From an uncultured Chloroflexia bacterium (lineage in GTDB: Bacteria > Chloroflexota > Limnocylindria > Limnocylindrales > CSP1-4), in the NCBI GenBank assembly GCA_963712745.1, contig CAVQJC010000002.1, forward strand, positions 96,001 through 160,000: DNA of 64,000 bases, written 5' to 3'. The position numbers and the translations under genes were made by a program. Below are positions 1 through 64,000 of this stretch, in pieces. Each line of letters begins with the position of its first letter. Position 1 is the first letter of the stretch. Below the pieces are notes generated by a model. It was given only the letters and a program-made list of their open reading frames with translations. It was not told the DNA's origin and searched no databases.

Positions 1-1024
1 GCACGACCTCCACCGGGCCCATGACCTCGATGGCGGCCTTGAGCGTGCTCGCAGCCGCCGCCGGGTCGGCCGCGGCCTCCACGCCGGCCGTGTAGCGGAT
101 GAGCGTGGACGCAGGATCGTCGAGCTCCACCACGCCCGAGGCTCCGCTGAAGGTCTCCAGCGAACGGCAGGTCAGCAGCAGGCGCTGGCCCTTGGGCGTG
201 AAGCCGCCGGTGGGGTCGCGCAGATCCACGAAGTGGCCGCCACCGGGCAGCTGCAGGCGGTCGATGACCTGCCCGGACCCGGTGCTGCTGCGAACGCTGA
301 CGGTGACCGAGCGGGCATCCTTGGGCCGGGGCATGATCACGTACCAGGTGGCCTTCTTGGGGTCGTAGTAGCCGAACACGCCCGAGGCCACGTTGTAGTA
401 GTCGATCTCGTCACCGGGTGCACGGCCACTGACATCGGTCGTGCCGGTGGCCCAGGTGCCATCGCGGAAGAGACCGCTCAGCGAGAACCGCTCGACGCCG
501 GCGAGGGTGTCGTGCTGGGTCCCGACCTGGACGGGCGTGGCCGCATCGCCGTCGATGCCGATCTCTACCTGCTGCCCGCGGATGCCATCGGGCATCCGCT
601 TGGCCATCTCAACGGCCACGAAGACGATGGGATGCTTGCTCCGGAACTCGGCGGCCTTGCCGTAGAACGAGCGCGCCACACCGGGCGGATAGTCGTCGGC
701 CAGCTTGCCCACCAGCTTGGCGGTGGCCTTCGTGTTGGCCACGTAGACGGCCGAGATGTCCGACCACTCGGGCGCGTCTGGGGCGGGAGTCCCGTCGCGG
801 GTCACCTGGTCCGAGGCCCCGTCCGCGATGCGCGTGATCTGCGGGGCCATCCGCGTGCGGGCCATGCGGAAGGCCTTGCCCTTGATCGATTCGATCGGAG
901 CCGGGGGAGCCTGCTCCTTCGCCTTTTCCTTCTTGGCGGCGCCGACCGGGCCGGTCGCGGCGGTCGCGATCAGCGCAGTCGCCAGCATCGCTCCGGCTGC
1001 GGCTCCCAGGGCTCGACGGATCAT
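1..1024 (-). CDS. Secreted hypothetical protein, runs off the window start
   Basis: Open frame from ATG 1024 (MIRRALGAAAGAMLATALIATAATGPVGAAKK...) with upstream GGGGAG RBS and a Sec-type signal peptide. Absent from the ORF track because no stop lies in the window. Confidence 0.8.
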   Translation of the reverse strand, partial: MIRRALGAAAGAMLATALIATAATGPVGAAKKEKAKEQAPPAPIESIKGKAFRMARTRMAPQITRIADGASDQVTRDGTPAPDAPEWSDISAVYVANTKATAKLVGKLADDYPPGVARSFYGKAAEFRSKHPIVFVAVEMAKRMPDGIRGQQVEIGIDGDAATPVQVGTQHDTLAGVERFSLSGLFRDGTWATGTTDVSGRAPGDEIDYYNVASGVFGYYDPKKATWYVIMPRPKDARSVTVSVRSSTGSGQVIDRLQLPGGGHFVDLRDPTGGFTPKGQRLLLTCRSLETFSGASGVVELDDPASTLIRYTAGVEAAADPAAAASTLKAAIEVMGPVEVV

Positions 1025-1098
1025 GGGCACTCCCCTTGCTGCAGTCCTTGTCGGTCCTGATTATCAGGGCCCCGCCGGCTTCTCGCCGAGAGGTGTGT

Positions 1099-1215
1099 TC
1101 AGCCGATGACCAGGAGCAGCAGTGCGAGCAGGGCGATCCCGACCGCCGACAGGGCCACGGCGCAGCTGCCCAATCCACCGATGTCCTTGCCCAGCCCCTT
1201 GCCCAGATCGTCCAC
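1099..1215 (-). CDS. Small single-pass membrane protein (38 aa)
   Basis: GTG start after AGGAGAGGAG; MDDLGKGLGKDIGGLGSCAVALSAVGIALLALLLLVIG*; GC-rich third codon positions; hydrophobic C-terminal helix. Confidence 0.6.
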   Translation of the reverse strand: MDDLGKGLGKDIGGLGSCAVALSAVGIALLALLLLVIG

Positions 1216-1228
1216 CCTGGCTCCTCTC

Positions 1229-1453
1229 CTAGTGCCGGCGGGGACTGCCGTCCGAGGGCCAGCGGCCATCGTCCATCAGCTCCAGCCCGCGCACGGCCTC
1301 GGGCACCCCTCGCGCGGCCTGCTCCTCGTAGGTAGCCCGAAGCTCATCCCACGAACAGGCTCCTGCTCCTTCACCGGCCGCCCATCGAGGCCGTTGGCGG
1401 TCACGTCTTCGGGGGCGGCGAGAGGAGCGAAGGCGAGCGATGACCCGGTGCAT
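1229..1453 (-). CDS. Possible small hypothetical protein (start uncertain)
   Basis: C-terminal half SWDELRATYEEQAARGVPEAVRGLELMDDGRWPS looks protein-like; its stop sits just before the RBS of the 38-aa gene. Confidence 0.35.
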   Translation of the reverse strand: MHRVIARLRSSRRPRRRDRQRPRWAAGEGAGACSWDELRATYEEQAARGVPEAVRGLELMDDGRWPSDGSPRRH

Positions 1454-1588
1454 CGCCAGATGGTATCGGGCCTGGCCAGCCCGAGTCGATGGGGCCGGTC
1501 ACTCCTGCCGCATCCCGGCAACGCCAGTGCATCTGCTGGCCTAGGATGGACGTGTCGTTGCATCGTCAGCGCAATGCAGGAGGATCGG

Positions 1589-2823
1589 ATGGCCGGCAGG
1601 CGGAAGCTCTCGGTGGACCAGTCGCGGACGGACCTGTTCGAGCGATTGGTGGCGGCCAAGGACTCGATCGTACGCACGACAGCGAAAGACACTGACATCG
1701 AAGTCGTGCACATCGAACCGGCCTTCGACCGTGTCCTCGACCTCGTGGCCGAGCCGGTCCCGACGCCCGAGCAGATCGCCGCATGGCGCGAGGAAGGAGT
1801 CCGCCTCGCCCGGGACGGCGCCGCCGCGGAGCGAGTGCTCGATGGCTATCTCTCGCTCAACTGGGCCATCTGGGAAGCCGCCATGCGGGAGGAGGACATC
1901 GCCCGCGAGGTCATCCTCGACTTCGCGGACCGGCTGTTGCGCGGCCTCGACGACGCCCTCGCCGCCATCTCGGAGGGCTATATCCGCGTGGAGGTCGAGC
2001 TGGCCGCGGCCCACTCGGACGAGCGACGCGCAGTGCTCGAGGAGCTGTTGACAGCGCCGCGCGCGACGCCGGAGGACCGCGCGCGGATCCGCCGCCGCAG
2101 CGAACGCCACGGGCTCTCTCCCCAGGGCTCGTACCGGCTCATCCTGGTCTACGTGCCGGGCATGAGTGACGCCGGGATCGAGAACGCCATCGATGACCTG
2201 GAGAAGCGCATCCGTGTCCCCGGCGCGAACCATCGCGACAAGCCCGGCATCCGTCTCCCGGTCGTGCTCGACTGGCGCGGGCACGTGCTCGTCTTCGCCA
2301 AGGGCGAGTGGGCCGGCGAGCGAAGGCTGCGTGAAGCCCTGCCATACGTCGTGGGGGAGGACGTCGTGGTCATCGACACCGGCCCGGTCGAGGGTTGCGA
2401 GGCGCTCGCCGACGCCCTGGCCCAAGCCGACTACAGCGCCACCGTGGCCACCAACCTCGGCCGACGCGGCTGGATCGGGATCCCGGCGAGCTGGCGCTCG
2501 AGTCGACCTTCCTGCTCGACGATGCCCTCGTCCGAGCCGCCGTGCAGCAGGAGCTGGGGCCGCTGCTGGCCGACCAGCGCATGGGAGACGAGCTGCTCGA
2601 GACCCTGGAGGTTTACCTCGGCGCGCGCCAGAACACGCGCGAGACCGCGCGCCGCCTGCACCTTGCCCCGCGCACGGTGGCCTACCGCCTGGAGCGCATC
2701 GAGACGCTGCTGGGCCGTGAGCTCGACGGCGACGCGGCCGTTCGGCTGAGCGCGGCGCTGCTGGCCCTGCGTGTGAGCCGCCAGGCCGGGACCGCCGCGG
2801 CCGCCGCTCAACCCGCACAGTAG
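1589..2823 (+). CDS. PucR/CdaR-family transcriptional regulator (frameshift near 2480)
   Basis: ATG 1589 after GGAGG. C-terminal PucR HTH (LLETLEVYL..RQNTRETARRLHLAPRTVAYRLERIETLLG) lies in ORF 2395-2823; one missing G at GGGATCCC joins the frames. Confidence 0.85.
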
Positions 2824-2828
2824 CCTCG

Positions 2829-2857
2829 CGTCGGGCGTCGGGCGTCGGGCGTCGGGC
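2829..2857. repeat. Tandem 7-mer (CGTCGGG) x4
   Basis: Directly visible just after the PucR stop codon. Confidence 0.8.
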
Positions 2858-2918
2858 CCGCGGACGGGTCCCTCAGCTGAAGACCGAGAGACCCGTCGAA
2901 GGCTACGGCATCGAGGAC

Positions 2919-3180
2919 CTACTGCTGGGGGAAGTTCTCGGGTGCCGAAGGTGGACCCTCCGGGGTGATGTGGCCGCTCAACTTGCAGCAGGGGCTGCTG
3001 TAGTCGATGACGACGTAGGCCATCAAGCCCTCGTAGGCATCCTCACCGACGAGCCAGCCAGAGCCCGGTCGGTCCCGACCTCGTCGATCGTGATGAACTC
3101 CAAGGTACCTTCCCACGCACCGTCGTTGTTGACGACACGAACGAGGGAGGAACCGACGGCGCCGGTCAGACCGGTGGACG
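2919..3180 (-). pseudogene. C-terminal fragment of a 'GxxAYEGL' domain protein
   Basis: LVRVVNNDGAWEGTLEF... joined across a frameshift to GWLVGEDAYEGLMAYV...GHITPEGPPSAP; similar to 7379-7640 and the C-terminus of 9291-10745; no clear start. Confidence 0.5.
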
Positions 3181-3275
3181 AGTCCGCGACCCGCGGCGCG
3201 ACCAGGGCACAGAGGACCGCGATCGCGAACATGGGGCCCGCCGGGACAGCAGGCATCCAGGTCGTCCCTACCGGT

Positions 3276-4451
3276 CTAGCCGAGCCGTACGGTCTCCGCC
3301 TCCAGTCCGCCACCCTCAGGCAGCTTGCTCCAGCTCCTGCGCTGCCACTCTTCCTTGAGCACCTCCATCGCGGCCTGTTCCAGGAACTCCGGCGCGCTCC
3401 ATTCATCGACATCGAAGTCGTTCTGGATGTAGCCGTGGCTGAACATGAAATCCTTGCCGATATTGATGGTCTGCATGTTCATCGCGCTCAGGCTGGGCAC
3501 CATGTCCACGTCCTTGATGCCCTGGTAGGTGTCCTCGGCATCGAGGTAGAAGGTCTGGCGGTTGAGGATCGCACCGGCCGCCCGCTTGTGTTCATTGGCC
3601 CAGCGGCCGACCTTGATCATGGCCTTCATGTAGGCGATGACGAGCTCGGGGTGCTCCTCGGCCATGACGTCCGTACAGGTAATGACCGCCGGGGTATTGG
3701 CCACCTGGATGGTCCAGTCGGGGTACTTCGAGAGGTCCTCGATCATCTTGATTCGGCCGGTGGCCTCCTGCAGGTGCTGGAAGACCTTGCTTTGCGTGTA
3801 GATGGCGTCGACCTTGCCCTCCAACAGCGCGTTCTCCAGCGGACGAAAGGCGAGGTCGTGCTTGTGGTCACGCTTGAGCCACGTCTCGGACGGATTGTTG
3901 ATGGGCGCCAGCATCTTGGGATCGTCGTACCAGTCATCGGGGTAGGGGAACTCGACGAGCTCGATGTCATCCATGGTCATGTCGTTGAGCCTGAGCATGG
4001 ACTCGATGCCCATGTGCTCCTGGATGCGCCACCAGTCGTTCTTGATGGTGTTGAGGCTCTTGGTGAGACCGACCTTCTTGCCCCGGAGGTCCTCCATCCG
4101 AAAGATCGGGTCGCGGGCGCGCACGGCCATGCAGCCGCCCTCGTAGACCCAGGTCGCGCCCAGCAGCCTGGTGCGGCGGATGTCGGCGTTGACCGCGATC
4201 GGCGGGTACAGGCCACCGAAGCGGATGAGGTTGTCGAGGTTGTGGATGTAGTGCGGGTACCAGTTGTTCTCGGGCGAGTGGCGGAAGTAGTCGTACTCCA
4301 CGCCGATCTTCTTGAACTCCTCGCGGCACCAACCCAGTTCCTGGTCCACGTTGTTGGCCGAGACCATGGGGCAGTTCGTGTACCAGACCTCGTTCCAGTC
4401 GAGGGGCACGGTGCTGGAGACCCGCTTGGGGTCTTCGTTCTTGGTCGTCAT
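3276..4451 (-). CDS. DszB-like (desulfinase / SsuA-type binding-protein fold) protein
   Basis: WYTNCP, PHY, RFGGLYPP and RTRLLG motifs resemble DszB; ATG after AAGGAG; no signal peptide. Confidence 0.7.
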   Translation of the reverse strand: MTTKNEDPKRVSSTVPLDWNEVWYTNCPMVSANNVDQELGWCREEFKKIGVEYDYFRHSPENNWYPHYIHNLDNLIRFGGLYPPIAVNADIRRTRLLGATWVYEGGCMAVRARDPIFRMEDLRGKKVGLTKSLNTIKNDWWRIQEHMGIESMLRLNDMTMDDIELVEFPYPDDWYDDPKMLAPINNPSETWLKRDHKHDLAFRPLENALLEGKVDAIYTQSKVFQHLQEATGRIKMIEDLSKYPDWTIQVANTPAVITCTDVMAEEHPELVIAYMKAMIKVGRWANEHKRAAGAILNRQTFYLDAEDTYQGIKDVDMVPSLSAMNMQTINIGKDFMFSHGYIQNDFDVDEWSAPEFLEQAAMEVLKEEWQRRSWSKLPEGGGLEAETVRLG

Positions 4452-4583
4452 GATCGGTCTCCTTGGTGGCGTTGAGGACTCGCTTCGCATAGATGGACTG
4501 CAGGAAGGCACCAGCTGGCGCGTTCCGCCTGGGCCCCGCCGGACCAGCCCGGGCCGGCGGCTGGGTCGCTCACGCCTTCGCTG

Positions 4584-4952
4584 TCATGCTCGGTATCCGT
4601 CGAAATGTTCGAGCGCCACAGCCACGTCGTAGCCGAGTGCATCGGCGATGCGAGGAGCGACGCCGATCAAGCGAGCCAAGCCGATCGATGGACCGACCGT
4701 CAGTAGAACGCCCACCACTTCCTCGCGAGAGGCTCCGGCGGCGAGGGCGGCGTCGACCTCGGCGCCGAGCGCCGAGCTGGCGGCGTCGATGGCGATCAGG
4801 GCCCCCAGCCGGACGAGGCTGTCGGTCTTGGGCTCGAGCGGTCCCTCACGATCGGGCTGTGGGCTTCCAGCAAGCACGCCACGCACAAACCGCTCATCGT
4901 TGAGCGTCAAGCGGCGAAGTGTGTCCTCGTAGTCGGGCGGCATGCGGCCCAT
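4584..4952 (-). CDS. Carboxymuconolactone decarboxylase (CMD/AhpD-like) family protein
   Basis: LEPKTDSLVRLGALIA...ALAAGASREEVVGVL pattern; GGAG RBS. Confidence 0.8.
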   Translation of the reverse strand: MGRMPPDYEDTLRRLTLNDERFVRGVLAGSPQPDREGPLEPKTDSLVRLGALIAIDAASSALGAEVDAALAAGASREEVVGVLLTVGPSIGLARLIGVAPRIADALGYDVAVALEHFDGYRA

Positions 4953-5057
4953 GTCTCCATCGGTGGTGTCCCGTGAACGTTCAGCCGGGCCTTGCGATTG
5001 AAGCACGCTCGGGAGCGTTCGATGCCACCCGAACCAGGTGAGACTGGCCTCGCTTCT

Positions 5058-7298
5058 TCAGGTGTCGCGAGCACCCAGGACGACAGCTGTCATGGCGGCC
5101 GGGTCGATGAGCCCGGCCCGTACCGCATGCTCCACAGCTTCAGCGCGCGTGGTCGCATCGAGCTTCCGATAGAGAGACATCACGTGGGTCTTGACGGTGT
5201 TCTCGGAGATGTGCAGGCGGTCGCCGATCTCACTGAACTTGAGATGCGTGGCCAGCATGGGGACGATGCGCAGCTCCGCCCCGGTCAGCGTCGACGCTCC
5301 CACCGAACCGCTGCGCAACTCGACCAGCTGGGCGCGGATCTCCTCGACCTCACCGTTGAGCATGCCCACATCGGGACGACGATGGAGGATGTCCCCGATC
5401 TCGAGGGCCAACGTCCTGGCGCCGGGCACGTCAGCCAGCGAGAGACGTGCACGAGCCAATTCGAGGCGGGTGATGAGCGCCAGCCCCGGCAAGGCCCACG
5501 TGAGCTGGGGCCGCAGGTTTTGCGCGTGGGCCAATCGGCGTCTGGCCTCGTCGGGTGCATCCATCGCGATGGCGACCCTGGCTGACAGTGCATCCTGGAA
5601 CGCCTGCGGGCCCTGCTCACCGAGCGCACCGATACGCCGGATCTCGTCCGCCGCATCCAGGAGATCACGAGCAGCGGAGATGTCCGAGCGGGCGAGCGCC
5701 AGCCGGGCCCGCAGTCCAAGGGCTATCGCTCGGGCATTGGGGGCGGCGCCCACGATGGCCCGCTCCCCACCGATGCTCGAAAGCACCGCCTCAGCCTGGT
5801 CGTCCTCGCCCTCGAGGAGCAAGGCGAAGCCGAGGGCAAGCCGTGTGGGACGCCACCAGGGGTGGGCGGGCGGGATGAGCTCACAGGCCAGTGCACCATC
5901 GACAAGCGACTGCGCCGCACCCCGCTCGCAGAACAGACTACGTACGAGCGCCTGCCAGCCATCGACTCCCGGGTCACCATCAGTGGTCCGGCCCCGCGGT
6001 TCCATCGCGTACAGGGCGCTGGCGAAGCGCTCCGCACGCTCGGCCTCTCCGCTCATGGCCAGAGCGATGGCTCCCGACATCGCCAACTCCGGCTCCACTC
6101 CCAGCAGGTCGCCTGCTTCGGCCCAGGCCCACCAGGCGTTGAGCGTCCCGGTCCTTCCCTGGCCGTACAGTTGCTGCGTATAGGCGGCCATCATCCGTAC
6201 CGTGGCGGCGTCATCTCCGGCGTGCTGTCGGTAGTGGACCGCTTCCACCGGCATCAGGTTCGCCGCATGCCATTCCGCTGCGCGCGTGCGCAGGAGCGCT
6301 GGCGACGCTGGATCCTCGCGCTCCAAGTTCGCCAACAGCGCCTCACGGATCAAGTCATGGCAGCGATGCCAGCGTTCATCGCCACCGAGAGCCATGACGA
6401 ATGCGTTGGAACGCTCAAGGTCCTGCAGGATCGCTCCTGATCCAGACTGCTGCAACACGAAGTCACACAAGGCCGGCGACATTCGGAGCAGGACCGAAGT
6501 CTGCAGCATGAAGCGCGACTCCTCAGGCGAGAGGTACGCGAGCAGCTCGGTACGCACGTACTCGGTGAACACGCGATCGCGTCCAGCCGGCTGCCAGCTC
6601 GCAACGAGTGACCCCGAGCCCAAGCCCGAGAGCGCAGCCAGACGTAGGCCCGCAGGCCAGCCCTCGCAGCGCTCATTCAGCCGCTCGGCATCCTCCTTCG
6701 TCGCCTCGACGCCGGTCGAGGACAGGAGCTCGAGCGCTTCCGTGTTCGAGAATCGCAGCTCCGCGGCGCCTATCTCCAGCAGGCGACGAGCCAGCCGGAT
6801 CCGGGCCAGGGGGAGCCCGTTCCCAGGCCGCCCGACCAGCATGATCTGCGAGTGCGTCGGCAGACTGAGCGCCAGTGCAGCGAGCACATCCAGCGCCTCC
6901 TGCGAGCTCAGCTCGTGGATGTCGTCGAACACGATGAGGATCGGAGCGATGGTGGACAGCGCAGCCAGCAGACGAGGCATGACGATCGCCCAGATCGACG
7001 CACCAGGCGCCGCCAGCCCGAGCCTCACGGAGGCGTCGATCTCCGACACTCGCTCGATGGCATCCACGAGTTTGGAGACCAGCACGACCGCGTCATCATC
7101 GTGCTGGTCGAGCGTCACCCACACGCTTGGGCGCTCCTGTCGCAGTGCGTGCTGGACCACGAACGTGGTCTTGCCGTAGCCAAGGGGCGCGAGGACAGCG
7201 ACGACCTCGGCAGGACGCAGCGCCGCGAGCAAACTGTGGCGCTCGACGGAACCGGCACGTAGCGGTGGCAGGAACGCGGTGCCAGCCCTGCGTTTCAT
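5058..7298 (-). CDS. MalT-like LuxR-family regulator
   Basis: Walker A APLGYGKTT, Walker B LIVFDD, CEGWPAGLRL, C-terminal LuxR HTH (FSEIGDRLHISENTVKTH..SLYRKL). Confidence 0.92.
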   Translation of the reverse strand: MKRRAGTAFLPPLRAGSVERHSLLAALRPAEVVAVLAPLGYGKTTFVVQHALRQERPSVWVTLDQHDDDAVVLVSKLVDAIERVSEIDASVRLGLAAPGASIWAIVMPRLLAALSTIAPILIVFDDIHELSSQEALDVLAALALSLPTHSQIMLVGRPGNGLPLARIRLARRLLEIGAAELRFSNTEALELLSSTGVEATKEDAERLNERCEGWPAGLRLAALSGLGSGSLVASWQPAGRDRVFTEYVRTELLAYLSPEESRFMLQTSVLLRMSPALCDFVLQQSGSGAILQDLERSNAFVMALGGDERWHRCHDLIREALLANLEREDPASPALLRTRAAEWHAANLMPVEAVHYRQHAGDDAATVRMMAAYTQQLYGQGRTGTLNAWWAWAEAGDLLGVEPELAMSGAIALAMSGEAERAERFASALYAMEPRGRTTDGDPGVDGWQALVRSLFCERGAAQSLVDGALACELIPPAHPWWRPTRLALGFALLLEGEDDQAEAVLSSIGGERAIVGAAPNARAIALGLRARLALARSDISAARDLLDAADEIRRIGALGEQGPQAFQDALSARVAIAMDAPDEARRRLAHAQNLRPQLTWALPGLALITRLELARARLSLADVPGARTLALEIGDILHRRPDVGMLNGEVEEIRAQLVELRSGSVGASTLTGAELRIVPMLATHLKFSEIGDRLHISENTVKTHVMSLYRKLDATTRAEAVEHAVRAGLIDPAAMTAVVLGARDT

Positions 7299-7378
7299 TC
7301 GGGAATAGTGCCCCATCGACCCGCCCGCCGTCCGGTGCCACAGGGCGGCGCTGACGCTCGCGCCCGGGTTCGTCCGGT

Positions 7379-7640
7379 CTAGTGCCACAGGCTACAGATC
7401 ACTGCGTACATGAACGCGTTCAGCCCTTCGTACGCATCCTCGCCGACGAGCCACGCGCCGAAGCGGCTTGCGCCAGGCATGCCAGCCACGTCGCCACCAA
7501 GGCCCAGTGCATCGCTCCACGTGCCTTGCTCTTCCTGGATGCGGACCGCTCCGGACGCATCTCTCGTATGGACAGCCACGTGTCCGTCGAGCCGGGGGTC
7601 GCTCGCATCCATGCTGCCCCTGAAGACGCGCTCAGCCACG
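7379..7640 (-). pseudogene. Fragment of a 'SDPRL...GEDAYEGL' domain protein
   Basis: DASDPRLDG...GTWS...WLVGEDAYEGLNAF; the upstream part of the ORF runs into AT-rich repeat motifs and has no signal peptide. Confidence 0.5.
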
Positions 7641-7677
7641 CTCGAGGCCCCGTGGAGCCATGGGTCACGTCTGGACT

Positions 7678-7754
7678 CCCATAGCCTTAACCGATAGCCG
7701 AAGTAGCGGACCCGCTGGTGGACATGTCCACTTGACATGTCCACCTTGTCCACC
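7678..7754. repeat. TAGCC(TT)AA direct-repeat pair plus TGTCCAC cluster
   Basis: CCCATAGCCTTAA-CCGATAGCCGAA at 7678-7702; perfect palindrome GTGGACATGTCCAC at 7718-7731, followed by two more TGTCCAC. Confidence 0.6.
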
Positions 7755-7846
7755 AGAGCGGAGGGCATGGCCTTCGACGGCAGCCGCGACCTACTCCTCG
7801 GCGGGCAGGAGCTCGAAGGTCTCGGTGGGCAAGCCGCGCTCCAGCG

Positions 7847-8269
7847 TCAGGGACCAGACGGCTTGGCAGGAGGTGGTACGCGGCGAGCCACGAGCCGGAG
7901 GAGCGCGCCGACCGCGAGCGCCAGGCCAGCGGCGGCCATGGCGAGGAACAACGCCAGATCGTAGTCAGTGCCCCCGGAGGCGCCGCCGGTGATGACCAAG
8001 CCGAACCCGGCCAGCGCCAGCAGCAGTCCGAAAAGGCCGCCGCAGCCGAGCGCAGCGGTGACATTCCTGAGCATCTGCACGAGCAGGAGCACGTAGCCGA
8101 AGAGGATGGCTAGCAGAGGCACCTGAACAGGAGGTCCTTCAACACCCATCGACATGAAACCGACCTCGGCGTGGAAGACCACGGCTGTCACCAACAAGAA
8201 CACGCCGAGCGACCCGGCGATAGCGACTCCCAAAGCGACCAGGCCGCGCCCCACGCGGTCGTACCACAT
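7847..8269 (-). CDS. Hypothetical membrane protein (about 4 TM)
   Basis: Four hydrophobic segments; GGGAG upstream of the ATG. Confidence 0.7.
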   Translation of the reverse strand: MWYDRVGRGLVALGVAIAGSLGVFLLVTAVVFHAEVGFMSMGVEGPPVQVPLLAILFGYVLLLVQMLRNVTAALGCGGLFGLLLALAGFGLVITGGASGGTDYDLALFLAMAAAGLALAVGALLRLVARRVPPPAKPSGP

Positions 8270-8374
8270 CCTGGTCTCCCCTTGCGGATGGCCCCATCCT
8301 CCGCGCCCCGGTCAGCGGGTCAAGGGCCGGACGGCCCGCCGCCATGGCGCAGGCAGCCGAGGCGGCCGGTGGGC

Positions 8375-8928
8375 TCAGGCTCGGTCGTCCAGTCGGCGCG
8401 GTGACCGCGGGATCGGTGAGGCCTGCGAGGGTGGCTCGACCAGGCCACGGGTCGCCTCGATGAACTCGAGCAGGACATCGGCGGTCAGCTCGGAGGTGAC
8501 GGTGAGGCCCTGGTGCTGGCTGATCGATGACGGCCTGGCGAACAGCACCTGGGAGCGGTCGATGATGAGGCACGCATCGCGGGGTGTCATGGACCAGGCG
8601 GGCTCCTCGGTGATGCGGCCGTCGGGCTGCCTGACCAGCTTCGTCGCCTGCAGGTCGGCCCTGAACCTGGCGATGGCCTCGAGGACCTCGTCGTGGATCT
8701 CGGCCTGGCGGTCGGCCATGCGCTCGGCGTGGTGCTCGATGAAGGACTCCGACGCCGGGCCTGATACGTCTCGCGCTTCTTCTCCCAGTCCCCCTTCTGG
8801 GCCTGGACGACGACGGCGGAGTGGGCGGTGATGCCGTGCTGGCGGCACAACGCCCTGATGGAGATGTCGGTGGTGATGAACTCGCGCTCGAGGGCGTGGT
8901 AGTCGTGGGACTTGTTGATGACGACCAC
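8375..8928 (-). CDS. Phage terminase small subunit-like HTH protein (frameshift near 8757)
   Basis: N-terminus DYHALEREFITTDISIRALCRQHGIT...AQKGDWEKKR resembles the TerS N-terminal HTH pattern; one missing G joins it to ASESFIEHHAERMA... Confidence 0.55.
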
Positions 8929-9237
8929 CCTTTCGGGCTGTCTCGGCCTCCGGCCTCTCCTCGCCGCGACGAGGGGCGGAGTCACCGTCTGGCTCCATCG
9001 TAGCCCTCGATGCAAGCGGACGGATGCGTGCGGGGTGGTGGCGCTGTTCCAGCGTGCAGGAACTGCTGGAGCACGTCATGGGACCGCCCGCAGACGACCA
9101 GTCGGGTCGATGGTGTCGGAGTGGAGGTCTGTATGGGTGAGCTGGCTCGCGGCGCCGCCAGGGCTGAGCGTGGGGACCGGACAAGAGATGGACACGTCGT
9201 GGGCTGTCTGGTCGCCGCGAACCTTCTCCGACACGAA

Positions 9238-9266
9238 GAGGCCCGCCCCTCGCGGGACGGGCCTTC
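9238..9266 (-). terminator. Intrinsic terminator-like hairpin, copy 1
   Basis: GAGGCCCGCCCCTCGCGGGACGGGCCTTC just downstream of the 9291 stop; near-identical to 10966-10993. Confidence 0.6.
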
Positions 9267-9290
9267 GAAGAACCTGAGCCGATGAGGCGC

Positions 9291-10745
9291 CTACTCGGTC
9301 GTCGGCTCCAACGACTCGGGCGGCGGTGGCATCGTCCCGAAGTAGATGCCACCCTCGAACACCGACCTGACTCGGCTGGCCTCCTCAGGCGTCCTCTCGG
9401 CCAAGACCGCGTAGAGGCCCTCGTAGGCTCCGTGCCCGGTGAGGACGACCAGCCCACGGCAGCGGTCCTGCGCGTCACAGTAGCCGCTCCAAGGACCCGT
9501 CCAGTAGCCATCGGGACCCTCGAGCAGCCAGGTGCTGCTGATAGCCACGCCGGACTCACCGTACGCCTCGAAGTTCGTAACACCCTCACCCTGGCTGGGC
9601 AGACGCGAGTCGCTCCACTCGTACGCAGCCGTGTGCTTGAGTCCGCGGCCGTGCCCGACCGAGCCGGGCTGGTCGACCGGGCCCTCTTCGGAGAACTCCA
9701 TCTGGGACGGGTCCGTGCCCTGCCACAGCATGGAGCCGGTGACAAGGGCGGTCGGATCGGTGGCCGGCTCGTCCTGAGCAGCCTCAGCCGCGACCACCTC
9801 ACCGGCCAGGAACTGGTCCACGTTGTCGGCGGTCACGAGGATCGTCTCGATGGGGATGAACGGTTCGACCGTCTCGCCGGCCGCAGCCGCGATGGCGGCC
9901 TCGACGGCCTTCTGGCCCATGAGCCGGGGCTGCTGGGCCACCGTCGCGTCGATGCTGCCGTCCTTGACCATCGCGAGGATGTCCGGTTCGGTGTCGAACC
10001 CGACGACCCGGACCTGGCCCTCCATGCCTGCCGCGGAAACCCCTTCGATGGCCCCATAGAGCATGCCCAGGTTGGCGGCGAACACGCCGCCGATGTCGGG
10101 GTCCTCCTCGAGTGCCTGCTGCGTCGCCCGGAGCGCCATGCCGTATTCGAAGTAGGCCGGTGCCTGCACCACGCGGGTGATGCCGGGAGCGGCATCGAGC
10201 GCCTCCTGGAAGCCCTCGCTGCGCCGCGCACCGGACGACACCGCCATGTCACCCTGGATCTCGACGACCTTGCCAGCGCCACCCATCGTCTCGAAGAGGA
10301 ACTCCCCGGCCATCCGACCACCGGCCACGTTGTCAGAGGCGATGAGCGAGGCCACCGTGCCGCCACTCGCGGTGCGGTCCACGGCGAGGAGCGGTATCCC
10401 TGCTGCGTTGGCGGCCTCGACGGAAGCCACGATGGCGTCAGGGTCGACAGGGGTGATGATGATGGCGTCCACGCCTTTCTCGATGAAGCCGCGGACATGG
10501 TTCGCCTGCGTGGTGGGGCTCCCCCAGGCGGTCTCGACGAGGAGATCGACCCCAGCCGCCGCGGCGGCCTCCCGTGCGCCCGCCTCGATGTCGCTAAAGA
10601 AGCCGTCGTCCTGGAACACGTTGGTGAACCCGATGGTCGTGCTCGCGGCGGATGGCTGCTCCGACGACTCCTGCCCTGCTGCCGGCAGCCCGCCCAGCGC
10701 CAGACACAACACGATTGCCGCACTCGCGGCCCACATCCTGCGCAT
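9291..10745 (-). CDS. RbsB-like sugar-binding protein fused to a C-terminal GxGAYEGL domain
   Basis: Signal peptide; GVDAIIITPVD, AGIPLLAVDR, IASDNVAGG, VVGFD, ATVAQQP motifs; about 150 extra C-terminal residues. Confidence 0.88.
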   Translation of the reverse strand: MRRMWAASAAIVLCLALGGLPAAGQESSEQPSAASTTIGFTNVFQDDGFFSDIEAGAREAAAAAGVDLLVETAWGSPTTQANHVRGFIEKGVDAIIITPVDPDAIVASVEAANAAGIPLLAVDRTASGGTVASLIASDNVAGGRMAGEFLFETMGGAGKVVEIQGDMAVSSGARRSEGFQEALDAAPGITRVVQAPAYFEYGMALRATQQALEEDPDIGGVFAANLGMLYGAIEGVSAAGMEGQVRVVGFDTEPDILAMVKDGSIDATVAQQPRLMGQKAVEAAIAAAAGETVEPFIPIETILVTADNVDQFLAGEVVAAEAAQDEPATDPTALVTGSMLWQGTDPSQMEFSEEGPVDQPGSVGHGRGLKHTAAYEWSDSRLPSQGEGVTNFEAYGESGVAISSTWLLEGPDGYWTGPWSGYCDAQDRCRGLVVLTGHGAYEGLYAVLAERTPEEASRVRSVFEGGIYFGTMPPPPESLEPTTE

Positions 10746-10765
10746 GACCCTACCCCCCCCTCACT

Positions 10766-10841
10766 TGCGCGGGCCGGGTCCGCCAGTGGCTTGGCACGGT
10801 CCCGGCGGCCAGGGTATGGGCCGTGCCTCATCGCCTCCCGC
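10766..10841 (-). promoter_or_regulatory. Conserved structured 5' leader, copy 1
   Basis: 70/76 identical to 12377-12452, in the same position upstream of a secreted-protein gene. Confidence 0.6.
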
Positions 10842-10965
10842 GTATGCGTGGATTCTCCCACTCGTGGCTATCAGGTCAGCCTGAGACCAGGTACCGGCTG
10901 CGTATCCACCAAGTGCGAGATGGGCCCAAGGGCGGCGGTGCTGCGGGACGCGCTGGGAATAAGAT

Positions 10966-10993
10966 GAGGCCCGCCCCTCGTGGGACGGGCCTC
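10966..10993 (-). terminator. Intrinsic terminator-like hairpin, copy 2
   Basis: GAGGCCCGCCCCTCGTGGGACGGGCCTC downstream of the 11031 stop, with a U-rich tail on the minus strand. Confidence 0.65.
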
Positions 10994-11030
10994 TTGGTCT
11001 TCGCATCGCCGGCGAGGTGCGGTCCATTGA

Positions 11031-12356
11031 TCAGGACTGGGGTGGGCTGAGGAGAGCGACAGAGACGAGGTCGTCGCCATCGTCAGTACCTGAGACGGTC
11101 ACGACCAGGCGGTCGCCGGCGACGGCCATGTCCACGTCGTAGATCCACATGCCAGCCACAGGCAGTATCGGCTGTGCCTCCTCCAGTGCCCAGTTGGTGC
11201 CGTCACTGGATGCCCAGAGCGCCAGCAGGTCGCCGTCCTGGCCCCCTTGCGCGCTCGGGCCCACGAGCAGGGCGAAGAAGTGGCCGCCCTGGACGGTGAG
11301 GGCCTTCAACTGGCCGTCCACGGGACTGCCGTAGGCGACATGCCACTCGGTGCCGTCAGGGGTGAGCAGCATGGCCGAGCCGCACGGGTCCAAGCAGATA
11401 GGGGCATCGACCACCAGCCGCTCCGCCACTGCGGCGACCGAGGTGATCGCGCCATGGGGACGGGGCATCGCGCTCGCCTCCTTCTTCCACGAGAGCCCGT
11501 CCGGCGAGCGCCAGAGCTGCCCCCAGCAGGTGCCGTTCCAGGCCCAGGGGTCCTTGTCGAAGGCTGGCATGCAGGCCTGTCCCACGGCGACGACGCCGTT
11601 TGCCAACAGTCCGGCCCCGCTTTCCGTGCCCGCATAGAAGCCGAAGGCGTCGACGCCCCCAGCCGATGGATCCTCCATCGTGTCGATGTAGCCACCGATC
11701 TCGAAGACCTCCTTGGCCCTGGCCTGGGTCCAGGTCTTGCCATCCGGACTGGACCAGATGGCGGCGCGAGGTGCCTTCTCGAGGTAGATGACGCCGCCCA
11801 GCAGGTAGCCGTCGTCGGCACCGAGCATCGTGCGCAGCCGGGTGCCCGTCGGGAAGGCGTCCATGGCGGTGGCCCGCTCCCATGATGTCCCATCGTCCGA
11901 GCGCCAGACCGCCGATCGCTGACCACCCTGCTCGGCCACGCGCCCGAAGACGAGGAAGCCCGCAGGGCCGTACGTGACCCCTTGCAGGCCGATCTCCGGG
12001 CCGCTGGTGGTGGGCCGCATGATTCCGAGGTCGAGGCCAGACGAGCGAGGGTCCACGGCCTCCCAGGTGATGCCATCGGGGCTGGTCCAGGCCGGCCCCC
12101 AGCAGCGCGACGTCTCTCGTCGCCCCTGGATGCAGGCCCGCTGCCCGACCGCGACCATCGATGATGGCCCGACCGCGATGCCGACAGCCATGGTCGTGCC
12201 GATGGTCTGGGGCAGCACGGTGGCTGTCCAGCCGTTCGCGCTTGCCGTGGTCTCGCCCCGGTCGTCTTGTGCTTGAGCCACCGGAGCCAGCGCCGGCACC
12301 CCACCGATCACGAGGAACGTCAACATAGCCGCAGCAGCGGCCCACGGACTGCGCAT
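11031..12356 (-). CDS. Secreted Asp-box/BNR-like repeat (W-x-S-x-D-G-x-x-W) beta-propeller protein
   Basis: WTSPDGITW, WRSDDGTSW, WSSPDGKTW, WRSPDGLSW, WASSDGTNW; AAGGAGG RBS before ATG 12356; signal peptide. Confidence 0.85.
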   Translation of the reverse strand: MRSPWAAAAAMLTFLVIGGVPALAPVAQAQDDRGETTASANGWTATVLPQTIGTTMAVGIAVGPSSMVAVGQRACIQGRRETSRCWGPAWTSPDGITWEAVDPRSSGLDLGIMRPTTSGPEIGLQGVTYGPAGFLVFGRVAEQGGQRSAVWRSDDGTSWERATAMDAFPTGTRLRTMLGADDGYLLGGVIYLEKAPRAAIWSSPDGKTWTQARAKEVFEIGGYIDTMEDPSAGGVDAFGFYAGTESGAGLLANGVVAVGQACMPAFDKDPWAWNGTCWGQLWRSPDGLSWKKEASAMPRPHGAITSVAAVAERLVVDAPICLDPCGSAMLLTPDGTEWHVAYGSPVDGQLKALTVQGGHFFALLVGPSAQGGQDGDLLALWASSDGTNWALEEAQPILPVAGMWIYDVDMAVAGDRLVVTVSGTDDGDDLVSVALLSPPQS

Positions 12357-12376
12357 GACAAGCCTCCTTCGGCTCA

Positions 12377-12452
12377 TGCGCGGGTCGGGTCCGCCAGTGG
12401 CTCGGCGCGGCCCCGGCGGCCAGGGTGTGGGCCGCGCCTCATCGCCTCCCGC
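12377..12452 (-). promoter_or_regulatory. Conserved structured 5' leader, copy 2 (contains a 22-codon uORF, 12442-12374)
   Basis: Near-identical to 10766-10841; perfect 10-bp stem GGCGCGGCCC/GGGCCGCGCC. Confidence 0.6.
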
Positions 12453-12561
12453 TCTGCTGGGTATGACGCCACAGCAGTAGCAGGTCGTTCAAGAGGCGGA
12501 GGTCACGAAGGCTCGCGGCGCTGTTTTCAGGGGTCCGTGGCGCTGTCCTCAGTGCCCAGCC

Positions 12562-12671
12562 GTGGTGTCGAACTCGGTATCGCTGCGGTAAAGGAGGGGC
12601 AGACGCCATGGGTGTCTGTGTCTATCCCTATGGGGATCTGGCTCACGGCGCTGAGCGTGGAGGGTGGTCGG
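12562..12671. repeat. 110-bp dispersed repeat, copy A
   Basis: Ungapped 84/110 match to 13097-13206; partial third copy at about 9111-9174. Confidence 0.8.
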
Positions 12672-12697
12672 TCGGTGGTTCGCGTCCTCGAGGCCGG

Positions 12698-12985
12698 TCA
12701 GGGCAGTTCCCTGATGATGGTGGCCTTGAAGGGCGCGGCCAGCAGCCCCAGGAGACGGGTGAAGACCGAATCGTCCGCCATCGCATGCATCGACGCCACC
12801 CGCGCCTCGGGTGACTCCCACTCGGCGATCTCCACCAACAGGTCGGGATCGTCGAGCACTTCGTAGCGCGAGCTGCCGAGGTAGCCGGGGACGGGCTCGT
12901 CCGGGACGTGGCTCACGAGCAGTCCCTTGAGCTCATCGCGCCGGCCAGGCTGGGCCCGCAGCTCGATGATGACCTTGACCGTCAT
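12698..12985 (-). CDS. Antibiotic biosynthesis monooxygenase (ABM) family protein
   Basis: ELRAQPGRRDEL...PGYLG...IAEWESPEA pattern, about 95 aa. Confidence 0.85.
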   Translation of the reverse strand: MTVKVIIELRAQPGRRDELKGLLVSHVPDEPVPGYLGSSRYEVLDDPDLLVEIAEWESPEARVASMHAMADDSVFTRLLGLLAAPFKATIIRELP

Positions 12986-13096
12986 GTCTGACCTCACCTA
13001 CGCGGACGCGGTCGACTCCTCCGCCATCCGGGGATGGAGCATAGGGCGTGGCGAGCAGCCCACCAAGAGCGCATCCCCTGTTCCCTGGGCACCGCT

Positions 13097-13206
13097 GTGG
13101 TGTCGAAGTCGGTGTGGCGCAGCTCGAGCAGGGATAGATGCCCATCGTGTCGGTCTCTATCCCTGGATGGATCTGGCTCGCGGCGCTAAGCGTGGAAGGT
13201 GGTCGG
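13097..13206. repeat. 110-bp dispersed repeat, copy B
   Basis: Matches copy A; central stem CAGGGATAGA/TCTATCCCTG. Confidence 0.8.
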
Positions 13207-13247
13207 GTGGCGGTCGGGTGGTGGCCTGGTTGGCGGCTGCCGCGCCC

Positions 13248-14105
13248 CTACTCCGTGCCCGCCACGGCCTCGGGGGTGATGACGTAGGTGTCGACTCCCG
13301 ACGAGCCGTCCTGCGACCGGGCCACCGCCCAGACGCTGCCGTCGGGAGCGATATCGAAGTCCGAGATGCATCGCCCGGCTAGGTAGGGGGTCCATGTATC
13401 GCCGTCGAAGCGGGCCAAGCCATCGCAGTCGCCTCCGTCGTTCGTCACATTCACCCAGGCGCCGCCGTCTGGAGCGACCTCGACGACCGCCATGCGCACC
13501 TGGAAGACATAGGGCTGGCCCCATGGGCCGACGCCATCGGCGTCGGTGAAGACGGTCCAGCCGGAGCCGTCGAGACGGGCGAGGCTGTGATGTAGTTGCC
13601 CCAAGTCACCGGCGGTCCACAACGTGCCGTCGGGACCGACATCGAACGTCCTCCCTGGCTGAGACGACCAGTCGATGCCATCGGGTGAAGGCACGACCTG
13701 CCAGTCGGTGCCGTCGAAGCGCAGCAATGTCCCGACGGCAACTTCACCTTCGTGCGAGAAGACCAGGAGCCACGCCATGCCGTCGTCGTTCACCGAAAGC
13801 CCAGTGACATCGTTGCCGTACACGTCGGCCCAGTCGCTCCCGTTATCCCACCCTTCCGGCGGTGTCCACGAGAGGCTATGATCGCCGACCGCCCACACGG
13901 TGCCGTCGCCCCCGACCGCGAGGGCCGAGAGGTCGCAGCACATGTCGTCCTCCGCCCACGACCCGCCATCGAACACCCGGAGACCCCCCAACGCGAGGGT
14001 CCATAGCCGGCCATCGGGGCCCGCCTCGGTGTTGGCTTGACCGATCTCCACCAAGCCGGGGTCGTAGCTCCAAGACGGAGCCGCGCCCACGCACGCCGCG
14101 CTCAC
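13248..14105 (-). CDS. Beta-propeller repeat protein (possibly N-terminally truncated)
   Basis: Repeated GPDGRLW / GDGTVW / APDGSVW and RFDGxxW blades. Confidence 0.8.
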   Translation of the reverse strand: MSAACVGAAPSWSYDPGLVEIGQANTEAGPDGRLWTLALGGLRVFDGGSWAEDDMCCDLSALAVGGDGTVWAVGDHSLSWTPPEGWDNGSDWADVYGNDVTGLSVNDDGMAWLLVFSHEGEVAVGTLLRFDGTDWQVVPSPDGIDWSSQPGRTFDVGPDGTLWTAGDLGQLHHSLARLDGSGWTVFTDADGVGPWGQPYVFQVRMAVVEVAPDGGAWVNVTNDGGDCDGLARFDGDTWTPYLAGRCISDFDIAPDGSVWAVARSQDGSSGVDTYVITPEAVAGTE

Positions 14106-14184
14106 GTTCCCTCGTCCTCTTGGGTTTGGTCATCCCGACATCAAGGTGACGGTGGTGACCCACATGCTCATGCCGGGAGCATAT

Positions 14185-14211
14185 CCCGTAGCCTTAACCC
14201 CGTAGCCTTAA
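14185..14211. repeat. Direct repeat CCCGTAGCCTTAA x2
   Basis: Exact 13-mers at 14185 and 14199, about 60-85 bp past the tRNA 3' end. Confidence 0.75.
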
Positions 14212-14265
14212 GCAGCAGAGTCTGTCAACACCGAGGACGGTCCATCAGAGGCCATTGCACGCTCG

Positions 14266-14359
<94 letters not shown>

Positions 14360-14456
14360 CGCAGCGCGGCAGGATAGCAGCGCGAAGTCAGGTCCCTCGA
14401 GCGGCCTGCCGACGTGGAGGCGGAAGTCTGATAGGGCGCCGGCAACAGCCGACGGC

Positions 14457-16145
14457 TCAGCCCACCTCGGCCGGCTGCTGCACCGCGAGGTCGAATCCCG
14501 CCTGTTCGGCAGCGGCGATCATGGCGTCCACCACCGGGGCCATCACCCTCGGCAGCTCGGCGTCTTGTGGCTCTGCCCCAGAGCCTGCCGGTCCGCGGTG
14601 GAGCGGCCGGTACAGCACGATCTTCTGGATGACGCCGATGCCGTCGTCGACCTGCGCCCACTCGAGCGCCGGGATCGCCTGCCGCCACAGCAGCGCCACG
14701 AACGAGTCGCACGATACGAGCGCCCCCTCCCGCAGCGAAGTGAGGCCGACCGCGGCGCAGCCGGCGGTCTCGACGACGTTGTCGAACTCGTTCCGGCTCG
14801 TGGTGGGCAGGGAGTCTTGCAGCAGGGTAGCCACGGGCTCGCCGTCGAGGGTCACCTCGCACGTCACGGCACCGCTCCTGGCCACGCCCGGAGTGGCTAC
14901 GAGGCGACCGGCGGCGCCATCGAACAGGTCGGCCGAGGCAAGCGCAGCCACGACCTGGGGACCGCAGATGTCGGCGTTCGACTCCAACTGCCCGCATTCA
15001 GGTGTTCCCAGCGCGTCACCGACACTGTCGATCCCGAACAAGCCGGTGCGGAGGGCGAGGCCGATACGCTGCAACGGCGAGGCATTCGGCTTGGGCACGT
15101 TACCCTCAGGCGGGGCCACCGCGGCCGACCTGGCATCCGGGTCGTCGATGGTGAACAGGGCCCGGTACAGGCCCATGGCCGGGATCCGGGTCCACAGGCC
15201 CTCGACCGTATCGAGCAGCTGCTTCTCCGCGTCGTACGTCTCGAGCTGGAGCTTGGCCAGCTCCTCCGCGCTGAAGTCCCCGAGCGCCTGGATGTGAAGC
15301 TCCACCTGCCGGCGTCCGTCGCTCAGCGGCGCCGCGGACGTCCTCACGCACGCCACCGAGCTGAGGTCGAGGCCATCGCGGAACCGCTGGAACTGGCTCC
15401 CGCCCGGGGCGTAGACGACGTCGCGCGTGGGGGGCACCGGGGGGTCGGCGAAGGGCTTTGTGCCCTCGACCGTGATGCGGTGGTGGCGGGCCCACTTGTC
15501 CACCGGCACGACCATGACCATCACGCCGTCGGGCATGACGATGCCGCCGGCGCCCGCGGCCATCTCCGCGAACCAGGCCACACCGTCGGCGGTGACCGGC
15601 GAGCTCCCGTTCTGAGGAAAGAGCCGCCCGTCATCGAACCACACACCGCCCGAGTGGAGCAGGCGCGTGCCCGACGCCAGGTCCTGCTGCCTACCGGGCA
15701 CGGTCAGGTCTCCCCCACCGGCGAGGCCCAGGTGTACGACCGCGGTCTGATCTCCGTCGAGCGTGGGCGGGTCGGCCAGCTTGACCAGGACGATCAGTAC
15801 CGGCGTGCCTTTGGGCGGCAGCGTGCCCCAGCCGTACTCGCTCGCGACCAGCTCCTTGAGCCACGTACGCAGCTTGCTGGGCACCTCGATGAGACCGCTG
15901 GCAGCCCACTCGGCATCGGCCCCGTCGACGTCACCGACGGCATCCAGCGCTACATCCAGCTGCCCCGCCTTCAGCCCGGGGACGCCGCGGAGGTACTCGT
16001 GGACCTCGTCGACGGACGGCGTCTGCGCCTGTGCGGCAGATGGCACGACCGACATCGTGGCAACGAGCAGGGCCAACGGGAGGAGGGCAGCGAGCAGACG
16101 GGAACGGCGGGACCGACGGCCTCGTGCGCGACGGACAATGCTCAT
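14457..16145 (-). CDS. Secreted hypothetical protein
   Basis: Arg-rich N-region, hydrophobic core and AQA cleavage motif; long ORF with typical codon bias. Confidence 0.8.
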   Translation of the reverse strand: MSIVRRARGRRSRRSRLLAALLPLALLVATMSVVPSAAQAQTPSVDEVHEYLRGVPGLKAGQLDVALDAVGDVDGADAEWAASGLIEVPSKLRTWLKELVASEYGWGTLPPKGTPVLIVLVKLADPPTLDGDQTAVVHLGLAGGGDLTVPGRQQDLASGTRLLHSGGVWFDDGRLFPQNGSSPVTADGVAWFAEMAAGAGGIVMPDGVMVMVVPVDKWARHHRITVEGTKPFADPPVPPTRDVVYAPGGSQFQRFRDGLDLSSVACVRTSAAPLSDGRRQVELHIQALGDFSAEELAKLQLETYDAEKQLLDTVEGLWTRIPAMGLYRALFTIDDPDARSAAVAPPEGNVPKPNASPLQRIGLALRTGLFGIDSVGDALGTPECGQLESNADICGPQVVAALASADLFDGAAGRLVATPGVARSGAVTCEVTLDGEPVATLLQDSLPTTSRNEFDNVVETAGCAAVGLTSLREGALVSCDSFVALLWRQAIPALEWAQVDDGIGVIQKIVLYRPLHRGPAGSGAEPQDAELPRVMAPVVDAMIAAAEQAGFDLAVQQPAEVG

Positions 16146-16281
16146 ATCGGATCGACGCTCCCCTGCACCAGTTTGAAGACCCAAAGCATGGCCCGCAGCC
16201 TGCGCGCAGTCAACGTCCGGGACGACGGGCGACCAAAGGGCCACTGCCCCGTCAGGGGCGTGACGTTATGCTCGGCGCCTC

Positions 16282-17418
16282 GTGGATCGTCGCTACCAGC
16301 CTCGCGCTCTGGCCACCCTGCTCGCCGTCACCGTGCTGATCACCGCGGGCGCCGGCCCAGCCACCGCCCGGCCGCCCTCGGTCGACCCGGAGCTGGCGAC
16401 CGAGCTCCAGCTGCGCCTCGACCGCTGGCGGGTGAACCATCGCGCCCCAGGTGTGGCGGCTGCGGTACGGCTGCCCGATGGATCGCGCTGGGTCGGCACC
16501 TCCGGCAAGCGCGCGACCGGCAAGAGTGCCAGGGACATCAAGACCTGGACACCGTTCGCGGTGGGCTCCCTGACCAAGACGTTCATGGCAGCGCTCATCC
16601 TCCAGTTGCGCGAAGAGGGCCACCTGACACTCGGCTCCAGCATCGCACGCTGGCTGCCGGCCTATCCGAAGGCGCGCAAGATCACCGTGAAGATGCTGCT
16701 CAACCACACCAGCGGCATCTACGACTACTTCGCGCACCCCAGGTACGAGGGGCTCGTCTTCGGCCGGCCCAAGCACCGCTGGAAGACCAGCGAGATCCTG
16801 GAGCTGGTGGGGCCGCGCTACTGCGCGCCGGGCGCCTGCTACAGGTACTCGAACACGAACTATGTGCTGCTCGCCAAGATCGTCAAGAGGATCACCGGCC
16901 GCCACGCCGCGGTCGAGATCCGGCAGCGCTTCCTCAAGCCGCTCGGCCTGACCGACACGTTCTTCCAGGGTCGCGAAGCCGTCGGCCTTGAGCCGGCCAA
17001 GGGCTATCTCGCCACCACCTCGGGCTGGCGCGGCTTCTGGGATGGGACGCGGCTGCGGCCGCATACCTCGGGGGCCACGGTGGCAAACGCTGCCGGCGCG
17101 ATGGTCTCGTCGGCGAGGGACATCTCCGACTGGCAGGACGCACTCTTCGGCGGAGACGTCCTTTCCCCCGAGTCACTGGAGCGGATGCTCAGGTTCCCCT
17201 CCTCGGGCTACGGCCTGGGCATACGTCACGCCTATCTCGACGGCCAGCTGGGGTACGGCCACGGCGGTTCGCTGCGCGGGTTCGTCTCACTCATGTACCG
17301 CCTGCCGGACGAGTCGCTCGATGTGGTGGTGATGACGAACCTGGGCCGGGTGGACCTCCAGGGCCTGGCCGACAAGCTGACCCGCGCCGCGCTCAAGCAC
17401 GTCGAGTCCGGACCGTAG
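16282..17418 (+). CDS. Serine hydrolase, beta-lactamase / D-Ala-D-Ala carboxypeptidase family
   Basis: GSLTK (SxxK), LLNHTSG, YSNTNY, GHGG; signal peptide. Confidence 0.92.
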   Translation: MDRRYQPRALATLLAVTVLITAGAGPATARPPSVDPELATELQLRLDRWRVNHRAPGVAAAVRLPDGSRWVGTSGKRATGKSARDIKTWTPFAVGSLTKTFMAALILQLREEGHLTLGSSIARWLPAYPKARKITVKMLLNHTSGIYDYFAHPRYEGLVFGRPKHRWKTSEILELVGPRYCAPGACYRYSNTNYVLLAKIVKRITGRHAAVEIRQRFLKPLGLTDTFFQGREAVGLEPAKGYLATTSGWRGFWDGTRLRPHTSGATVANAAGAMVSSARDISDWQDALFGGDVLSPESLERMLRFPSSGYGLGIRHAYLDGQLGYGHGGSLRGFVSLMYRLPDESLDVVVMTNLGRVDLQGLADKLTRAALKHVESGP

Positions 17419-17677
17419 TCCTGTCCCTGTCCTCCTATGCCTGTTCGAACGGGTTCACGAGCGTCACACCGGCGATCTTCCGTCCGTGCTGGAGGTCCTC
17501 GGTCGACAGCACGGATGCGCCGGTCCGGGCGGCCCCGACGCGGTCCGGGCGGCCACGACGATTACGAGTGCGTCCCAGAGCGAGAGCCGATACCGCTGTC
17601 CGAGCTCGGGAGGCGGCGACGGCCGCCCTTCCCTCATCTGACCGGCCGCCCGGGTAGTCGACCCAGCAGCGACGCAG

Positions 17678-18997
17678 TTACGTTGCGCTGATGCGCTCGC
17701 CCAGCCGGGGCTGCAGCACCTCCGGCACCACGACCGAGCCGTCGCTCTGCTGGTAGACCTCGAGGATGGCTGCGACGACGCGCGCCAGGGCCAGGCCGGA
17801 GCCGTTGAGCGTGTGCAGCACCTCAGGCCTGGCCCCGGGTTCCGGCCGCCAGCGGATGGACATGCGCCGAGCCTGGTAGTCGCGGAAGTTGGAGACCGAG
17901 CTGACCTCCAGCCAATCCTCCACGCCCGGAGCCCAGACCTCCAAGTCGTACTTCTTGGCCTGGGTGAAGCCCATGTCGCCGGTGGCCATGAGCTTGACCC
18001 GATACGGCAGCCCCAGCTTCTGCAGGCAGACCTCGGCGCGCTGGGTCATCCACTCGAGCGTGTCGTTGGAGTCCTCCGGCTTGACGAAGGCGACCATCTC
18101 GACCTTGTCGAATTGGTGCACACGCAGGATGCCCCGGGTCTTGGCCCCGGCCGCACCAGCTTCCCGCCGGAAACAGGGCGAATAGGCCACGTAGTGGATG
18201 GGCAGATCCACAGCCTCGACGATCTCGTCGCGGTGGATGTTCGTGACGGGCACCTCCGCGGTCGGCACCAGGTACAGGTCGTCGCGCGTGACCACGTACA
18301 TCTGATCTTCCTTGTCCGGGATCTGGCCGGTACCGCGGGCCGAGTCCTCGTTGACCACCACCGGCGGCCAGACCTCGGTCATGCCGTGCTCGTGGGTGTG
18401 CAGGTCAAGGAAGAAGTCGATGAGCGCGCGCTGCAGCGCCGCACCGGCGCCCTTGTACAGCGGCCAGCCGGAGCCCGTGATCTTGGCGCCGGCTGCGAGG
18501 TCGATCATGCCCAGGGACTCGGCCACCTCCCAGTGCGGCTTGCGGGCCCAGCCTTCTTCTGCCTCCCTGGCCGGCTCCTCGTGCGGCGTGACCGGTTCAC
18601 CCCAGGTGCGCACGATCCGGCTGGCCTCCTCGCCGCCCTCGGGGACATCAGGATCGGGTGGGTTGGGGATGCGCAGGAGCAGGTCGTCGAGGCGGCCACC
18701 GATCTCAGCCAGCTGGGCCTCCATGCCGCTGATCTCGGCACTGATCCAGTTGGACTGCTGCTTGAGCTGTGAGACGCGCGGGCCGTCGGGCTGCTCGCCG
18801 CTCTTGATGGCGACGCCGATCGACTCGGAGATCTGCTTCTTCTGGGCGCGCAGCGTATCGGTCCGGCCCAGCAGTTCACGTCGCTCAGCATCGATGACCA
18901 GCGCCTGGTCGACCAGCGTCGGATCCTCGCCCTTGGCCACGCAGCCCTTGCGGATGACGGCCGTGTCTTCGCGCAGTCGTGCCGGTCCGACGCTCAT
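17678..18997 (-). CDS. serS: Serine--tRNA ligase
   Basis: LVPTAEVP, CFRREAG, GILRVHQFDKVEM, EVSSVSN, HTLNGSGLA. Confidence 0.98.
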   Translation of the reverse strand: MSVGPARLREDTAVIRKGCVAKGEDPTLVDQALVIDAERRELLGRTDTLRAQKKQISESIGVAIKSGEQPDGPRVSQLKQQSNWISAEISGMEAQLAEIGGRLDDLLLRIPNPPDPDVPEGGEEASRIVRTWGEPVTPHEEPAREAEEGWARKPHWEVAESLGMIDLAAGAKITGSGWPLYKGAGAALQRALIDFFLDLHTHEHGMTEVWPPVVVNEDSARGTGQIPDKEDQMYVVTRDDLYLVPTAEVPVTNIHRDEIVEAVDLPIHYVAYSPCFRREAGAAGAKTRGILRVHQFDKVEMVAFVKPEDSNDTLEWMTQRAEVCLQKLGLPYRVKLMATGDMGFTQAKKYDLEVWAPGVEDWLEVSSVSNFRDYQARRMSIRWRPEPGARPEVLHTLNGSGLALARVVAAILEVYQQSDGSVVVPEVLQPRLGERISAT

Positions 18998-20613
18998 GCC
19001 TCTCCTTCACCTGCGCCAGCGGCCGCCGGAGCGGCGGCGGCGGCTTCACGCAGTCGCTCGACCACGAACGACTCATCGAGACTAGCCAGCAGCCAGCCGG
19101 CGCGTGGGCCGTTGCTGCGGCCCAGGAACCCCAGGTAGACCGCGGCGAAGGCATCTCGCGAAGAGACGCCGCGGGCCTGGCCGGCGCGGAAGATGAGGTC
19201 CTGCCAGGCGTCGCCGCCCGACGGGTGCTCGTCGCCGGCTCCGCGGGCCAGGTCTGCGAGGAAGAGCGCCTGCACTTCGGTCAGATCGGCGACTTCGGAG
19301 GGCAGGTCGTCGCGGACCGAGACCTGGTAGCGCTCAGGGGCCCAGCCGTCGAGCCAGGTCCTTGCGACTCCCGCGCGCTCGGCCAGGATGGCCGTCTCGA
19401 CCTCGTCGAGCGGCGCGCCCTTCTCGGCCGCCATGCGCGCGTCGAGGTCCACGCCCGGCACCTGCACCAACAGGGTCAGGTGGCGGAAGGGCGGGCGGAA
19501 CCGGGCCGCTTCCGCGTCCACGTCGGCATCGGGGTCGACCAGGCTGAGCCGGAAGATGCGATCGAAGTCGGCCGGCAGCTCACCGCGCACCGGGCGCCCA
19601 TCGACGGCGGCGGCCAGTCGGTCGAACTCGTCGAAGAGCCCCGGGATAGCGTCCCCGCCGGGATCGAAGTCGAGCGCCTTCTTGGGCTTGTGCCGCAGGA
19701 AGAGGAAGCGGATGAGTTCTGGCGGAAGGAGGTCGGCCATCTCGTGAGCCGCGGCCCCAGAGCCCTTCGAGGTCGACATCTTGCGTCCGCCGACGTTGAG
19801 GAACTCGTAGACCACGTTGAGCGGCGGTTCGCGGTCGAAGACCTCGCGGCTGATGGCATCGCTGCGGTCGCGGCTGCCGCCCTTGGTGCCTAGATCCTTG
19901 CCGCAGCCCTCGATGGTGATGCCGAAGTGGCTCCACTTGGCGGCCCAGTCGACGTTGAAGGGCAGCTTGGCTCGGCCGCCGGCGGGCACCAGTCGACCAC
20001 TGTGACCACACCCGGTGGCCCACTGCACGTAGTCGGGCTGGCACTGGTAGGCCACCGTCTCGCCGTCCCAGTCGGTGGCGAGGGTGGTGCCGATACGCCC
20101 ACAGTCCTCGCAGATGACCGAGACCGGCAGCCAGCCTGGTGGCCGCTCGACGTTGCTCACGCGCAGGTAGATGTCGCGCACCACCTCCGCCCGGTCCAGC
20201 GCCAGGCGGATGAAGCGGTCCATCGAGCCGTCGCCGTAGAGCTGGCTCATCCAGTAGATCTCGGGGTGGATGCCGAGGCCCTCGAAGGTGCCCATGAAGA
20301 GCTCACCTACGAAGTAACGGGCATAGCTCTCGGCTGTGCTGCCCTCAGGGGCGGGCACGTTGGCGAGCGGTACGCCCATGTAGCGCTCCACCGCGTCCGG
20401 CGTCAGCAGTGCCTGCGAGTCCATGGGGTCCAGGTCGTCGACGCCGTAGAGGTTGCGACTGGGCAGGCCGGCCTGCACGAGCGCGCGGTGGATGACGTCG
20501 TGCAGCACGACACCGCGCAGCGAGCCGATGTGGACTGTCCCCGAGGGCGTCTTCGAGTCGTTGACGATCTGCGGTCCGTCGAAGCGCGCGGCTAGCTCGT
20601 CAGCCCAGTACAT
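18994..20613 (-). CDS. lysS: Lysine--tRNA ligase, class I
   Basis: YWAD, TPSGTVHIG, KMSTSKG, GPRAG class I LysRS motifs. Confidence 0.95.
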   Translation of the reverse strand: MYWADELAARFDGPQIVNDSKTPSGTVHIGSLRGVVLHDVIHRALVQAGLPSRNLYGVDDLDPMDSQALLTPDAVERYMGVPLANVPAPEGSTAESYARYFVGELFMGTFEGLGIHPEIYWMSQLYGDGSMDRFIRLALDRAEVVRDIYLRVSNVERPPGWLPVSVICEDCGRIGTTLATDWDGETVAYQCQPDYVQWATGCGHSGRLVPAGGRAKLPFNVDWAAKWSHFGITIEGCGKDLGTKGGSRDRSDAISREVFDREPPLNVVYEFLNVGGRKMSTSKGSGAAAHEMADLLPPELIRFLFLRHKPKKALDFDPGGDAIPGLFDEFDRLAAAVDGRPVRGELPADFDRIFRLSLVDPDADVDAEAARFRPPFRHLTLLVQVPGVDLDARMAAEKGAPLDEVETAILAERAGVARTWLDGWAPERYQVSVRDDLPSEVADLTEVQALFLADLARGAGDEHPSGGDAWQDLIFRAGQARGVSSRDAFAAVYLGFLGRSNGPRAGWLLASLDESFVVERLREAAAAAPAAAGAGEGEA

Positions 20614-20652
20614 GCACGGTCCCCTCTCACGACCAGGCGGGCCCGGACGACG

Positions 20653-21123
20653 TCAGCGGATATTGACGATGGTGTAGGTCGAGTCCCCAGCGGGCACCGT
20701 GACGGTCACCGCCTCACCCTTCTTCTTGCCCAGGAGAGCGCGGCCGACCGGCGACTCGTTGGAGATGCGACCCTCGTCGGGCGCGGCTTCGGCAGCACCG
20801 ACGATGGTGTACTTCTCCTTGCCGTTGTCGCCCTGGATGGTGACTGTCGAGCCGATCTGGACATACGTGCGCGAATGCTTCTCATCGATGAGGACCGCGT
20901 TCTTGATGATGGCGGTCAGCGACTGGATGCGCCCCTCGACGAAGGCCTGCTCGTTCTTGGCATCCTCGTACTCGGCGTTCTCGGTCACGTCGCCGTATTC
21001 CTTGGCGTCGTGGATACGCTGAGCGACCTCTGGCCGCTTGACGTTCGTGAGCTCGGCGAGTTCGGCCTTGAGCTTTGCGAGTCCTTCGGCCGAGAGGTAT
21101 TCGGGCTTGTTCGCGTTCACCAT
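20653..21123 (-). CDS. greA: Transcription elongation factor GreA
   Basis: GDVTENAEY, ISNESPVGRALLG. Confidence 0.97.
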   Translation of the reverse strand: MVNANKPEYLSAEGLAKLKAELAELTNVKRPEVAQRIHDAKEYGDVTENAEYEDAKNEQAFVEGRIQSLTAIIKNAVLIDEKHSRTYVQIGSTVTIQGDNGKEKYTIVGAAEAAPDEGRISNESPVGRALLGKKKGEAVTVTVPAGDSTYTIVNIR

Positions 21124-21325
21124 GGATCCTCGTGATGCGCCCGGCACCGGGACGCGTGGGGCACGGGTGGTAGCGGCTTGTCAGGGTAGGGTCCTGACGG
21201 ACGGCCACATCGCCCAGTGAGAACAGGCGGATCAGGCGCCGTTCAGAACCGAGATTGTACACCGTCGGGCCCCGAATCGACGCCTGCCGACCGGGCGTGC
21301 AGTGTGGTCGGGGTCGACTCGGCCA

Positions 21326-22582
21326 TCAGGCCAGGCGGCTCTGGCTGTCCTTGACCACGGCCCCGCCCTGTAGCACGGCCACCACGTTGTCAGGCTCGGC
21401 CAGCAGCGAGATGTCGTCGAGCGGCTGGCCCTGGACGAGCACGAGGTCCGCGCGCTTGCCGGTCTCAACGGTGCCGATCTCGTCTGCCAGCCCGAAGAGC
21501 TCGGCGTTGACCTGGGTGGCGCTGATGATGGCCTGGTGCGCTCCCAGGACGCGGGCCTTGTACATCAACTCCTCCCCACGACGACCCTGCCAGGGACCGA
21601 CCACGTCCGAGCCCGAGGCCAGCTTCACGCCGGCATCGCGGGCGACCTCGATCGACCGGTACGCGCGCTTCACGAATCCGTCGAGGAGAGCCAGCTTCTC
21701 GGGGGCCAGGCCCATGCGGTCGGGATGGGCTATGAACGACTCCATGGTCTGCAGCGTGGGCACGATGAAGGCACCCGCCGCCGCCACGCGCGCGGCGGTC
21801 TCCGGTTCCAGCATCGAGCCGTGCTCGATGGAGCGGACACCGGCCTCGAGCGCCATCTCCACGGAGGGCGAGGTGTGGCAGTGGGCCATGACGTAGGTGC
21901 CCCAGCTGGCAGCGACCTCGACCGCCACCGCGATCTCCGCCACCGAGAGCTGCAGCGACTCGAGTGGATCGGTCGGACTGATGAGACCGCCGCTGGCCAT
22001 GAGCTTGATCTGGGTGGCCCCTCGCCGGAGCTGTTCGCGGGCGGCACGGCGCACCTCGTCGATGCCGTCGACGACCTCGTGGCCGGCCACCAGCCCGGGG
22101 ATCGTGTGGCTCGCGTGCTGAGCCTCGTGCCGCTGACGGTCGTCGGCGTGGCCGCCGGTCTGAGAGATGGCCGAGCCGGCCGGCAGGATGCGCGGCCCCG
22201 GGAGCGCCCCGGACTCGACCGCCCGGGCCCAGGCCGGCTCCAGGCCCCCGGCGTCGCGAACGGTGGTGAAGCCTTCCTGCAGGGCGCCGCTGATGAAGTC
22301 GGCCACGGTCAGCACATGCATGATCCAGGTGTCGCTGCCGTGATCGCCCTTGCGGCCGATGAGCGCGAAGTGCACGTGGGCATCGGTGAGGCCGGGGAGC
22401 AAGGTGGTGCCGCTGCCGTCGAGGACCGGCACCCCGGCGGCCACTTCGGCCACGGCTCCCAGGCGAGCGATGCGGCCATCCTCCACGAGGACATCGCCGC
22501 GGCCATCGGGCTCGGCGCCCGTGGCGTCGATGACCGCGACGTCGCGGATGACCAGGCGGTCCGGCTGCTCGGTCTTGGCCAT
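21326..22582 (-). CDS. Amidohydrolase family protein (Xaa-Pro dipeptidase-like)
   Basis: PGLTDAHVH, GFTTVRDAGG, SIEHG, GKRADLV. Confidence 0.92.
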   Translation of the reverse strand: MAKTEQPDRLVIRDVAVIDATGAEPDGRGDVLVEDGRIARLGAVAEVAAGVPVLDGSGTTLLPGLTDAHVHFALIGRKGDHGSDTWIMHVLTVADFISGALQEGFTTVRDAGGLEPAWARAVESGALPGPRILPAGSAISQTGGHADDRQRHEAQHASHTIPGLVAGHEVVDGIDEVRRAAREQLRRGATQIKLMASGGLISPTDPLESLQLSVAEIAVAVEVAASWGTYVMAHCHTSPSVEMALEAGVRSIEHGSMLEPETAARVAAAGAFIVPTLQTMESFIAHPDRMGLAPEKLALLDGFVKRAYRSIEVARDAGVKLASGSDVVGPWQGRRGEELMYKARVLGAHQAIISATQVNAELFGLADEIGTVETGKRADLVLVQGQPLDDISLLAEPDNVVAVLQGGAVVKDSQSRLA

Positions 22583-22639
22583 GGGTACCCTCCCCTGCGA
22601 TCGTTCGGTGGTGTTGGTCGGTCGACGGTCCCGGGCCGG

Positions 22640-23122
22640 CTACCGGCCCAGGTGGAGCAGGCGCTTGCGCACACGGAACAGCGCGCGCTCGTCGGCACAG
22701 GCGACGAAGAGCGTGTCGTCGCCGGCGATGGTGCCGAGCACGTCGGGCCAGCGAGCGCGGTCGAGTGCGGCAGCGATGGCGTGGGCCGCACCCGGCACCG
22801 CGCGGATGACCAGCATGGAACCCGAGTGGCGGACGTCGACGGGCAGGTCGCTGAGCAGCTGGCGCAGGCGCTGCTCGCCCTCCAGCTCGACCGCGGCCTC
22901 AGCCGACGGCAGGGCGTACACCTGGGCCCCGGCCACGCGCACCTTGACCAGGCCCATCTCCGTGATGTCGCGACTGACGGTGGCCTGGGTCACACGGAAA
23001 CCCTTGTCCTGCAGAGCCGCCACCAGCTCGCGCTGGGTCCGCGGCCGCCGGTCGCGGACGACATCGGCGATGGCCTGCTGGCGGGCGCGCTTGAGGATCT
23101 CGCTCGTACCGCTGCGTGCCAT
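22640..23122 (-). CDS. argR: Arginine repressor
   Basis: TQATVSRDI, GTIAGDDTLF. Confidence 0.95.
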   Translation of the reverse strand: MARSGTSEILKRARQQAIADVVRDRRPRTQRELVAALQDKGFRVTQATVSRDITEMGLVKVRVAGAQVYALPSAEAAVELEGEQRLRQLLSDLPVDVRHSGSMLVIRAVPGAAHAIAAALDRARWPDVLGTIAGDDTLFVACADERALFRVRKRLLHLGR

Positions 23123-23124
23123 GG

Positions 23125-23955
23125 TCAGCCGTTCAGCAGGAGGAGCACGAGGAAGACGACGGCGGCGATGAGCCGGTAGACGATGAAGATGTAGGTGCTG
23201 TGATCGCGCAGGTAGCGCAGGAGCAGGCCGATGGCCAGCCAGCCGGAGACGGCCGCGGCGATGACCCCGGCCGCGAGCACGGCGATGTCGATGTCGCCCG
23301 CCCCACCACTGACGATGGTGCGTGTCTTCCACAGTCCGGCTCCAGCGATGATGGGGATGCCCATCAGGAAGGCGAAGCGCGCGGCAGCGTCGCGCTTGAG
23401 TCCGCGCGCGAGCCCGGCCGCGATGGTCACACCCGAGCGACTGATGCCGGGGAAGAGCGCGAAGGCCTGAGCCACGCCGATGACGGCAGCATCCGCGTAC
23501 TCGGTCTGCTCGAGGTCGCGCTCGCGGGTGCCGATGATCTCGCCCAGCCACAGGAGCCCTGCGCCGCCGACCAGGATGAACGGGATGACGATGACCGCGT
23601 CGTAGAAGAACTCGTCGATCCATTCCTCGAAGAGGAGGCCGAAGAGCGCAGCCGGGATGATCGTCAGCAGCAACACCAGCGAGAGCTTGCGATCGGGGTC
23701 GCCGCCGAAGGAACGCTCGCGCAGCAAGGCCACGAACGCCTTGACGAGCACGAGGACGTCGCGCCAGAAGTAGAGCAGCAGCGCCGCCAGCGTGCCCATG
23801 TGCAGCATGACCACGAACTCTGAGCTGTTGATGAGCGCGTCATCCCAGCCCAGGATCCGCGGCAGCACGATGAGGTGGGCAGAAGATGAGACCGGCAGGA
23901 ACTCGGTCAGCCCCTGCACGATACCGATGATGATGGCCTGGACGATCTCTTCCAA
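23125..23955 (-). CDS. uppP: Undecaprenyl-diphosphatase
   Basis: QGLTEFLPVSSSAH, PGISRSG. Confidence 0.96.
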   Translation of the reverse strand: MEEIVQAIIIGIVQGLTEFLPVSSSAHLIVLPRILGWDDALINSSEFVVMLHMGTLAALLLYFWRDVLVLVKAFVALLRERSFGGDPDRKLSLVLLLTIIPAALFGLLFEEWIDEFFYDAVIVIPFILVGGAGLLWLGEIIGTRERDLEQTEYADAAVIGVAQAFALFPGISRSGVTIAAGLARGLKRDAAARFAFLMGIPIIAGAGLWKTRTIVSGGAGDIDIAVLAAGVIAAAVSGWLAIGLLLRYLRDHSTYIFIVYRLIAAVVFLVLLLLNG

Positions 23956-24064
23956 CCGCTCCTCCGATGGGCGACGGCGTCAGCCGGCGCTTTCTGAGGG
24001 TACCCGGGAATCGCACGAGCGCCGGTGAAGGCACCGGCGGTCGGTTCGGGCGAATCGCCCGGGT

Positions 24065-24142
24065 GGGTCGACAGGGCAGCTCGGTCGGGCGGGTCGACAG
24101 GGCAGCTCGGTCGGGCGGGTCGACTGGGCAGCTCGCTCGGGC
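24065..24142. repeat. 26-bp tandem repeat x3
   Basis: GGGTCGACAGGGCAGCTCGGTCGGGC at 24065, 24091 and 24117 (third copy has 2 changes), between ndk and uppP. Confidence 0.85.
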
Positions 24143-24162
24143 GGGGCCCGGGCAGCGCCTGC

Positions 24163-24615
24163 CTACTCCACGATCCAGGCGTCGATGGCACGCTCGTAGT
24201 CGAGCAACTCGGCGTCGTCGAACCAGAGGGCCAGTTCGGCGGCGGCGTTCTCGGAGCTGTCCGAAGCGTGGACGATGTTCATGCCGGTCTCGAGCGCGAA
24301 GTCACCGCGAATCGACCCGGGCGCGGCCTCGTTGGGGCGGGTGGCGCCGTTGATGGCGCGGCAGACCTCGATGGCCTTGGGACCTTCGACCGCCATGGCC
24401 ACGAGCGGGCCGGAGGTGATGAACTCGATGAGGCCGGCGAAGAACGGCTTGTCCGAGTGCACCGCGTAGTGGCGCTCGGCGAGCGAGCGCTCGGCCTGCA
24501 TGAGCTTGAGGCCGGCGACACGCAGGCCGCGCGCCTCGTAGCGATCGATGACGCGGCCGATGAGGGCGCGCTGAACGCCGTCGGGCTTGATCAGGATGAG
24601 GGTTCGCTCGCTCAC
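24163..24615 (-). CDS. ndk: Nucleoside diphosphate kinase
   Basis: ERTLILIKPDGVQR, GSIRGDF, NIVHASDS. Confidence 0.98.
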   Translation of the reverse strand: MSERTLILIKPDGVQRALIGRVIDRYEARGLRVAGLKLMQAERSLAERHYAVHSDKPFFAGLIEFITSGPLVAMAVEGPKAIEVCRAINGATRPNEAAPGSIRGDFALETGMNIVHASDSSENAAAELALWFDDAELLDYERAIDAWIVE

Positions 24616-26309
24616 ATGGGCTCCTTCGATGACGGCCCTTGACCCAGGGCCTGGTGCGCTGTTTGGTAGGCCGCGGCCGCCTCGGTGTCGCGTCCGAGGA
24701 AGCGGTAGGCATCACCTCTGACGAGATGGATGGCCGCCAGGTCGGCGCTGCCGGGAGGGGCGGCGGAAGCGGCTCGGTCGGCTGCCGACAGGATGATAGG
24801 GGCCAGCGCCGGGTCCAGCCGCAGGAGCACGGCCAGTCGCTGGACGGCCGCGCGGATGTCGCCGGCATCGAGGGCACGGTCGACAGTCTCGAGTTCCGCA
24901 CCGGCGAGGCGTCCGCTAATGACCACCGCGCCGGTACTGCTGGCACCGCCCGGCAGCATCGGTCCGCCACGGCCAACGGGCACGGGGAGCGGGGCCGTGA
25001 GCGGAGCCGGGATCGGCTGGACGATGGGCTCGAGTCGCCAGGTCTCGGGGGTAGGCGCCGTGACCTCGCTGCCGCCGGCCAACAGGCCCCAGTGGCCGGG
25101 CTCTGCCGCCCCGGTCATCATCCAGCCCTCGTCGGCCGGGGGCCAGGCCTGGCTGCGCGGCTCCAGTGCGAAGAGGACGTCGATGGCGCCGCCGACTCGC
25201 TCCTGTACCGACACTGCGGTGGTTCGAGCGTCGGCGTCCTGTTCGCTGCCGGCCAGTTCCTCGGCCAGGATCAGGGCAGCCAGGGGCTCGTCGCCGCCCG
25301 ACGCCTGGTGAGCGCGCGCGGCCTCGGCCGCACCCAGGAGGTCCCCGCTGCGCCAGCGCACCTCGGCGAGGTCGGCCATGGCTTCGCGGTCCAGGGTCCC
25401 ATCACCAGCCATGCCCTCGAGCCGGGCCCGCGACAGCGTGAGCAGGCCTCCACGAAGGTGTACGCGCGCGAGGCGTGCGTCCGCGGAGCGGCTCGCGACC
25501 GCGGCCTGGTCGTCCGTGGGGCCGGGGAGCGGCGCATCGGACGTCGCCGCCGGCATCGTCAGCGGCACCGAGCCTCCGGGGCGTGGACGCGATGGAGCCG
25601 GTCGAGGTCCCGACGGCTCGGGCGCAGCAGGTGGCGCAGGCCGCGCAGGCGGAGACGGACGCGCCGTCCCAGGAGCCGGCGGCATCGGAGCGGAGCGGGT
25701 CATGCCCGGTGGCGGTGGCGGCCCGGCGTACCGCGGGGGCGGCGGGCCTGGATATGCACCCGGCGCCGGGCCGGGGTACGGGCCGGGCGGCGGCATGGCA
25801 CCCGACGGTGTCATGGCACCCCGCGGTGGCATGCCGGGGCCACGTGCGACGTTGGGTGGCGGCGGCATGCCGGGGCCCATGGGCATGCCTGGACGCGGCG
25901 GCATCGGACGGCCCGCCGGTGGCGGACCCGGCGGCATGGGACCCGGTAGCCCCGCGGCGGGTGGCATGGGACCGGGTGGCATGGGACCGGGTGGCATGCG
26001 CGCGGGTGGCATGCGCGCGGGCGACACGGGCGTGGGGCCGCCCGGCTGCCCAGGCGGGGCCGGCGTGCCGGGCTGGGTCGTGGCGTCCGGCTCAGGCGGG
26101 AACCCTGATGGCGTCGCGTCGTCCGACTCGGCGATCGGGCCAGGCTCGGCCGCGCTGCCTGATTCATTCGAGACGCCCGGATCAGGCCCCTCGGCCGGGC
26201 TGCTCGGCTCGTTTCGGACAACCGGATCAGGCCCCTCGGCCGCAAGATCCCCCTTGGGCCAGTCGGCCGGCTGCTTCGGCCCTTCCCGCTTGGGCTGTTC
26301 CTCACTCAT
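24612..26309 (-). CDS. Hypothetical protein: Pro/Met-rich disordered N-terminal half, helical TPR-like C-terminal half
   Basis: 4-nt overlaps with both neighbours; C-terminal HLVRGDAYRFLGRDTEAAAAY is TPR-like. Confidence 0.75.
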   Translation of the reverse strand: MSEEQPKREGPKQPADWPKGDLAAEGPDPVVRNEPSSPAEGPDPGVSNESGSAAEPGPIAESDDATPSGFPPEPDATTQPGTPAPPGQPGGPTPVSPARMPPARMPPGPMPPGPMPPAAGLPGPMPPGPPPAGRPMPPRPGMPMGPGMPPPPNVARGPGMPPRGAMTPSGAMPPPGPYPGPAPGAYPGPPPPRYAGPPPPPGMTRSAPMPPAPGTARPSPPARPAPPAAPEPSGPRPAPSRPRPGGSVPLTMPAATSDAPLPGPTDDQAAVASRSADARLARVHLRGGLLTLSRARLEGMAGDGTLDREAMADLAEVRWRSGDLLGAAEAARAHQASGGDEPLAALILAEELAGSEQDADARTTAVSVQERVGGAIDVLFALEPRSQAWPPADEGWMMTGAAEPGHWGLLAGGSEVTAPTPETWRLEPIVQPIPAPLTAPLPVPVGRGGPMLPGGASSTGAVVISGRLAGAELETVDRALDAGDIRAAVQRLAVLLRLDPALAPIILSAADRAASAAPPGSADLAAIHLVRGDAYRFLGRDTEAAAAYQTAHQALGQGPSSKEPM

Positions 26310-27568
26310 GGCAGTCGCAAGGCCCCCTCAAGGCTGCCGGCTTCGAGGTTCGGACCGATGACCGCAGCGCACAGGGCTTCGTCGCGGAATAGCCGGCCGG
26401 CCAGTGCCCGGATGTCGTCTGCAGTCACCCCTCGCAACGCCTCGATCACCTCTTCCATCGTCATCACGCGCTCGTGCAGAGCCTCCTGGCTGCCCAGGAA
26501 CGACGACACGGCGCGTGACTCCTCCAGCCTTAGCTCCAGCCGGCCGATCGTGTAGTTGCGAGCTCGTTCGAGCTCTGCGGCCGGAACCGCCTCGTCACGC
26601 AATCGTGCCAGCTCCGAGAGCACGCCCCGGGTCGCCGGTACGACGTCATCGGCATCGACGCCCATGTATACCTGAAGCAGGCCCGTATCAGCGTAGTCCG
26701 TCTGGAATGAGTGCACGTCGTAGGACAGCCCGTCCTCCTCGCGGATCTTCATGAACAGCCGCGAGGACGTGCCGTCTCCGAGGATGGTGTTGAGCAGGTC
26801 CAGCGTCCACTGGTCAGCGTGATCGCGAGGCAGGGCGGGGACACCGATGCACACGTGCGCCTGGGCAGTGTGCCGATGATCGAGTCGCATGCGCTCGAGC
26901 GGGCCTGCCGGTGCCGGCTCGTATGCCTGGGCCACACCGTTCCCACGGCCGAAGTGCCGCTGGACCAAGTCCACGGCTTCGTCGTGGCCGATGTCGCCCG
27001 CCAGCGAAACGACCATGTTGGAGGGCTGGTAGGCGGCAGCCCAGAAGTCGCGGATGTCCACGTCGGTCAGCGAGCGCACCGACTCCTCGTCGCCGGCGAT
27101 CTCCCAGCCCAACGGCGTGTCGCCGAAGAAGGCCTCGTCCCAGATGTTGTAGATGAACTGGGCCGGATCGTCGCGATAGGAGCGGATCTCGTCGACGATG
27201 ATCTCGCGCTCGTGGGCGATGTCCGCGCTGCGGAGTCGCGGGTGCAGTGTCAGCTCCGAGAGGACGTGGACGGCACGATCGGCCTCGCGGATCGGCAGCC
27301 GTGCCCAGTAGACGGTGACTTCGCGATCGGTGGCCGCGTTCGAGCTGCCGCCGACCCCTTCGATGGCGTCCGAGACCTCCCGGGTCGTCACGAGGTCGCG
27401 CGTGCCCTTGAACGTGATGTGCTCCATGAAGTGCGCGAGGCCCGACTTCGCGCGCGTCTCGCCGCGTGAGCCGACCATGACGTACACGGCCACCGACAGC
27501 GAGCGCATGCCGGGCAGACGGGCGGTGATGACGCGCGGCCCATCGGGCAGCTCGGTACGTTCGAACAT
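26306..27568 (-). CDS. M16 (pitrilysin-family) zinc peptidase
   Basis: GLAHFMEH (HxxEH), SSRLF..IRE..GLSY. Confidence 0.95.
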   Translation of the reverse strand: MFERTELPDGPRVITARLPGMRSLSVAVYVMVGSRGETRAKSGLAHFMEHITFKGTRDLVTTREVSDAIEGVGGSSNAATDREVTVYWARLPIREADRAVHVLSELTLHPRLRSADIAHEREIIVDEIRSYRDDPAQFIYNIWDEAFFGDTPLGWEIAGDEESVRSLTDVDIRDFWAAAYQPSNMVVSLAGDIGHDEAVDLVQRHFGRGNGVAQAYEPAPAGPLERMRLDHRHTAQAHVCIGVPALPRDHADQWTLDLLNTILGDGTSSRLFMKIREEDGLSYDVHSFQTDYADTGLLQVYMGVDADDVVPATRGVLSELARLRDEAVPAAELERARNYTIGRLELRLEESRAVSSFLGSQEALHERVMTMEEVIEALRGVTADDIRALAGRLFRDEALCAAVIGPNLEAGSLEGALRLP

Positions 27569-27667
27569 CGGGGCGCCATCGTACACGGGCTTGCCCTGTC
27601 GACCCTGCGGCACCCAGTCGCAACGTGCCGGCGCGCGTGTGGGGTGGGCTGCACATCGCGCGGCTGA

Positions 27668-27741
27668 GCCGCGGCGTGGTCGTGTGGTCGCTGAGTTGCG
27701 GGGCTAGGCCGCGGCGTGGTCGTGTGGTCGCTGAGTTGCGG
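27668..27741. repeat. 34-bp direct repeat x2 (period 40)
   Basis: GCCGCGGCGTGGTCGTGTGGTCGCTGAGTTGCGG at 27668 and 27708. Confidence 0.85.
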
Positions 27742-27769
27742 CGCGGTCGCGGGCTCGCTGGGTCTCCAT

Positions 27770-28020
27770 TCCCGTTCAACGGGACAACGCAACCCGTTCG
27801 CGACCCGGACTGATCGGCTCGTTGCGTCAGACGGGAAGAAGGGACCTGATGTCCCGCTCAACGGGACGTCCGCGCGAATCCCACGTCCGGCATGTCCAGA
27901 TGTCCCGCTCAACGGGACGTCCGCGCGAATCCCACGTCCGGCATGTCCAGATGTCCCGCTCAACGGGACGTCCGCGCGAATCCCACGTCCGGCATGTCCA
28001 GATGTCCCGCTCAACGGGAC
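27770..28020. repeat. Left dyad array (TCCCGYTCARCGGGA), including a 51-bp tandem repeat x3.4
   Basis: Dyads at 27770, 27822 (degenerate), 27852, 27903, 27954 and 28005; identical 51-bp units across 27848-28020. Confidence 0.9.
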
Positions 28021-28113
28021 AACGGCTCTGCCGAATGGTCGGCCCAGCCAGGACCGGTTCGCCGATCGCCCTGAACGACGACCTTGGGTGACGGCCGGGG
28101 GGAGGGCGAGACC

Positions 28114-28767
28114 CTAGAGGAGGATGACCGAGTCTCCGCCAGGATCCCGAGAAGCCGCCAGTCGCTCGAGTGCGATCGCACCGGGGACTGGGAAGTCGGC
28201 ATGGAAGCCCGCGCCGGCCCCTCGCATGAAGGCACGGTTGTGCCGCGTGTCCGAGAGAAGGAGGATGAGGTGGTCGACTCCACCGTCGCGGCGCTTCAGC
28301 ACCAGGCGGCGCTGCAACGCCTGAGAGTCGCGCGCCCGCGTCTCCGCCTCCACGCCGATCCGCACGGGCGGCATACGGATGAGCGCGTCCCACGCCCTGC
28401 GGTCCCGCACGTTCGGCAAGGGGACCTCCGTCTGCCACAGGATCTCCTCCCCAAGGCGAACCCGCAGTCGCTCGAGCAGGGCCAGGTGGGCACGGTCGCG
28501 CAGCGCGTCGCCACCGGGGTAGGCGCGCACTCGGAGGTCGAGTCCGACCGCGGCCGCGGCTCGAACGAAGTCTGTCAGCGGCAGGAACGGCGATTGGCCT
28601 CGCTCGAGCCGACTCCAGGCCGAGACGGACTTGCCGACCGCGCCACTCACGGAGCGCTGGCTCAGGTTCCGGTCCAGCCGGGCCTCTCGTATCTCCCGGC
28701 CGAGGTCCATGACGATCAGGCGGGCGACCCTTCGCGCCCGGTCGTCGCTGCGCTCATGTCCTGACAT
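28114..28767 (-). CDS. XRE-type HTH fused to a PD-(D/E)xK/DUF559-like putative nuclease domain
   Basis: GREIREARLDRNLSQRSVS..VGKSVSAWSRLERG HTH; C-terminal WQTEVPL...AWDAL...IGVEAETR. Confidence 0.75.
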   Translation of the reverse strand: MSGHERSDDRARRVARLIVMDLGREIREARLDRNLSQRSVSGAVGKSVSAWSRLERGQSPFLPLTDFVRAAAAVGLDLRVRAYPGGDALRDRAHLALLERLRVRLGEEILWQTEVPLPNVRDRRAWDALIRMPPVRIGVEAETRARDSQALQRRLVLKRRDGGVDHLILLLSDTRHNRAFMRGAGAGFHADFPVPGAIALERLAASRDPGGDSVILL

Positions 28768-28928
28768 GGGTGCGATGGTGACGGTCGGCCCTTACCTGGC
28801 GCTTCACTCGACCGTATCCGGGTGCATGTCTACATTGCGTGTCCTGGGTCGAAGCAGTTGGCGTGTTCCTCCTCGCAGGCCGGTGTCAGGCGGCGAGGAG
28901 GTCTCGTCCAGGGGCTTGACCGGCGCGT

Positions 28929-29076
28929 TCCCGTTCAGCGGGAGAAGTCGACGTCATCGAGCCTGGGTATGCCGCGGCCATTGCGCTCAGTGCAACGGAC
29001 GGACAGTGCGTCCCGTTCAATGGGAATCCAAGACCGAATCGGGAGTTGGTGTGTCGCGTTGTCCCGCTCAGCGAGA
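28929..29076. repeat. Right dyad array (TCCCGYTCARYGRGA)
   Basis: Dyads at 28929, 28981 (degenerate TTGCGCTCAGTGCAA), 29011 and 29062. Confidence 0.8.
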
Positions 29077-29090
29077 ACCGGTTCAGGGGC

Positions 29091-29238
29091 ACGCGGCAGG
29101 GGCCCGCAGGTGCGCGGCAGGGCACGCAGGAAGGGCACGCAGAAGCAGGATGCGCAGGTGCGCGGCAGGGGCCCGCAGGTGCGCGGCAGGGCACGCAGGA
29201 ATGGCACGCAGAAGCAGGATGCGCAGGTGCGCGCGGCA
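29091..29238. repeat. About 69-bp tandem duplication built from GCAGG-rich subunits
   Basis: GCGGCAGGGGCCCGCAGGTGCGCGGCAGGGCACGCAGGAA...GCAGGATGCGCAGGTGC occurs twice. Confidence 0.8.
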
Positions 29239-29285
29239 GACCCAAGTGGCCGCAGGGCTCAGGCCCCGGGCTCCGGCCGTAGGGC

Positions 29286-29828
29286 TCAGGCCTCCGTGCC
29301 GGCCTCCCCGGACTCGGCCGCTGGCGGGCCCTCTCCGGCCGGCGGACCCTCGCCGGCGCCGGAGCCGTCATCGTCGGCTGCCGTGCTCCCGCCCTCGACC
29401 GACTCGGCGGTGTCGAACGCGCCAAGCTCCATCTGGATGTAGCCGGGCGCGACCTGGAACGGCAGCGGCTCCTGCACGACCTCCTCGCCTTCGCCACCCG
29501 GCGGTGGCACGAACTCGAGCACCACGCGCTCATCGCTCTGCACCAGGGTGTAGGTGATGAGCTGATCGGGCCGCGTCTCGAACTCGAGGTGCTCCCAGGA
29601 GGCCACCGAAAGGCAGATGGAGAGGGGCGTGAAGAAGGAGGAGACGTCGGGCCGGTCGGCCACGATGCGCTCGACCCAGCCGGTCCCATGCGACACGACC
29701 TCGCGTCCACGGACGTAGCGGTAGGCCACGGTCTGGCGCAGCAGCGGCCGCAGCAGGTGATAGATGTCGACGGGGTTCGAGACCAGCCCAGCGTTGACGA
29801 AGAACTTGGCCGGCAGCTCCCTCGACAC
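29286..29828 (-). CDS. Hypothetical protein
   Basis: GTG start after GGGAGG; globular-looking N-terminal region with an acidic tail. Confidence 0.75.
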   Translation of the reverse strand: MSRELPAKFFVNAGLVSNPVDIYHLLRPLLRQTVAYRYVRGREVVSHGTGWVERIVADRPDVSSFFTPLSICLSVASWEHLEFETRPDQLITYTLVQSDERVVLEFVPPPGGEGEEVVQEPLPFQVAPGYIQMELGAFDTAESVEGGSTAADDDGSGAGEGPPAGEGPPAAESGEAGTEA

Positions 29829-29998
29829 GCACCCTCCCGCAGCATGCGGCCCGCGTCCGCTTCGGACCATTCGACGACGTCGCGGCCGATGGTATCGCAG
29901 AGTCCTGCCCCTCGGCCCGCCCCCGTCGCACTCCGTCGGACTCCGCCGCAGCCGCCATGCACCGGCCGAGCCTGCCTCACGGGCCTATCATCGGCAGC

Positions 29999-30823
29999 GT
30001 GATCCTGGCAGTGGACATCGGCAACAGCGCCGCCAAGGCCGCACTCGTGGATGGGGCGAGCATCCTCGCGTCGGGCCGGCTGGACACGTCCTCGGCCAGT
30101 ACGGAGGACCTAGCCGACGGGCTGCGCGTGCTCACCGGCAGACCCGAGGAAGCGCCCACCCGCATCATCACGGTCAGCGTCGTGGACCGCTGGACCGAAC
30201 GACTGGAGCACGTGGCCGACGAGCTGGGCCTCCCGCTCACCGTCGTCGCGGCCAGCCATATCCCCATCAGCACCGCGCTGGTGCGCCCGGACCAGACCGG
30301 CCCCGACCGCCTCATCGCGGCCTGGGCAGCGGCGCAGCTGCACGGCACGCCGGTCATCGTGGTCGACCTGGGTACGGCCACCACTGTCGATGCCGTCGAT
30401 GCCGACGGCTTCTTCCTGGGCGGGGCCATCCTGCCGGGCCTGGGCCTCGCCGCCGACTCGCTTGCCGAAGGCACGGCCCGCCTGCCGCGTGTCGAGCCCG
30501 CGTTGCCGCCAGACGCCATCGGCAGCGACACCACCTCTGCCATCGCCAGCGGCGTGGTCTTCGGTCATATCGGTGCCGTACGCGAGCTCGCCCTGCGCAT
30601 GCATGAGCGCATCGAGCCCGGCACCCCCCGGCGGGCGCCGACCAAGGTCGTCGTCACCGGCGGCTATGCTGCAGCCGCGTGGGCCGAGGCCGCCTGGCGC
30701 GCACCCGCCGCAGCAGGTTTGCCGGCCATCGCCGACGTGCTCGACCCCGATCTCGTGCTGCGCGGGCTCGGCCTGCTCGCCGAGCACATGGGCGCGCGGC
30801 CATCCGCAGGAGCCACCCGATGA
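29999..30823 (+). CDS. coaX: Type III pantothenate kinase
   Basis: LAVDIGNS, GPDR, VVDLGTATTVD, GGAILPG. Confidence 0.95.
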   Translation: MILAVDIGNSAAKAALVDGASILASGRLDTSSASTEDLADGLRVLTGRPEEAPTRIITVSVVDRWTERLEHVADELGLPLTVVAASHIPISTALVRPDQTGPDRLIAAWAAAQLHGTPVIVVDLGTATTVDAVDADGFFLGGAILPGLGLAADSLAEGTARLPRVEPALPPDAIGSDTTSAIASGVVFGHIGAVRELALRMHERIEPGTPRRAPTKVVVTGGYAAAAWAEAAWRAPAAAGLPAIADVLDPDLVLRGLGLLAEHMGARPSAGATR

Positions 30824-32139
30824 CCGACCAGACCAACCCCAAGCCCGCCGACCGTCCGCTCCAGGGACGGTTGATCCTGCTCGGCGTGACCGGCTCCATC
30901 GCCGCCTACAAGGGGGCCGAGTTGCTGCGCGAGTTCGTCCGCGCAGGAGCCGAGGTACAGGTGATGATGAGCGAGGCCGCGACCCACTTCATCGGCACGC
31001 TGACGATGGAGGCGCTCTCAGGACGGGCGGTCATGCTCGACCCCCTCGAGCTGCAGTCCGACAGCCGTATCGGGCACATCGTCGCCGCCGACGCGGCCGA
31101 CGCCATCCTCGTCGCGCCCGCCACAGCCCGCTGGCTGGGGGCCATGGCCAACGGCCTGGCCAACGACGTCATCACCGCCACCTGCCTGGCCTCGAGTGCG
31201 CCGGTGGTGGTGGCGCCGGCCATGGACGGCGACATGTACGTCCATCCGGCCACCGTGGCCAACGTGGCCCGGCTGCGCGAGTTCGGCTACACCATCGTCG
31301 ACCCCGACACCGGCGCCCTGGCCTCTGGACAGGAAGGCATCGGCCGGCTCGTCGACCTGCCCACGCTGGTCGAGGCCGTGACGCAGGCCATCACCGGACG
31401 AGCCATTCGCCAGCCCGATCCCGCGTCCCGGCCGCCGCGTTTCGAGCCTCCACGTGAGGCCGACCTTGCGGGCATGCATCTCGTCGTCAGCGCCGGCGGC
31501 AACGCCGAGCCCATCGACCCGGTGCGCTTCATCGGCAACCGCTCCAGCGGCAAGATGGGCATGGCCATCGCGGCGGCGGCCATGGCCCGGGGCGCGCGCG
31601 TGACCCTGGTCAAGGGCACGACCAGCGTCGAACCGCCCGCCGGCGCGGACGTGGTGGAGGCCGAGACGGCCGCTGCCATGCGCGAGGCCGTCCTGGGCGC
31701 CCTCCCCACCGCCGATGCCCTGATCATGGCCGCAGCAGTGGCCGACTTCCGCCCCATCGACAGCGCGAGCGCCAAGATCGCCCGTGCCGATGGCCTCGAC
31801 CTGCGCCTGGAGCCAACGACGGACATCCTGGCCGAGGCTGCGGCCCGGGCACGCGCGACCGGCGAGGGTCCCACCGCGCGCCCGGTCATCGTCGGCTTCG
31901 CGGCCGAGACCGGCTCGCTCGATCGCGCTCCTGAGAAAGCCGCGCGCAAGGGCGTCGACCTGCTGGTGGCCAACGACGTGTCCGAGCCCGGATCGGGCTT
32001 CGGCACCGATACCAACCGCGTGACCCTCGTCGTGCCCGGGCGCGAGCCGGAGCCCTGGCCGCTGCTGACGAAGGCGCAGGTGGCCGACCGCCTGCTCGAC
32101 CGTGTCGCAGCACTGCGGGCCGGAACGGGTGCAGAATGA
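30820..32139 (+). CDS. coaBC: Phosphopantothenoylcysteine decarboxylase/ligase
   Basis: GVTGSIAAYK, APAM, EPIDPVRFIGNRSSGKMG, VGFAAET. Confidence 0.97.
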   Translation: MTDQTNPKPADRPLQGRLILLGVTGSIAAYKGAELLREFVRAGAEVQVMMSEAATHFIGTLTMEALSGRAVMLDPLELQSDSRIGHIVAADAADAILVAPATARWLGAMANGLANDVITATCLASSAPVVVAPAMDGDMYVHPATVANVARLREFGYTIVDPDTGALASGQEGIGRLVDLPTLVEAVTQAITGRAIRQPDPASRPPRFEPPREADLAGMHLVVSAGGNAEPIDPVRFIGNRSSGKMGMAIAAAAMARGARVTLVKGTTSVEPPAGADVVEAETAAAMREAVLGALPTADALIMAAAVADFRPIDSASAKIARADGLDLRLEPTTDILAEAAARARATGEGPTARPVIVGFAAETGSLDRAPEKAARKGVDLLVANDVSEPGSGFGTDTNRVTLVVPGREPEPWPLLTKAQVADRLLDRVAALRAGTGAE

Positions 32140-32143
32140 CGCC

Positions 32144-33052
32144 ATGAGCGCCAGCAAGCCAGCCCGCCGCATCACCATCGCCGACATCGCCCGCATGTAC
32201 GAAGAGGGTGAGCGCTTCGCGACCATCACCGCGTACGACTTCCCCACCGCGCGCATCGTCGACGAAGCCGGTATCCCGCTCATCCTCGTGGGCGACTCGC
32301 TGGGCATGGTCATGCTCGGCTACGACACCACCGTCCGCGTCAGCATCGACGAGATGCTCCACCACACCCGCGCGGTGGCGCGAGGCGCCAAGCGCGCCCT
32401 CGTGGTCGGTGACATGCCCTTCCTCAGCTACGGCGTCAGCCAGGAGGTATCGGTCAAGCACGCCGGACGCTTCCTTTCGGAGGCCTACGCGCACGCAGTC
32501 AAGATCGAGGGTGGCGTGCGCTCGGCCCGGACCATGGAAGCCATCGTCAGCAGCGGCATCCCCGTGATGGGCCACATCGGCCTGACGCCACAGGCGGTCA
32601 ACCAGCTCGGCGGCTTCCGAGTCCAGGGGCGCTCGAAGGAGTCCGCGCGCAAGCTCATCGCCGACGCCCTGGCTGTACAGGAGGCGGGCGCCTTCGCGGT
32701 CGTGCTCGAGCTCGTCCCCGCAGAGCTGTCGCGAGCCATAACCGAGCGCCTGTCCATCCCCACTATCGGTATCGGCGCCGGCCCTTACACCTCGGGTGAG
32801 ATCCAGGTGGTGACAGACGTGATCGGCCTGACCCAGGGCTTCACGCCCAGGCACGCGCGCCGCTTCGGCGAGGTCGGCGAGGCGCTCTCGCAGGCGGTGA
32901 GGGCCTATCGCGATGCTGTGCTCAGCGGCGAGTTTCCGGCCGAAGCCGAATCCAGCTCGATGGACGAGAGCGTGCTGGCCGAGGTCCTCGGGCGCAGCGA
33001 GCTGGACCAGGCCTCCTCGCGCACGTCCATCCCGCTCGATCACGACCTCTGA
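32144..33052 (+). CDS. panB: 3-methyl-2-oxobutanoate hydroxymethyltransferase
   Basis: TAYD, LVGDSLGM, DMPFLSY, GHIGLTPQ, IGIGAG. Confidence 0.97.
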   Translation: MSASKPARRITIADIARMYEEGERFATITAYDFPTARIVDEAGIPLILVGDSLGMVMLGYDTTVRVSIDEMLHHTRAVARGAKRALVVGDMPFLSYGVSQEVSVKHAGRFLSEAYAHAVKIEGGVRSARTMEAIVSSGIPVMGHIGLTPQAVNQLGGFRVQGRSKESARKLIADALAVQEAGAFAVVLELVPAELSRAITERLSIPTIGIGAGPYTSGEIQVVTDVIGLTQGFTPRHARRFGEVGEALSQAVRAYRDAVLSGEFPAEAESSSMDESVLAEVLGRSELDQASSRTSIPLDHDL

Positions 33053-33071
33053 GCCGACCCGCGTTCGGCCG

Positions 33072-33917
33072 ATGACGCGCGTCCTGCACACCCGCGCCGG
33101 ATTGCGCGGGGCCCTGGCACAGGTGCCGCGGCCGGTCGGCCTGGTGCCCACCATGGGCTGGCTGCACGAGGGTCACCGGGCGCTGATGCGCCGGGCACGA
33201 GAGGAGAACGCCACGACGGTGGCCACCATCTTCGTCAACCCGCGCCAGTTCAACCAGGCCTCCGATTTCACTCAGTACCCACGCGACACCAAGGCCGACC
33301 TGGCCATCTGCGAGGCGGAAGGCATCGACATCGTGTGGCTGCCCGATGTCGAGGAGGTCTACCCGCCGGGCTTCGACACTACCGTCAGCGTGGGTGCCGT
33401 AGCCCAGCCGCTGGAGGGTGCGGCCCGGCCCGGCCACTTCGAGGGCGTGGCTACGGTGGTGGCGCTGCTCTTCGGACTGGTGGGCGCCGAACACGCCTAC
33501 TTCGGCCAGAAGGATGCCCAGCAGGTCATGGTCATCACGCGCATGGCGACCGACCTGGCCCTGCCCACGCAGGTCATCCCCTGCCCCACCGTGCGCGAGC
33601 CCGATGGCCTCGCGCTGTCGTCTCGCAATGTCCACCTCAGCGCGCAGGAGCGCGCGGCGGCGCCCGTCCTGCAGCGTGCCCTGCGCGCCGCGCGAGAGGC
33701 CTACGACGGCGGTGAGCGCGATGGCGACGCCCTGCGGGCGCTGATGGAGGAGGTGCTGGCCATCGAGCCGCTGGCGCAAGTCGAATACGTCTCGGTGGCC
33801 GATGCCCTTACCTTGCGTGAGCTGCAACGGATCGAGGGCCCGGCGCTGTTCTCGATGGCCGTCGTGTTCGGGACCACGCGCCTGATCGACAACGAGCTCG
33901 TAGGAGTGAAGGAGTAG
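33072..33917 (+). CDS. panC: Pantoate--beta-alanine ligase
   Basis: VPTMGWLHEGH, FVNPRQF, FGQKDAQQ, REPDGLALSSRN. Confidence 0.97.
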   Translation: MTRVLHTRAGLRGALAQVPRPVGLVPTMGWLHEGHRALMRRAREENATTVATIFVNPRQFNQASDFTQYPRDTKADLAICEAEGIDIVWLPDVEEVYPPGFDTTVSVGAVAQPLEGAARPGHFEGVATVVALLFGLVGAEHAYFGQKDAQQVMVITRMATDLALPTQVIPCPTVREPDGLALSSRNVHLSAQERAAAPVLQRALRAAREAYDGGERDGDALRALMEEVLAIEPLAQVEYVSVADALTLRELQRIEGPALFSMAVVFGTTRLIDNELVGVKE

Positions 33918-33920
33918 ACC

Positions 33921-34881
33921 GTGCGCATCGCCGCCGCCAACAACCACTCGGCCTGGGGCCGGCCCGACGCGGGGGCCGAGCGTGTGGCCGAATGGATCGG
34001 CCGTGCCGGCGACGAGGGTGTGGACCTGCTCGCGTTCGGGGAGACGCATCTCGGCGGCTACCCGTTCTGGATCGGCGACACCGGAGGCGCCCGCTTCAAC
34101 GACCCCGACCAGAAACGCGCCTATGCCTACTACCTCGACGCGGCCGTGGAGCTGGAGGGCCCGCAGCTGCGCCTGGTCGCCGAGGCCACAGCAGAGCACC
34201 GCGTCTTCACCTACCTGGGCATCGCCGAGCGCCGGGCCGCCACCGCCCGCGGCTCGGTCTATGCCACGCTCGTGGCCATCGACCCGGACAAGGGCATCGT
34301 CTCCGCGCATCGCAAGGTGCAGCCGACCTACGAGGAGCGCCTGGCCTGGGCGCCCGGCGACGGCAACGGGTTGCGCGTGCACACCTTCACCGGGCGCGAG
34401 GGCGAGACGGCACGGGTGGGCGGGCTCAACTGCTGGGAGAACTGGCTGCCCCAGGCGCGCCTGGCGATGTACGCGGGCGGAGAGGACATCCATGTCAGCG
34501 CCTGGCCGGGTGCCGTGCGCCTGACAGCTGACATCACCCGCTTCATCGCCCGCGAGGGACGTGTCTTCTCGCTCGCTGCGGGCACGATCGATCTCGAGCA
34601 CGGACATCCCCGCCGACTTCCCGCTCAGCGACCGTATCGAGGCGGGTGACTGGACCGATGGCGGCGGCGCCATCGCCGGCCCGGATGGCGCATGGCTGCA
34701 GGAGCCGGCCACAGAGGAGGGGCTGGTCATCGCCGACATCGACCTCGCCCGGGTGCGCGAGGAGCGCCACAACTTCGACCCCACGGGGCACTACTCGCGC
34801 TCGGACATCTTCCAGCTCAAGGTCGACCGGCGCCGTCTGTCAGTGGCCGAGCTCAGCGAGGATCTTCCGAGCCTCGACTGA
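33921..34881 (+). CDS. Nitrilase (carbon-nitrogen hydrolase); frameshift near 34595
   Basis: E-K-C triad (FGET, HRKVQPTYEER, LNCWEN); C-terminal FDPTGHYSR lies in the shifted frame. Confidence 0.88.
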
Positions 34882-36172
34882 CCCCGGCCAGGCGGGAGGC
34901 GCGTTCGGCGATACGCAGAAAGCCGCGACGCATGAGCGCCCGGCCTCTGGCCGTTCCATCAGGGTCGACGTCGTGGATGTCGACCGGCACAGACAGCGGC
35001 CGTCTGGAGACATCGAGGCGCTCCAGCAGCGCGTCGACGTCGAAGTGCTCGGCCACCACCTGCTTGATGACCTCGATCTTGGTGCGGTCCTGGACATGCG
35101 TCTTGATGAGCAGGCCGTGGATCTGCTTGGCCATGGGGTAGATCTCGTCGGGCACGAGCAGCGCGAAGATACCGGCCTTGCGCAAGGCCTCGATGTCCCG
35201 GTCGCTCGGCCGCCGGTCGTTGGTGAAGACCATGCCCGCCAGCAGCAAGGCCGCGGGATCGTCGGGGACACGCCCGAAGCGCGACCGATTGCGCAGCCGG
35301 TCGAGCAGCCCCGGTTCCTGGTTGAGCTGCCGCTGCGTCTCGTTGGCGGCGATGGTGGCGTGGATGATGTCCTGGCGGTCACCCTGCACGATGAGCAGCG
35401 AACCGGGCCCGATCTTCTCCAGCACGTGACGGGCCTGGCCGGAGCCGATGGCCACGTGCTCGATGAGCCGGTCCATGTCCTCACCCGATGAGAGGAGCTC
35501 GCCGCTCAGCTGCTCGAGCAGCATCGAGAGGGTGGGATGAGCCAGCACCGGACGGTAGGGCAGCACGCCCAAGAGCTCGATGCCGTGGAGGGCGAGGCCC
35601 TTGGCCAGCGTCTCGGGCAGCGATGGGTCGGAATCCACGTCGACCTTGTTGATGACTGCGCCCACGAGCGGCACGCCGCGGCGGGCAAAGAGCGCCTGGT
35701 TGAGCACGATCTCGTCGATGGGCCGGCCGATGCCACCCTCGCTGATGATCACCGCCGGAGCGCCCATGCGCGCGGCCACGTCGGCATTGGAGAGACCGAC
35801 CACGGCACCGACACCAGCATGCCCGGTGCCCTCGATGAGGAGCACGTCGCGCCCTTGGACGAGGTGCCCGTGCGCGACGTCGATCCTGACCGCCAGGTCC
35901 TCCACCACCTCGCCGCGGATGAACCTCTTGGTGAAGCCGCGCGGGATGTGCACCGGGCTCATGTCCTCGAGCGGGTCGTCGAGGCCGAAGAGCTCCTGCA
36001 TCAGGATCGCGTCCTCGTCGGCAGGGATGTCGCCGACCATGGCGTAGCGCTGACCGACGGGCTTGGTGAAGGCGGTCGAGATGCCCCTATCGATGAGCGA
36101 GGCGAGCAGGCCCAGGGCGAACGTCGTCTTGCCGTGATTGCGGCCGGTGGCCGCGAGATAGACCTGGCGCAT
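34853..36172 (-). CDS. Pta N-terminal-like (BioD-like AAA + DRTGG) protein
   Basis: ATGRNHGKTT, KPVGQ, IEGTGHAGVG, QGDRQD. Confidence 0.85.
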   Translation of the reverse strand: MRQVYLAATGRNHGKTTFALGLLASLIDRGISTAFTKPVGQRYAMVGDIPADEDAILMQELFGLDDPLEDMSPVHIPRGFTKRFIRGEVVEDLAVRIDVAHGHLVQGRDVLLIEGTGHAGVGAVVGLSNADVAARMGAPAVIISEGGIGRPIDEIVLNQALFARRGVPLVGAVINKVDVDSDPSLPETLAKGLALHGIELLGVLPYRPVLAHPTLSMLLEQLSGELLSSGEDMDRLIEHVAIGSGQARHVLEKIGPGSLLIVQGDRQDIIHATIAANETQRQLNQEPGLLDRLRNRSRFGRVPDDPAALLLAGMVFTNDRRPSDRDIEALRKAGIFALLVPDEIYPMAKQIHGLLIKTHVQDRTKIEVIKQVVAEHFDVDALLERLDVSRRPLSVPVDIHDVDPDGTARGRALMRRGFLRIAERASRLAGVSRGSEDPR

Positions 36173-36211
36173 GGCTCCAAGGGTACGCGCCGGACCCGGT
36201 AGCATCAGGGA

Positions 36212-36817
36212 GTGAATACCGTCGTCTTCGATCTGGGCGGGGTCCTCGTGGACTGGGACCCGCGCTACCTGCTGCGGAAGGTCATGCCCGGCCGAGAGGC
36301 CGAGATGGAGACCCTCATCGCCGATGTCCTCAACCATGGATGGAACCTCGAGCGCGACACCGGCGACTCGTGGGCCGACGCCATCGCCCGCGCCAAGGTG
36401 GAGCACCCGCAGTGGGCGGACATCTTCGACGTCTACACCGCGCGCTGGGCCGAGACGCTCGGTGGGTCGCACGAGGACAGTGTGGCCATCCTGCACGAGC
36501 TCAAGGACCGCGGTATACCGTTGTATGCGCTAAGCAACTGGTCAGCTGAGATGTTCCCCCACGCGGAGGCCAGGTACGACTGGCTGGGCCTGTTCGACGG
36601 CATCGTGGTCTCCGGCCGCATCGGCCTCATCAAGCCCGAGCGGCCCATCTTCGACTACCTGCTGGAAACCTACGGGCTCGCGGCGGGGGACATCCTCTTC
36701 ATCGACGACCATGAGCCGAACATCGTGGCAGCTCGTTCGTACGGCATCCACAGCCACCATTTCGAGGGAGCCGCCGACCTACGCGCGGAGCTCGTGAGCG
36801 AGGGCTTCCTGGGCTAG
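36212..36817 (+). CDS. HAD-family phosphatase
   Basis: VVFDLGGVL, ALSNW, KP, FIDD. Confidence 0.92.
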   Translation: MNTVVFDLGGVLVDWDPRYLLRKVMPGREAEMETLIADVLNHGWNLERDTGDSWADAIARAKVEHPQWADIFDVYTARWAETLGGSHEDSVAILHELKDRGIPLYALSNWSAEMFPHAEARYDWLGLFDGIVVSGRIGLIKPERPIFDYLLETYGLAAGDILFIDDHEPNIVAARSYGIHSHHFEGAADLRAELVSEGFLG

Positions 36818-36949
36818 CGACACACCAGCCAGACCGAAGTTGTGTGGTCCGTTGGTGTCACTAGGGGTTTCGACATAGCACCAGGCCACTTACCCTTTCC
36901 CATGCAGTCCGAGACCCTCCATCGGACCGAACCACAGGGAGAGGTGCGC

Positions 36950-37678
36950 ATGCACAAGTTCCGTCAGGCCGTCCTCGTCGCCTCCGCGACGGCACTCGTA
37001 CTGACCGCCTTTGCCGCCCCCGCCGCGGCCGGCCCGGGCAAGGCCACCATCGGCATCGTCAACGGCATCCCCAACACCCGCGTGGACATCTGCGTCAACG
37101 GCAAGGAGCTGCGCAGCGCGGCCAAGTACGGCCAGGCCGTGGCCAAGGTCGTGCAGGCCGGGTCGAAGATCGGTCAAGATCTTCCAGAAGGACCCGCGGA
37201 TCTGCCGGGGCGAGGTCTCGCCAAGAAGACCATGAACCTGCCCGCAGGCTCGGACTTCACGCTCGTCTTCACCAAGAAGGCCCCCAAGTGGGTCAAGTTC
37301 AACAACGCCGGGCTCGGCCAGATCTGGCCCAACGGCGTGGCCGCTACGACAGCGCACATGGCCTGGCGCCACGCCGCCGACCTCGGCACGGTCTCGGCTC
37401 GCTACAGCTTCGGTCTTCCCGCCCCGGCGCCGTCCGCGGTTGAGCAGCCCTGGACCAAGGGACAGCAGATCCCGCTCGCATCGGTCCCGCCTTGGGCCCC
37501 GGGCGGCGCGTCGTATGCGCTCAGTTTCGCCCGCCTCGACAAGCCTGGCGATCTCGCTCGATCCAAGCCGGTCTACGCGAAGGCCGGCGTTCGCTACGAG
37601 TTCTACCTGCTCGGCACGTGGGCCGGCAACGCCAAGGTCATCATCTGGAAGCGGCAGGTCACCGCACCAAGCCTGTAG
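36950..37678 (+). CDS. Secreted DUF4397-like protein, paralog 1 (compensating frameshift pair near 37168 and 37217)
   Basis: Signal peptide; IVNGIP..VDICVNG. The paralog-like segment VKIFQKDPRICRGEV lies in another frame. Confidence 0.75.
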   Translation: MHKFRQAVLVASATALVLTAFAAPAAAGPGKATIGIVNGIPNTRVDICVNGKELRSAAKYGQAVAKVVQAGSKIGQDLPEGPADLPGRGLAKKTMNLPAGSDFTLVFTKKAPKWVKFNNAGLGQIWPNGVAATTAHMAWRHAADLGTVSARYSFGLPAPAPSAVEQPWTKGQQIPLASVPPWAPGGASYALSFARLDKPGDLARSKPVYAKAGVRYEFYLLGTWAGNAKVIIWKRQVTAPSL

Positions 37679-37701
37679 CCATCCCTACCTCGACGTCGCT
37701 G

Positions 37702-37732
37702 GAGGGGCCGGCCCACATCGGGTCGGCCCCTC
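37702..37732 (+). terminator. Hairpin after paralog 1
   Basis: GAGGGGCCGGCCC-ACATC-GGGTCGGCCCCTC. Confidence 0.6.
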
Positions 37733-37863
37733 CTCCTGTGTTCGGCAGCACGGGCGACCCCGGCGATACCGATCGAGCGGTCAAGTCCGCTTGCGGGCAG
37801 GCCTATCCTGACCAGTAGGGACCGGGGGAGTCCCTCGGTCCGTGTGCGAAGGGGGTAGGACAC

Positions 37864-38619
37864 ATGCACGCGTTCCGCAAGGTCGTCATCGCCGCATCGG
37901 TGACCGCGCTCGTACTCGCCGGTCTCGCGGCCCCGGTCAGCGCCGGCCCGGGCAAGGCCACCATCGGCATCGTCAACGGCATCCCCAACCAGAAGGTCGA
38001 CATCTGCGTCAACGGCAAGGAGCTGCGCAGCGCGGCCAAGTACGGCCAGGCCGTGGCCAAGGTCGTGCAGGCCGGGTCCACCAAGGTCCAGATCCGCAAG
38101 GCCAGCCCGGGCGTCTGCCAGGGCGCCAGGATCGCCCAGAAGCGGCTCAGCCTGGCGGTCGCGGCGGACGTGACGCTCGTCATCACCAAGAGGGCCCCCA
38201 AGTGGGCCAAGTTCATGAACATCAAGGTGAGCGGGAGCCCGGTCTACTGGCTCGGCGGTATCTGGCCCAAGGGACCGGCCGAGACAACCTATTACCACAT
38301 GGCCTGGCGCCATGCCGCCGACCTGGGTACGGTCGAGGGCCGCTACGGCTTCGCTGCCATCATCCCGATCGGACCGGTGGCGGTAGTCCCTTGGACCAAG
38401 GGCGACCAGGTCCCCCTTGCCTGGGCGGAGCCGCCTGCGCCGGGCTTGCTGATGAGCCTGGGCTTCGGTCGGATCGGAAAGGTCAACGACCTGGCGCGGT
38501 CGAAGTGGTTCGCTCCCAAGGCAGGCTATCGCTACGAGCTCTATCTGCTGGGCACGACCATCGGGAACGTCAAGGTCGTCATCTGGAGGCGACCCATCAC
38601 GCAGTACGTGAGCCCGTAG
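37864..38619 (+). CDS. Secreted DUF4397-like protein, paralog 2
   Basis: Tandem paralog sharing MAWRHAADLGTV and RYEL/FYLLGT. Confidence 0.8.
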   Translation: MHAFRKVVIAASVTALVLAGLAAPVSAGPGKATIGIVNGIPNQKVDICVNGKELRSAAKYGQAVAKVVQAGSTKVQIRKASPGVCQGARIAQKRLSLAVAADVTLVITKRAPKWAKFMNIKVSGSPVYWLGGIWPKGPAETTYYHMAWRHAADLGTVEGRYGFAAIIPIGPVAVVPWTKGDQVPLAWAEPPAPGLLMSLGFGRIGKVNDLARSKWFAPKAGYRYELYLLGTTIGNVKVVIWRRPITQYVSP

Positions 38620-38680
38620 ACGCCTGACCACCGCCACCACGGCAGGGGCCGGTCCACCGAAGGCCGGCCCTTCACACTGG

Positions 38681-39307
38681 TCAGCGTCCGCCGCGCCCTC
38701 GCGACGCAAGGGAGCGCTCGATACGGTCGAGGCCCTCGCGCAGCCGAACCAGCGTCTCGTCATCGACCGTGTCCTCGTTGGTGTAGGGCCCAAGCTGCTC
38801 GAGGATGTCGGCGATGAGCCCGTAGAAGACATGGGCGTCGGCCAGGAAGAACTGCGGTTCGTTGTTGTAGCGAACGAGCGTCAGCCGGCCCTGCAGCACG
38901 CGCCGTTCGTCGACGTTGGCGATCTGGGTCGAGAAGTCGTGGCCCTGGATGCCGTCGGGGTTGTTGAGGAAGTTGAGCGCGTTGTCGATGGCCAGGCCGA
39001 AGCGCGCCCGCCAGGCACGCAGTCGTTCCAGCGCCTCGGCCGCGATGGGCACCTCCGCCACCTGGTCGAAGACCTCCGGGCTGACGGTCAGCAGGCCGAC
39101 CAGCGTGGTGCCCGGCCGAGCACCCAGCATCACCTGCAGCGAGCGCTCCAGGGTGAAGACCTCCGAGTCGAAGCGGGGGCTGGTGATGACGTCGGTGAGC
39201 AGGTCTTCGACGTTGTCGAGCGCACCGGCTTCGGCCAATGCCTCCGCCAGCTGCAGCACCTCCTCCTTGAAGAGGAACTGCTCCTCGTGATCGAGCCGGT
39301 CGACCAT
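38681..39307 (-). CDS. Hypothetical protein co-transcribed with gdhA
   Basis: ATG after AAGGGAG, 16 nt downstream of the gdhA stop; typical codon bias. Confidence 0.8.
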   Translation of the reverse strand: MVDRLDHEEQFLFKEEVLQLAEALAEAGALDNVEDLLTDVITSPRFDSEVFTLERSLQVMLGARPGTTLVGLLTVSPEVFDQVAEVPIAAEALERLRAWRARFGLAIDNALNFLNNPDGIQGHDFSTQIANVDERRVLQGRLTLVRYNNEPQFFLADAHVFYGLIADILEQLGPYTNEDTVDDETLVRLREGLDRIERSLASRGRGGR

Positions 39308-39323
39308 GGCCTGTCTCCCTTGC

Positions 39324-40607
39324 CTACGGATAGAGGCCGCGCAACGCGGTCGCGGTGGCCACGCGGTCGACCGCCAGCAGGTAGGCGGCGGTGCGCATGT
39401 CGCACTCCTCGCGCTCGGCCATGGCCACCACCTCGCCGAAGGAGCGCACCATGATGGCGGTCAGCTTGCTGTTGACGACCTCCTCCGACCATTGGTCGCG
39501 GTTGAGGTCCTGGACCCACTCGAAGTAGGAGACCGTCACACCGCCGGCATTGCAGAGGATGTCGGGGATGAGGAAGACGCCCTTGCGGTAGAGGACCTCG
39601 TCGGCGTCGGGGGTGGTGGGCCCGTTGGCGGCCTCCGCCACGATCCGCGCGTTGATGCGCTCGGCATTGTCGGCGGTGATCTGGTTCTCGAGGGCGGCCG
39701 GGATCAGCACGTCGAGCTCGAGCTCGAGCAAGGCCGGGTTGCTGATGTTCTCCGAGCCGGGGAAGCCGACGACGGTGCCATGCTCCGCCTTCCAGGCCTT
39801 GACCGCCTTGATGTCGAGTCCCTCGGCCCGGTGGATGCCGCCCTGACTATCCGAGACGGCCACGACGTTGGCGCCCATCGAATCGAGCAACGTCGCCGCC
39901 ACCGAACCGGCGTTGCCGAAGCCCTGGATGGCGATACTGGCGCCGATGATATCGAGGCCCACGTGGCGGGCGGCCTCGGAGATGGTGACGACACAGCCAC
40001 GGCCGGTGGCCTCGGCGCGCCCCTCAGACCCGCCGAGAGCGATGGGTTTGCCGGTGACGACCCCGGGCACGGTGTAGCCCACGTGCATGGAGTAGGTGTC
40101 CATGATCCAGGCCATGATCTGGGGGTTGGTGTTGACGTCCGGCGCGGGGATGTCGCTCTGGGGGCCGATGATGACGCTGATGTTGGTGGCGTACCGACGC
40201 GTCAGGCCCTCCAGCTCGCGCTGGCTGAGCTGCTTGGGGTCGACCGCCACGCCGCCCTTGCCACCCCCGTAGGGGATGCCCACCACGGCACACTTCCAGG
40301 TCATCCACATGGCCAGCGCACGGACCTCGTTGAGGGTCACGTCCTGGTGGTAGCGCAGGCCGCCCTTGGACGGTCCGCGGCCCAGGTTGTGCTGCACGCG
40401 GTAGCCACTGAAGACCTGGACGCTGCCGTCGTCCATGCGCACCGGGACCGAGACGATGAGCTCGCGCTCGGCCTCGCGCAGGACGGCCCGCAGCCGCGGA
40501 TCGAGGTCCAGCCGGTCAGCCGCGATATCGAACTGGCGCTGGGCCACGGCCCAGGCATCGAGCACAGGCATGACCTCAGGAGCGGTCATCGGGACTTCCA
40601 CCTCCAT
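39324..40607 (-). CDS. gdhA: Glu/Leu/Phe/Val dehydrogenase (glutamate dehydrogenase)
   Basis: GPSKGGLRYH, GGGKGG, DIPAPDVNT, QGFGNAG, NAGGVTVSYFEW. Confidence 0.95.
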   Translation of the reverse strand: MEVEVPMTAPEVMPVLDAWAVAQRQFDIAADRLDLDPRLRAVLREAERELIVSVPVRMDDGSVQVFSGYRVQHNLGRGPSKGGLRYHQDVTLNEVRALAMWMTWKCAVVGIPYGGGKGGVAVDPKQLSQRELEGLTRRYATNISVIIGPQSDIPAPDVNTNPQIMAWIMDTYSMHVGYTVPGVVTGKPIALGGSEGRAEATGRGCVVTISEAARHVGLDIIGASIAIQGFGNAGSVAATLLDSMGANVVAVSDSQGGIHRAEGLDIKAVKAWKAEHGTVVGFPGSENISNPALLELELDVLIPAALENQITADNAERINARIVAEAANGPTTPDADEVLYRKGVFLIPDILCNAGGVTVSYFEWVQDLNRDQWSEEVVNSKLTAIMVRSFGEVVAMAEREECDMRTAAYLLAVDRVATATALRGLYP

Positions 40608-40711
40608 GCACGAGCGCCGGACCCCTGTGAGGCCGGGGCGGGCTGGCTCGCTTTCGAGCAGGGCTAGCGTACATCCGGGATTCGCGTGGCCGAAGGGCCA
40701 TTCGGCCGAGT

Positions 40712-41557
40712 TCAGGCAGTAAGGATGCGCGTGATGCCCTTCATCCCAGGCCCGACATGGGCACCGGCGACCGGGCCGGTGAGGCTGATATCGACGAGGT
40801 CGGGTGAGACACCGCAGGCCTCAGCCACCCGATCGCGGAACGCTTCGATATCGGGCACGCCCGTGTGCAGGACGCCCACCTGCTCCACTTCATGCTCGGC
40901 CGCCAGCTCGAGCATCCGGGCCTCCGCCTTGGCCGAGGTCCGCTTCTTGTCGAGCGTGGCCACGGCGCCGTCTTCGACCCACAGGATGGGCTTGATCGAG
41001 AGGACCGTGCCCAGCAGGGCCGAAGCGCGGCCGATACGTCCGCCCTTCTGCAGGTACTCGAGCGTCTCGGGTGCGAACATCAGCCGCGAGCGGCCGACGA
41101 GATCCTGTACCAGGTCGGCCACGTCGGAGAGGCCCGCACCGGTCGCGGCCAGCTCGGCCGCATGCTCGACGATGAGGCCCTGGCCCTGGGCCGCGGTACG
41201 CGAGTCGATGACCTCGACCAGCCCCGGCTCGAAGGCCTCGGCGCCCTTGACGGCAGCGGAGTACGTAGCCGACAGCTCCGCGCTGATGGTGACGCAGACG
41301 ACGCCGTCGGCGCCCTGGTCGAAGGCATCCCGGTAGGCCGCTTCGAACTGCCCGGGGTTGGGCGCAGCCGTGCGCGGGAAGGGCGCGCCCGGCGCGGTCA
41401 GCTTTTCGTAGAACTCCTGGTTGGTGAGCTCGGTCACGGCGTCGTAGGACTGATCGCCGAAGCTGACCTTCAGGGGCACCAGACGAACGCCGGCGGCCTG
41501 GGCTTGCTCGGGCGTGAGGTCCGACGAGGTGCAGGAGACGATCGCGATGTTGGCCAT
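40712..41557 (-). CDS. DegV family fatty-acid-binding protein
   Basis: ISAELSATY, IDSR, LEYLQKGGRIG, GAHVGPG. Confidence 0.95.
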   Translation of the reverse strand: MANIAIVSCTSSDLTPEQAQAAGVRLVPLKVSFGDQSYDAVTELTNQEFYEKLTAPGAPFPRTAAPNPGQFEAAYRDAFDQGADGVVCVTISAELSATYSAAVKGAEAFEPGLVEVIDSRTAAQGQGLIVEHAAELAATGAGLSDVADLVQDLVGRSRLMFAPETLEYLQKGGRIGRASALLGTVLSIKPILWVEDGAVATLDKKRTSAKAEARMLELAAEHEVEQVGVLHTGVPDIEAFRDRVAEACGVSPDLVDISLTGPVAGAHVGPGMKGITRILTA

Positions 41558-41645
41558 GGCCCATCGTAGTCCGAAGGCGCAAGCGCGCTGGGCGAGTTCA
41601 CGCACGCCGTCGTCTTCGGCGGCGAGGGCGGGTACGATGCGCGCG

Positions 41646-42392
41646 ATGACCGAACAAGCACCACGCCGCTGCCTTGTCACCGGTGGCTCGTCGGGGATCG
41701 GCTTCGCGACCGCTGCCCGGCTGGCTGCCGACGGCTGGGCCGTGACTTCCCTCTCCCGCCGGTCGATCGCGCCCGAAGGCGTGGAGTCGGTGGCCGGTGA
41801 CGCCGCCGAGGTGGCCGACCTGGAACGCGCCCTTGCTGCCGCTGCGCCGGAGGGCCGGCTCGATGGGCTCGTCTGCTCCGCGGGCCTGCCACCGAGCGGA
41901 CCCTGGGACGATCCCGAGCACTGGGCGGACGTGCTGCGCGTCGACCTCACCGCGTCCTGGCAGGCCGCGCGCCTGGCCTGGCCCGCTCTCCGCTCGGCGG
42001 GTGGCTCGGTCGTGCTGCTGGGCAGCATCGTGGGCAGCGGCGAGGGCTCGCTGCGTTCGCCCGCCTATGCTGCGGCCAAGGCCGGCATCGAGGGCCTTGG
42101 CCGCTCGCTCTCACTCATCGGCGCCAAGGAGGGCATCCGTGTCAACGTGCTCGCCCCCGGGGCCTTCGACACGCCGTTCGACGAGAAGCTCTTCCCGCCT
42201 GCGGAGCGCCCTGACGTGCCCCTCGGGCGCATGGGCGCCCCGGAGGAGGCAGCCGGCATCATCGCCTTCCTGCTCTCGGACGAGGCCTCCTATGTGAGCG
42301 GCTCGGTGTGGCGAGTGGATGGCGGCCGGACGGCGCTCTCGCCGGCCTCGTCGGCTGGTCTGGCCGCGCCAGACGAGCACACCGAGTTCTAG
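41646..42392 (+). CDS. Short-chain dehydrogenase/reductase
   Basis: TGGSSGIG, YAAAK, IRVNVLAPG, VDGG. Confidence 0.93.
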   Translation: MTEQAPRRCLVTGGSSGIGFATAARLAADGWAVTSLSRRSIAPEGVESVAGDAAEVADLERALAAAAPEGRLDGLVCSAGLPPSGPWDDPEHWADVLRVDLTASWQAARLAWPALRSAGGSVVLLGSIVGSGEGSLRSPAYAAAKAGIEGLGRSLSLIGAKEGIRVNVLAPGAFDTPFDEKLFPPAERPDVPLGRMGAPEEAAGIIAFLLSDEASYVSGSVWRVDGGRTALSPASSAGLAAPDEHTEF

Positions 42393-42393
42393 A

Positions 42394-42990
42394 TTGAGGC
42401 TTCGTCGCGTCACGCCACAGGAGGCCGGCTGGGCGGAGACACGGATCGGCCCCTGGACACGCCACGGTCGCCACATCGGCTACCGCAACCCCTGGCTGGA
42501 GGTATGGCACGACGAGGTCACGCGGCCAGACGGAGCACCCGGCATCTACGGGGTCGTGCACTTCGCCAACACCGCGGTCGGCGTCGTGGCCATCGACGGC
42601 GAGGATCGCGTCGCGCTCGTGGGACAGCACCGCTACGCCTTCGACACCTACCACTGGGAGATCCCCGAGGGGGGCTCGCCGCTGGCGGAGGACTCGCTCG
42701 AGGGTGCCAGGCGCGAGCTGCTCGAGGAGACCGGACTGACCGCAAGCAGCTGGCGGGTGATCGGACGCTGGGAGCTCTCCAACTCGGTCACCGACGAGGC
42801 CGCCGTGGCCTACCTGGCCACCGACCTGGAACACGGCGAGGCCCAGCCCGATGGGTCGGAAGAGCTGGACCTGAAGTGGTTGCCCTTCGACGAGGTCATG
42901 CGGCTCATACGCGAGGGCGAGATCACCGACGCCCTGACGGTCCTGCCCATGCAGGCGCTGGCCCTGGAACGAAGCCGCCAGGGGGACTGA
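42394..42990 (+). CDS. NUDIX hydrolase (ADP-ribose pyrophosphatase-like)
   Basis: WEIPEGG...ARRELLEETG Nudix box; start approximate. Confidence 0.92.
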   Translation: MRLRRVTPQEAGWAETRIGPWTRHGRHIGYRNPWLEVWHDEVTRPDGAPGIYGVVHFANTAVGVVAIDGEDRVALVGQHRYAFDTYHWEIPEGGSPLAEDSLEGARRELLEETGLTASSWRVIGRWELSNSVTDEAAVAYLATDLEHGEAQPDGSEELDLKWLPFDEVMRLIREGEITDALTVLPMQALALERSRQGD

Positions 42991-43090
42991 CCGCTGCCCG
43001 GAGGCTCGACACCCGATCCGGTGGTCGCTACGATCGAGCCACGGTCGCCCGACTCGACCGACCTGGCGGCCGGATGCTGGAGGGAAGCAG

Positions 43091-43997
43091 ATGCATAGCT
43101 CGGATCGCCGGGTCGCCTTCACGGGTGCCCTGGCACTGTCACTGGCGCTCGTTTCGCCGGTCATCGCGCAGGATGGCTCGGAGCCGGTGCCCTATCTCGA
43201 TGACCAGGGGAACCAGCTGGGAACCCTGCTCATCCGCGATTTCGCGGACCCCTTCACCGAGTTCGATCCCGCGTCGCCACCGGCAGAGGGTTCCCGCTAC
43301 GCCGTCCTCACCCTGACCTTCGAGGCCGCTGAGGACCAGGCCTTCCCGGCCGACCCGTACCAGGTGCAACTGCTCGACACGGACGGCTACGTCCACCTCT
43401 CGGGATGGGTCCCACGGCCGGCCGGTTCGGTCGTGCCTGATCTCCAGAGCCAGACACTCGCGCCGTTCGACCGCATCAGCGGTGTCATCCCCTACGTCCT
43501 GCCGGCGGAGGCGGAGATCGCCAGCGTCGTCTACCGCGGCGACGGCCGGCGCCTCATGCCCATCGTCGAGGTCGGAGACCGGGGCAGCGTCGCTGTCGGG
43601 GAGCCTCGCCTCATCGAGGACGCAGCCGGTACCGTCTACGGCGACGTCACGGTACGGGAGATCGATCGATCCGTTCACGGAGTTCGATCCCAACGGACCG
43701 CCCGCTGAGGGTATGCGCTACGTCCTCCTCGACACGGCCTTCACGGCGGCCGAGGACCAGGCCGTCGGGGCCAGCCCGGCCAATGTCGGGCTGGTCGGTG
43801 CCGACGGCATGATGTACTGGCCGAGCTGGGTCCCACGGCCGCAGCCGTTCCTGCTGCAGTACGTCGAGTCGCAGCCGCTGTCGCCGGGGGATCGCGTGTC
43901 AGGCGTCATCGGCTACGCCATCCCCCAGGACGTCGTCATCGACTCGGTCGTCTACAACCCTGAGGGCAACCGCTACCTCTCGCTCGTCGACCTCTAG
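43091..43997 (+). CDS. Secreted protein with two tandem homologous (DUF4352-like) domains; frameshift near 43665
   Basis: DPFTEFDP..PPAEG.RY...AAEDQA...WVPRP...SQ.L.P.DR.SGVI occurs twice, across two frames. Confidence 0.78.
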
Positions 43998-44000
43998 GCC

Positions 44001-44040
44001 GGCGTCCGGGTGCTCGATGGCATCCGGGTGCTCGATGGCA
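44001..44040. repeat. 18-bp tandem repeat x2
   Basis: GGC(G/A)TCCGGGTGCTCGAT. Confidence 0.7.
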
Positions 44041-44139
44041 GACAGCCCGCGGCCGTCGGCGGTCTCGGGCTGCTACCGCCCGGGCCATCGGGCTCGCGTC
44101 GAGACCGGATGCTGACGTGCGCGGCTGCTGACGTTCGCA

Positions 44140-44169
44140 TTGACACCGGGGCGCGCGGTCCGCTACTGT
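44140..44169 (+). promoter_or_regulatory. Sigma70-type promoter of the aro-trp operon
   Basis: TTGACA-N18-TACTGT. Confidence 0.7.
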
Positions 44170-44179
44170 CCGAGGCCTC

Positions 44180-44206
44180 ATGCACCAGTACTGGTACTTT
44201 AGCTAG
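44180..44206 (+). CDS. Aromatic-amino-acid leader peptide MHQYWYFS
   Basis: ATG CAC CAG TAC TGG TAC TTT AGC TAG between the promoter and a terminator. Confidence 0.8.
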   Translation: MHQYWYFS

Positions 44207-44259
44207 CGGGTACGAGGCGGCCGGGTAGATCCCGGCGGCAGAGGCACTCGTGCCCGCTG

Positions 44260-44293
44260 ACGCAGGACCCCGACGGGCCTGCGTTTTTTGTTT
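44260..44293 (+). terminator. Attenuator terminator
   Basis: ACGCAGG-ACCCCGACGGG-CCTGCGT followed by TTTTTGTTT, upstream of aroF. Confidence 0.85.
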
Positions 44294-44374
44294 GCCTCGC
44301 ACGACTCCGAGCACGAGCCAGACCACAGCTGCCGGCCAGGCAGGACACGAACCGAGGACGAGGGTGGTACCGAG

Positions 44375-45745
44375 ATGATCATCGTGATGCGCACCGAGGC
44401 GACGCAGGAGGAGATCGACGACGTCAAGCAGGTCGTCGCCGACGAGGGCCTTGAGACCTACGTGATGGTGGGCCAGGAACGCATCGTCATGGGCGTCGTG
44501 GGTGTGGGCGTGGAGCGGGTCCAACATGTCGAGCTGATGCCCGGCGTCGAGCAGTGCATCCGTGTCAGCAAACCCTACAAGCTGGCCTCCAGCGAACACC
44601 ACCCCGACAGATCGAGTGTTCGCGTGGGATCCGTGGAGATCGGTGCGGGCGCACCGCTGGCCGTCATGGCCGGGCCGTGCGCCGTGGAATCGCGCGAACA
44701 GTTGCTGGCCACTGCCCGCTGGGTGAAGCGCGAGGGGGCCACCTTGCTGCGCGGAGGTGCCTTCAAGCCGCGCTCCTCGCCGTACGCATTCCAGGGCCTC
44801 GGCGTGGAGGGCCTGCGGCTCCTCGCTGAGGCACGCGAGGAGACGGGGCTGCCGGTCGTCAGCGAGATCACCGACCCCGCCGACGTGCCCGTCTTCGAAG
44901 ACTACGTCGACATGCTCCAGGTCGGCGCCCGCAACATGGCCAACTTCGTCCTGCTCAAGGCCGTGGGCCAGTCACGCAAGCCGGTGCTCCTGAAACGCGG
45001 CCTCTCAGCCACCATCGACGAACTGCTGATGGCGGCCGAGTATGTCCTCTCCTCGGGCAATCCCAACGTCATCCTCTGCGAACGCGGTATCCGCACGTTC
45101 GAGACGGCCACCCGCAATACGCTGGACCTCTCGGCCGTGCCGGTCATCCAGGAGCGGACGCACCTGCCCGTCGTCGTCGACCCCTCGCATGGCACGGGGC
45201 ACCGCACTCTCGTCCGGCCGCTGGCCGTGGCCGGTGCCGCGGTTGGCGCCGATGGGATCATCATCGAGGTCCACCCTGACCCGCCCACGGCCCGCTCAGA
45301 CTCCGAGCAGTCGCTCTCCTTCCCCGAGTTCGGCGACCTCATGGACGACCTGCGCCGGCACGAGTTCTTGCGCCAGCCGACGGCCGCGCACGCCCACGTC
45401 CGCATCGAGCCGCCCACCGAGCGGAAGCACCTCCGTGCCCGCATCGACGATGTCGATGCGCGCCTCGTGGCGCTGCTCAAGGAGCGAGCAGAGCTCTCGG
45501 TGGCGGTCCAGCAGACGCGCGAGGCGGGCGACCACGGCCATGACGTGGGCCGCGAGCGTGAGCTCATCGAGAAGGCAGCGCACGGGTCGGAGGGTGTGCT
45601 CACGCCGGAGGAGCTCGAGATGGTCTACGGCGCCATCCTGCGCGTTTCGCGCTCCGCTCAGCGGCGAAGCGCTGCCGCTGCAGCAGCGGCCGATGGCGGA
45701 GCCGATCCGGACGGCGCGCTGGCCATTCCCAACGGCGGCAAGTGA
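44375..45745 (+). CDS. aroF: DAHP synthase (type I-beta) with N-terminal ferredoxin-like regulatory domain and C-terminal chorismate mutase
   Basis: MIIVM N-domain; [34 protein letters not shown]; C-terminal [22 protein letters not shown]. Confidence 0.93.
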
Positions 45746-47085
45746 TGGACGTGGCGGCCGGCCGGCCCGGAGAAGGGACGGTCGTGGCGGCCCCGTCGCT
45801 GGTCGGCGGGCTGCGCCTGCCGGCGGACAAGTCGGTCGCCCACCGCGCGCTGCTCTTCAACGCCATGGGCTTCGGCGAGGCCACGGTGACGATGTCTCGT
45901 CCGGGCGGGGACGTGCTCTCGATGGCCGACGCCCTGCGCACGCTGGGCGCAGTCACGTCCCTCGATACGACCGAGGACGGAAGCGTGGCCGTGCTGGTGC
46001 GCGGCGGCGGCACGCAGAAGGCTGCCGTCCTGCCGGGTAGCGGCGGGGAGATGCTCGATTGTGGCAACGCCGGTACGGCCATGAGGCTGCTCGCGGGAGC
46101 TCTTGCTGGACGTCCTGCCGCGGCCACGCTCGTCGGCGACGAGTCGCTCTCGAGCCGGCCCATGGAGCGCGTGGCCGTGCCCTTGCGGCGTGTCGGCGCG
46201 GGGGTCGTGACCGAGGACGGGCACGCACCGCTCCGGATCGAGGGCAGGCGGCCCCTGGCCGCGGTGGCGCATGAGCTGAGGGTCGCCAGCGCGCAGGTCA
46301 TCGGCTGTCTCACGCTGGCCGCCCTGGCCGCCGACGGCACCACCATCATCACCGCCCCTGGACCGACTCGCGATCACAGCGAACGGATGCTCGCCTGGCT
46401 CGAGGCGCCGGTCCGCCGTGAGGGCTACGTCACCACCATCGATGGCCCGGCCGGCTTCCCCGCCCGTTCGATCGACGTGCCCGGCGACATCTCCGCGGCC
46501 GCCGCCTGGCTGGTCGCGGGTGCCATCCATCCTGATGCCCACATCGTCATCGAGGAAGTCGGGCTCAATCCTTCGCGGACCGGCATCATCGATGTACTCC
46601 GCGAGATGGGCGCGGACATCAAGGTCGCCTCGGGCGGGCCTACCGCACGCTGTCCCGAGCCCGTCGGCACCATCACCGTCAGCGGAGGCCGGATGCTGCG
46701 CGGCATCGACCTCGCCGGCGACCGCGTCGCCGACGTCATCGACGAGCTGCCGCTCATCGCCGTGGCCATGGCGGCCGCCGACGGCGTGAGCACGTTGCGC
46801 GATGCCGCCGAGTTGCGCGTGAAGGAATCCGACCGCATCGCCTTGACAGTGGAGAACCTGCGATCCATCGGCGCCGGGGCCGAAGAGCGGCCAGACGGCT
46901 GGGTCGTCTCCCGCGGAGCCCCCCGCGACGCGTCGATCCGGACCGATGGCGACCACCGCATCGCCATGTCGTTCGCGATCGCCGGCCTGGCCGGCGTTTC
47001 GGGTACCGTTGCCATCGACGATCCCGCCTGTGCGGCCGTCTCCTATCCCACCTTCTGGACAGACATGGAGCGTCTGACCCCATGA
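45745..47085 (+). CDS. aroA: EPSP synthase
   Basis: DKSVAHR, DCGNAGT, RDHSERML, ELRVKESDRI, DHRIAM. Confidence 0.96.
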   Translation: MDVAAGRPGEGTVVAAPSLVGGLRLPADKSVAHRALLFNAMGFGEATVTMSRPGGDVLSMADALRTLGAVTSLDTTEDGSVAVLVRGGGTQKAAVLPGSGGEMLDCGNAGTAMRLLAGALAGRPAAATLVGDESLSSRPMERVAVPLRRVGAGVVTEDGHAPLRIEGRRPLAAVAHELRVASAQVIGCLTLAALAADGTTIITAPGPTRDHSERMLAWLEAPVRREGYVTTIDGPAGFPARSIDVPGDISAAAAWLVAGAIHPDAHIVIEEVGLNPSRTGIIDVLREMGADIKVASGGPTARCPEPVGTITVSGGRMLRGIDLAGDRVADVIDELPLIAVAMAAADGVSTLRDAAELRVKESDRIALTVENLRSIGAGAEERPDGWVVSRGAPRDASIRTDGDHRIAMSFAIAGLAGVSGTVAIDDPACAAVSYPTFWTDMERLTP

Positions 47086-48362
47086 CCTTGCGACGCCTTC
47101 GGCTGCTCACCGCCGGCGAGTCCCACGGACCCGGCATGTCCGGGATCGTCGACGGCCTGCCCGCCGGCCTGCGCGTCTCGACGGCCAAGGTCGACGAGGA
47201 GCTGGCACGTCGCCAGCACGGCTACGGCAGCGGACGGCGCATGCAGATCGAGCGCGACCGCGTGCGCTGGACCGCCGGGCTGCGCTTCGGACGAACGCTG
47301 GGCTCTCCCCTCGCCTTCTCCATCCCCAACCGCGATTGGGCCAACTGGGAAGAGCGCATGTCGCTGGAGCCCACCGCCTCATCGCGGCGGCCCAAAGCCA
47401 TCACCCTGGCCCGGCCGGGTCATGCCGACCTGGCGGGTGCCATCAAGTACGACACCGGCGACATCCGTAACGTGCTCGAGCGCGCCTCGGCCCGATCGAC
47501 GGCACCGCGGGTGGCCGCGGGGGCGATCTGCCGTCAGCTGCTGGAGGACTGCGGGGTACGCATCTGGTCGTTCGTCGACCAGCTGGGCCCGGTGCGGGCA
47601 TTCGGCGGCGTCGACGAGCCGGCGACCCAGGTGCCGGTGGGGTGGATCGAACAGGATCGCCGGGAGCCCACGCCCCTTCGCTGTCCCGACCCCGAAGCGG
47701 AGCTGGCCATGATGGCCGAGGTTGACGCCGCCATCGCCGCCGGGGACTCGGTCGGCGGCTCGTTCATCGTGATCGCTGAGGGCATGCCCGTGGGCATCGG
47801 CTCCAACGCCGAGTGGGACACGCGCATCGACTCCGCGGTCGCCGCGGCACTCATGGGCATCCAGGCGGTCAAGGGTGTCGAGATCGGCCTGGGTTTCGGT
47901 GCGGTCGGGCGGCGAGGCAGCGCGGTCCATGACGAGGTCGACCCGGGCGCTCCGGCCTGGCAACGCAAGACGAACCGCGCCGGTGGCACGGAGGGCGGCA
48001 TGACCAATGGTGCCGCCGTCGTGGCCCGGGTCGCGGTCAAGCCGGTGGCGACGCTGCGCAAGCCGCTCGATTCGGTCGACCTTGCGACGGGCGAGGTCCG
48101 ACGCGCTCACATCGAACGGAGTGACGTGGCCATCATCCCGCGTGCCGCCGTGGTCGGCGAGGCCATGCTCGCGCTGGCCCTGGCCGACGCCCTGCTGGCC
48201 GACCTCGGCGGCGACACCCTGGGCGACGTGAAGGCAGCCGTGCGCCGCCGGCGGCGTCGATCGATCGGGCCGCGCGGCACGGAGACGTCCGCTCGCACCC
48301 TCGAGGCACTGCCCGAGGACGCCGCGGAGGAGGCCACCGTGGTGGAGGGCACAGACGCATGA
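47082..48362 (+). CDS. aroC: Chorismate synthase
   Basis: TAGESHG, RPGHAD, ERASAR, GGTEGGMTNG. Confidence 0.97.
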   Translation: MTLRRLRLLTAGESHGPGMSGIVDGLPAGLRVSTAKVDEELARRQHGYGSGRRMQIERDRVRWTAGLRFGRTLGSPLAFSIPNRDWANWEERMSLEPTASSRRPKAITLARPGHADLAGAIKYDTGDIRNVLERASARSTAPRVAAGAICRQLLEDCGVRIWSFVDQLGPVRAFGGVDEPATQVPVGWIEQDRREPTPLRCPDPEAELAMMAEVDAAIAAGDSVGGSFIVIAEGMPVGIGSNAEWDTRIDSAVAAALMGIQAVKGVEIGLGFGAVGRRGSAVHDEVDPGAPAWQRKTNRAGGTEGGMTNGAAVVARVAVKPVATLRKPLDSVDLATGEVRRAHIERSDVAIIPRAAVVGEAMLALALADALLADLGGDTLGDVKAAVRRRRRRSIGPRGTETSARTLEALPEDAAEEATVVEGTDA

Positions 48363-49144
48363 ACGAACACCCGCGCGACTTCAAGTTGCTGGGCCACGGC
48401 ATCGCCTACTCGGCCTCACCCGCGATGATGAATGCCGCCTTCGCCTCGCTCGGGCTCCCGCATCGGTATGCGCTTGCGGACATCCCGGAGGAAGACGTGC
48501 CCGCGGTCGTCGACTCGTTGCGATCGACCGATGCCGGCGGAGCGAACGTGACCGTGCCGCACAAGGGCGTCGTCGTTCCCCTCCTCGACGACGTCTCGGA
48601 CGACGCGCGGGAGGCTGACGCTGTCAACACCATCGTCTGTCGCAACGGCCGACTGATCGGCCACAACACCGACATGCCGGCCATGATCGACGTCATCAGC
48701 GACCTGCGGCCACACGGTTCGGAGCATGCCATCATCCTCGGTGCCGGCGGTGCCGGCCGAGCGGTGCAGCTGGCCCTCAGCAAGTTGGGGGTGGACCGGG
48801 TCAGCGTGCTACATCGCTCGGACGCCTCGATCGAACGACTCCCACGCCTCATCGGCACTGCTGATCTGCTCGTCAACGCCACGCCCGTCGGCACCGGCAG
48901 CGATCAGAGCCCCGTGCCGGCCGAGCTCCTGCGGGATGACCTGGCTGTGCTCGACCTCGTCTACCGTCCTGATCCCACACGCCTCGTGAGGGACGCCCGG
49001 AAGGCAGGCGCGGTCGCGGAGGCCGGGTCAGCCCTGCTGCTCGGCCAGGCCTGGCGCGCCTTCGAGCTCTGGCTGGAGCGACCCGCACCAATCGAAGTGA
49101 TGCGCGCCGCGCTGGCGCGCGAACTGGAGAAGCACGATGACTGA
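48359..49144 (+). CDS. aroE: Shikimate dehydrogenase
   Basis: SASP, NVTVPHK, AVNT, HNTD, GAGGAG, NATPVG. Confidence 0.95.
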   Translation: MNEHPRDFKLLGHGIAYSASPAMMNAAFASLGLPHRYALADIPEEDVPAVVDSLRSTDAGGANVTVPHKGVVVPLLDDVSDDAREADAVNTIVCRNGRLIGHNTDMPAMIDVISDLRPHGSEHAIILGAGGAGRAVQLALSKLGVDRVSVLHRSDASIERLPRLIGTADLLVNATPVGTGSDQSPVPAELLRDDLAVLDLVYRPDPTRLVRDARKAGAVAEAGSALLLGQAWRAFELWLERPAPIEVMRAALARELEKHDD

Positions 49145-50756
49145 CACGATCGTCCTGGTCGGCCTGTCCGGCAGCGGCAAGTCCACCATCGCTGAGCCGC
49201 TCGCGGAGCGACTGCGCCGGCCGCTCATCGACGTGGACGCCGCCATCGAGGAACGGGTCGGGATGGATCCGTCCACCATCATCCATGAGCGTGGCGAAGC
49301 CGCCTTCCGTGAGCTGGAGGTCGAAGCAGTGGCGCGCGCCTGCGAGGTGGACGGCGCGGTCGTCGCGACGGGCGGCGGGGCCATCATCGACCCACTGAAC
49401 CGCTGGGCGCTGTGGCATGCGGGGGCGGTCGTCTGGCTCGACGCTCCGGATGACGTGCTGCTTGGCCGCCTGGCCCGCCACTACAAGCCTCGCCCGATGC
49501 TCGAGGGCAACGCGGCTGATCGCTTGGCCGCGCTTCGGGGCTCGCGCTCTCCGTTCTACCGTGCGGCCGACATCCATGTCGATGCCACGGCGCCGGTCGA
49601 GGAGGTCATCGAGACCGTCATCTCGAGAGTGGAACAAGGGGTGGGGCAGTCGCGCCGGCTCTACGACTCCGAGGTCAAGCAGGACCACCCGATGATCCCC
49701 GCCACCTCGCGCATCGTCTTCGGAGAGCATCTGGACGAAGCCGTCTTCGGCGACGTACTGGGTCCGGTCAGCACCGGTTCCCCCGTGGTGGTCGCCGACA
49801 GAGGAGCCGCCAGGGCGCTGCCCGAGCTCCTGGGGGCCCTGCCGCAGGCTCGCCTGCTGCGTATCGCCGGTGGTGAGCGCTACAAGCGACTGCGCAATGT
49901 GGAACGCCTGCTCGAGTCAGCCAGCACGCTGGGCGCCGAGCGAGGGGATGCCTGGATCGGCGTGGGCGGCGGGACCGCCACCGACCTGGTCGGAACCGCT
50001 GCCGCCCTGTACCTGCGGGGGGTGCCATTCATGGCCGTCCCGACAACGTGGCTGGGCATGACCGATGCGGCCATCGGCGGGAAGGTCGCAGTGGACCTGC
50101 CGAACGCCAAGAACGCAGCCGGTGCCTTCTGGCCGCCCTCGGCAGTGGTCGGCGATATCGCGAGCCTGGGGCCCTTGCCCCGTGCGCGACGGCTGGACGG
50201 CATGGCCGAGTCGCTCAAGAGCGGACTCATCGGTGACCGGGTCCTGTGGCACCTCATCGAGACGCGGGGACGAGCAGCGTTGCGGAATGACCAGGCTGCC
50301 CGCTACGCCATCATCGATCGCTCCGTGCAGCTCAAGCTGGGCATCGTCAGCCGCGACCTGTTCGAGCGCGGTGAGCGCCGCACGCTCAACCTCGGGCACA
50401 CCATCGGCCACGCCCTCGAAATCGAGAGCGGGTTCCGGCTGCCTCACGGGCAGGCCGTGGTGCTCGGCATCCGTGCCGTCGCCGCCGTCGCCCGGCGCTG
50501 GGGTGCGGAACCCGACCTGGCCGATCAGATCGACAGCGTCGCCTCAGACCTGGGTTTCGAGCTGCGGCGAGCCTTCGATACCGACGTGGTCAAGCGCGCA
50601 CTCCAGAGCGACAAGAAACGACACCTCGGACGCCAGCGCTGGATCATGCCCATGGCCGTGGGCACGGTGATGGAGGTCGACGACGTCACGGATGCCGAGC
50701 TCGATCTTGCCCTCGCGACGATCGCAGCGGACGGCCAGAAAGGGGTTTCAGCATGA
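49137..50756 (+). CDS. aroKB: Bifunctional shikimate kinase / 3-dehydroquinate synthase
   Basis: GLSGSGKST, FRELE, ATGGG; then VPTT, DAAIGGK, LNLGHTIGHALE. Confidence 0.93.
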   Translation: MTDTIVLVGLSGSGKSTIAEPLAERLRRPLIDVDAAIEERVGMDPSTIIHERGEAAFRELEVEAVARACEVDGAVVATGGGAIIDPLNRWALWHAGAVVWLDAPDDVLLGRLARHYKPRPMLEGNAADRLAALRGSRSPFYRAADIHVDATAPVEEVIETVISRVEQGVGQSRRLYDSEVKQDHPMIPATSRIVFGEHLDEAVFGDVLGPVSTGSPVVVADRGAARALPELLGALPQARLLRIAGGERYKRLRNVERLLESASTLGAERGDAWIGVGGGTATDLVGTAAALYLRGVPFMAVPTTWLGMTDAAIGGKVAVDLPNAKNAAGAFWPPSAVVGDIASLGPLPRARRLDGMAESLKSGLIGDRVLWHLIETRGRAALRNDQAARYAIIDRSVQLKLGIVSRDLFERGERRTLNLGHTIGHALEIESGFRLPHGQAVVLGIRAVAAVARRWGAEPDLADQIDSVASDLGFELRRAFDTDVVKRALQSDKKRHLGRQRWIMPMAVGTVMEVDDVTDAELDLALATIAADGQKGVSA

Positions 50757-51191
50757 GGATCCTGCTACTCAACGGGCCCAACCTGGGCCGTCTCGGCAAG
50801 CGCCAGCCTGGAGATCTACGGCTCCACCACGCTGGCGGAGGTGGAAGCCGCGGCCGCCGAACACGCGGTCAGCCTGGGCCACTCCCTCGTGGCCTACCAG
50901 TCAAATCACGATGGTGCGCTCATCGATCGCATCGAAGAGCGCGACTACGACGCCATCGTCATCAACCCCGGTGCCCTGACCCACTACGCATGGTCGTTGC
51001 ACGACGCGTTGGTCGGCGCTGAGTGCCCGGTCGTGGAGATCCACATCAGCGACATCTACGCCCGCGAAGCCTGGCGCCATTTCTCGGTCGTCGAACCGGT
51101 CGCCAGCCACCGCATCATGGGACATGGCTGGCGCGGGTATCTCGAAGCCATCGACTTCCTTCACGCCGAGGCCGCCGAACGGTCTCGCTGA
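50753..51191 (+). CDS. aroQ: Type II 3-dehydroquinate dehydratase (frameshift near 50810)
   Basis: LNGPNLGRLGKRQP|EIYG..., QSNH, INPGALTH, VEIHIS; one extra G splits the frame. Confidence 0.92.
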
Positions 51192-51214
51192 CCGAGACAC
51201 CCGAGGACCCTCCC

Positions 51215-52663
51215 ATGACCGCCCAGCTCCCGCGACCCGGCCTGGCCGGCGTGGCCGCCGTCGAGATCAGCGCCGACACCATCTCGCCGGTGACGGCCGC
51301 GCTCCGTCTGCACGACCAGGACCGGCTCGCCTTCATCCTCGAGTCGGTGGAGGGCGGTGCCCGCTACGGACGCTACTCCATGGTCGGCGTGCGCGGCCGC
51401 ATCCTCGCCGTCGAGGGTGACGAGGCCATCGTGCGCAGCCACGACTACGCCGAGCTCGATCGGTTCCCTGCGAGCGATCCGCTCGAGGCCCTGCGTCGGA
51501 TGCTGCCGGACGCGCCGCCCCAAGGCGAGCTTCCGGTCTCGCTCGCTTCGGGTGTCGGCTATCTCTCGTACGAGGCGGCGGCTCGCTGGGAGAAGCTGCC
51601 GGTGCCGGAGGCCGATCCCATCGGCCTGCCGCTGGCGCTCTTCCACCTGCCCGACGTGCTCGTCGTCTTCGACCACCTCGCGCAGACCGCCACGCTCGCG
51701 ACCATCGACGGGCCTGGAGCCCTCGACCGCCTGGCTGATGCACGAACGATGCTGGCCCGACCGTCGAGGATCGAGGGCGCTGTGCCCATCCCGACCGAGG
51801 CCGCGCGGCACACCCCACCGGCGGCCGATGGCCGCTACGAAGCCGGCGTCGCCAGCCTCGTGCACGACATCCGCGCGGGCGAGATGCTGCAGGCGGTGCT
51901 GGCACGGCGCTTCAGCCTGCCCTGCTCGGTGGGGCCCCTCGAGATCTACCGCTCGCTGCGACGCATCAATCCATCGCCGCACCTCTTCGCCATCGACCTT
52001 GGGCCACGGCGCTCGGTGCTGGGTGCCTCACCGGAGCTGCTCGTGCGCGTCCGCGACGGAGTGGTGTCCACGCGACCCATCGCCGGCACACGGCCCCGCT
52101 CGGTCGACCCGGTCGCCGATGCGGCGCTGGAGGCGGACCTGCTGGCTGACCAGAAGGAGCTGGCCGAACACGCGATGCTCGTGGACCTCGCGCGCAACGA
52201 CGTGGGGCGGGTGGCCGTGCCTGGGAGCGTACGTGTACCGGCGCTCCATTCAATCGAACGCTACTCGCACGTCATGCACATCGTGTCGGAAGTGGAGGGC
52301 GAGCTGCGCGGCGACCGCGATGCCTTCGACGCTGTGCGCTCGGTGTTCCCAGCGGGCACGCTCAGCGGCGCGCCCAAGGTGCGTGCCATGCAGGCCATCG
52401 CAGAGCTGGAGAACGAGCAACGCGGCCCCTACGGTGGCGCCGTGGGCTTCTTTGCCCCCGACGATGTGGAGGCCGCCATCACCATCCGGGCGATGGTGCT
52501 CAAGGACGGTACCGCCTATGTCCAGGCCGGGGCCGGCATCGTGGCCGACTCGGTGCCGGAACGCGAGTCCGCGGAAGTGGCGGCCAAGGCCGGGGCCATC
52601 CTGAGTGCCCTCGCCGAGGCCGAAGCCATCTACGGGATCAACGGATCGGAGAGCGTGCGATGA
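51215..52663 (+). CDS. trpE: Anthranilate synthase component I
   Basis: FILESVEGG (LLES-type), SPELLV, PIAGTRPR, EHAMLVDLARND, PAGTLSGAPK. Confidence 0.88.
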   Translation: MTAQLPRPGLAGVAAVEISADTISPVTAALRLHDQDRLAFILESVEGGARYGRYSMVGVRGRILAVEGDEAIVRSHDYAELDRFPASDPLEALRRMLPDAPPQGELPVSLASGVGYLSYEAAARWEKLPVPEADPIGLPLALFHLPDVLVVFDHLAQTATLATIDGPGALDRLADARTMLARPSRIEGAVPIPTEAARHTPPAADGRYEAGVASLVHDIRAGEMLQAVLARRFSLPCSVGPLEIYRSLRRINPSPHLFAIDLGPRRSVLGASPELLVRVRDGVVSTRPIAGTRPRSVDPVADAALEADLLADQKELAEHAMLVDLARNDVGRVAVPGSVRVPALHSIERYSHVMHIVSEVEGELRGDRDAFDAVRSVFPAGTLSGAPKVRAMQAIAELENEQRGPYGGAVGFFAPDDVEAAITIRAMVLKDGTAYVQAGAGIVADSVPERESAEVAAKAGAILSALAEAEAIYGINGSESVR

Positions 52664-53283
52664 CCACCGCCACGACAGACCTGCCGGGCGCCGGCCGACG
52701 GATCCTGCTGCTCGACAACTACGACAGCTTCACCTACAACCTGTACCAGTATCTGTGTCAGCTGGGCGCGGACGTGGAAGTGGCACGCAACGACGAGATC
52801 TCGGTCGCGGAGATCGCGGCCAAGGTTCCGGATGGCATCGTCATCAGCCCGGGCCCCTCGCGGCCGGAGAACGCCGGCATCTCGCTCGACGTCATCCGCC
52901 ACTTCGGGCCGACCACGCCGGTACTCGGGGTCTGCCTGGGCCACCAGTCGATCGGGCTGGTCTACGGCGGCGAAGTGGTCACCGTGGAGCCGGTGCACGG
53001 CAAGAAGTCGGCCGTCGACCATCGCGGGCAGGGGATCTTCGAGGGGTTGCCCACGCCGCTCGAGGCCGGACGCTACCACTCGCTGGCAGTGGCTCGCAAT
53101 TCTGTGCCGGAAGTCCTGGAGGTGACCGCTACCAGTCCCGACGGGCTGGTGATGGGGCTGCGGCATCGCGAGCACCCGGTCGAGGGCATCCAATTCCACC
53201 CCGAGTCGATCCTCACCGAGTTCGGCATGACCATGCTTGGCAACTGGCTGCGCTCGCTGCCGGCGGCGCACGCGCATCGCTGA
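52660..53283 (+). CDS. trpG: Anthranilate/aminodeoxychorismate synthase component II
   Basis: DNYDSFTYNL, SPGP, GVCLGHQ, RYHSL, QFHPES. Confidence 0.92.
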   Translation: MTTATTDLPGAGRRILLLDNYDSFTYNLYQYLCQLGADVEVARNDEISVAEIAAKVPDGIVISPGPSRPENAGISLDVIRHFGPTTPVLGVCLGHQSIGLVYGGEVVTVEPVHGKKSAVDHRGQGIFEGLPTPLEAGRYHSLAVARNSVPEVLEVTATSPDGLVMGLRHREHPVEGIQFHPESILTEFGMTMLGNWLRSLPAAHAHR

Positions 53284-53289
53284 TCTTGC

Positions 53290-54276
53290 TCAGGTCGCCG
53301 TCGACGGCATCCGGATCCACGTCTTGCCGGGCGCGTCCGCGCTCGACAGGAATGCCGCCTGTGCCTCGGCGAAGGGGTACTCGCTGCTGATGACGCGTCC
53401 GGGTGAGACCGAACCGGCATCCAGCAGGGAGGTGGTCCAGCGGAAGTCGCCGGGGTGGTCGTACGTCAACGATCCGCGCAGCACGAGCTGACGGCGGACA
53501 AGGGTCTCCGCGTTCAACTCGAACTGCCGCTTCTCCAGGCCGAGCTCCACGATGGTGGCACCGACCTCGCTGCGGCGCACCGCCTCGGCCAGCGCCTCGG
53601 GTACGCCGGTCGTGTCAACCACCAGGCCGAACTGTCGTTCGTCGTCGGGGTCCAGCTCGGTCACCCCGAGGGACCCGCCCGCGAACGCGACTCGTTCGGC
53701 GTTCGGATCGCTGACCTGGACGCGGACCCCGCGCCGCTGCAGGGCCAGGCTCATGAGCAGGCCTTGTGCGCCGACGCCCAGGACGAGGCTCTCCTGTGGC
53801 AGCTGACCTGGCAGGCGCCGGAGCGCCGTCTCGACCACGGTCAGCGGCTCGACGCAGACCAGATCCTGCGGCTCGGCAGGATCGACGGGCCACGCCCGGC
53901 TGGCCGGCACCACGACCAGCTCCGCCAGGGCCCCGGGCCAATTCATGCCGACCGAACGCCGTCGCCGGCATCCCGACGTCTGACCGCGGCGGCACTCCGC
54001 GCAATCGCCGCAGGCCACGTTCGGCTCGATGACCACCAGCTGTCCCTGGCGGCTGGGCTCGACGTCCCTTCCGACCGCCTCGATCGTGCCGAAGGCCTCG
54101 TGTCCCATGATCCAGGGGTAGTCGGGTGCCGTCCATTTGCCATGGAACACGCTCAGGTCGGACCCGCACAGTCCGACGCCGCCGACGGCGATGCGCACCT
54201 CGTCGGGCGCGACGTCGGGTACCGGCACGTCGTCGACGACGATACGACCGGGCTCGACCAGCAAAGCAGCTAACAC
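53290..54276 (-). CDS. Zinc-dependent alcohol dehydrogenase (MDR)
   Basis: GLCGSD, GHE, CGDCAEC...C, GVGAQG. Confidence 0.92.
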   Translation of the reverse strand: MLAALLVEPGRIVVDDVPVPDVAPDEVRIAVGGVGLCGSDLSVFHGKWTAPDYPWIMGHEAFGTIEAVGRDVEPSRQGQLVVIEPNVACGDCAECRRGQTSGCRRRRSVGMNWPGALAELVVVPASRAWPVDPAEPQDLVCVEPLTVVETALRRLPGQLPQESLVLGVGAQGLLMSLALQRRGVRVQVSDPNAERVAFAGGSLGVTELDPDDERQFGLVVDTTGVPEALAEAVRRSEVGATIVELGLEKRQFELNAETLVRRQLVLRGSLTYDHPGDFRWTTSLLDAGSVSPGRVISSEYPFAEAQAAFLSSADAPGKTWIRMPSTAT

Positions 54277-55334
54277 GTCACGTCCTCCCCGATGCGCGTG
54301 GGCTCCGTCCGGCCCACCGATTCCTTCGCCGGCTCCAGCAATCGGCTGGGGTTCAAGACCAACATACGGTCGAGGTCCATCCGTGACACGCCTCGCTCCA
54401 GGAGGGCCGGCAGGACCCGTCGAAACAGGTGTGCCATGTCCCAGTGCGGGGCATGCGCCGCTCGCCACGACGGCGGCGTCACATAGCTGAAGCATGCCGC
54501 GTCGTGAGAGAGGACCATCCGGTCGGCATAGCCCAGACCCGCCAGCGCCACCACGGTCGCGATGCGGGCATCGTCGCCCATCACGTGCTCCATGCCGAAG
54601 CGGTCCAAGCCGATGGTCGATCCGTTGTCCATGATGGCGCGCAAGTAGTCAAGGTCGTCGGTGTCCCCCGAATGCCCGATGATGATCCGGTCGGGGGACA
54701 CGCCCCGCGCGACGAGGAAGGACTGTTGACCGAGCCCGTTGCGCTGGCGGGCTTCCGAGTGGGTCGTGATCGGGACGCCCGTCTGTTGGTGTGCGATGGC
54801 GGCGGCAGACAGGACCCGCTCCTCGGCCGCGCTCAACACGGCGCCTGCCGACATCACCTTGATCATGCCTGCCCTGATCGTCGTGCCCCCGATGCCCTCC
54901 TCGATATCGCGCACGAATAGCTCGGTGAGCGGATCCGGCTCGTCGATCAGGCGACCCGGCCCACGGAACTCGAAGTAGAGCGGCACCCCGGCCGCGCTGT
55001 AGAGACCGGTCGAGGCGATGAGGTTGATGGCCACGCGATCAGCGACCTCCGCGACGAGGCTGACGTCCCGGCCAAGACCGACCACGGTCAGGTCGACCAC
55101 CGTCCGGACTCCGAGCCCGTGCAACGCGCTCAGCTGACGGACGGCCAGGTCGACGGCCTGGGACTCGTTCCAGCCGAGTGCGGGCATGTTGCGCTCGAGC
55201 TCCTGGTGACGCACGAAGATGTGCTCGTGGATGAGCGTGACCCCGAGCTCCCCCGCGTCCACCTCCCCGCGGAACGTGGAGACGCCACGCTGCCTCGCGC
55301 CGCCAGGCCATTCCCCGGGCGTTGCCTCTGTCAC
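54270..55334 (-). CDS. Phosphotriesterase-related (PTE/Php) lactonase
   Basis: TLIHEH, GLGRD, ITTHS, IIGHSGD, LSHD. Confidence 0.9.
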   Translation of the reverse strand: MTEATPGEWPGGARQRGVSTFRGEVDAGELGVTLIHEHIFVRHQELERNMPALGWNESQAVDLAVRQLSALHGLGVRTVVDLTVVGLGRDVSLVAEVADRVAINLIASTGLYSAAGVPLYFEFRGPGRLIDEPDPLTELFVRDIEEGIGGTTIRAGMIKVMSAGAVLSAAEERVLSAAAIAHQQTGVPITTHSEARQRNGLGQQSFLVARGVSPDRIIIGHSGDTDDLDYLRAIMDNGSTIGLDRFGMEHVMGDDARIATVVALAGLGYADRMVLSHDAACFSYVTPPSWRAAHAPHWDMAHLFRRVLPALLERGVSRMDLDRMLVLNPSRLLEPAKESVGRTEPTRIGEDVTC

Positions 55335-56593
55335 GGGCGGGAGTCCCTGGGTAGCGCGCTCGCGGGTGCGGCGACCGACGGCTCGGCGGTCTGAGCCTCA
55401 GCTCGCTGATCGACTCCCAGACGGGCAAGCACGGACGCGGTGTCTGCGCCCAGCGGAGGTGCCAGCGGCGGCACGTGGCCCGGCGTCCGGGAGAGCTTCG
55501 GCGTGATCCCGGGCACGAGCAGCGGTCGCTCCAGCCGTGCGTCCTCGACGGCGACGATCATCCCGCGGGCGTTGAACTGGGGATCGGCGACGATATCGGC
55601 GATGCTGTTGATCCGGCTTACCGGGATCCGCAGGGATCGGAGGGTAGCGACCACGTCCTCCGAAGGACGCGAGCGCGTCCACGACGCGATTGCCTCGTCT
55701 AGCTCCACGGATCGCCGGACCCGCCCGCGTTCGGTGCCGAGCTCCTCGTCCACTACGTAGTCGTCGCGCCCGATGGCCCTGAACAGCGCCCGGGAGAGCC
55801 GCGTGGTGTTGGCAGCGATGCACACCACGGCGCCGTCGGCACAAGGGTAGGCATTGGTCGGCGCCGAGTTGTGCGCGATGTTGCCGGTCCGTCGACGCAC
55901 GACCCCGAAGTAGCCGTACTCCGGCAGGATGGCCTCGAGCATCGAGAAGAGCGACTCGGTGAGCGCGACGTCTACGATCTGCCCCAGGCCGGAGCGCTCC
56001 CGCTCATGGAGGGCGGTGAGCGCACCGACCAGCGCGTGCAGTGAAGCGATGGAGTCGCCCAGGCTCAACCCCACGCGAGTCGGCGGTCCGTCGGGCTCAC
56101 CGGTGAGGTAGCGCAACCCCCCAGCCGCCTCTGCGATGGTGCCGAAACCGGGCTGATCGGACATCGGCCCGTCCTGCCCGTAGCCGGAGATCCGGACCAC
56201 GATGAGCCTTGGGTTCGTCTCCAGAAGATGCTTGGGGTCAAGGTTCCAGGCCTCGAGGCGTCCCGGGCGGAAGTTCTCGATGAGCACGTCGCTCTCGGCA
56301 GCGAGCCGTCGCACGAGTCGCTGGTCCTCCGGCTGGCGGAGGTCGGCGGCGACCGACCGCTTGCCACGCGACTGGACCAGATGCCACAGCGACTCCGCGT
56401 CCTTCAGTCCACGACCCCACCTGCGCAACGGATCGCCCGACGGCGGCAGCTCGATCTTGATGACCTCGGCCCCGAAGTCGGCGAACAGTCGTCCGGCGAA
56501 CGGCCCGGCGATGAGCGTGCCCAGCTCCAGCACGCGGAGGTCCGAAAGCGGACCGGGCGGCCCAAGCGGCCGAGGTTCCGTATGGTTGGACAT
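55331..56593 (-). CDS. CaiB/BaiF family III CoA-transferase
   Basis: IAGPFAG..FADFGAEVIKIE, ENFRPG, ISGYGQDGP. Confidence 0.95.
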   Translation of the reverse strand: MSNHTEPRPLGPPGPLSDLRVLELGTLIAGPFAGRLFADFGAEVIKIELPPSGDPLRRWGRGLKDAESLWHLVQSRGKRSVAADLRQPEDQRLVRRLAAESDVLIENFRPGRLEAWNLDPKHLLETNPRLIVVRISGYGQDGPMSDQPGFGTIAEAAGGLRYLTGEPDGPPTRVGLSLGDSIASLHALVGALTALHERERSGLGQIVDVALTESLFSMLEAILPEYGYFGVVRRRTGNIAHNSAPTNAYPCADGAVVCIAANTTRLSRALFRAIGRDDYVVDEELGTERGRVRRSVELDEAIASWTRSRPSEDVVATLRSLRIPVSRINSIADIVADPQFNARGMIVAVEDARLERPLLVPGITPKLSRTPGHVPPLAPPLGADTASVLARLGVDQRAEAQTAEPSVAAPASALPRDSRP

Positions 56594-56783
56594 GGACCCA
56601 CGTTATTGGACGAGCGTGACCGGGTCAAGGCGGCCGTCCGCGGCCGGCGATGCTCCCCGAGCCTGGTATGGCAAGACGCTCGGTCGAGCCGCCAGGTTCG
56701 CGATCGGGCATCGATGCCGCAGGATCGAAGTCAAACGACGGCGACCGGATGGCCCAGCACTTCAGGGCCTTCGAAGAAACCGC

Positions 56784-56836
56784 TTGACCAGCGCCGTGTG
56801 TTCCGTAACATAGGCCGGTGTCCAACGTTGTGGAAC
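56784..56836 (+). promoter_or_regulatory. Putative TRAP promoter with downstream imperfect palindrome
   Basis: TTGACC-N16-TAACAT; GTCCAACGTTGTGGAAC at 56820-56836. Confidence 0.45.
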
Positions 56837-56876
56837 GATTGGGCCGGCCATAGATGGACCTAGGAGGATGTGGGAC

Positions 56877-57875
56877 ATGAATGCACGGATCCGGGCACTC
56901 GCCACCGGGATGGCGACGATGGCGCTGGTCGCCGCATATGCGCCGACGGCGGTCGGGCAGGATGCGGTCGAGTTGACCCTCGCCCATAGCTACCAGGACG
57001 CACAGCCGCAGGCGGCCTGTGGCGCGCAGGTCATCGCGGACGACGTGGCGGCAGCGGACGTCGGTCTGAACGTCGAGATCTTCGGCGCCAGCCAGCTCGG
57101 TGGCGACGCAGACCGCATCGCATCGGTCGCAGCCGGCGACATCGACATGGATATCCAGGGCGCGTCCGCCCTCAGCGCGGTCTACGCGCCGATGGGTACC
57201 GTCGACGGCGCCTTCGTCTTCGACGACTACGAGCATCTCAAGCGATTCTTCAAGGACCCGGCGTCCCAGCCGCTCAAGGATGGCTTCCTCGAGGCCTCGG
57301 GCGTTCGTGTCCTCGGTGCCTGGGCTGCCGGCGCTCGCCAGTTCACCGCCAACAAGCCGATCCGCACACCGGAGGATCTGGAGGGCCTGCGCATGCGCTT
57401 CCCGCCGTCCCCGCAGTTCGTGATGAACGCGGAGGCGATGGGCGCCATCCCGACCACGGTCGCCTACGAGGAGCTCTATCTCGCGCTCTCGCAAGGCACG
57501 GTCGACGGACAGGAGAATCCGGTCGTCAACATCGCATCGATCAACCTCGATGAGGTGCAGGACGTCATCAGCCTGTCGAGCCACCAGATGAGCTCGAACC
57601 TCGTCGTCATCAACGAGGAGAAGTGGCAGTCGCTCAGTGAGGAGCAGCAGACGGCCCTTCAGGCCGCCGTCGAAGACGCCATGGACCAGGTCCCCGAGTG
57701 TGACGCCGAGTTCACCGAGATGCAGCTGAACGAGTGGCGCGAGAGCGGCGACATGCAAGTCGTCGAAGACGTCGATCGCGAGGCCTTCCGGGCCAAGGCG
57801 GAGCCCTACCTCCGCGAGCACTTCAGCCCCGAGCAGGTCGTGGTGCTTGACGCCATCCGCTCGGTCGCGGAATAG
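56877..57875 (+). CDS. TRAP transporter substrate-binding protein DctP
   Basis: Signal peptide; SQLGGD, PIRTPEDLEGLRMR, ELYLALSQGTVDGQENP. Confidence 0.95.
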   Translation: MNARIRALATGMATMALVAAYAPTAVGQDAVELTLAHSYQDAQPQAACGAQVIADDVAAADVGLNVEIFGASQLGGDADRIASVAAGDIDMDIQGASALSAVYAPMGTVDGAFVFDDYEHLKRFFKDPASQPLKDGFLEASGVRVLGAWAAGARQFTANKPIRTPEDLEGLRMRFPPSPQFVMNAEAMGAIPTTVAYEELYLALSQGTVDGQENPVVNIASINLDEVQDVISLSSHQMSSNLVVINEEKWQSLSEEQQTALQAAVEDAMDQVPECDAEFTEMQLNEWRESGDMQVVEDVDREAFRAKAEPYLREHFSPEQVVVLDAIRSVAE

Positions 57876-57930
57876 TCTCTCGCTGACGTATCGCCCCGGC
57901 GTAGGCTAGTGGCCGGGGCGCTCTGTGCAC

Positions 57931-57958
57931 AAGGCCTCGCGAAGGTTCGCGAGGCCTT
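57931..57958 (+). terminator. Intergenic hairpin after dctP
   Basis: AAGGCCTCGCGAA-GG-TTCGCGAGGCCTT. Confidence 0.5.
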
Positions 57959-57982
57959 GTGCGATACGGTGAGGAGGGCAGG

Positions 57983-58612
57983 ATGAGCGTGGGCGGCGAG
58001 CAGCCCGTGAGTGGCAGCGTGCCACCGACGGACCCGCCGGCCGAGCCGGACGAGACGCCGGCCGCCGAGCCGACGCTGGGCGGCGAAGTTGGTGCCGAGC
58101 TCCTGCCGGAACGAGGTCCGCTCCGAACGTTCCTCAAGACCGTGGGCGTGATCGAGCAGGCTGTCGGGACGTCGCTCATCTTCGTCATCCTCGTGCTCGT
58201 CCTGGTCCAGGTCGCTGGACGCTATCTGCCCTCGTTCGCCGGCTGGCCAGGGACTGGCGAGATCGCCCGCCTCTCGCTGGTCTGGTGCACGTTCATCCTT
58301 TCCGGCTACCTCATGGCGCAGGATCGGCACATCACCATCAGGGCCATCGACTTCGTCGTCAGCGGGCGTGCCCTTGATGCCCTCAAGCTCATGGTCCACG
58401 TAGTGGTAGCCGTTACCTGCATCGCCATGGCGTACGCCACGTATCGGCTCATCGCCGATGACATCGGCCAGCGGACACCTGAGGCGAATCTGCCGCTTGC
58501 CTGGGTCTACCTGGTGCCGTTCGTCGGCTTCGTGCTCACGGCCCTCCGCGCCGGGTTGGCCATCGGCCTGGTCGACGTCCCGGGGCTGGCTGGCCGGAGG
58601 AAGTCGCCGTGA
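57983..58612 (+). CDS. TRAP small permease DctQ
   Basis: QVAGRY, EIARLSLVW, HITI; four TM segments. Confidence 0.9.
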   Translation: MSVGGEQPVSGSVPPTDPPAEPDETPAAEPTLGGEVGAELLPERGPLRTFLKTVGVIEQAVGTSLIFVILVLVLVQVAGRYLPSFAGWPGTGEIARLSLVWCTFILSGYLMAQDRHITIRAIDFVVSGRALDALKLMVHVVVAVTCIAMAYATYRLIADDIGQRTPEANLPLAWVYLVPFVGFVLTALRAGLAIGLVDVPGLAGRRKSP

Positions 58613-59885
58613 GCCTGCTCTTGATGCTGGTGCTCATCGTGGCGCTCTTCCTGTTGCGTGTGCCGATGGCCTTCGCCATCCTGGGACCGTGCCTTGCCTA
58701 CCTCGTCATCGAGGGCTACTCGCTCGGGCTGGCGGTGAGGCTCGTCATCGACGGCATCGACAGCTGGCCGCTACTGGCCGTCCCCCTGTTCATCCTCGTA
58801 GGAGTCACCGCGACCCGGACCGAGACCGCCGACCGCCTGTACGACGCGGCGCTGGCGCTGCTCGGGCCCCTTCGGGCCGGACTCGCCTACGTCAATATCG
58901 GGGTCAGCCTGGGGTTCTCGTGGATGAGTGGGGCGGCCCTCGCGGATGCCGCGGGCATCGGCTCGATCGCCGTCGTCCAGATGAAGCGAAAGGGCTACCC
59001 GGAAGGCTTCTCCGTGGGGCTCAGCGGGAGCTCCGCCCTGATCAGCCCGATCATGCCCCCCAGCATCCCCGCCGTGATCTACGCGTCGGTCGCGGCCGTG
59101 TCGACGGGCGCGCTCTTCATCGCCGCCATCGTCCCGGCCATCCTGATGACGCTCACCCTGGCCGCCACCGTCTACCTGTGGGCACGCCGCCGGCCCCAGT
59201 TCGTCGGCGAGCGCCACGACTGGAGCAATGTCCGACGCACCGGCCTCCGCGCGCTGCCGCCGATGGGCGCACCCGTACTGATCCTCGGAGGATCCTCGGC
59301 GGCTTCTTCACGCCGACCGAGGCAGCGGCAGTGGGCGCCATCTACATGTTGGGCCTGGCTCTCACCTACCGGTCCGTTAGCCGCCGCGAGTACGTGCTCA
59401 TCTTCCGCGACACATCGCTGGTCAGCGCACAGATCATGCTGATCATCGGGGCATCCTCGTTGCTGAGCTGGATCCTGGCCAGGGAGCAGGTCCCGCAGAC
59501 CATCGCCGAGGCGCTCCCCGGGCTCACCGACCAACCCGCAGTCTTCCTCTTGATCATCATCGTCGTGCTCATCGGGCTGGGCATGATCCTGGAACCGACC
59601 TCGGCGTTGCTGATCGTCACGCCCATCCTGCTGCCGGTCGCCATCGAGTACGGGATCGATCCGCTGCAGTTCGGGTCGATCGTCATCCTCTGCCTCATGA
59701 TCGGCCTGCTGACGCCACCGATGGGTGGCGTCTGCTTCGTTCTCAGCTCGGTGACCGGCATCCCGCTGGAGCGCGTCTTCCGGGGCGTGGTGCCATTCTT
59801 CCCCGCCCTGGCCGTCACACTGCTCCTGGTGGCGTACGTCCCGGCAGTCACCCTCTGGTTGCCCGGCCTGCTGGGCATGCTGTGA
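58609..59885 (+). CDS. TRAP large permease DctM (frameshift near 59290)
   Basis: LLAVPLFIL, MSGAALAD, PIMPPSIP | GGFFTPTEAA, GLLTPPMG. Confidence 0.92.
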
Positions 59886-60120
59886 CAGCCGGTAGGTCGG
59901 AGGTGACACGGCCACGGCCCTGACTGGCGGATCGCGTCGCGGACGTGCTCGGCCCGACGCCGTCACATCTCACCCGGACAAGCGTGAGATCGGCCCTCCT
60001 GTCTGCCCGGTCCGTCTAGGATGAGCCGAATGGAGACCACGTTGGGAGCGGTGGGCGGACGTCGGCGAGATCTCGATCCAAGGCCTCGCGCTCTGGGCCT
60101 GCCCGATCCGGAGGGGCAAG

Positions 60121-61158
60121 ATGAGTGAGCTCCGTATCGCGGTGGTCGGCGCCGGCCTCATCGGGCGGCAGCACATCCTGCGCGTCGATAGCGAGCCGGG
60201 CGCTGCCCTCGCGGCGGTCGTCGATCCGGCAGAGGCGGCCAGGGAGCTCGCGGGGGCACTCGGGACCGAGTGGTTTCCCGATCTGGCCGCGATGTTGCAG
60301 GGCGAGCGGCCGGACGCGGTGATCATCGCCACCCCGAACCAGCTGCACGTGGCCCAGGGCCTCGAGGCAGTCGCCGCAGGGCTGCCCATGCTGCTCGAGA
60401 AACCGCTGGCTGAGGATGTCGCGTCGGGGCGGCGGCTGGTCGAGGCTGCCGAAGCCGCCGATGTGCCGCTGCTGGTGGGCCACCACCGACGGCACAACCC
60501 CCTGGTCCAGCAAGCGAAGGAGATCATCGCCTCGGGGCGGCTCGGTCGGATCGCGACCGTCAACGCGCTGGCCTGGTTCTTCAAGCCGGACGACTACTTC
60601 GACGTCGCCTGGCGGCACGAGCCGGGCGGCGGACCGATCCTCATCAACCTCATCCACGTCGTCGACGATCTGCGCAACCTCTGCGGGGAGATCGACGAGG
60701 TCCAGGCCGTCGAGTCCAACGCCATGCGGCTCTATCCGGTCGAGGACACGGCCGCGGCGCTCTTCAGGTTCGAGAACGGTGCCCTCGGGACGATCTCGGT
60801 CTCGGACACCGTAGTCGCGCCGTGGAGCTGGGAGCTGACCACGGGCGAGAACCCGGCGTTCCCCGAGACCGCCGAGTCCTGCTACTTGATCGGCGGCACC
60901 GAGGGTTCGTTGAGCTTCCCCAGCCTGGACGTGTGGCTCTACCAGGGCGAGAGGAGCTGGCAGGCGCCGATCGATCGCCGGGCGCAGTCGGTTGCCCCGA
61001 GGGAGGACACGCTGGCCCTGCAGCTGCGTCACTTCTGCCGCGTCGTACGGGGCCACGAGCCGCCGCTGGTCGATGGCAATGAGGCGCTGCGGACCCTTGA
61101 AGTGAGCCTCGCGGTCAAGGCCGCCGCGACGGGCGGTGGAGCGGTCAGGCAGGGCTGA
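60121..61158 (+). CDS. Gfo/Idh/MocA oxidoreductase
   Basis: GAGLIG, ATPNQLH, EKP, GHHRRH, GGGPILINLIH. Confidence 0.93.
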   Translation: MSELRIAVVGAGLIGRQHILRVDSEPGAALAAVVDPAEAARELAGALGTEWFPDLAAMLQGERPDAVIIATPNQLHVAQGLEAVAAGLPMLLEKPLAEDVASGRRLVEAAEAADVPLLVGHHRRHNPLVQQAKEIIASGRLGRIATVNALAWFFKPDDYFDVAWRHEPGGGPILINLIHVVDDLRNLCGEIDEVQAVESNAMRLYPVEDTAAALFRFENGALGTISVSDTVVAPWSWELTTGENPAFPETAESCYLIGGTEGSLSFPSLDVWLYQGERSWQAPIDRRAQSVAPREDTLALQLRHFCRVVRGHEPPLVDGNEALRTLEVSLAVKAAATGGGAVRQG

Positions 61159-61239
61159 GTGGTCCCAGAACTCGGGCGGCTGGGGAGGTTGCCGTACCCT
61201 TGCGACCCGACGGTCGTCACCAGCGGGCCCTGGTGGTTC

Positions 61240-61983
61240 TCAGTCGCCTCGGCGCAACAGCCCACTGACCTGGGCCGCAGAACGCTCGAGCGGCATGCGC
61301 ATCTCCAGGAGTCGCCGCCGGCTGAGGCGAATGGTGGGCCCGGAGATGCACAGCGCGGCGACGACCCGCTCGGTCGAATCGGTGACCGTCGAGGCGATCG
61401 CCGCCACGCCATCCTGGCGCTCCCCGATGGAGACCGACCAGCGATCCGAGCGGATCTGCTCGAGCTGACGCGCGAGGTCAGCGCCTGGGGCATTGGGCAG
61501 CGTCTCGCCATCAGCTCGAGCCCGACGTAGCTCACGTCGTCGAACGTCGTCGTCGGCAAAGGCCAGCAGCACCTTTCCTGCAGCCCCGACGCGGAGCGGC
61601 AGCGGCCGCCCAAGCTGGATGAACGGCCGGAGCTCATGCCTGGCCTCCACGGCAGCGATGCATACGCGAGTGTCGGCATCCCGGATGTAGAGGTGGACGC
61701 TCTCGCCGATCTCGTCACGGAGCCTGCGCATCGGGGGTTCCGCCAGCGCTCGCAGGTCGAACGTCTTCGCCGCGGCCTCACCCCAGTAGAGGAGCCGGGG
61801 CCCGAGTGAATACCGGCTGTCCGGCGTGCGGCGTACGATCCCGAGAGCCGCGAGCTCGCTCAGCAGCCGGTGCGTGGAAGACTTGGGCATGGCCAGGGCC
61901 GAGCGCACGTGAGACAAGGTGACCGGTTCGCCAGCCTGGCCGAGGAAGTCGATGAGGTCGCTTGCTTTCTCCAGAACGGACAT
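61240..61983 (-). CDS. IclR-family transcriptional regulator
   Basis: MPKSSTHRLL, YSLGP, GAAGKVLLA, AALCISGP. Confidence 0.94.
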   Translation of the reverse strand: MSVLEKASDLIDFLGQAGEPVTLSHVRSALAMPKSSTHRLLSELAALGIVRRTPDSRYSLGPRLLYWGEAAAKTFDLRALAEPPMRRLRDEIGESVHLYIRDADTRVCIAAVEARHELRPFIQLGRPLPLRVGAAGKVLLAFADDDVRRRELRRARADGETLPNAPGADLARQLEQIRSDRWSVSIGERQDGVAAIASTVTDSTERVVAALCISGPTIRLSRRRLLEMRMPLERSAAQVSGLLRRGD

Positions 61984-62077
61984 CTTCGCCTCACGGGATC
62001 TTGCTGGCGTTAGCCTACTGCGTGGGGTCGAGCGGGGCCGTGGAAGACGACCGCGAGCGCGGCCCGGTCCGGGCCGG

Positions 62078-63502
62078 TCAGTCGACTGCGGTCCCGTAGT
62101 ACTCGCCGAATAGCTCCTCTTCACTGGGCCGGTCCTCGGCGATGGGCCGGCTGACCCACGTGACGTTCATGTAGTGCTTGAGATGGATGTTCTCTGAGGT
62201 GATGTTGCCACCCCACGTGCCGCAGCCGAGGCTGGAGGTCATGGGCATTCCGTTGTCGAAGGCGCCAGCGTTCGCCTTCGACTGCGGCTGACGCACCATG
62301 ATCCGGCTGACTGGTGCCATCCGGGCAAGCCGATCGATGTGCCCGTCATCGAACGAGTAGATGCCGCACGAGTGGCCCTTGCCACCGACCTCGTAGATGG
62401 CCTTCACCTTCTCGAGCGCCTCGTCGAACCCTGAGTAGCGGAACATCGAGACGACGACACTGAGCTTCTCCGAGCTGAACGGGTGGTGAGGGCCGATCTC
62501 CGTCTGCTCGACGAGAAAGAACCTGCGATCGGGAGCGACTCCGAATCCCGCCTTGGCGGCGATCGCCCCGGCTGAGATGGCGATGGTGTCCGCCGTCCGC
62601 CGTCCCTCCTCATCCCAGAGGGCAGACCTGAGCAGCGCCGTCTCTTCTGGGCTCGCGAGATGGGCGCCCTCCTCCACGAGCTTCGCCCGAAGCGCTTCGT
62701 AGATCGAGTCCTCGACCACGAGGTTCCCGTCGGCGGAGCAGCCCGAGCCAAAGTCAGACGTCTTGCTGATCCGGGTGTTGCGGGCGGCTTCAGCCACGTC
62801 CGCTGTCTCGTCGATGACCATCGTGGAGTTGCCGGCGCCGACGCCGTAGGCCGGTGTTCCCGACGAGTAGGCAGCCTTGACCATATCCAGGCCACCGGTG
62901 GCCTGGACGAGGTCGGCCTGGGTCATCAGGTACTGAGCAGCGGGGATGCTCGGCCGGGGCAGACATTGCAGCAAGTCGGGCGGTGCACCCTCGCGAGCCA
63001 GTGCACGTCGCATGATCTCGACAGTCTCGAGGGTCGTCCGCTTGCTGCGCGGGTGCGGCGAGAACACGACAGCGTCGCCACACTTGATGGCGAACATGCC
63101 CACGCCGGGCGGTGTGAGCTCGGGGTTCGTGGTGGGGACGAGCGACGCGATCAGGCCCACCGGCTTGGCATACTTGACGATGCCCTTCTCGGGGACCTCC
63201 TCGATGACGCCGATGCTCGGCTGGCGGAGCACATCTCGAAGGATGCCCATGACCTTGAACCGCTTGCCGACACGCGTCTCGGGGTCGCCGATCCCGCTCT
63301 CCTCGACGCCCATGAGTGCGAGCCGCTTGAAGGTCGTCTCGTTCGCCACCGCCCAGGCGACCGCCTGGCACAGTCGGTCGACTTGCGCCTGGGTGACGCC
63401 CTCGAACTCGCGCATCACAGCCCGTCCTCGGGCCACGAGCTCATCGACGGCTGCCGTCTCCTGCGGGGTGATCGGTCGCGTGGCCATACGGTCCTCCGAC
63501 AT
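62078..63502 (-). CDS. CoA-acylating aldehyde dehydrogenase, SauS-like
   Basis: KPVG...PTTNP, SPHP, ATGG, YGVGAGN, SKTSDFGSGCS, GHSCGI, LGCGTWG. Confidence 0.85.
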   Translation of the reverse strand: MSEDRMATRPITPQETAAVDELVARGRAVMREFEGVTQAQVDRLCQAVAWAVANETTFKRLALMGVEESGIGDPETRVGKRFKVMGILRDVLRQPSIGVIEEVPEKGIVKYAKPVGLIASLVPTTNPELTPPGVGMFAIKCGDAVVFSPHPRSKRTTLETVEIMRRALAREGAPPDLLQCLPRPSIPAAQYLMTQADLVQATGGLDMVKAAYSSGTPAYGVGAGNSTMVIDETADVAEAARNTRISKTSDFGSGCSADGNLVVEDSIYEALRAKLVEEGAHLASPEETALLRSALWDEEGRRTADTIAISAGAIAAKAGFGVAPDRRFFLVEQTEIGPHHPFSSEKLSVVVSMFRYSGFDEALEKVKAIYEVGGKGHSCGIYSFDDGHIDRLARMAPVSRIMVRQPQSKANAGAFDNGMPMTSSLGCGTWGGNITSENIHLKHYMNVTWVSRPIAEDRPSEEELFGEYYGTAVD

Positions 63503-63614
63503 CGCGAGAGAAGAGTGAACGTTCCGAATCGTTAGGTTCGCGTCCCAGTATTATGTACCCCACGACAACATCTCGACGGGGCTCGTATCGTCTGGGTCGC
63601 AGCTCGGCGCTCAC

Positions 63615-63681
63615 TTGACACAGCCTCGTCAGCGCACTAGGTTTTCCCACAGATATGGGACAGGGTCCCGATATGTGGGAC
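63615..63681 (+). promoter_or_regulatory. Promoter with two palindromic operators (IclR candidates)
   Basis: TTGACA-N17-TAGGTT; TCCCACAGATATGGGA at 63645-63660 and GTCCCGATATGTGGGAC at 63665-63681. Confidence 0.65.
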
Positions 63682-63725
63682 CAGGAGGGTACGATGCGCG
63701 AGCCACGATTGGCTTCGACCCGCAG

Positions 63726-64000
63726 ATGACGATGAAGCCGTCTGTCGCTGACCACGTGGCCGGGTTCCTCTCTGACCGCGGCGTCGAGCTGATCTTCGGC
63801 TTGTGCGGCCACACGAACATCTCGTTGCTTGCCGCGCTGGAGCGGCGCGGGGCGCCACGGTTCGTGACTGCTCGCCATGAGCAGGTCGCGGCCCACGCCG
63901 CTGATGGATACGCGCGCACGTCCGGCCGGCCGGGAGTCATCCTTCTGCATGTGGGTCCCGGAATGACCAATGCTGTGACCGGGGTCGCGACTGCGGCGTT
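63726..64000 (+). CDS. ThDP-dependent enzyme (acetolactate synthase-like), runs off the window end
   Basis: GVELIFGLCGHTN, RHEQVAAHAADGYAR, HVGPGMTNAVTG. Confidence 0.9.
   Translation, partial: MTMKPSVADHVAGFLSDRGVELIFGLCGHTNISLLAALERRGAPRFVTARHEQVAAHAADGYARTSGRPGVILLHVGPGMTNAVTGVATAA

Follow-up and report, generated by a model that had tools for sequence, protein, structure and literature searches.

The locus studied here raises the question of why a gene encoding a 217-aa protein should lie between arrays of a short palindrome, TCCCGYTCARCGGGA, which within the window (the whole 64-kb stretch of DNA that was analysed) is confined to the surroundings of this gene. An earlier note on the same DNA had described the protein as a XRE-type helix-turn-helix (HTH) joined to a PD-(D/E)xK-like nuclease, and the whole as a candidate mobile or REP/RAYT-analogous unit, or an autoregulated nuclease, within a housekeeping region. 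The first part of the protein is as described: Pfam HTH_31 is matched with an E value of 9.2e-11 and 42.3 bits, above the curated cut-off of 27 for membership of the XRE family (Pfam HTH_31/HTH_3), and 20 of 20 aligned family members match the same model. The HTH resembles those of phage repressors, C-proteins and antitoxins. Antitoxin models gave weak matches to the HTH of the protein, all of them below cut-off; no toxin family was matched among the family-gene neighbours scanned, which vary by context class, and the adjacent small toxin gene in one operon that defines type II toxin-antitoxin pairs was not found there. The housekeeping setting without transposase also stands, with no transposase or integrase family in the 21 neighbouring ORFs scanned (4 + 17 ORFs, 17.7-40.6 kb); the 194-aa ORF upstream gave nothing above threshold in Pfam, NCBIfam or PHROGs. 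As set out below, such gene and array modules occur at several housekeeping loci and look like an undescribed DNA-protein system. Literature searches returned no account of a family combining this HTH and C-terminal domain.

Table 1. Features of the locus, in window coordinates. Sites are numbered in the direction of the HTH-nuclease-like gene.
Feature	Position	Strand	Remarks
HTH-nuclease-like gene	28114..28767	-	217-aa product; XRE-type HTH and C-terminal domain without name
XRE-type HTH	residues 21-82 = nt 28522-28707		Pfam HTH_31
Conserved C-terminal domain	residues ~86-217 = nt 28117-28512		no named family
M16 peptidase gene	26306..27613	-	Pfam Peptidase_M16 and Peptidase_M16_C; downstream neighbour, kept in positional class
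194-aa ORF	29286..29870	-	upstream neighbour, kept in positional class; clusters with L002 and L021 upstream ORFs (C11)
Right module	28929..29076	.	upstream of gene; spacing 51-30-52 in gene's direction
Right module sites	S1 29062-29076, S2 29011-29025, S3 28981-28995, S4 28929-28943
Left array	27770..28019	.	downstream of gene, upstream of M16 gene
Left core module sites	S1 27903-27917, S2 27852-27866, S3 27822-27836, S4 27770-27784		spacing 51-30-52
Extra S1-type sites of left array	27954-27968 and 28005-28019
51-bp tandem repeat	27848..28020	.	3.4 copies, 100% matches, score 346 (Tandem Repeats Finder)
Right S4 inner-flank motif	28944..28952	.	GAAGTCGAC, matches [CG]A[AT]CTCGAC
Right S1 inner-flank motif	29053..29061	.	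GTCGCGTTG, reverse complement of CAACGCGAC
Left S1 inner-flank motif	27894..27902	.	GTCCAGATG, reverse complement of CATCTGGAC, 1 mismatch to CTCGAC
Left S4 inner flank	27785..27793	.	CAACGCAAC, degenerate motif copy, 2 mismatches in hexamer

The features of the locus are listed in Table 1. Allowing up to 3 mismatches, the pattern TCCCGTTNAACGGGA is matched at 10 places in the window, where 2.32 (sd 1.63) would be expected, and none of 100 shuffles came to 10. Eight of the ten fall in 27770-29076, and the remaining two, at 27403 and 55612, carry 3 mismatches each, which is chance level, so that the dyad flanks the gene and occurs nowhere else, as had been claimed; the six matches of the stricter pattern TCCCG[CT]TNA[AG]CGGGA all lie within 27770 to 28929. 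No further array whose dyads share a rare arm turned up in the rest of the 64 kb, and the arrays gave nothing in scans for Rfam families, tRNAs, promoters and terminators. The identical offsets previously reported for the two flanks (0/52/82/133, counted from 27770 on the left and from 28929 on the right) were recovered. Four dyads per array is correct for the right side, but the left one holds two extra perfect sites. Similarly, the '+52' sites do start with TTGCG on both sides, but to call them degenerate is inexact: the right S3 (TTGCGCTCAGTGCAA) is a near-perfect dyad whose arms, TTGCG/TGCAA, differ from those of the other sites, and the left S3 is a hybrid of both arm types (TTGCG...CGGGA). 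The two modules share direct orientation and both lie about 160-200 bp upstream of minus-strand gene starts, those of the gene itself and of the M16 gene; right S4 begins 162 bp upstream of the start codon of the former. Each unit of the 51-bp tandem repeat holds one dyad, and it is through this repeat that the left array has recently expanded. At L021, an orthologous locus, the upstream array contains a separate run of four repeats of 50-52 bp, and tandem duplications are frequent next to arrays. Left and right arrays of the window are identical at 47/60 positions inside the four sites and at 45/131 (34%) outside, random window segments giving 28.7% +/- 4.4%. The inter-dyad DNA is thus not conserved, in agreement with the earlier note, and because it is at chance identity the duplication of the array is old.

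Beyond the window, the dyads of the family share one architecture, 15 bp with 5-bp arms around a variable 5-bp centre, and are accompanied by a second motif, [CG]A[AT]CTCGAC, which spans +8..+16 relative to the centre of the dyad. When no more than 1 mismatch is allowed, CTCGAC begins at +11 in 16 and in 13 of the 163 distinct flanks (background 1.5 and 1.1 per offset), and the motif was found in 16 of 32 loci, across seven arm types. In modules with motif-bearing sites at both ends the motifs sit on the inner flanks, and together with TGNCA at the centre they and the four dyads make up a two-fold symmetric module of 147 bp. In the window, the left S1 motif recurs in each 51-bp unit. This arrangement also explains CGGGACAACGC, present at 27780 on the plus strand and as its reverse complement at 29056: the outermost sites do share it in inverted orientation, but it is the inner flank of the outer site of each array and part of a family-wide motif, not the end of a unit, and its reading as an element end was dropped. 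Dyad spacing is kept at whole helical turns, typically 51-30-51. The 136 spacings peak at 51 (24), 61-62 (19), 29-30 (11), 40-42 (10), 81-83 (9) and 92-94 bp (5), and the 51-30-51 triple is found in the window locus (WIN), L009 and L004, twice in each, and in L012 and L018; these statistics, like those on co-variation given below, are inflated by shared ancestry and tandem copies. In all five orthologous pairs compared, dyad columns outdo the other columns in conservation (for example 49/60 vs 139/270 and 59/77 vs 95/223), and this column conservation indicates that selection acts on the dyad sites.

The window protein has 577 homologues, mostly of 217 aa, and all family records found are from the Chloroflexota 'Limnocylindria'; in 17 longer proteins no additional domain was found. 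Identity to the window protein falls to 43% among the 78 family sequences aligned, and eight assemblies carry two or three family loci each. The positional classes among 81 loci include rpoD (34 loci, the largest and deepest class), cyd/feo (7) and M16 (4). In the rpoD class the array occupies the convergent 3'-3' gap between the stop codons of the family gene and rpoD, and the upstream gap, often merely 23-117 bp, is without array; the cydAB, amidohydrolase and isochorismatase classes have theirs in divergent promoter gaps. The position of gene and arrays between CoaX, the 194-aa ORF and M16 is kept in three other genomes, with proteins 63-71% identical (the M16 downstream neighbour is common to L001, L002 and L021), and in WIN, L009, L021 and L002 the gene lies between two colinear modules that share direct orientation. 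The family tree shows few moves between contexts, arrays always going along with the gene. No relative was found in 72,556 plasmid records (tblastn), nor in phages. The mobile unit of the earlier note is hence unsupported as far as recent mobility is concerned, given the same position in three genomes and the lack of plasmid or phage relatives.

Linkage of the dyads to the gene family and co-variation of their sequence with the HTH had both been proposed as checks, and both gave a positive outcome. Same-arm dyad arrays at p<1e-4 were present in 23 of 81 family loci and in 2 of 290 control windows, and at least four same-arm dyads in 13 of 69 family loci versus none of 129 other intergenic gaps of like size. 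Depending on the criterion, clear arrays are seen in about a quarter to half of the 81 loci; L003, L008 and L011, which are among the close relatives, had none by the scans used. Where arrays are clear, the 12.6-kb loci contain 0-2 arm copies away from the gene. Arms are constant in sequence within a locus and vary from one locus to another (TCCCG, TGCCG, TTGCA, GTGCG, GAACG, GCTCG, AGCCA and others), also between paralogues of the same assembly: TGCCG in L005 and T/GCCCG in L021 of CAVPNC, TCCCG in L009 and GTGCA in L012 of JBBSAV. On the protein side, recognition-helix positions 46 and 48-51 are hypervariable in the 78 family members. The arms track position 46, with K or R in 5/5 loci with [TG]CCCG arms, and such arms in 0/26 loci with another residue there; L001 has K46 yet TGCCG arms. 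A partial Mantel test of site against helix, given C-domain distance, yielded r 0.185, matched by 2 of 5000 permutations. Plain microsatellites with 11-21-bp period were recognised among the p<1e-6 arrays (L007, L023, L029, L065, L077 and L078), and the arm tables leave out 14 loci of that selection, these six plus L002, L019, L022, L032, L038, L042, L045 and L049; L029 and L038 were restored with hand-set GTGC arms.

The C-terminal domain, matched by 1119 representative clusters at E<=1e-3, is nameless: residues 86-217 correspond to no family in Pfam, NCBIfam, PADLOC or PHROGs, and PDB profile searches with the 217-aa protein produced HTH matches or spurious alphaRep only, none for this domain. 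Of the 78 family members, 77-78 share residues D122, R124, W126, D127, E140, E142, D147, Q149, K158 and D161. Among them, D127...E140-A-E142, followed by Q149, K158 and D161, all invariant in 78 of 78 sequences, could constitute a catalytic motif, in which the Lys is outside its canonical position and falls in the next predicted helix, making the putative motif atypical for PD-(D/E)xK. An E-x-E variant of that signature is known from BamHI. For fold comparison the Atlas model of a homologue was used (P0007, 67% identical, pLDDT 0.82, residues 88-217). Over 113-118 residues, this model has a TM of 0.64 to a CoiA_nuc cluster and 0.62 to a McrBC cluster; further values are 0.63 to a CoiA_N/CoiA_nuc cluster and 0.65, with a features score of 0.76, to a cluster with 16% Replic_Relax. 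The moderate TM of this model provides a lead towards a PD-(D/E)xK-like fold. The assignment made in the earlier note thus gains from the TM of 0.62-0.64 to CoiA_nuc/McrBC and from the invariant acidic, Lys and Gln residues, but finds no counterpart among curated families. CoiA and McrC, the nearest named structural neighbours of the modelled domain, differ from it in having no sequence similarity and other partners and biology; in the family described here it is linked to a HTH that is sequence-specific. CoiA itself is presented, in extracts of its description (PMC13663708), as a phosphodiesterase of the PD-(D/E)XK type that has an unusual catalytic sequence and makes nicks in branched DNA.

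We give roughly even chances to an explanation in which each locus is a self-contained module, whose protein forms dimers that line up along one face of the DNA next to the gene encoding them, while the C-terminal domain contacts, and possibly nicks, CTCGAC. The HTH would supply the address, dimers binding the private dyads; four dimers would then join cooperatively along a single helix face to give a wrapped higher-order complex in cis beside the gene, and at the outer sites the C-terminal domain of each inner subunit would be placed in contact with CTCGAC, where it would probably nick or cut under some control. Established are the linkage of the arrays to the family, the co-variation of arms and helix, the phasing and the second motif; binding, oligomerisation, contact with CTCGAC and catalysis belong to the proposal. 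Next to what looks like an active nuclease the recognition sites have stayed intact, so any cutting would have to be restrained, or limited to nicking. The reading of CTCGAC by the C-terminal domain is something we purely infer, and an N-terminal arm or a host factor could bind the motif instead. Possible consequences are autoregulation, a local roadblock or insulator effect on neighbouring genes and a site-specific DNA transaction. A bolder version, which we consider doubtful, takes the family as address-guided modules for chromosomal DNA processing. A rapidly diversifying HTH would direct each paralogue to a symmetric 147-bp site of four dyads of its own, and the C-terminal domain would nick or cut at CTCGAC, the invariant motif located 11-16 bp from the outer dyads. 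If true, several orthogonal modules per genome would mark fixed loci behind rpoD, at cydAB/feo and at M16 for a programmed transaction such as the start of chromosome transfer or recombination, excision of an array-gene cassette or fork arrest, and would represent a naturally modular, re-targetable nuclease chemistry, so far undescribed.

Should the self-contained module hold, it would be a compact natural system in which DNA-binding specificity is split cleanly from a catalytic-looking domain and has been rewritten many times in step with the target sites. The family would then offer a data set on the co-evolution of HTH-DNA recognition, a candidate scaffold for re-targetable nickases and a first function for a C-terminal domain without named family. 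It would also put a question to chromosome biology, namely why an abundant, uncultured lineage of soil and freshwater keeps a private, helically phased nucleoprotein site at housekeeping loci such as the 3' end of dnaG-rpoD.

The gene could instead encode a local transcription factor, a XRE-type repressor acting through operator arrays on its own gene and on the neighbouring one (the M16 operon in this case), its nuclease-like domain serving in oligomerisation or ligand sensing only. We regard this as rather unlikely, in spite of the location of both window modules upstream of minus-strand gene starts, the arrays in divergent promoter gaps of the cydAB, amidohydrolase and isochorismatase classes, the similarity of the HTH to those of phage repressors, C-proteins and antitoxins, and the fact that paralogous regulators commonly have orthogonal specificities. 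No promoter is expected in the convergent gap that holds the array in the rpoD class, 34 of the 81 loci, and the upstream gaps of that class, often short, are array-free. The invariance of D, E, K and Q over 78 sequences, down to 43% identity, would be odd for a purely structural domain, and CTCGAC and the 147-bp symmetric geometry go beyond the needs of an operator; even for an autoregulator, such a module with its flank motif would be an unusual operator architecture. The 'autoregulated nuclease' of the earlier note is possible, yet too narrow, as the rpoD-gap arrays have no promoter to regulate.

Further down in probability, and in our opinion improbable, is a site for DNA processing or inheritance comparable to relaxase/oriT, res/resolvase or a centromere, where nicking, recombination or capture of DNA would serve chromosome mobilisation, excision of an array-gene cassette, fork arrest or segregation. 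One set of models are the MOBC relaxases (Pfam Replic_Relax, PF13814), which include TraX of pAD1 and MobC of CloDF13. According to extracts of one source (PMC12857230), these enzymes carry their HTH at the N-terminus and, behind it, a catalytic domain related to PD-(D/E)XK, and bind a repeat array near their own gene, at a distance from the place of nicking. The family described here similarly combines, in a small protein, an N-terminal HTH address with a C-terminal domain predicted to be PD-(D/E)XK-like, and has its dyad array near its own gene; the Atlas leads to Replic_Relax clusters (features score 0.76, TM 0.65) point in the same direction. A link at the level of sequence is missing: the family protein has no PF13814 match in Pfam, and hhalign probabilities were 0.6% against the TraX-like protein of pTEF1 18114-18899(-), itself a PF13814 match at 2e-6, and 1.5-2% against a 24-member alignment; the five ORFs scanned in the CloDF13 record had no Pfam match. 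Moreover, the HTH is XRE-type here and winged in MOBC, the sites are dyads instead of direct repeats, several orthogonal paralogues occur per genome, and the context is chromosomal housekeeping, without coupling protein or type IV secretion system (T4SS) among scanned neighbours and without relatives in the 72,556 plasmid records.

Serine resolvases offer a second parallel. In res sites of the Tn3/Sin type, dimer dyads at fixed spacing adjoin the gene of the binder, and two direct copies flank a DNA segment. The excerpts considered describe a 114-bp res with three dimer sites (PMC2602789) and a wrapped higher-order complex that depends on geometry (PMC2602789, PMC2428073). Our arrays are likewise composites of about 114-150 bp with several dyads at fixed spacing adjoining a gene, and the two direct modules that bracket the gene in WIN, L009, L021 and L002 recall two res sites, but the 217-aa protein is no serine recombinase, there is no transposon context, and the module is two-fold symmetric, with four like sites and the CTCGAC flank motif. 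In the F plasmid, sopC comprises 12 direct repeats of 43 bp that each contain an inverted repeat of 16 bp, as stated in extracts of PMC3177203. The likeness to sopC/SopB lies in tandem units of about 4-5 helical turns with one inverted repeat each, in arrays directly downstream of the gene of the binder, as sopC follows sopB, and in private specificities. The differences are that no ParA/SopA ATPase gene adjoins (ParA and ParB families were absent among the neighbours scanned), that the protein is XRE-type and has no ParB fold, a nuclease-like domain replacing the ParB N-terminal domain, and that the loci are chromosomal, 2-3 being found per genome. The frequent tandem duplications next to arrays would also suit a processing site. 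Against it, coupling protein, T4SS, ParA and serine or tyrosine recombinase were all absent from the 20 largest neighbour clusters, the L004 upstream ORF and the window ORFs scanned, plasmid and phage relatives were not found, and the conserved synteny speaks against frequent excision.

A selfish mobile or homing element of the REP/RAYT kind, spreading gene and repeats together, is very improbable. RAYTs belong to the HUH/Y1 transposases, and REPs are scattered over the whole genome. As in REP/RAYT, a palindromic repeat flanks the gene of its presumed binder, the family is multi-copy, its few context moves always include the arrays and the array-gene-array layout has direct repeats. The analogy drawn in the earlier note fails, however, on both the protein and the repeats: the former combines a HTH with a PD-(D/E)xK-like predicted domain and matches no Y1_Tnp-type family in Pfam, NCBIfam or PHROGs, and the latter are restricted to the flanks of the gene, in the window (all good matches within 27770-29076) as in the 12.6-kb loci with clear arrays. 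Positions are fixed across species in the rpoD, cyd/feo and M16 classes, the duplication of the array is old, neither a transposase nor terminal inverted repeats at the unit ends nor plasmid or phage copies were found in the searches above, and a homing endonuclease would not retain intact targets next to itself. An RNA-level element (UTR hairpins, a small RNA or a CRISPR-like array) or a chance cluster is close to refuted: the dyads are able to form 5-7-bp hairpins and the 51-bp repeat-plus-spacer period is superficially CRISPR-like, but the observed count is not reached in shuffles, non-Watson-Crick arm pairs (G.T 38, A.C 40, other 143) follow the random 1:1:4 without wobble bias on either strand, which led us to drop the hairpin reading, no Rfam family is matched, every locus keeps its arm sequence constant, the spacing matches the helical repeat of DNA, the 'spacers' are identical within the tandem run of the window and kept between orthologues, unlike those of CRISPR arrays, and no cas gene is present in the scanned window ORFs or the 20 largest family-gene neighbour clusters.

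With respect to the gene coordinates, the gene caller favoured an antisense ORF at 28084-28764(+), which was dropped in view of the homology, which picks the minus strand. Finally, comparison with the orthologue at L021 indicates that the real start of the M16 gene is probably the Met at 27568.

The sites placed by the earlier note around the HTH-nuclease-like gene (hereafter, with its relatives, the family gene) were recovered both by reading 27500-29400 and by a pattern search of the window, with the same offsets of 0/52/82/133 on the left and right flanks. With up to 3 mismatches, TCCCGTTNAACGGGA matched 10 times against 2.32 expected (sd 1.63), a count reached by 0 of 100 shuffles; eight of the ten matches lay inside 27770-29076 and the other two, with 3 mismatches apiece, at 27403 and 55612. 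A stricter dyad pattern gave 6 matches, every one within 27770-28929, and a scan of the 64 kb found no further rare-arm dyad arrays. The left array holds two more perfect dyads, at 27954 and 28005, that had been overlooked; they arise because this segment is a 51-bp tandem repeat (see Table). When the two arrays were compared at a fixed offset of 1159 bp, 47 of 60 positions were identical inside the four sites and 45 of 131 (34%) outside them, the baseline for random segments being 28.7% +/- 4.4%. Sites and spacing are therefore kept and the intervening DNA is not, as had been proposed. The right third site (28981-28995, TTGCG-CTCAG-TGCAA) is a near-perfect dyad whose arms differ from the window's own, and the left one (27822-27836, TTGCG-TCAGA-CGGGA) is a hybrid. 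Their arm type is that of TTGCA-type paralogues in rpoD and cyd/feo positions (loci L004, L012 and L006 of other Limnocylindria assemblies, numbered with an L throughout), which hints at possible cross-binding or heterodimers among paralogues.

The feature is real and conserved: arrays travel with the family gene, and their sequence is private to the locus. In a set of 81 loci (the best 80 of 124 from a genome scan, plus the window), 15-bp dyads with 5-bp arms and a 5-bp centre clustered within 700 bp of the gene. With this geometry, arrays at Poisson p<1e-4 were found in the flanks of 23/81 loci and in 2/290 control windows; at p<1e-6 with spacers of 1-7 allowed, the figures were 38/81, a few of them microsatellites, and 6/230. 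Among intergenic gaps of like size (at least 250 bp), at least four same-arm dyads occurred at 13/69 family loci and in 0/129 other gaps. Dyad scans found no arrays at L003, L008 and L011. Arms read TCCCG in the window, L009, L010 and L014 (T/GCCCG in L021), TGCCG or TGCCA in L001, L005 and L017, TTGCA in L004, L006, L056, L059 and L064, and elsewhere GTGCG or GTGCA, GAACG, GCTCG or GCTCT, AGCCA, GACCC, TTCCG, TTTCA and others; they differ between paralogues within one genome too. In all five orthologous pairs, dyad columns were more conserved than other columns (L004/L012, 49/60 vs 139/270; L056/L064, 75/90 vs 228/330; L010/L014, 84/105 vs 238/315; L028/L046, 59/77 vs 95/223; L060/L070, 58/90 vs 183/410). 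Colinear, direct arrays on both gene flanks were also present in L009, L021 and L002. In L002, which among long contigs carries the closest relative, the two flanks (5734-5907 and 6948-7180) hold three non-identical dyads in matching order (TGCCG..CGGGC, TGTCG..CGACA, GCCCG..CGGCA), and about 33 bp round the first are nearly identical in both copies, which suggests gene conversion between the flanking arrays.

Dyad arms and recognition helix co-vary. Of the loci with [TG]CCCG arms, 5/5 have a K or an R at position 46 of the helix, and such arms occur in 0/26 loci with another residue there; L001 has K at this position and TGCCG arms. With C-domain distance taken into account, arm and helix distances correlated at r 0.185 in a partial Mantel test, a value that 2 of 5000 permutations reached; statistics of this kind are inflated by shared ancestry.

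Neighbouring sites were spaced at multiples of about 10.2-10.5 bp, with peaks at 51 (24), 61-62 (19), 29-30 (11), 40-42 (10), 81-83 (9) and 92-94 bp (5) among 136 spacings of 15-130 bp, counts that tandem copies make non-independent. A 51-30-51 triple was found in both arrays of the window and of L009, twice in L004, and in L012 and L018, and more distant rpoD-type loci showed 61-61-51-30(-61). When nine such modules were aligned, conserved positions were also seen outside the dyads. At a distance of precisely 11 nt from the centre of the dyad, 16/163 right and 13/163 left flanks had the start of a CTCGAC (at most 1 mismatch), against backgrounds of 1.5 and 1.1 per offset (Poisson 8e-12 and 2e-10). 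The motif is present in 16 of 32 loci, with seven different arm types. Where both ends of a module bear the motif, it occupies the inner flank of each outer site. The two inner sites are separated by a 15-bp spacer centred on T-G-N-C-A; of 20 distinct spacers, 15 have the G and 13 the C. The unit is therefore a module of 147 bp with two-fold symmetry, S1-CTCGAC ... S2 - TGNCA - S3 ... GTCGAG-S4, its four sites being named in gene direction. The inverted CGGGACAACGC, previously taken for element ends, is the inner-flank motif of the outer sites and not the end of a unit.

Non-Watson-Crick arm pairs comprised 38 G.T, 40 A.C and 143 others, G.T and A.C thus being at chance frequency; Rfam gave no match for the arrays, and arm sequence is constant within one locus. 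These facts, along with the helical spacing, favour protein recognition of duplex DNA as the probable role of the dyads.

Residues 21-82 of the window protein form an XRE-type HTH (HTH_31, 42.3 bits vs a cut-off of 27). Residues 86-217, the C-domain, had no Pfam match in this protein and 20 relatives, no NCBIfam, PADLOC or PHROGs match, and no matching chain in a PDB profile search. Folds were compared using residues 88-217 of the Atlas model of a stored homologue, P0007 (67% identical, pLDDT 0.82), which aligned with a CoiA_nuc cluster (TM 0.64, 113 residues), a McrBC cluster (TM 0.62, 114 residues), a cluster with 16% Replic_Relax (TM 0.65) and a CoiA_N/CoiA_nuc cluster (TM 0.63). CoiA is described in PMC13663708 as a PD-(D/E)XK phosphodiesterase of atypical catalytic sequence, and the modelled resemblance to this type of fold offers a lead rather than proof. 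Across 78 family sequences (leaving out L069, partial, and L012 and L075, with internal stops), D122, R124, W126, D127, E140, E142, D147, Q149, K158 and D161 were kept in 77-78, while recognition-helix positions 46 and 48-51 were hypervariable. The genes of L012 (3393-4037) and L075 (6001-6629) have one internal stop each and may be pseudogenes or assembly errors.

Of 8000 candidates scored, 577 were relatives of the window protein at E<=1e-3; the best 120 were mostly of 217 aa, and such names as they carried all read 'helix-turn-helix transcriptional regulator', from Chloroflexota, Anaerolineae or Candidatus Limnocylindrales. A C-domain-only profile matched 1119 representative clusters at E<=1e-3 (814 at 1e-10), 17 longer family matches contained no additional domains, and no relatives were found in 72,556 plasmid and 50,697 phage records. 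Sorted by neighbour clustering and Pfam, the 81 loci were convergent behind dnaG-rpoD (34), between cydAB and feoC/feoB (7), in the CoaX / 194-aa ORF / M16 position (4: window, L001, L002, L021), between two amidohydrolases (6), at isochorismatase / PDH-E1 (3), beside a rhodanese neighbour only (6) or in another context (21). Eight assemblies held two or three family loci each among the best 80 of 124. A maximum-likelihood tree, built quickly from 80 rows that exclude L069, had the rpoD context in every deep clade; the window's group (10 rows: cyd/feo 6, M16 4; SH-aLRT 81) and an adjoining one of 13 rows (11 rpoD, 2 other) sit within a starred 23-row clade. The gene is therefore old and positionally stable in the Limnocylindria lineage, with a limited number of duplications to new places.

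Family gene and arrays most likely constitute a self-contained protein-site module, apparently undescribed so far, no description of the family having been found in the literature searched. The variable HTH would read its private dyad as a dimer, and four dimers, lying on one helix face, could oligomerise into a higher-order complex adjoining their own gene, the invariant C-domain being the obvious candidate reader, perhaps nicker, of the invariant CTCGAC. The family protein could instead be a plain repressor. In the window, the modules precede the family gene and M16 by about 160-200 bp, so that regulatory effects are likely as well, but plain repression leaves unaccounted for both the ancestral placement of arrays in the convergent gap behind rpoD and the invariant catalytic-looking residues. 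Among known systems, MOBC relaxases resemble the family protein in domain order and bind arrays of repeats close to the relaxase gene (PMC12857230), but the family context is not that of a mobile element, and the family profile gave a probability of 0.6-2% against the pTEF1 TraX-like protein and 24 relatives. The res sites of resolvases (PMC2602789) and sopC (PMC3177203) are similar to the module in site architecture, but the proteins are unrelated. The REP/RAYT analogy fails, since both defining features of REP/RAYT are missing from the window system.

Table. Coordinates of genes and repeats in the window and at related loci (L).
Feature	Position	Strand	Remarks
Family gene	28114-28767	(-)	217 aa
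194-aa ORF	29286-29870	(-)	no Pfam, NCBIfam or PHROGs family
565-aa ORF	24612-26309	(-)	N-terminal half very proline-rich; C-end TPR matches sub-threshold only
51-bp tandem repeat	27848-28020		3.4 copies, 100% identity
69-bp tandem repeat	29092-29233		2.1 copies, 98%
14-bp repeat	29248-29292		3.3 copies
tRNA gene, L004	3343-3414		upstream of family gene
tRNA gene, L018	1289-1360		upstream of family gene
tRNA gene, L056	2253-2324		upstream of family gene

The window gene lies among housekeeping genes (SerRS, LysRS, GreA, UppP, Ndk, M16 peptidase, CoaX, CoaBC, PanB, PanC), with no transposase or integrase families among the 21 ORFs scanned, a setting that had been recognised correctly from the sequence. 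The window, L002 and L021, all of M16 context, share the 194-aa ORF (cluster C11) as a conserved immediate upstream neighbour of the HTH gene. The 69-bp and 14-bp repeats sit between the right array and the stop of this ORF, and two direct copies of a unit of about 40 bp (...CCGCGGCGTGGTCGTGTGGTCGCTGAGTTGCGG...), visible in the sequence and absent from the TRF list, lie at about 27660-27742, in the gap that runs from the start of M16 to the left array. Unrelated tandem repeats also adjoin the arrays of L004, L013 and L021, and array-bearing gaps seem prone to duplication. Three rpoD-context loci have a tRNA gene upstream of the family gene, at a distance of 2.6-4.7 kb, and L018 contains a c-di-GMP-II riboswitch match at gathering score (988-1074; 48.4 vs 47.9). 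In a gene caller that relies on GC3, an antisense ORF spanning the whole HTH gene (28084-28764(+), 226 aa) outscored the true gene; it was rejected as an artefact of high GC, homology favouring the minus strand. The 565-aa ORF overlaps the M16 stop and the ndk start by 4 bases each, which suggests that the three form one operon. The M16 ORF is listed with a GTG start at 27613; in L021 the orthologue begins at the residue that corresponds to Met 27568 (MFERT...), and the true start is probably this Met, 45 nt further in.

Follow-up and report, generated by a model that had tools for sequence, protein, structure and literature searches.

In Escherichia coli, trpL and pheL exemplify attenuation by a leader peptide, with each of the two leaders reading one amino acid and with a clear antiterminator in trpL. 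Multivalent attenuators, in which one leader serves several end products of a branched pathway, are represented by ilvGMEDA (Ile/Leu/Val) and thr (Thr/Ile); these concern other amino acids than the aromatic ones, have longer leader peptides and use classical alternative helices. Upstream of a DAHP synthase gene, a leader-peptide attenuator was reportedly described by Neshat et al. in 2014 at aroR/aroF of Corynebacterium glutamicum. This aroR leader was predicted in one article (PMC4046766) and appears in another as a Phe-Tyr-Phe leader before aroF, whose read-through rises on Phe limitation and which reportedly does not respond to Tyr (PMC11802643); the former article also cites a paper whose title refers to a leader peptide without a ribosome binding site at C. 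glutamicum ilvB. The uORFC-13-1 motif from Acholeplasma and environmental sequences is presented as a candidate uORF with 24 representatives that is always located before aroF, has promoter elements and lies directly 5' of a terminator stem, the fate of which is proposed to be set by Phe codons (PMC8632094). Mixed aromatic leader peptides upstream of aroF are known already from C. glutamicum, and Acholeplasma provides a candidate.

Here we analyze a leader upstream of aroF in a 64,000-nt stretch of DNA from an uncultured Chloroflexia bacterium (GCA_963712745.1 CAVQJC010000002.1:96001-160000; the whole stretch is called the window, and positions are counted from its first letter). We propose that it is probably a ribosome-mediated leader-peptide transcription attenuator of a Chloroflexota aromatic 'supraoperon', a reading for which aromatic leader peptides before aroF provide precedents. 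As in trpL and pheL, a leader peptide with end-product codons and then a terminator lie ahead of biosynthetic genes. Compared by description only, the locus also resembles C. glutamicum aroR, a ribosome-mediated attenuator with a short leader ORF and mixed aromatic codons upstream of a DAHP synthase gene. The latter belongs to another phylum and has no Trp codon, whereas the window operon covers the whole shikimate pathway together with chorismate mutase and trpEG, and its uORF has eight codons, almost no 5' UTR and no detectable antiterminator. The uORFC-13-1 motif, likewise compared by description only, is a candidate from Mollicutes, for which only Phe codons are mentioned. What is new here is the lineage (phylum), the Trp codon where trpEG joined the operon, the very short, near-leaderless uORF and the lack of a recognizable antiterminator. 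A first-pass annotation of the window had put forward multivalent attenuation of this pathway as not known to be described for the lineage. This was overstated, given that the C. glutamicum leader and the Acholeplasma candidate precede it; what stands is that neither an aroF leader-peptide attenuator in Chloroflexota nor a leader with all three aromatic codons before aroF was found described in full-text searches of openly accessible articles. If the proposed mechanism is true, then a single eight-codon frame sets the whole common aromatic pathway plus chorismate mutase and anthranilate synthase, in a phylum that is poorly studied and mostly uncultured.

The leader and the operon it precedes

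The leader begins with a promoter-like site on the plus strand (44140-44169), which can be read directly: a -35 element TTGACA (44140-44145), an 18-nt spacer and a -10 element TACTGT (44164-44169). The latter matches TATAAT at three of six positions, and a simple E. coli-type consensus scan called no promoter in 43400-45000; TTGAC[AG], a spacer of 17-18 nt and TAnn[GT]T nevertheless recur in all eight homologous leaders described below (alignment A2, pattern scan). The ATG of the uORF, at 44180, follows the -10 hexamer after 10 nt, which leaves a predicted 5' UTR of just 3-7 nt. The uORF itself (44180-44206, plus strand) reads ATG CAC CAG TAC TGG TAC TTT AGC TAG and encodes MHQYWYFS, with the presumptive regulatory codons TAC TGG TAC TTT at 44189-44200 and the stop codon at 44204-44206. 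There is no other in-frame start 5' of this ATG back to a TGA at 44141. Because no conserved Shine-Dalgarno sequence precedes the uORF and the predicted 5' UTR is so short, it is from conservation that we infer its translation. Two tandem direct repeats are located just 5' of the -35 element, at 44001-44036 (2 x 18 nt) and 44106-44137 (2 x 16 nt), the second of which ends 2 nt ahead of TTGACA; they are not seen in the inspected sequence of a close relative (L001, see below) and might be a regulator binding site.

The uORF runs directly into a long helix of 56 nt (44204-44259, plus strand), the first three bases of which are the TAG stop codon. In the minimum free energy (MFE) fold, this helix is composed of a 5' arm (44204-44218), an inner hairpin (44220-44236) and a 3' arm (44247-44259 together with 44238-44239), and its outer part pairs 44205-44216 with 44247-44258 through 11 Watson-Crick pairs and one G-U. 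An intrinsic terminator (44260-44289, plus strand) follows, consisting of a bulged hairpin (44260-44284; -16.7 kcal/mol on its own) and a T6 run (44284-44289), 85 nt 5' of aroF. A simple pattern scan called no terminator in 43400-45000, because the stem has a bulge. In the absence of scan calls for either, the promoter and terminator assignments are based on folding and conservation. Folding of the 120-nt leader yields -60.6 kcal/mol, compared to -45.5 +/- 3.9 in 200 dinucleotide shuffles, none of which is equally stable (z = -3.85). The first-pass annotation had already pointed out a TTGACA-N18-TACTGT promoter, a nearly leaderless MHQYWYFS frame 10 nt further on, the stem between 44205-44216 and 44247-44258 and a U-tailed terminator before aroF, and all of these are borne out, the stem as part of the longer helix.

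The first gene behind the terminator, aroF::CM (44375-45745, plus strand), encodes a type I-beta DAHP synthase (NCBIfam NF006421, 6.1e-142) with an N-terminal ferredoxin-like domain and a C-terminal chorismate mutase, the models of which match residues 348-433; the Pfam domains are those listed for P0001, a protein identical to the aroF::CM product. More than 100 close AroF::CM homologues exist, and the names on AroF homologues place the host in Chloroflexota. It is followed on the same strand by aroA (45742-47085), aroC (47082-48362), aroE (48359-49144) and an aroK-aroB fusion (49137-50756), all assigned by NCBIfam matches and joined by overlapping stop and start codons. Next comes aroQ (type II dehydroquinase, Pfam DHquinase_II; 50753-51191, plus strand), the frame of which is interrupted: DHquinase_II positions 30-137 are in the frame of 50841-51191, while the start is in the frame of 50753, and a comparison with the intact gene of L001 places a single additional base near 50809. 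The interruption could reflect an error in the assembly, or the gene could be a true pseudogene in an otherwise complete pathway. The unit closes with trpE (ATG at 51215, to 52663; NCBIfam TIGR00564, 6.5e-137) and trpG (52660-53283; NCBIfam TIGR00566, 9.1e-68), also on the plus strand, and the next ORF (53290-54495) runs in the opposite direction. A search for terminators inside the operon gave no convincing candidate. The gene order aroF::CM-aroA-aroC-aroE-aroKB-aroQ-trpE-trpG accounts for the complete set of seven shikimate steps and for the entry enzymes of both branches, so the scope claimed earlier (the whole shikimate pathway plus trpEG) is correct and extends to chorismate mutase.

Conservation of the leader and of its codons

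Relatives were collected by a genome-contig scan that gave at least 600 matching stretches, at least 593 of which were confirmed; 80 loci were kept. Only one of these, L001, is a close relative (AroF identity 87%). Its uORF encodes MTRYWYFS and agrees with that of the window in its final six codons and stop; promoter spacing is the same, and helix and terminator are almost unchanged. From the uORF to the T-run, 99 of 111 positions (89%) are identical between the two. Neutral-like sites are less similar, with 65% at third positions of identical aroF residues and 62% in the terminator-aroF spacer, and identity ahead of the -35 element is 51%. Six more Chloroflexota loci (L002, L004, L007, L009, L046 and L051; AroF identity 53-58%) carry a homologous leader, and mean column identity in the leader alignment A2 is 71%. 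Their ATG lies 10-13 nt past the -10 element, and their uORFs are longer, with 11-12 codons including two to four for Phe or Tyr and none for Trp (MSTFFFYRTPA, MEQTFYFYRNPA, MERILYFYRYPA or MCAIY[RL]F[TI][CR]PA). In these six as well, the stop codon lies inside the long helix, with the terminator directly adjoining. The first-pass annotation had proposed to look for aromatic-rich uORFs upstream of aroF orthologs, and the YWYFS kept in L001 together with the Phe/Tyr leaders of the six further loci are what such a search brings up.

The RNA structure is preserved along with the reading frame. The helix is found in all eight leaders, with two pairs switching from C-G to G-C between subgroups, and so is the terminator, with one compensatory change from C-G to U-A; a consensus fold of the eight retains both, with compensatory changes in 4 of 27 pairs. 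Helix and terminator are separated by only 0-1 nt in every case (MFE), a spacing that we considered as a mark unique to the family and dismissed as such, since the MFE gap in E. coli trpL is 2 nt. The last aromatic codon starts 6-8 nt ahead of the first helix pair in seven of the eight leaders; in the exception, L051, it is located 3 nt before the helix (MFE), and an extra Tyr codon is inside it. A covariance model built from the eight leaders (R1) scores its training sequences at 79-127 bits; the window, being one of them, matches by construction (79 bits, E 4.8e-19), and its membership is supported independently by alignment A2 and the pattern scan. No further copies were detected with R1 in 1.34 Mb (window plus 80 loci), and a strict pattern of promoter, ATG, short ORF and terminator matched only aroF leaders in the window and 14 Chloroflexota loci. 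Taken together, sequence comparison indicates that the leader is a real and conserved regulatory element.

Two alternative coding interpretations of the region were considered and set aside. In the six longer leaders (for example L046 9842-9952), the uORF stop codon TGA overlaps an ATG (ATGA), from which a second ORF of 6-7 codons extends to the loop of the inner hairpin. A reading based on a frameshift or on this second ORF was rejected, as the window and L001 do not have it and the open alternative frames differ between subgroups. A GTG-initiated frame across the window terminator is broken in L001 by a 1-nt difference.

What determines the choice of codons in these leaders? In the window uORF, four of eight codons (50%) are aromatic, compared to 3.8% of 2825 codons in the seven operon genes counted, from which arithmetic gives about 2e-6 per position for four aromatic codons in a row. 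Within the family, the aromatic codons persist while neighboring codons change, and L051 has lost one Phe codon and gained one Tyr codon compared to L046. Leaders with Tyr, Trp and Phe codons (window, L001) stand before operons that end in trpE-trpG, whereas the six leaders with Phe and Tyr codons and no Trp stand before aroF-aroA-aroE-aroC-aroKB-aroQ without trpEG, a separate chorismate mutase gene being the last in four of them. Outside the family, a leader in Ferrimonas (L070) contains WWW ahead of aroF-trpEGDCFBA, one in Anaerolineae (L052) has six Tyr in a row ahead of aroF-tyrA, and one in Terriglobia (L019) has YWYYRFW ahead of aroF-trpC; leaders in Methylomirabilis (L031) and Desulfurellales (L079) carry codons of all three kinds, and the ORFs downstream of them have no aromatic-pathway Pfam match. 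This correspondence between leader codons and operon content fits an attenuator that would read all three aromatic tRNAs. The link between Trp and trpEG in the family amounts to a single evolutionary event, the window and L001 being one lineage, and three unrelated loci come in addition. The comparative series can serve as a natural experiment on the re-tuning of attenuators as genes are added to operons. At the finer level of codon usage, Phe is encoded by TTT in the window uORF (44198-44200), compared to TTC for 46 of 47 Phe codons in the operon genes, and each of the eight leaders has TTT at the corresponding alignment position, as might be expected if slow decoding were selected for; an RNA-level constraint is possible, too.

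Might the leader not be a sensor of amino acids at all? It could conceivably be a constitutive terminator, a small RNA or a protein-binding RNA, with the short ORF being incidental. A loose screen for uORFs with at least three consecutive aromatic residues upstream of aroF picked up 10 of the 80 loci, compared to 4.45 +/- 2.0 in shuffles and 5 on the reverse complement; this is about 2-fold above shuffles and, taken alone, weak evidence, and for L078, which is among the ten, the 280 nt inspected contain no hairpin followed by a T-run. Translation of the uORF is a prediction, and the nearest Rfam match is filed as an sRNA: RF02502 (Atu_C8, Rhizobiales) aligns over its full length with 44175-44298 at 30.6 bits (E 1.9e-4 for 301 nt). 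This is below the gathering score of 50, so that the window is not a member and the match is not reported in the whole-window scan at gathering thresholds. Atu_C8 resembles the leader in having a 5' segment and a long helix with inner hairpin followed by a terminator, and differs in phylum and codons. Nothing at the leader site reached threshold in Rfam, and its amino-acid leader families (Trp, Phe, His, Thr, Leu) gave no match at E<=10 in 43000-45000 or at E<=1 in 44100-44400; the uORFC-13-1 motif had no matching family in these scans either. An incidental ORF is very unlikely in our judgment, given that ORF, start and aromatic codons are kept in eight of eight leaders while flanking codons change, that aromatic codons are so enriched over the operon genes and that codon content tracks operon content.

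From a waiting ribosome to the terminator

How might translation of eight codons control the terminator? We envision a scenario in which the transcript begins with only a few bases ahead of the ATG (44180) and its uORF is translated by a ribosome. If Tyr-, Trp- and Phe-tRNA are all charged, the ribosome would reach the TAG at the base of the helix and leave, whereupon the helix (44204-44259) and the terminator (44260-44289) would fold and transcription would stop before aroF. If any of the three tRNAs is scarce, the ribosome would wait on 44189-44200, 6-15 nt ahead of the helix base; termination would then fail, and the shikimate, chorismate mutase and trpEG genes would be transcribed. Three elements of this chain are inferred: that the uORF is translated, in which direction the response goes and how the stall makes the terminator fail.

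In textbook systems, such a link is provided by an antiterminator, and we searched for one by folding under ribosome masks. Terminator equilibrium probability under the mask proved uninformative as a criterion, because it amounts to 0.94-0.96 for E. coli trpL, too. It was replaced by folding the transcript without the terminator 3' arm, with ribosome-covered bases masked, and recording what the terminator 5' arm gains from upstream pairing; the test is in silico, and nearest-neighbor folding is blind to tertiary and steric effects. In this test, E. coli trpL gains -9.2 kcal/mol in the stalled state and 0.0 at the stop codon, and the leaders of L019, L031, L052, L070 and L079 gain -5.5 to -18.2 when stalled and -0.3 to -4.8 kcal/mol at the stop. 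The corresponding values for the window are 0 to -2.3 kcal/mol at the aromatic codons and -2.1 at the stop. The gain does not exceed -2.6 kcal/mol in size at any mask in the stall range, nothing of the terminator's -16.7 kcal/mol is regained in the antiterminated state, and no antiterminator helix was found in the window leader with constrained folds and stall masks. With masks 30-36, gains are larger in L001 (-6.6), L007 (-8.3), L009 (-6.7) and L051 (-4.8) than in the window (-2.6), and L046, L002 and L004 reach -4.2, -3.8 and -2.7 kcal/mol, respectively; a gain of -7.7 kcal/mol is also recorded for L009. The pairing partners in L001, L007, L009 and L051 differ, and the gain is often equally large with the ribosome at the stop codon.

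These values bear directly on a classical four-region mechanism, whereby the stall would melt the base of the helix and its freed 3' strand (~44251-44259) would pair with part of the terminator, either as GCCCG (44252-44256) with CGGGC (44274-44278) or in a four-pair mini-hairpin with the terminator 5' arm. Textbook systems follow this scheme, as do the other five aroF leaders that we analyzed, and a small gain at masks 30-36 is indeed present in all eight leaders of the family; yet in the window this gain remains far below the controls, and not even L001 shares the pairing partners of the window. By the footprint of a ribosome, moreover, one at the last aromatic codon would open few or no helix pairs. 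The pairing of the two pentamers had been put forward in the first-pass annotation. Both pentamers are present, but the pairing does not hold up as an alternative structure: it has 5 bp in the window and 4 bp in L001, is absent from the six other leaders and is never selected in constrained folds, and its terminator strand belongs to the 3' half, which is transcribed only once the competing 5' arm has become available. We consider a classical switch unlikely on these grounds. Hence the earlier proposal of multivalent attenuation stands as regards the conserved uORF, helix and terminator and the occurrence of the Trp codon only together with trpEG, but not as regards the alternative pairing.

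Further candidate pairings fared no better. Pairing of the aromatic-codon stretch with the terminator 5' arm (gain -1.5 to -5.9 kcal/mol, extending the long helix) was ruled out by shuffles, being weaker than the mean of 300 composition-preserving shuffles in eight of eight leaders (the fraction of shuffles at least as strong was 0.63-0.97); moreover, a ribosome on the uORF would cover it, so that the response would go in the opposite direction to the one required. Helix interior and terminator can form duplexes of -23 to -27 kcal/mol as separate strands, but these need the opening of far stabler structures and involve bases that a ribosome would mask. A test that recovers the antiterminators of E. 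coli trpL and of five other aroF leaders thus found none in the window. The family has either a weak, fast-evolving switch or another link from the stalled ribosome to termination, and this missing antiterminator is the interesting part of the family.

One such link might be direct interference of the parked ribosome with the terminator, by steric hindrance or by melting of the lowest helix pairs. As the helix abuts the terminator, the entry site of the ribosome would adjoin the terminator 5' arm. Among the possible links we prefer this one, but only tentatively, as it is less likely than not and more doubtful than the attenuator itself. A ribosome at the aromatic codons, given its footprint, would sit against an essentially intact helix, and only a ribosome advancing to the stop would unwind it. 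A bolder version dispenses with any antiterminator helix: the ribosome parked at the base of the rigid 56-nt helix, the second strand of which leads directly into the terminator, would block terminator folding sterically, the helix acting as a shortcut that brings the ribosome next to RNA polymerase. In this strict form we think the idea improbable, on a par with the classical switch. If true, a near-leaderless uORF of eight codons could in this way govern a terminator at a distance of about 80 nt from stop codon to T-run, and translation would be coupled to termination in a novel manner, by blocking through a helix shortcut.

Alternatively, a stall may mainly stabilize the mRNA. A ribosome at the extreme 5' end would then shield read-through transcripts from 5'-end-dependent decay, with the terminator being a constant partial stop. 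Stall-dependent stabilization is known from erm leaders, the uORF begins few bases from the predicted 5' end in all eight leaders, and the missing antiterminator would be accounted for. We nevertheless find this quite improbable, because it leaves the long helix and its fixed place between uORF and terminator unexplained, and because a hairpin of -16.7 kcal/mol with a T6 run should stop most transcripts.

Attenuation through tRNA charging also has to be distinguished from a mechanism resembling TnaC, in which the nascent aromatic peptide would sense free amino acid within the ribosome and cause arrest at the stop codon. The stop codon is located within the helix in all eight leaders, and the six longer uORFs all end in Pro-Ala-stop; the bases of this ending are also helix bases, so that RNA pairing explains their conservation, and the window subgroup does not have it. 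With a peptide of eight residues, which is very short, and N-terminal residues that differ between the window and L001, we regard peptide sensing as scarcely credible.

Aromatic leaders elsewhere and other RNA elements

Several of the loci outside the family are of interest in their own right. Aromatic-rich leaders before aroF with terminators and classical alternative helices are present in L052, L019, L031 and L079, where the peptides of the latter two contain YYFWFSF and FTYFFYTYYWFW, respectively. Because of these four, mixed aromatic leaders before aroF appear widespread across several phyla. In Ferrimonas balearica (L070 9721-17559), a type I-beta DAHP synthase gene heads the trpEGDCFBA operon, and its leader combines the three Trp codons with a classical antiterminator signature.

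The printed consensus of Atu_C8 opens with AUG followed by Ile, Leu and Val codons, which suggests that Atu_C8 itself may be a branched-chain leader-peptide attenuator; a literature search with its name returned only an unrelated paper. Elsewhere in the window, two matches to the c-di-GMP-II-GCG riboswitch aptamer (RF03170) lie on the minus strand about 1.6 kb apart, at 10763-10847 and 12374-12458 (67.5 and 59.1 bits, above threshold), and a tRNA-Ser gene with anticodon TGA is located at 14270-14359, also on the minus strand.
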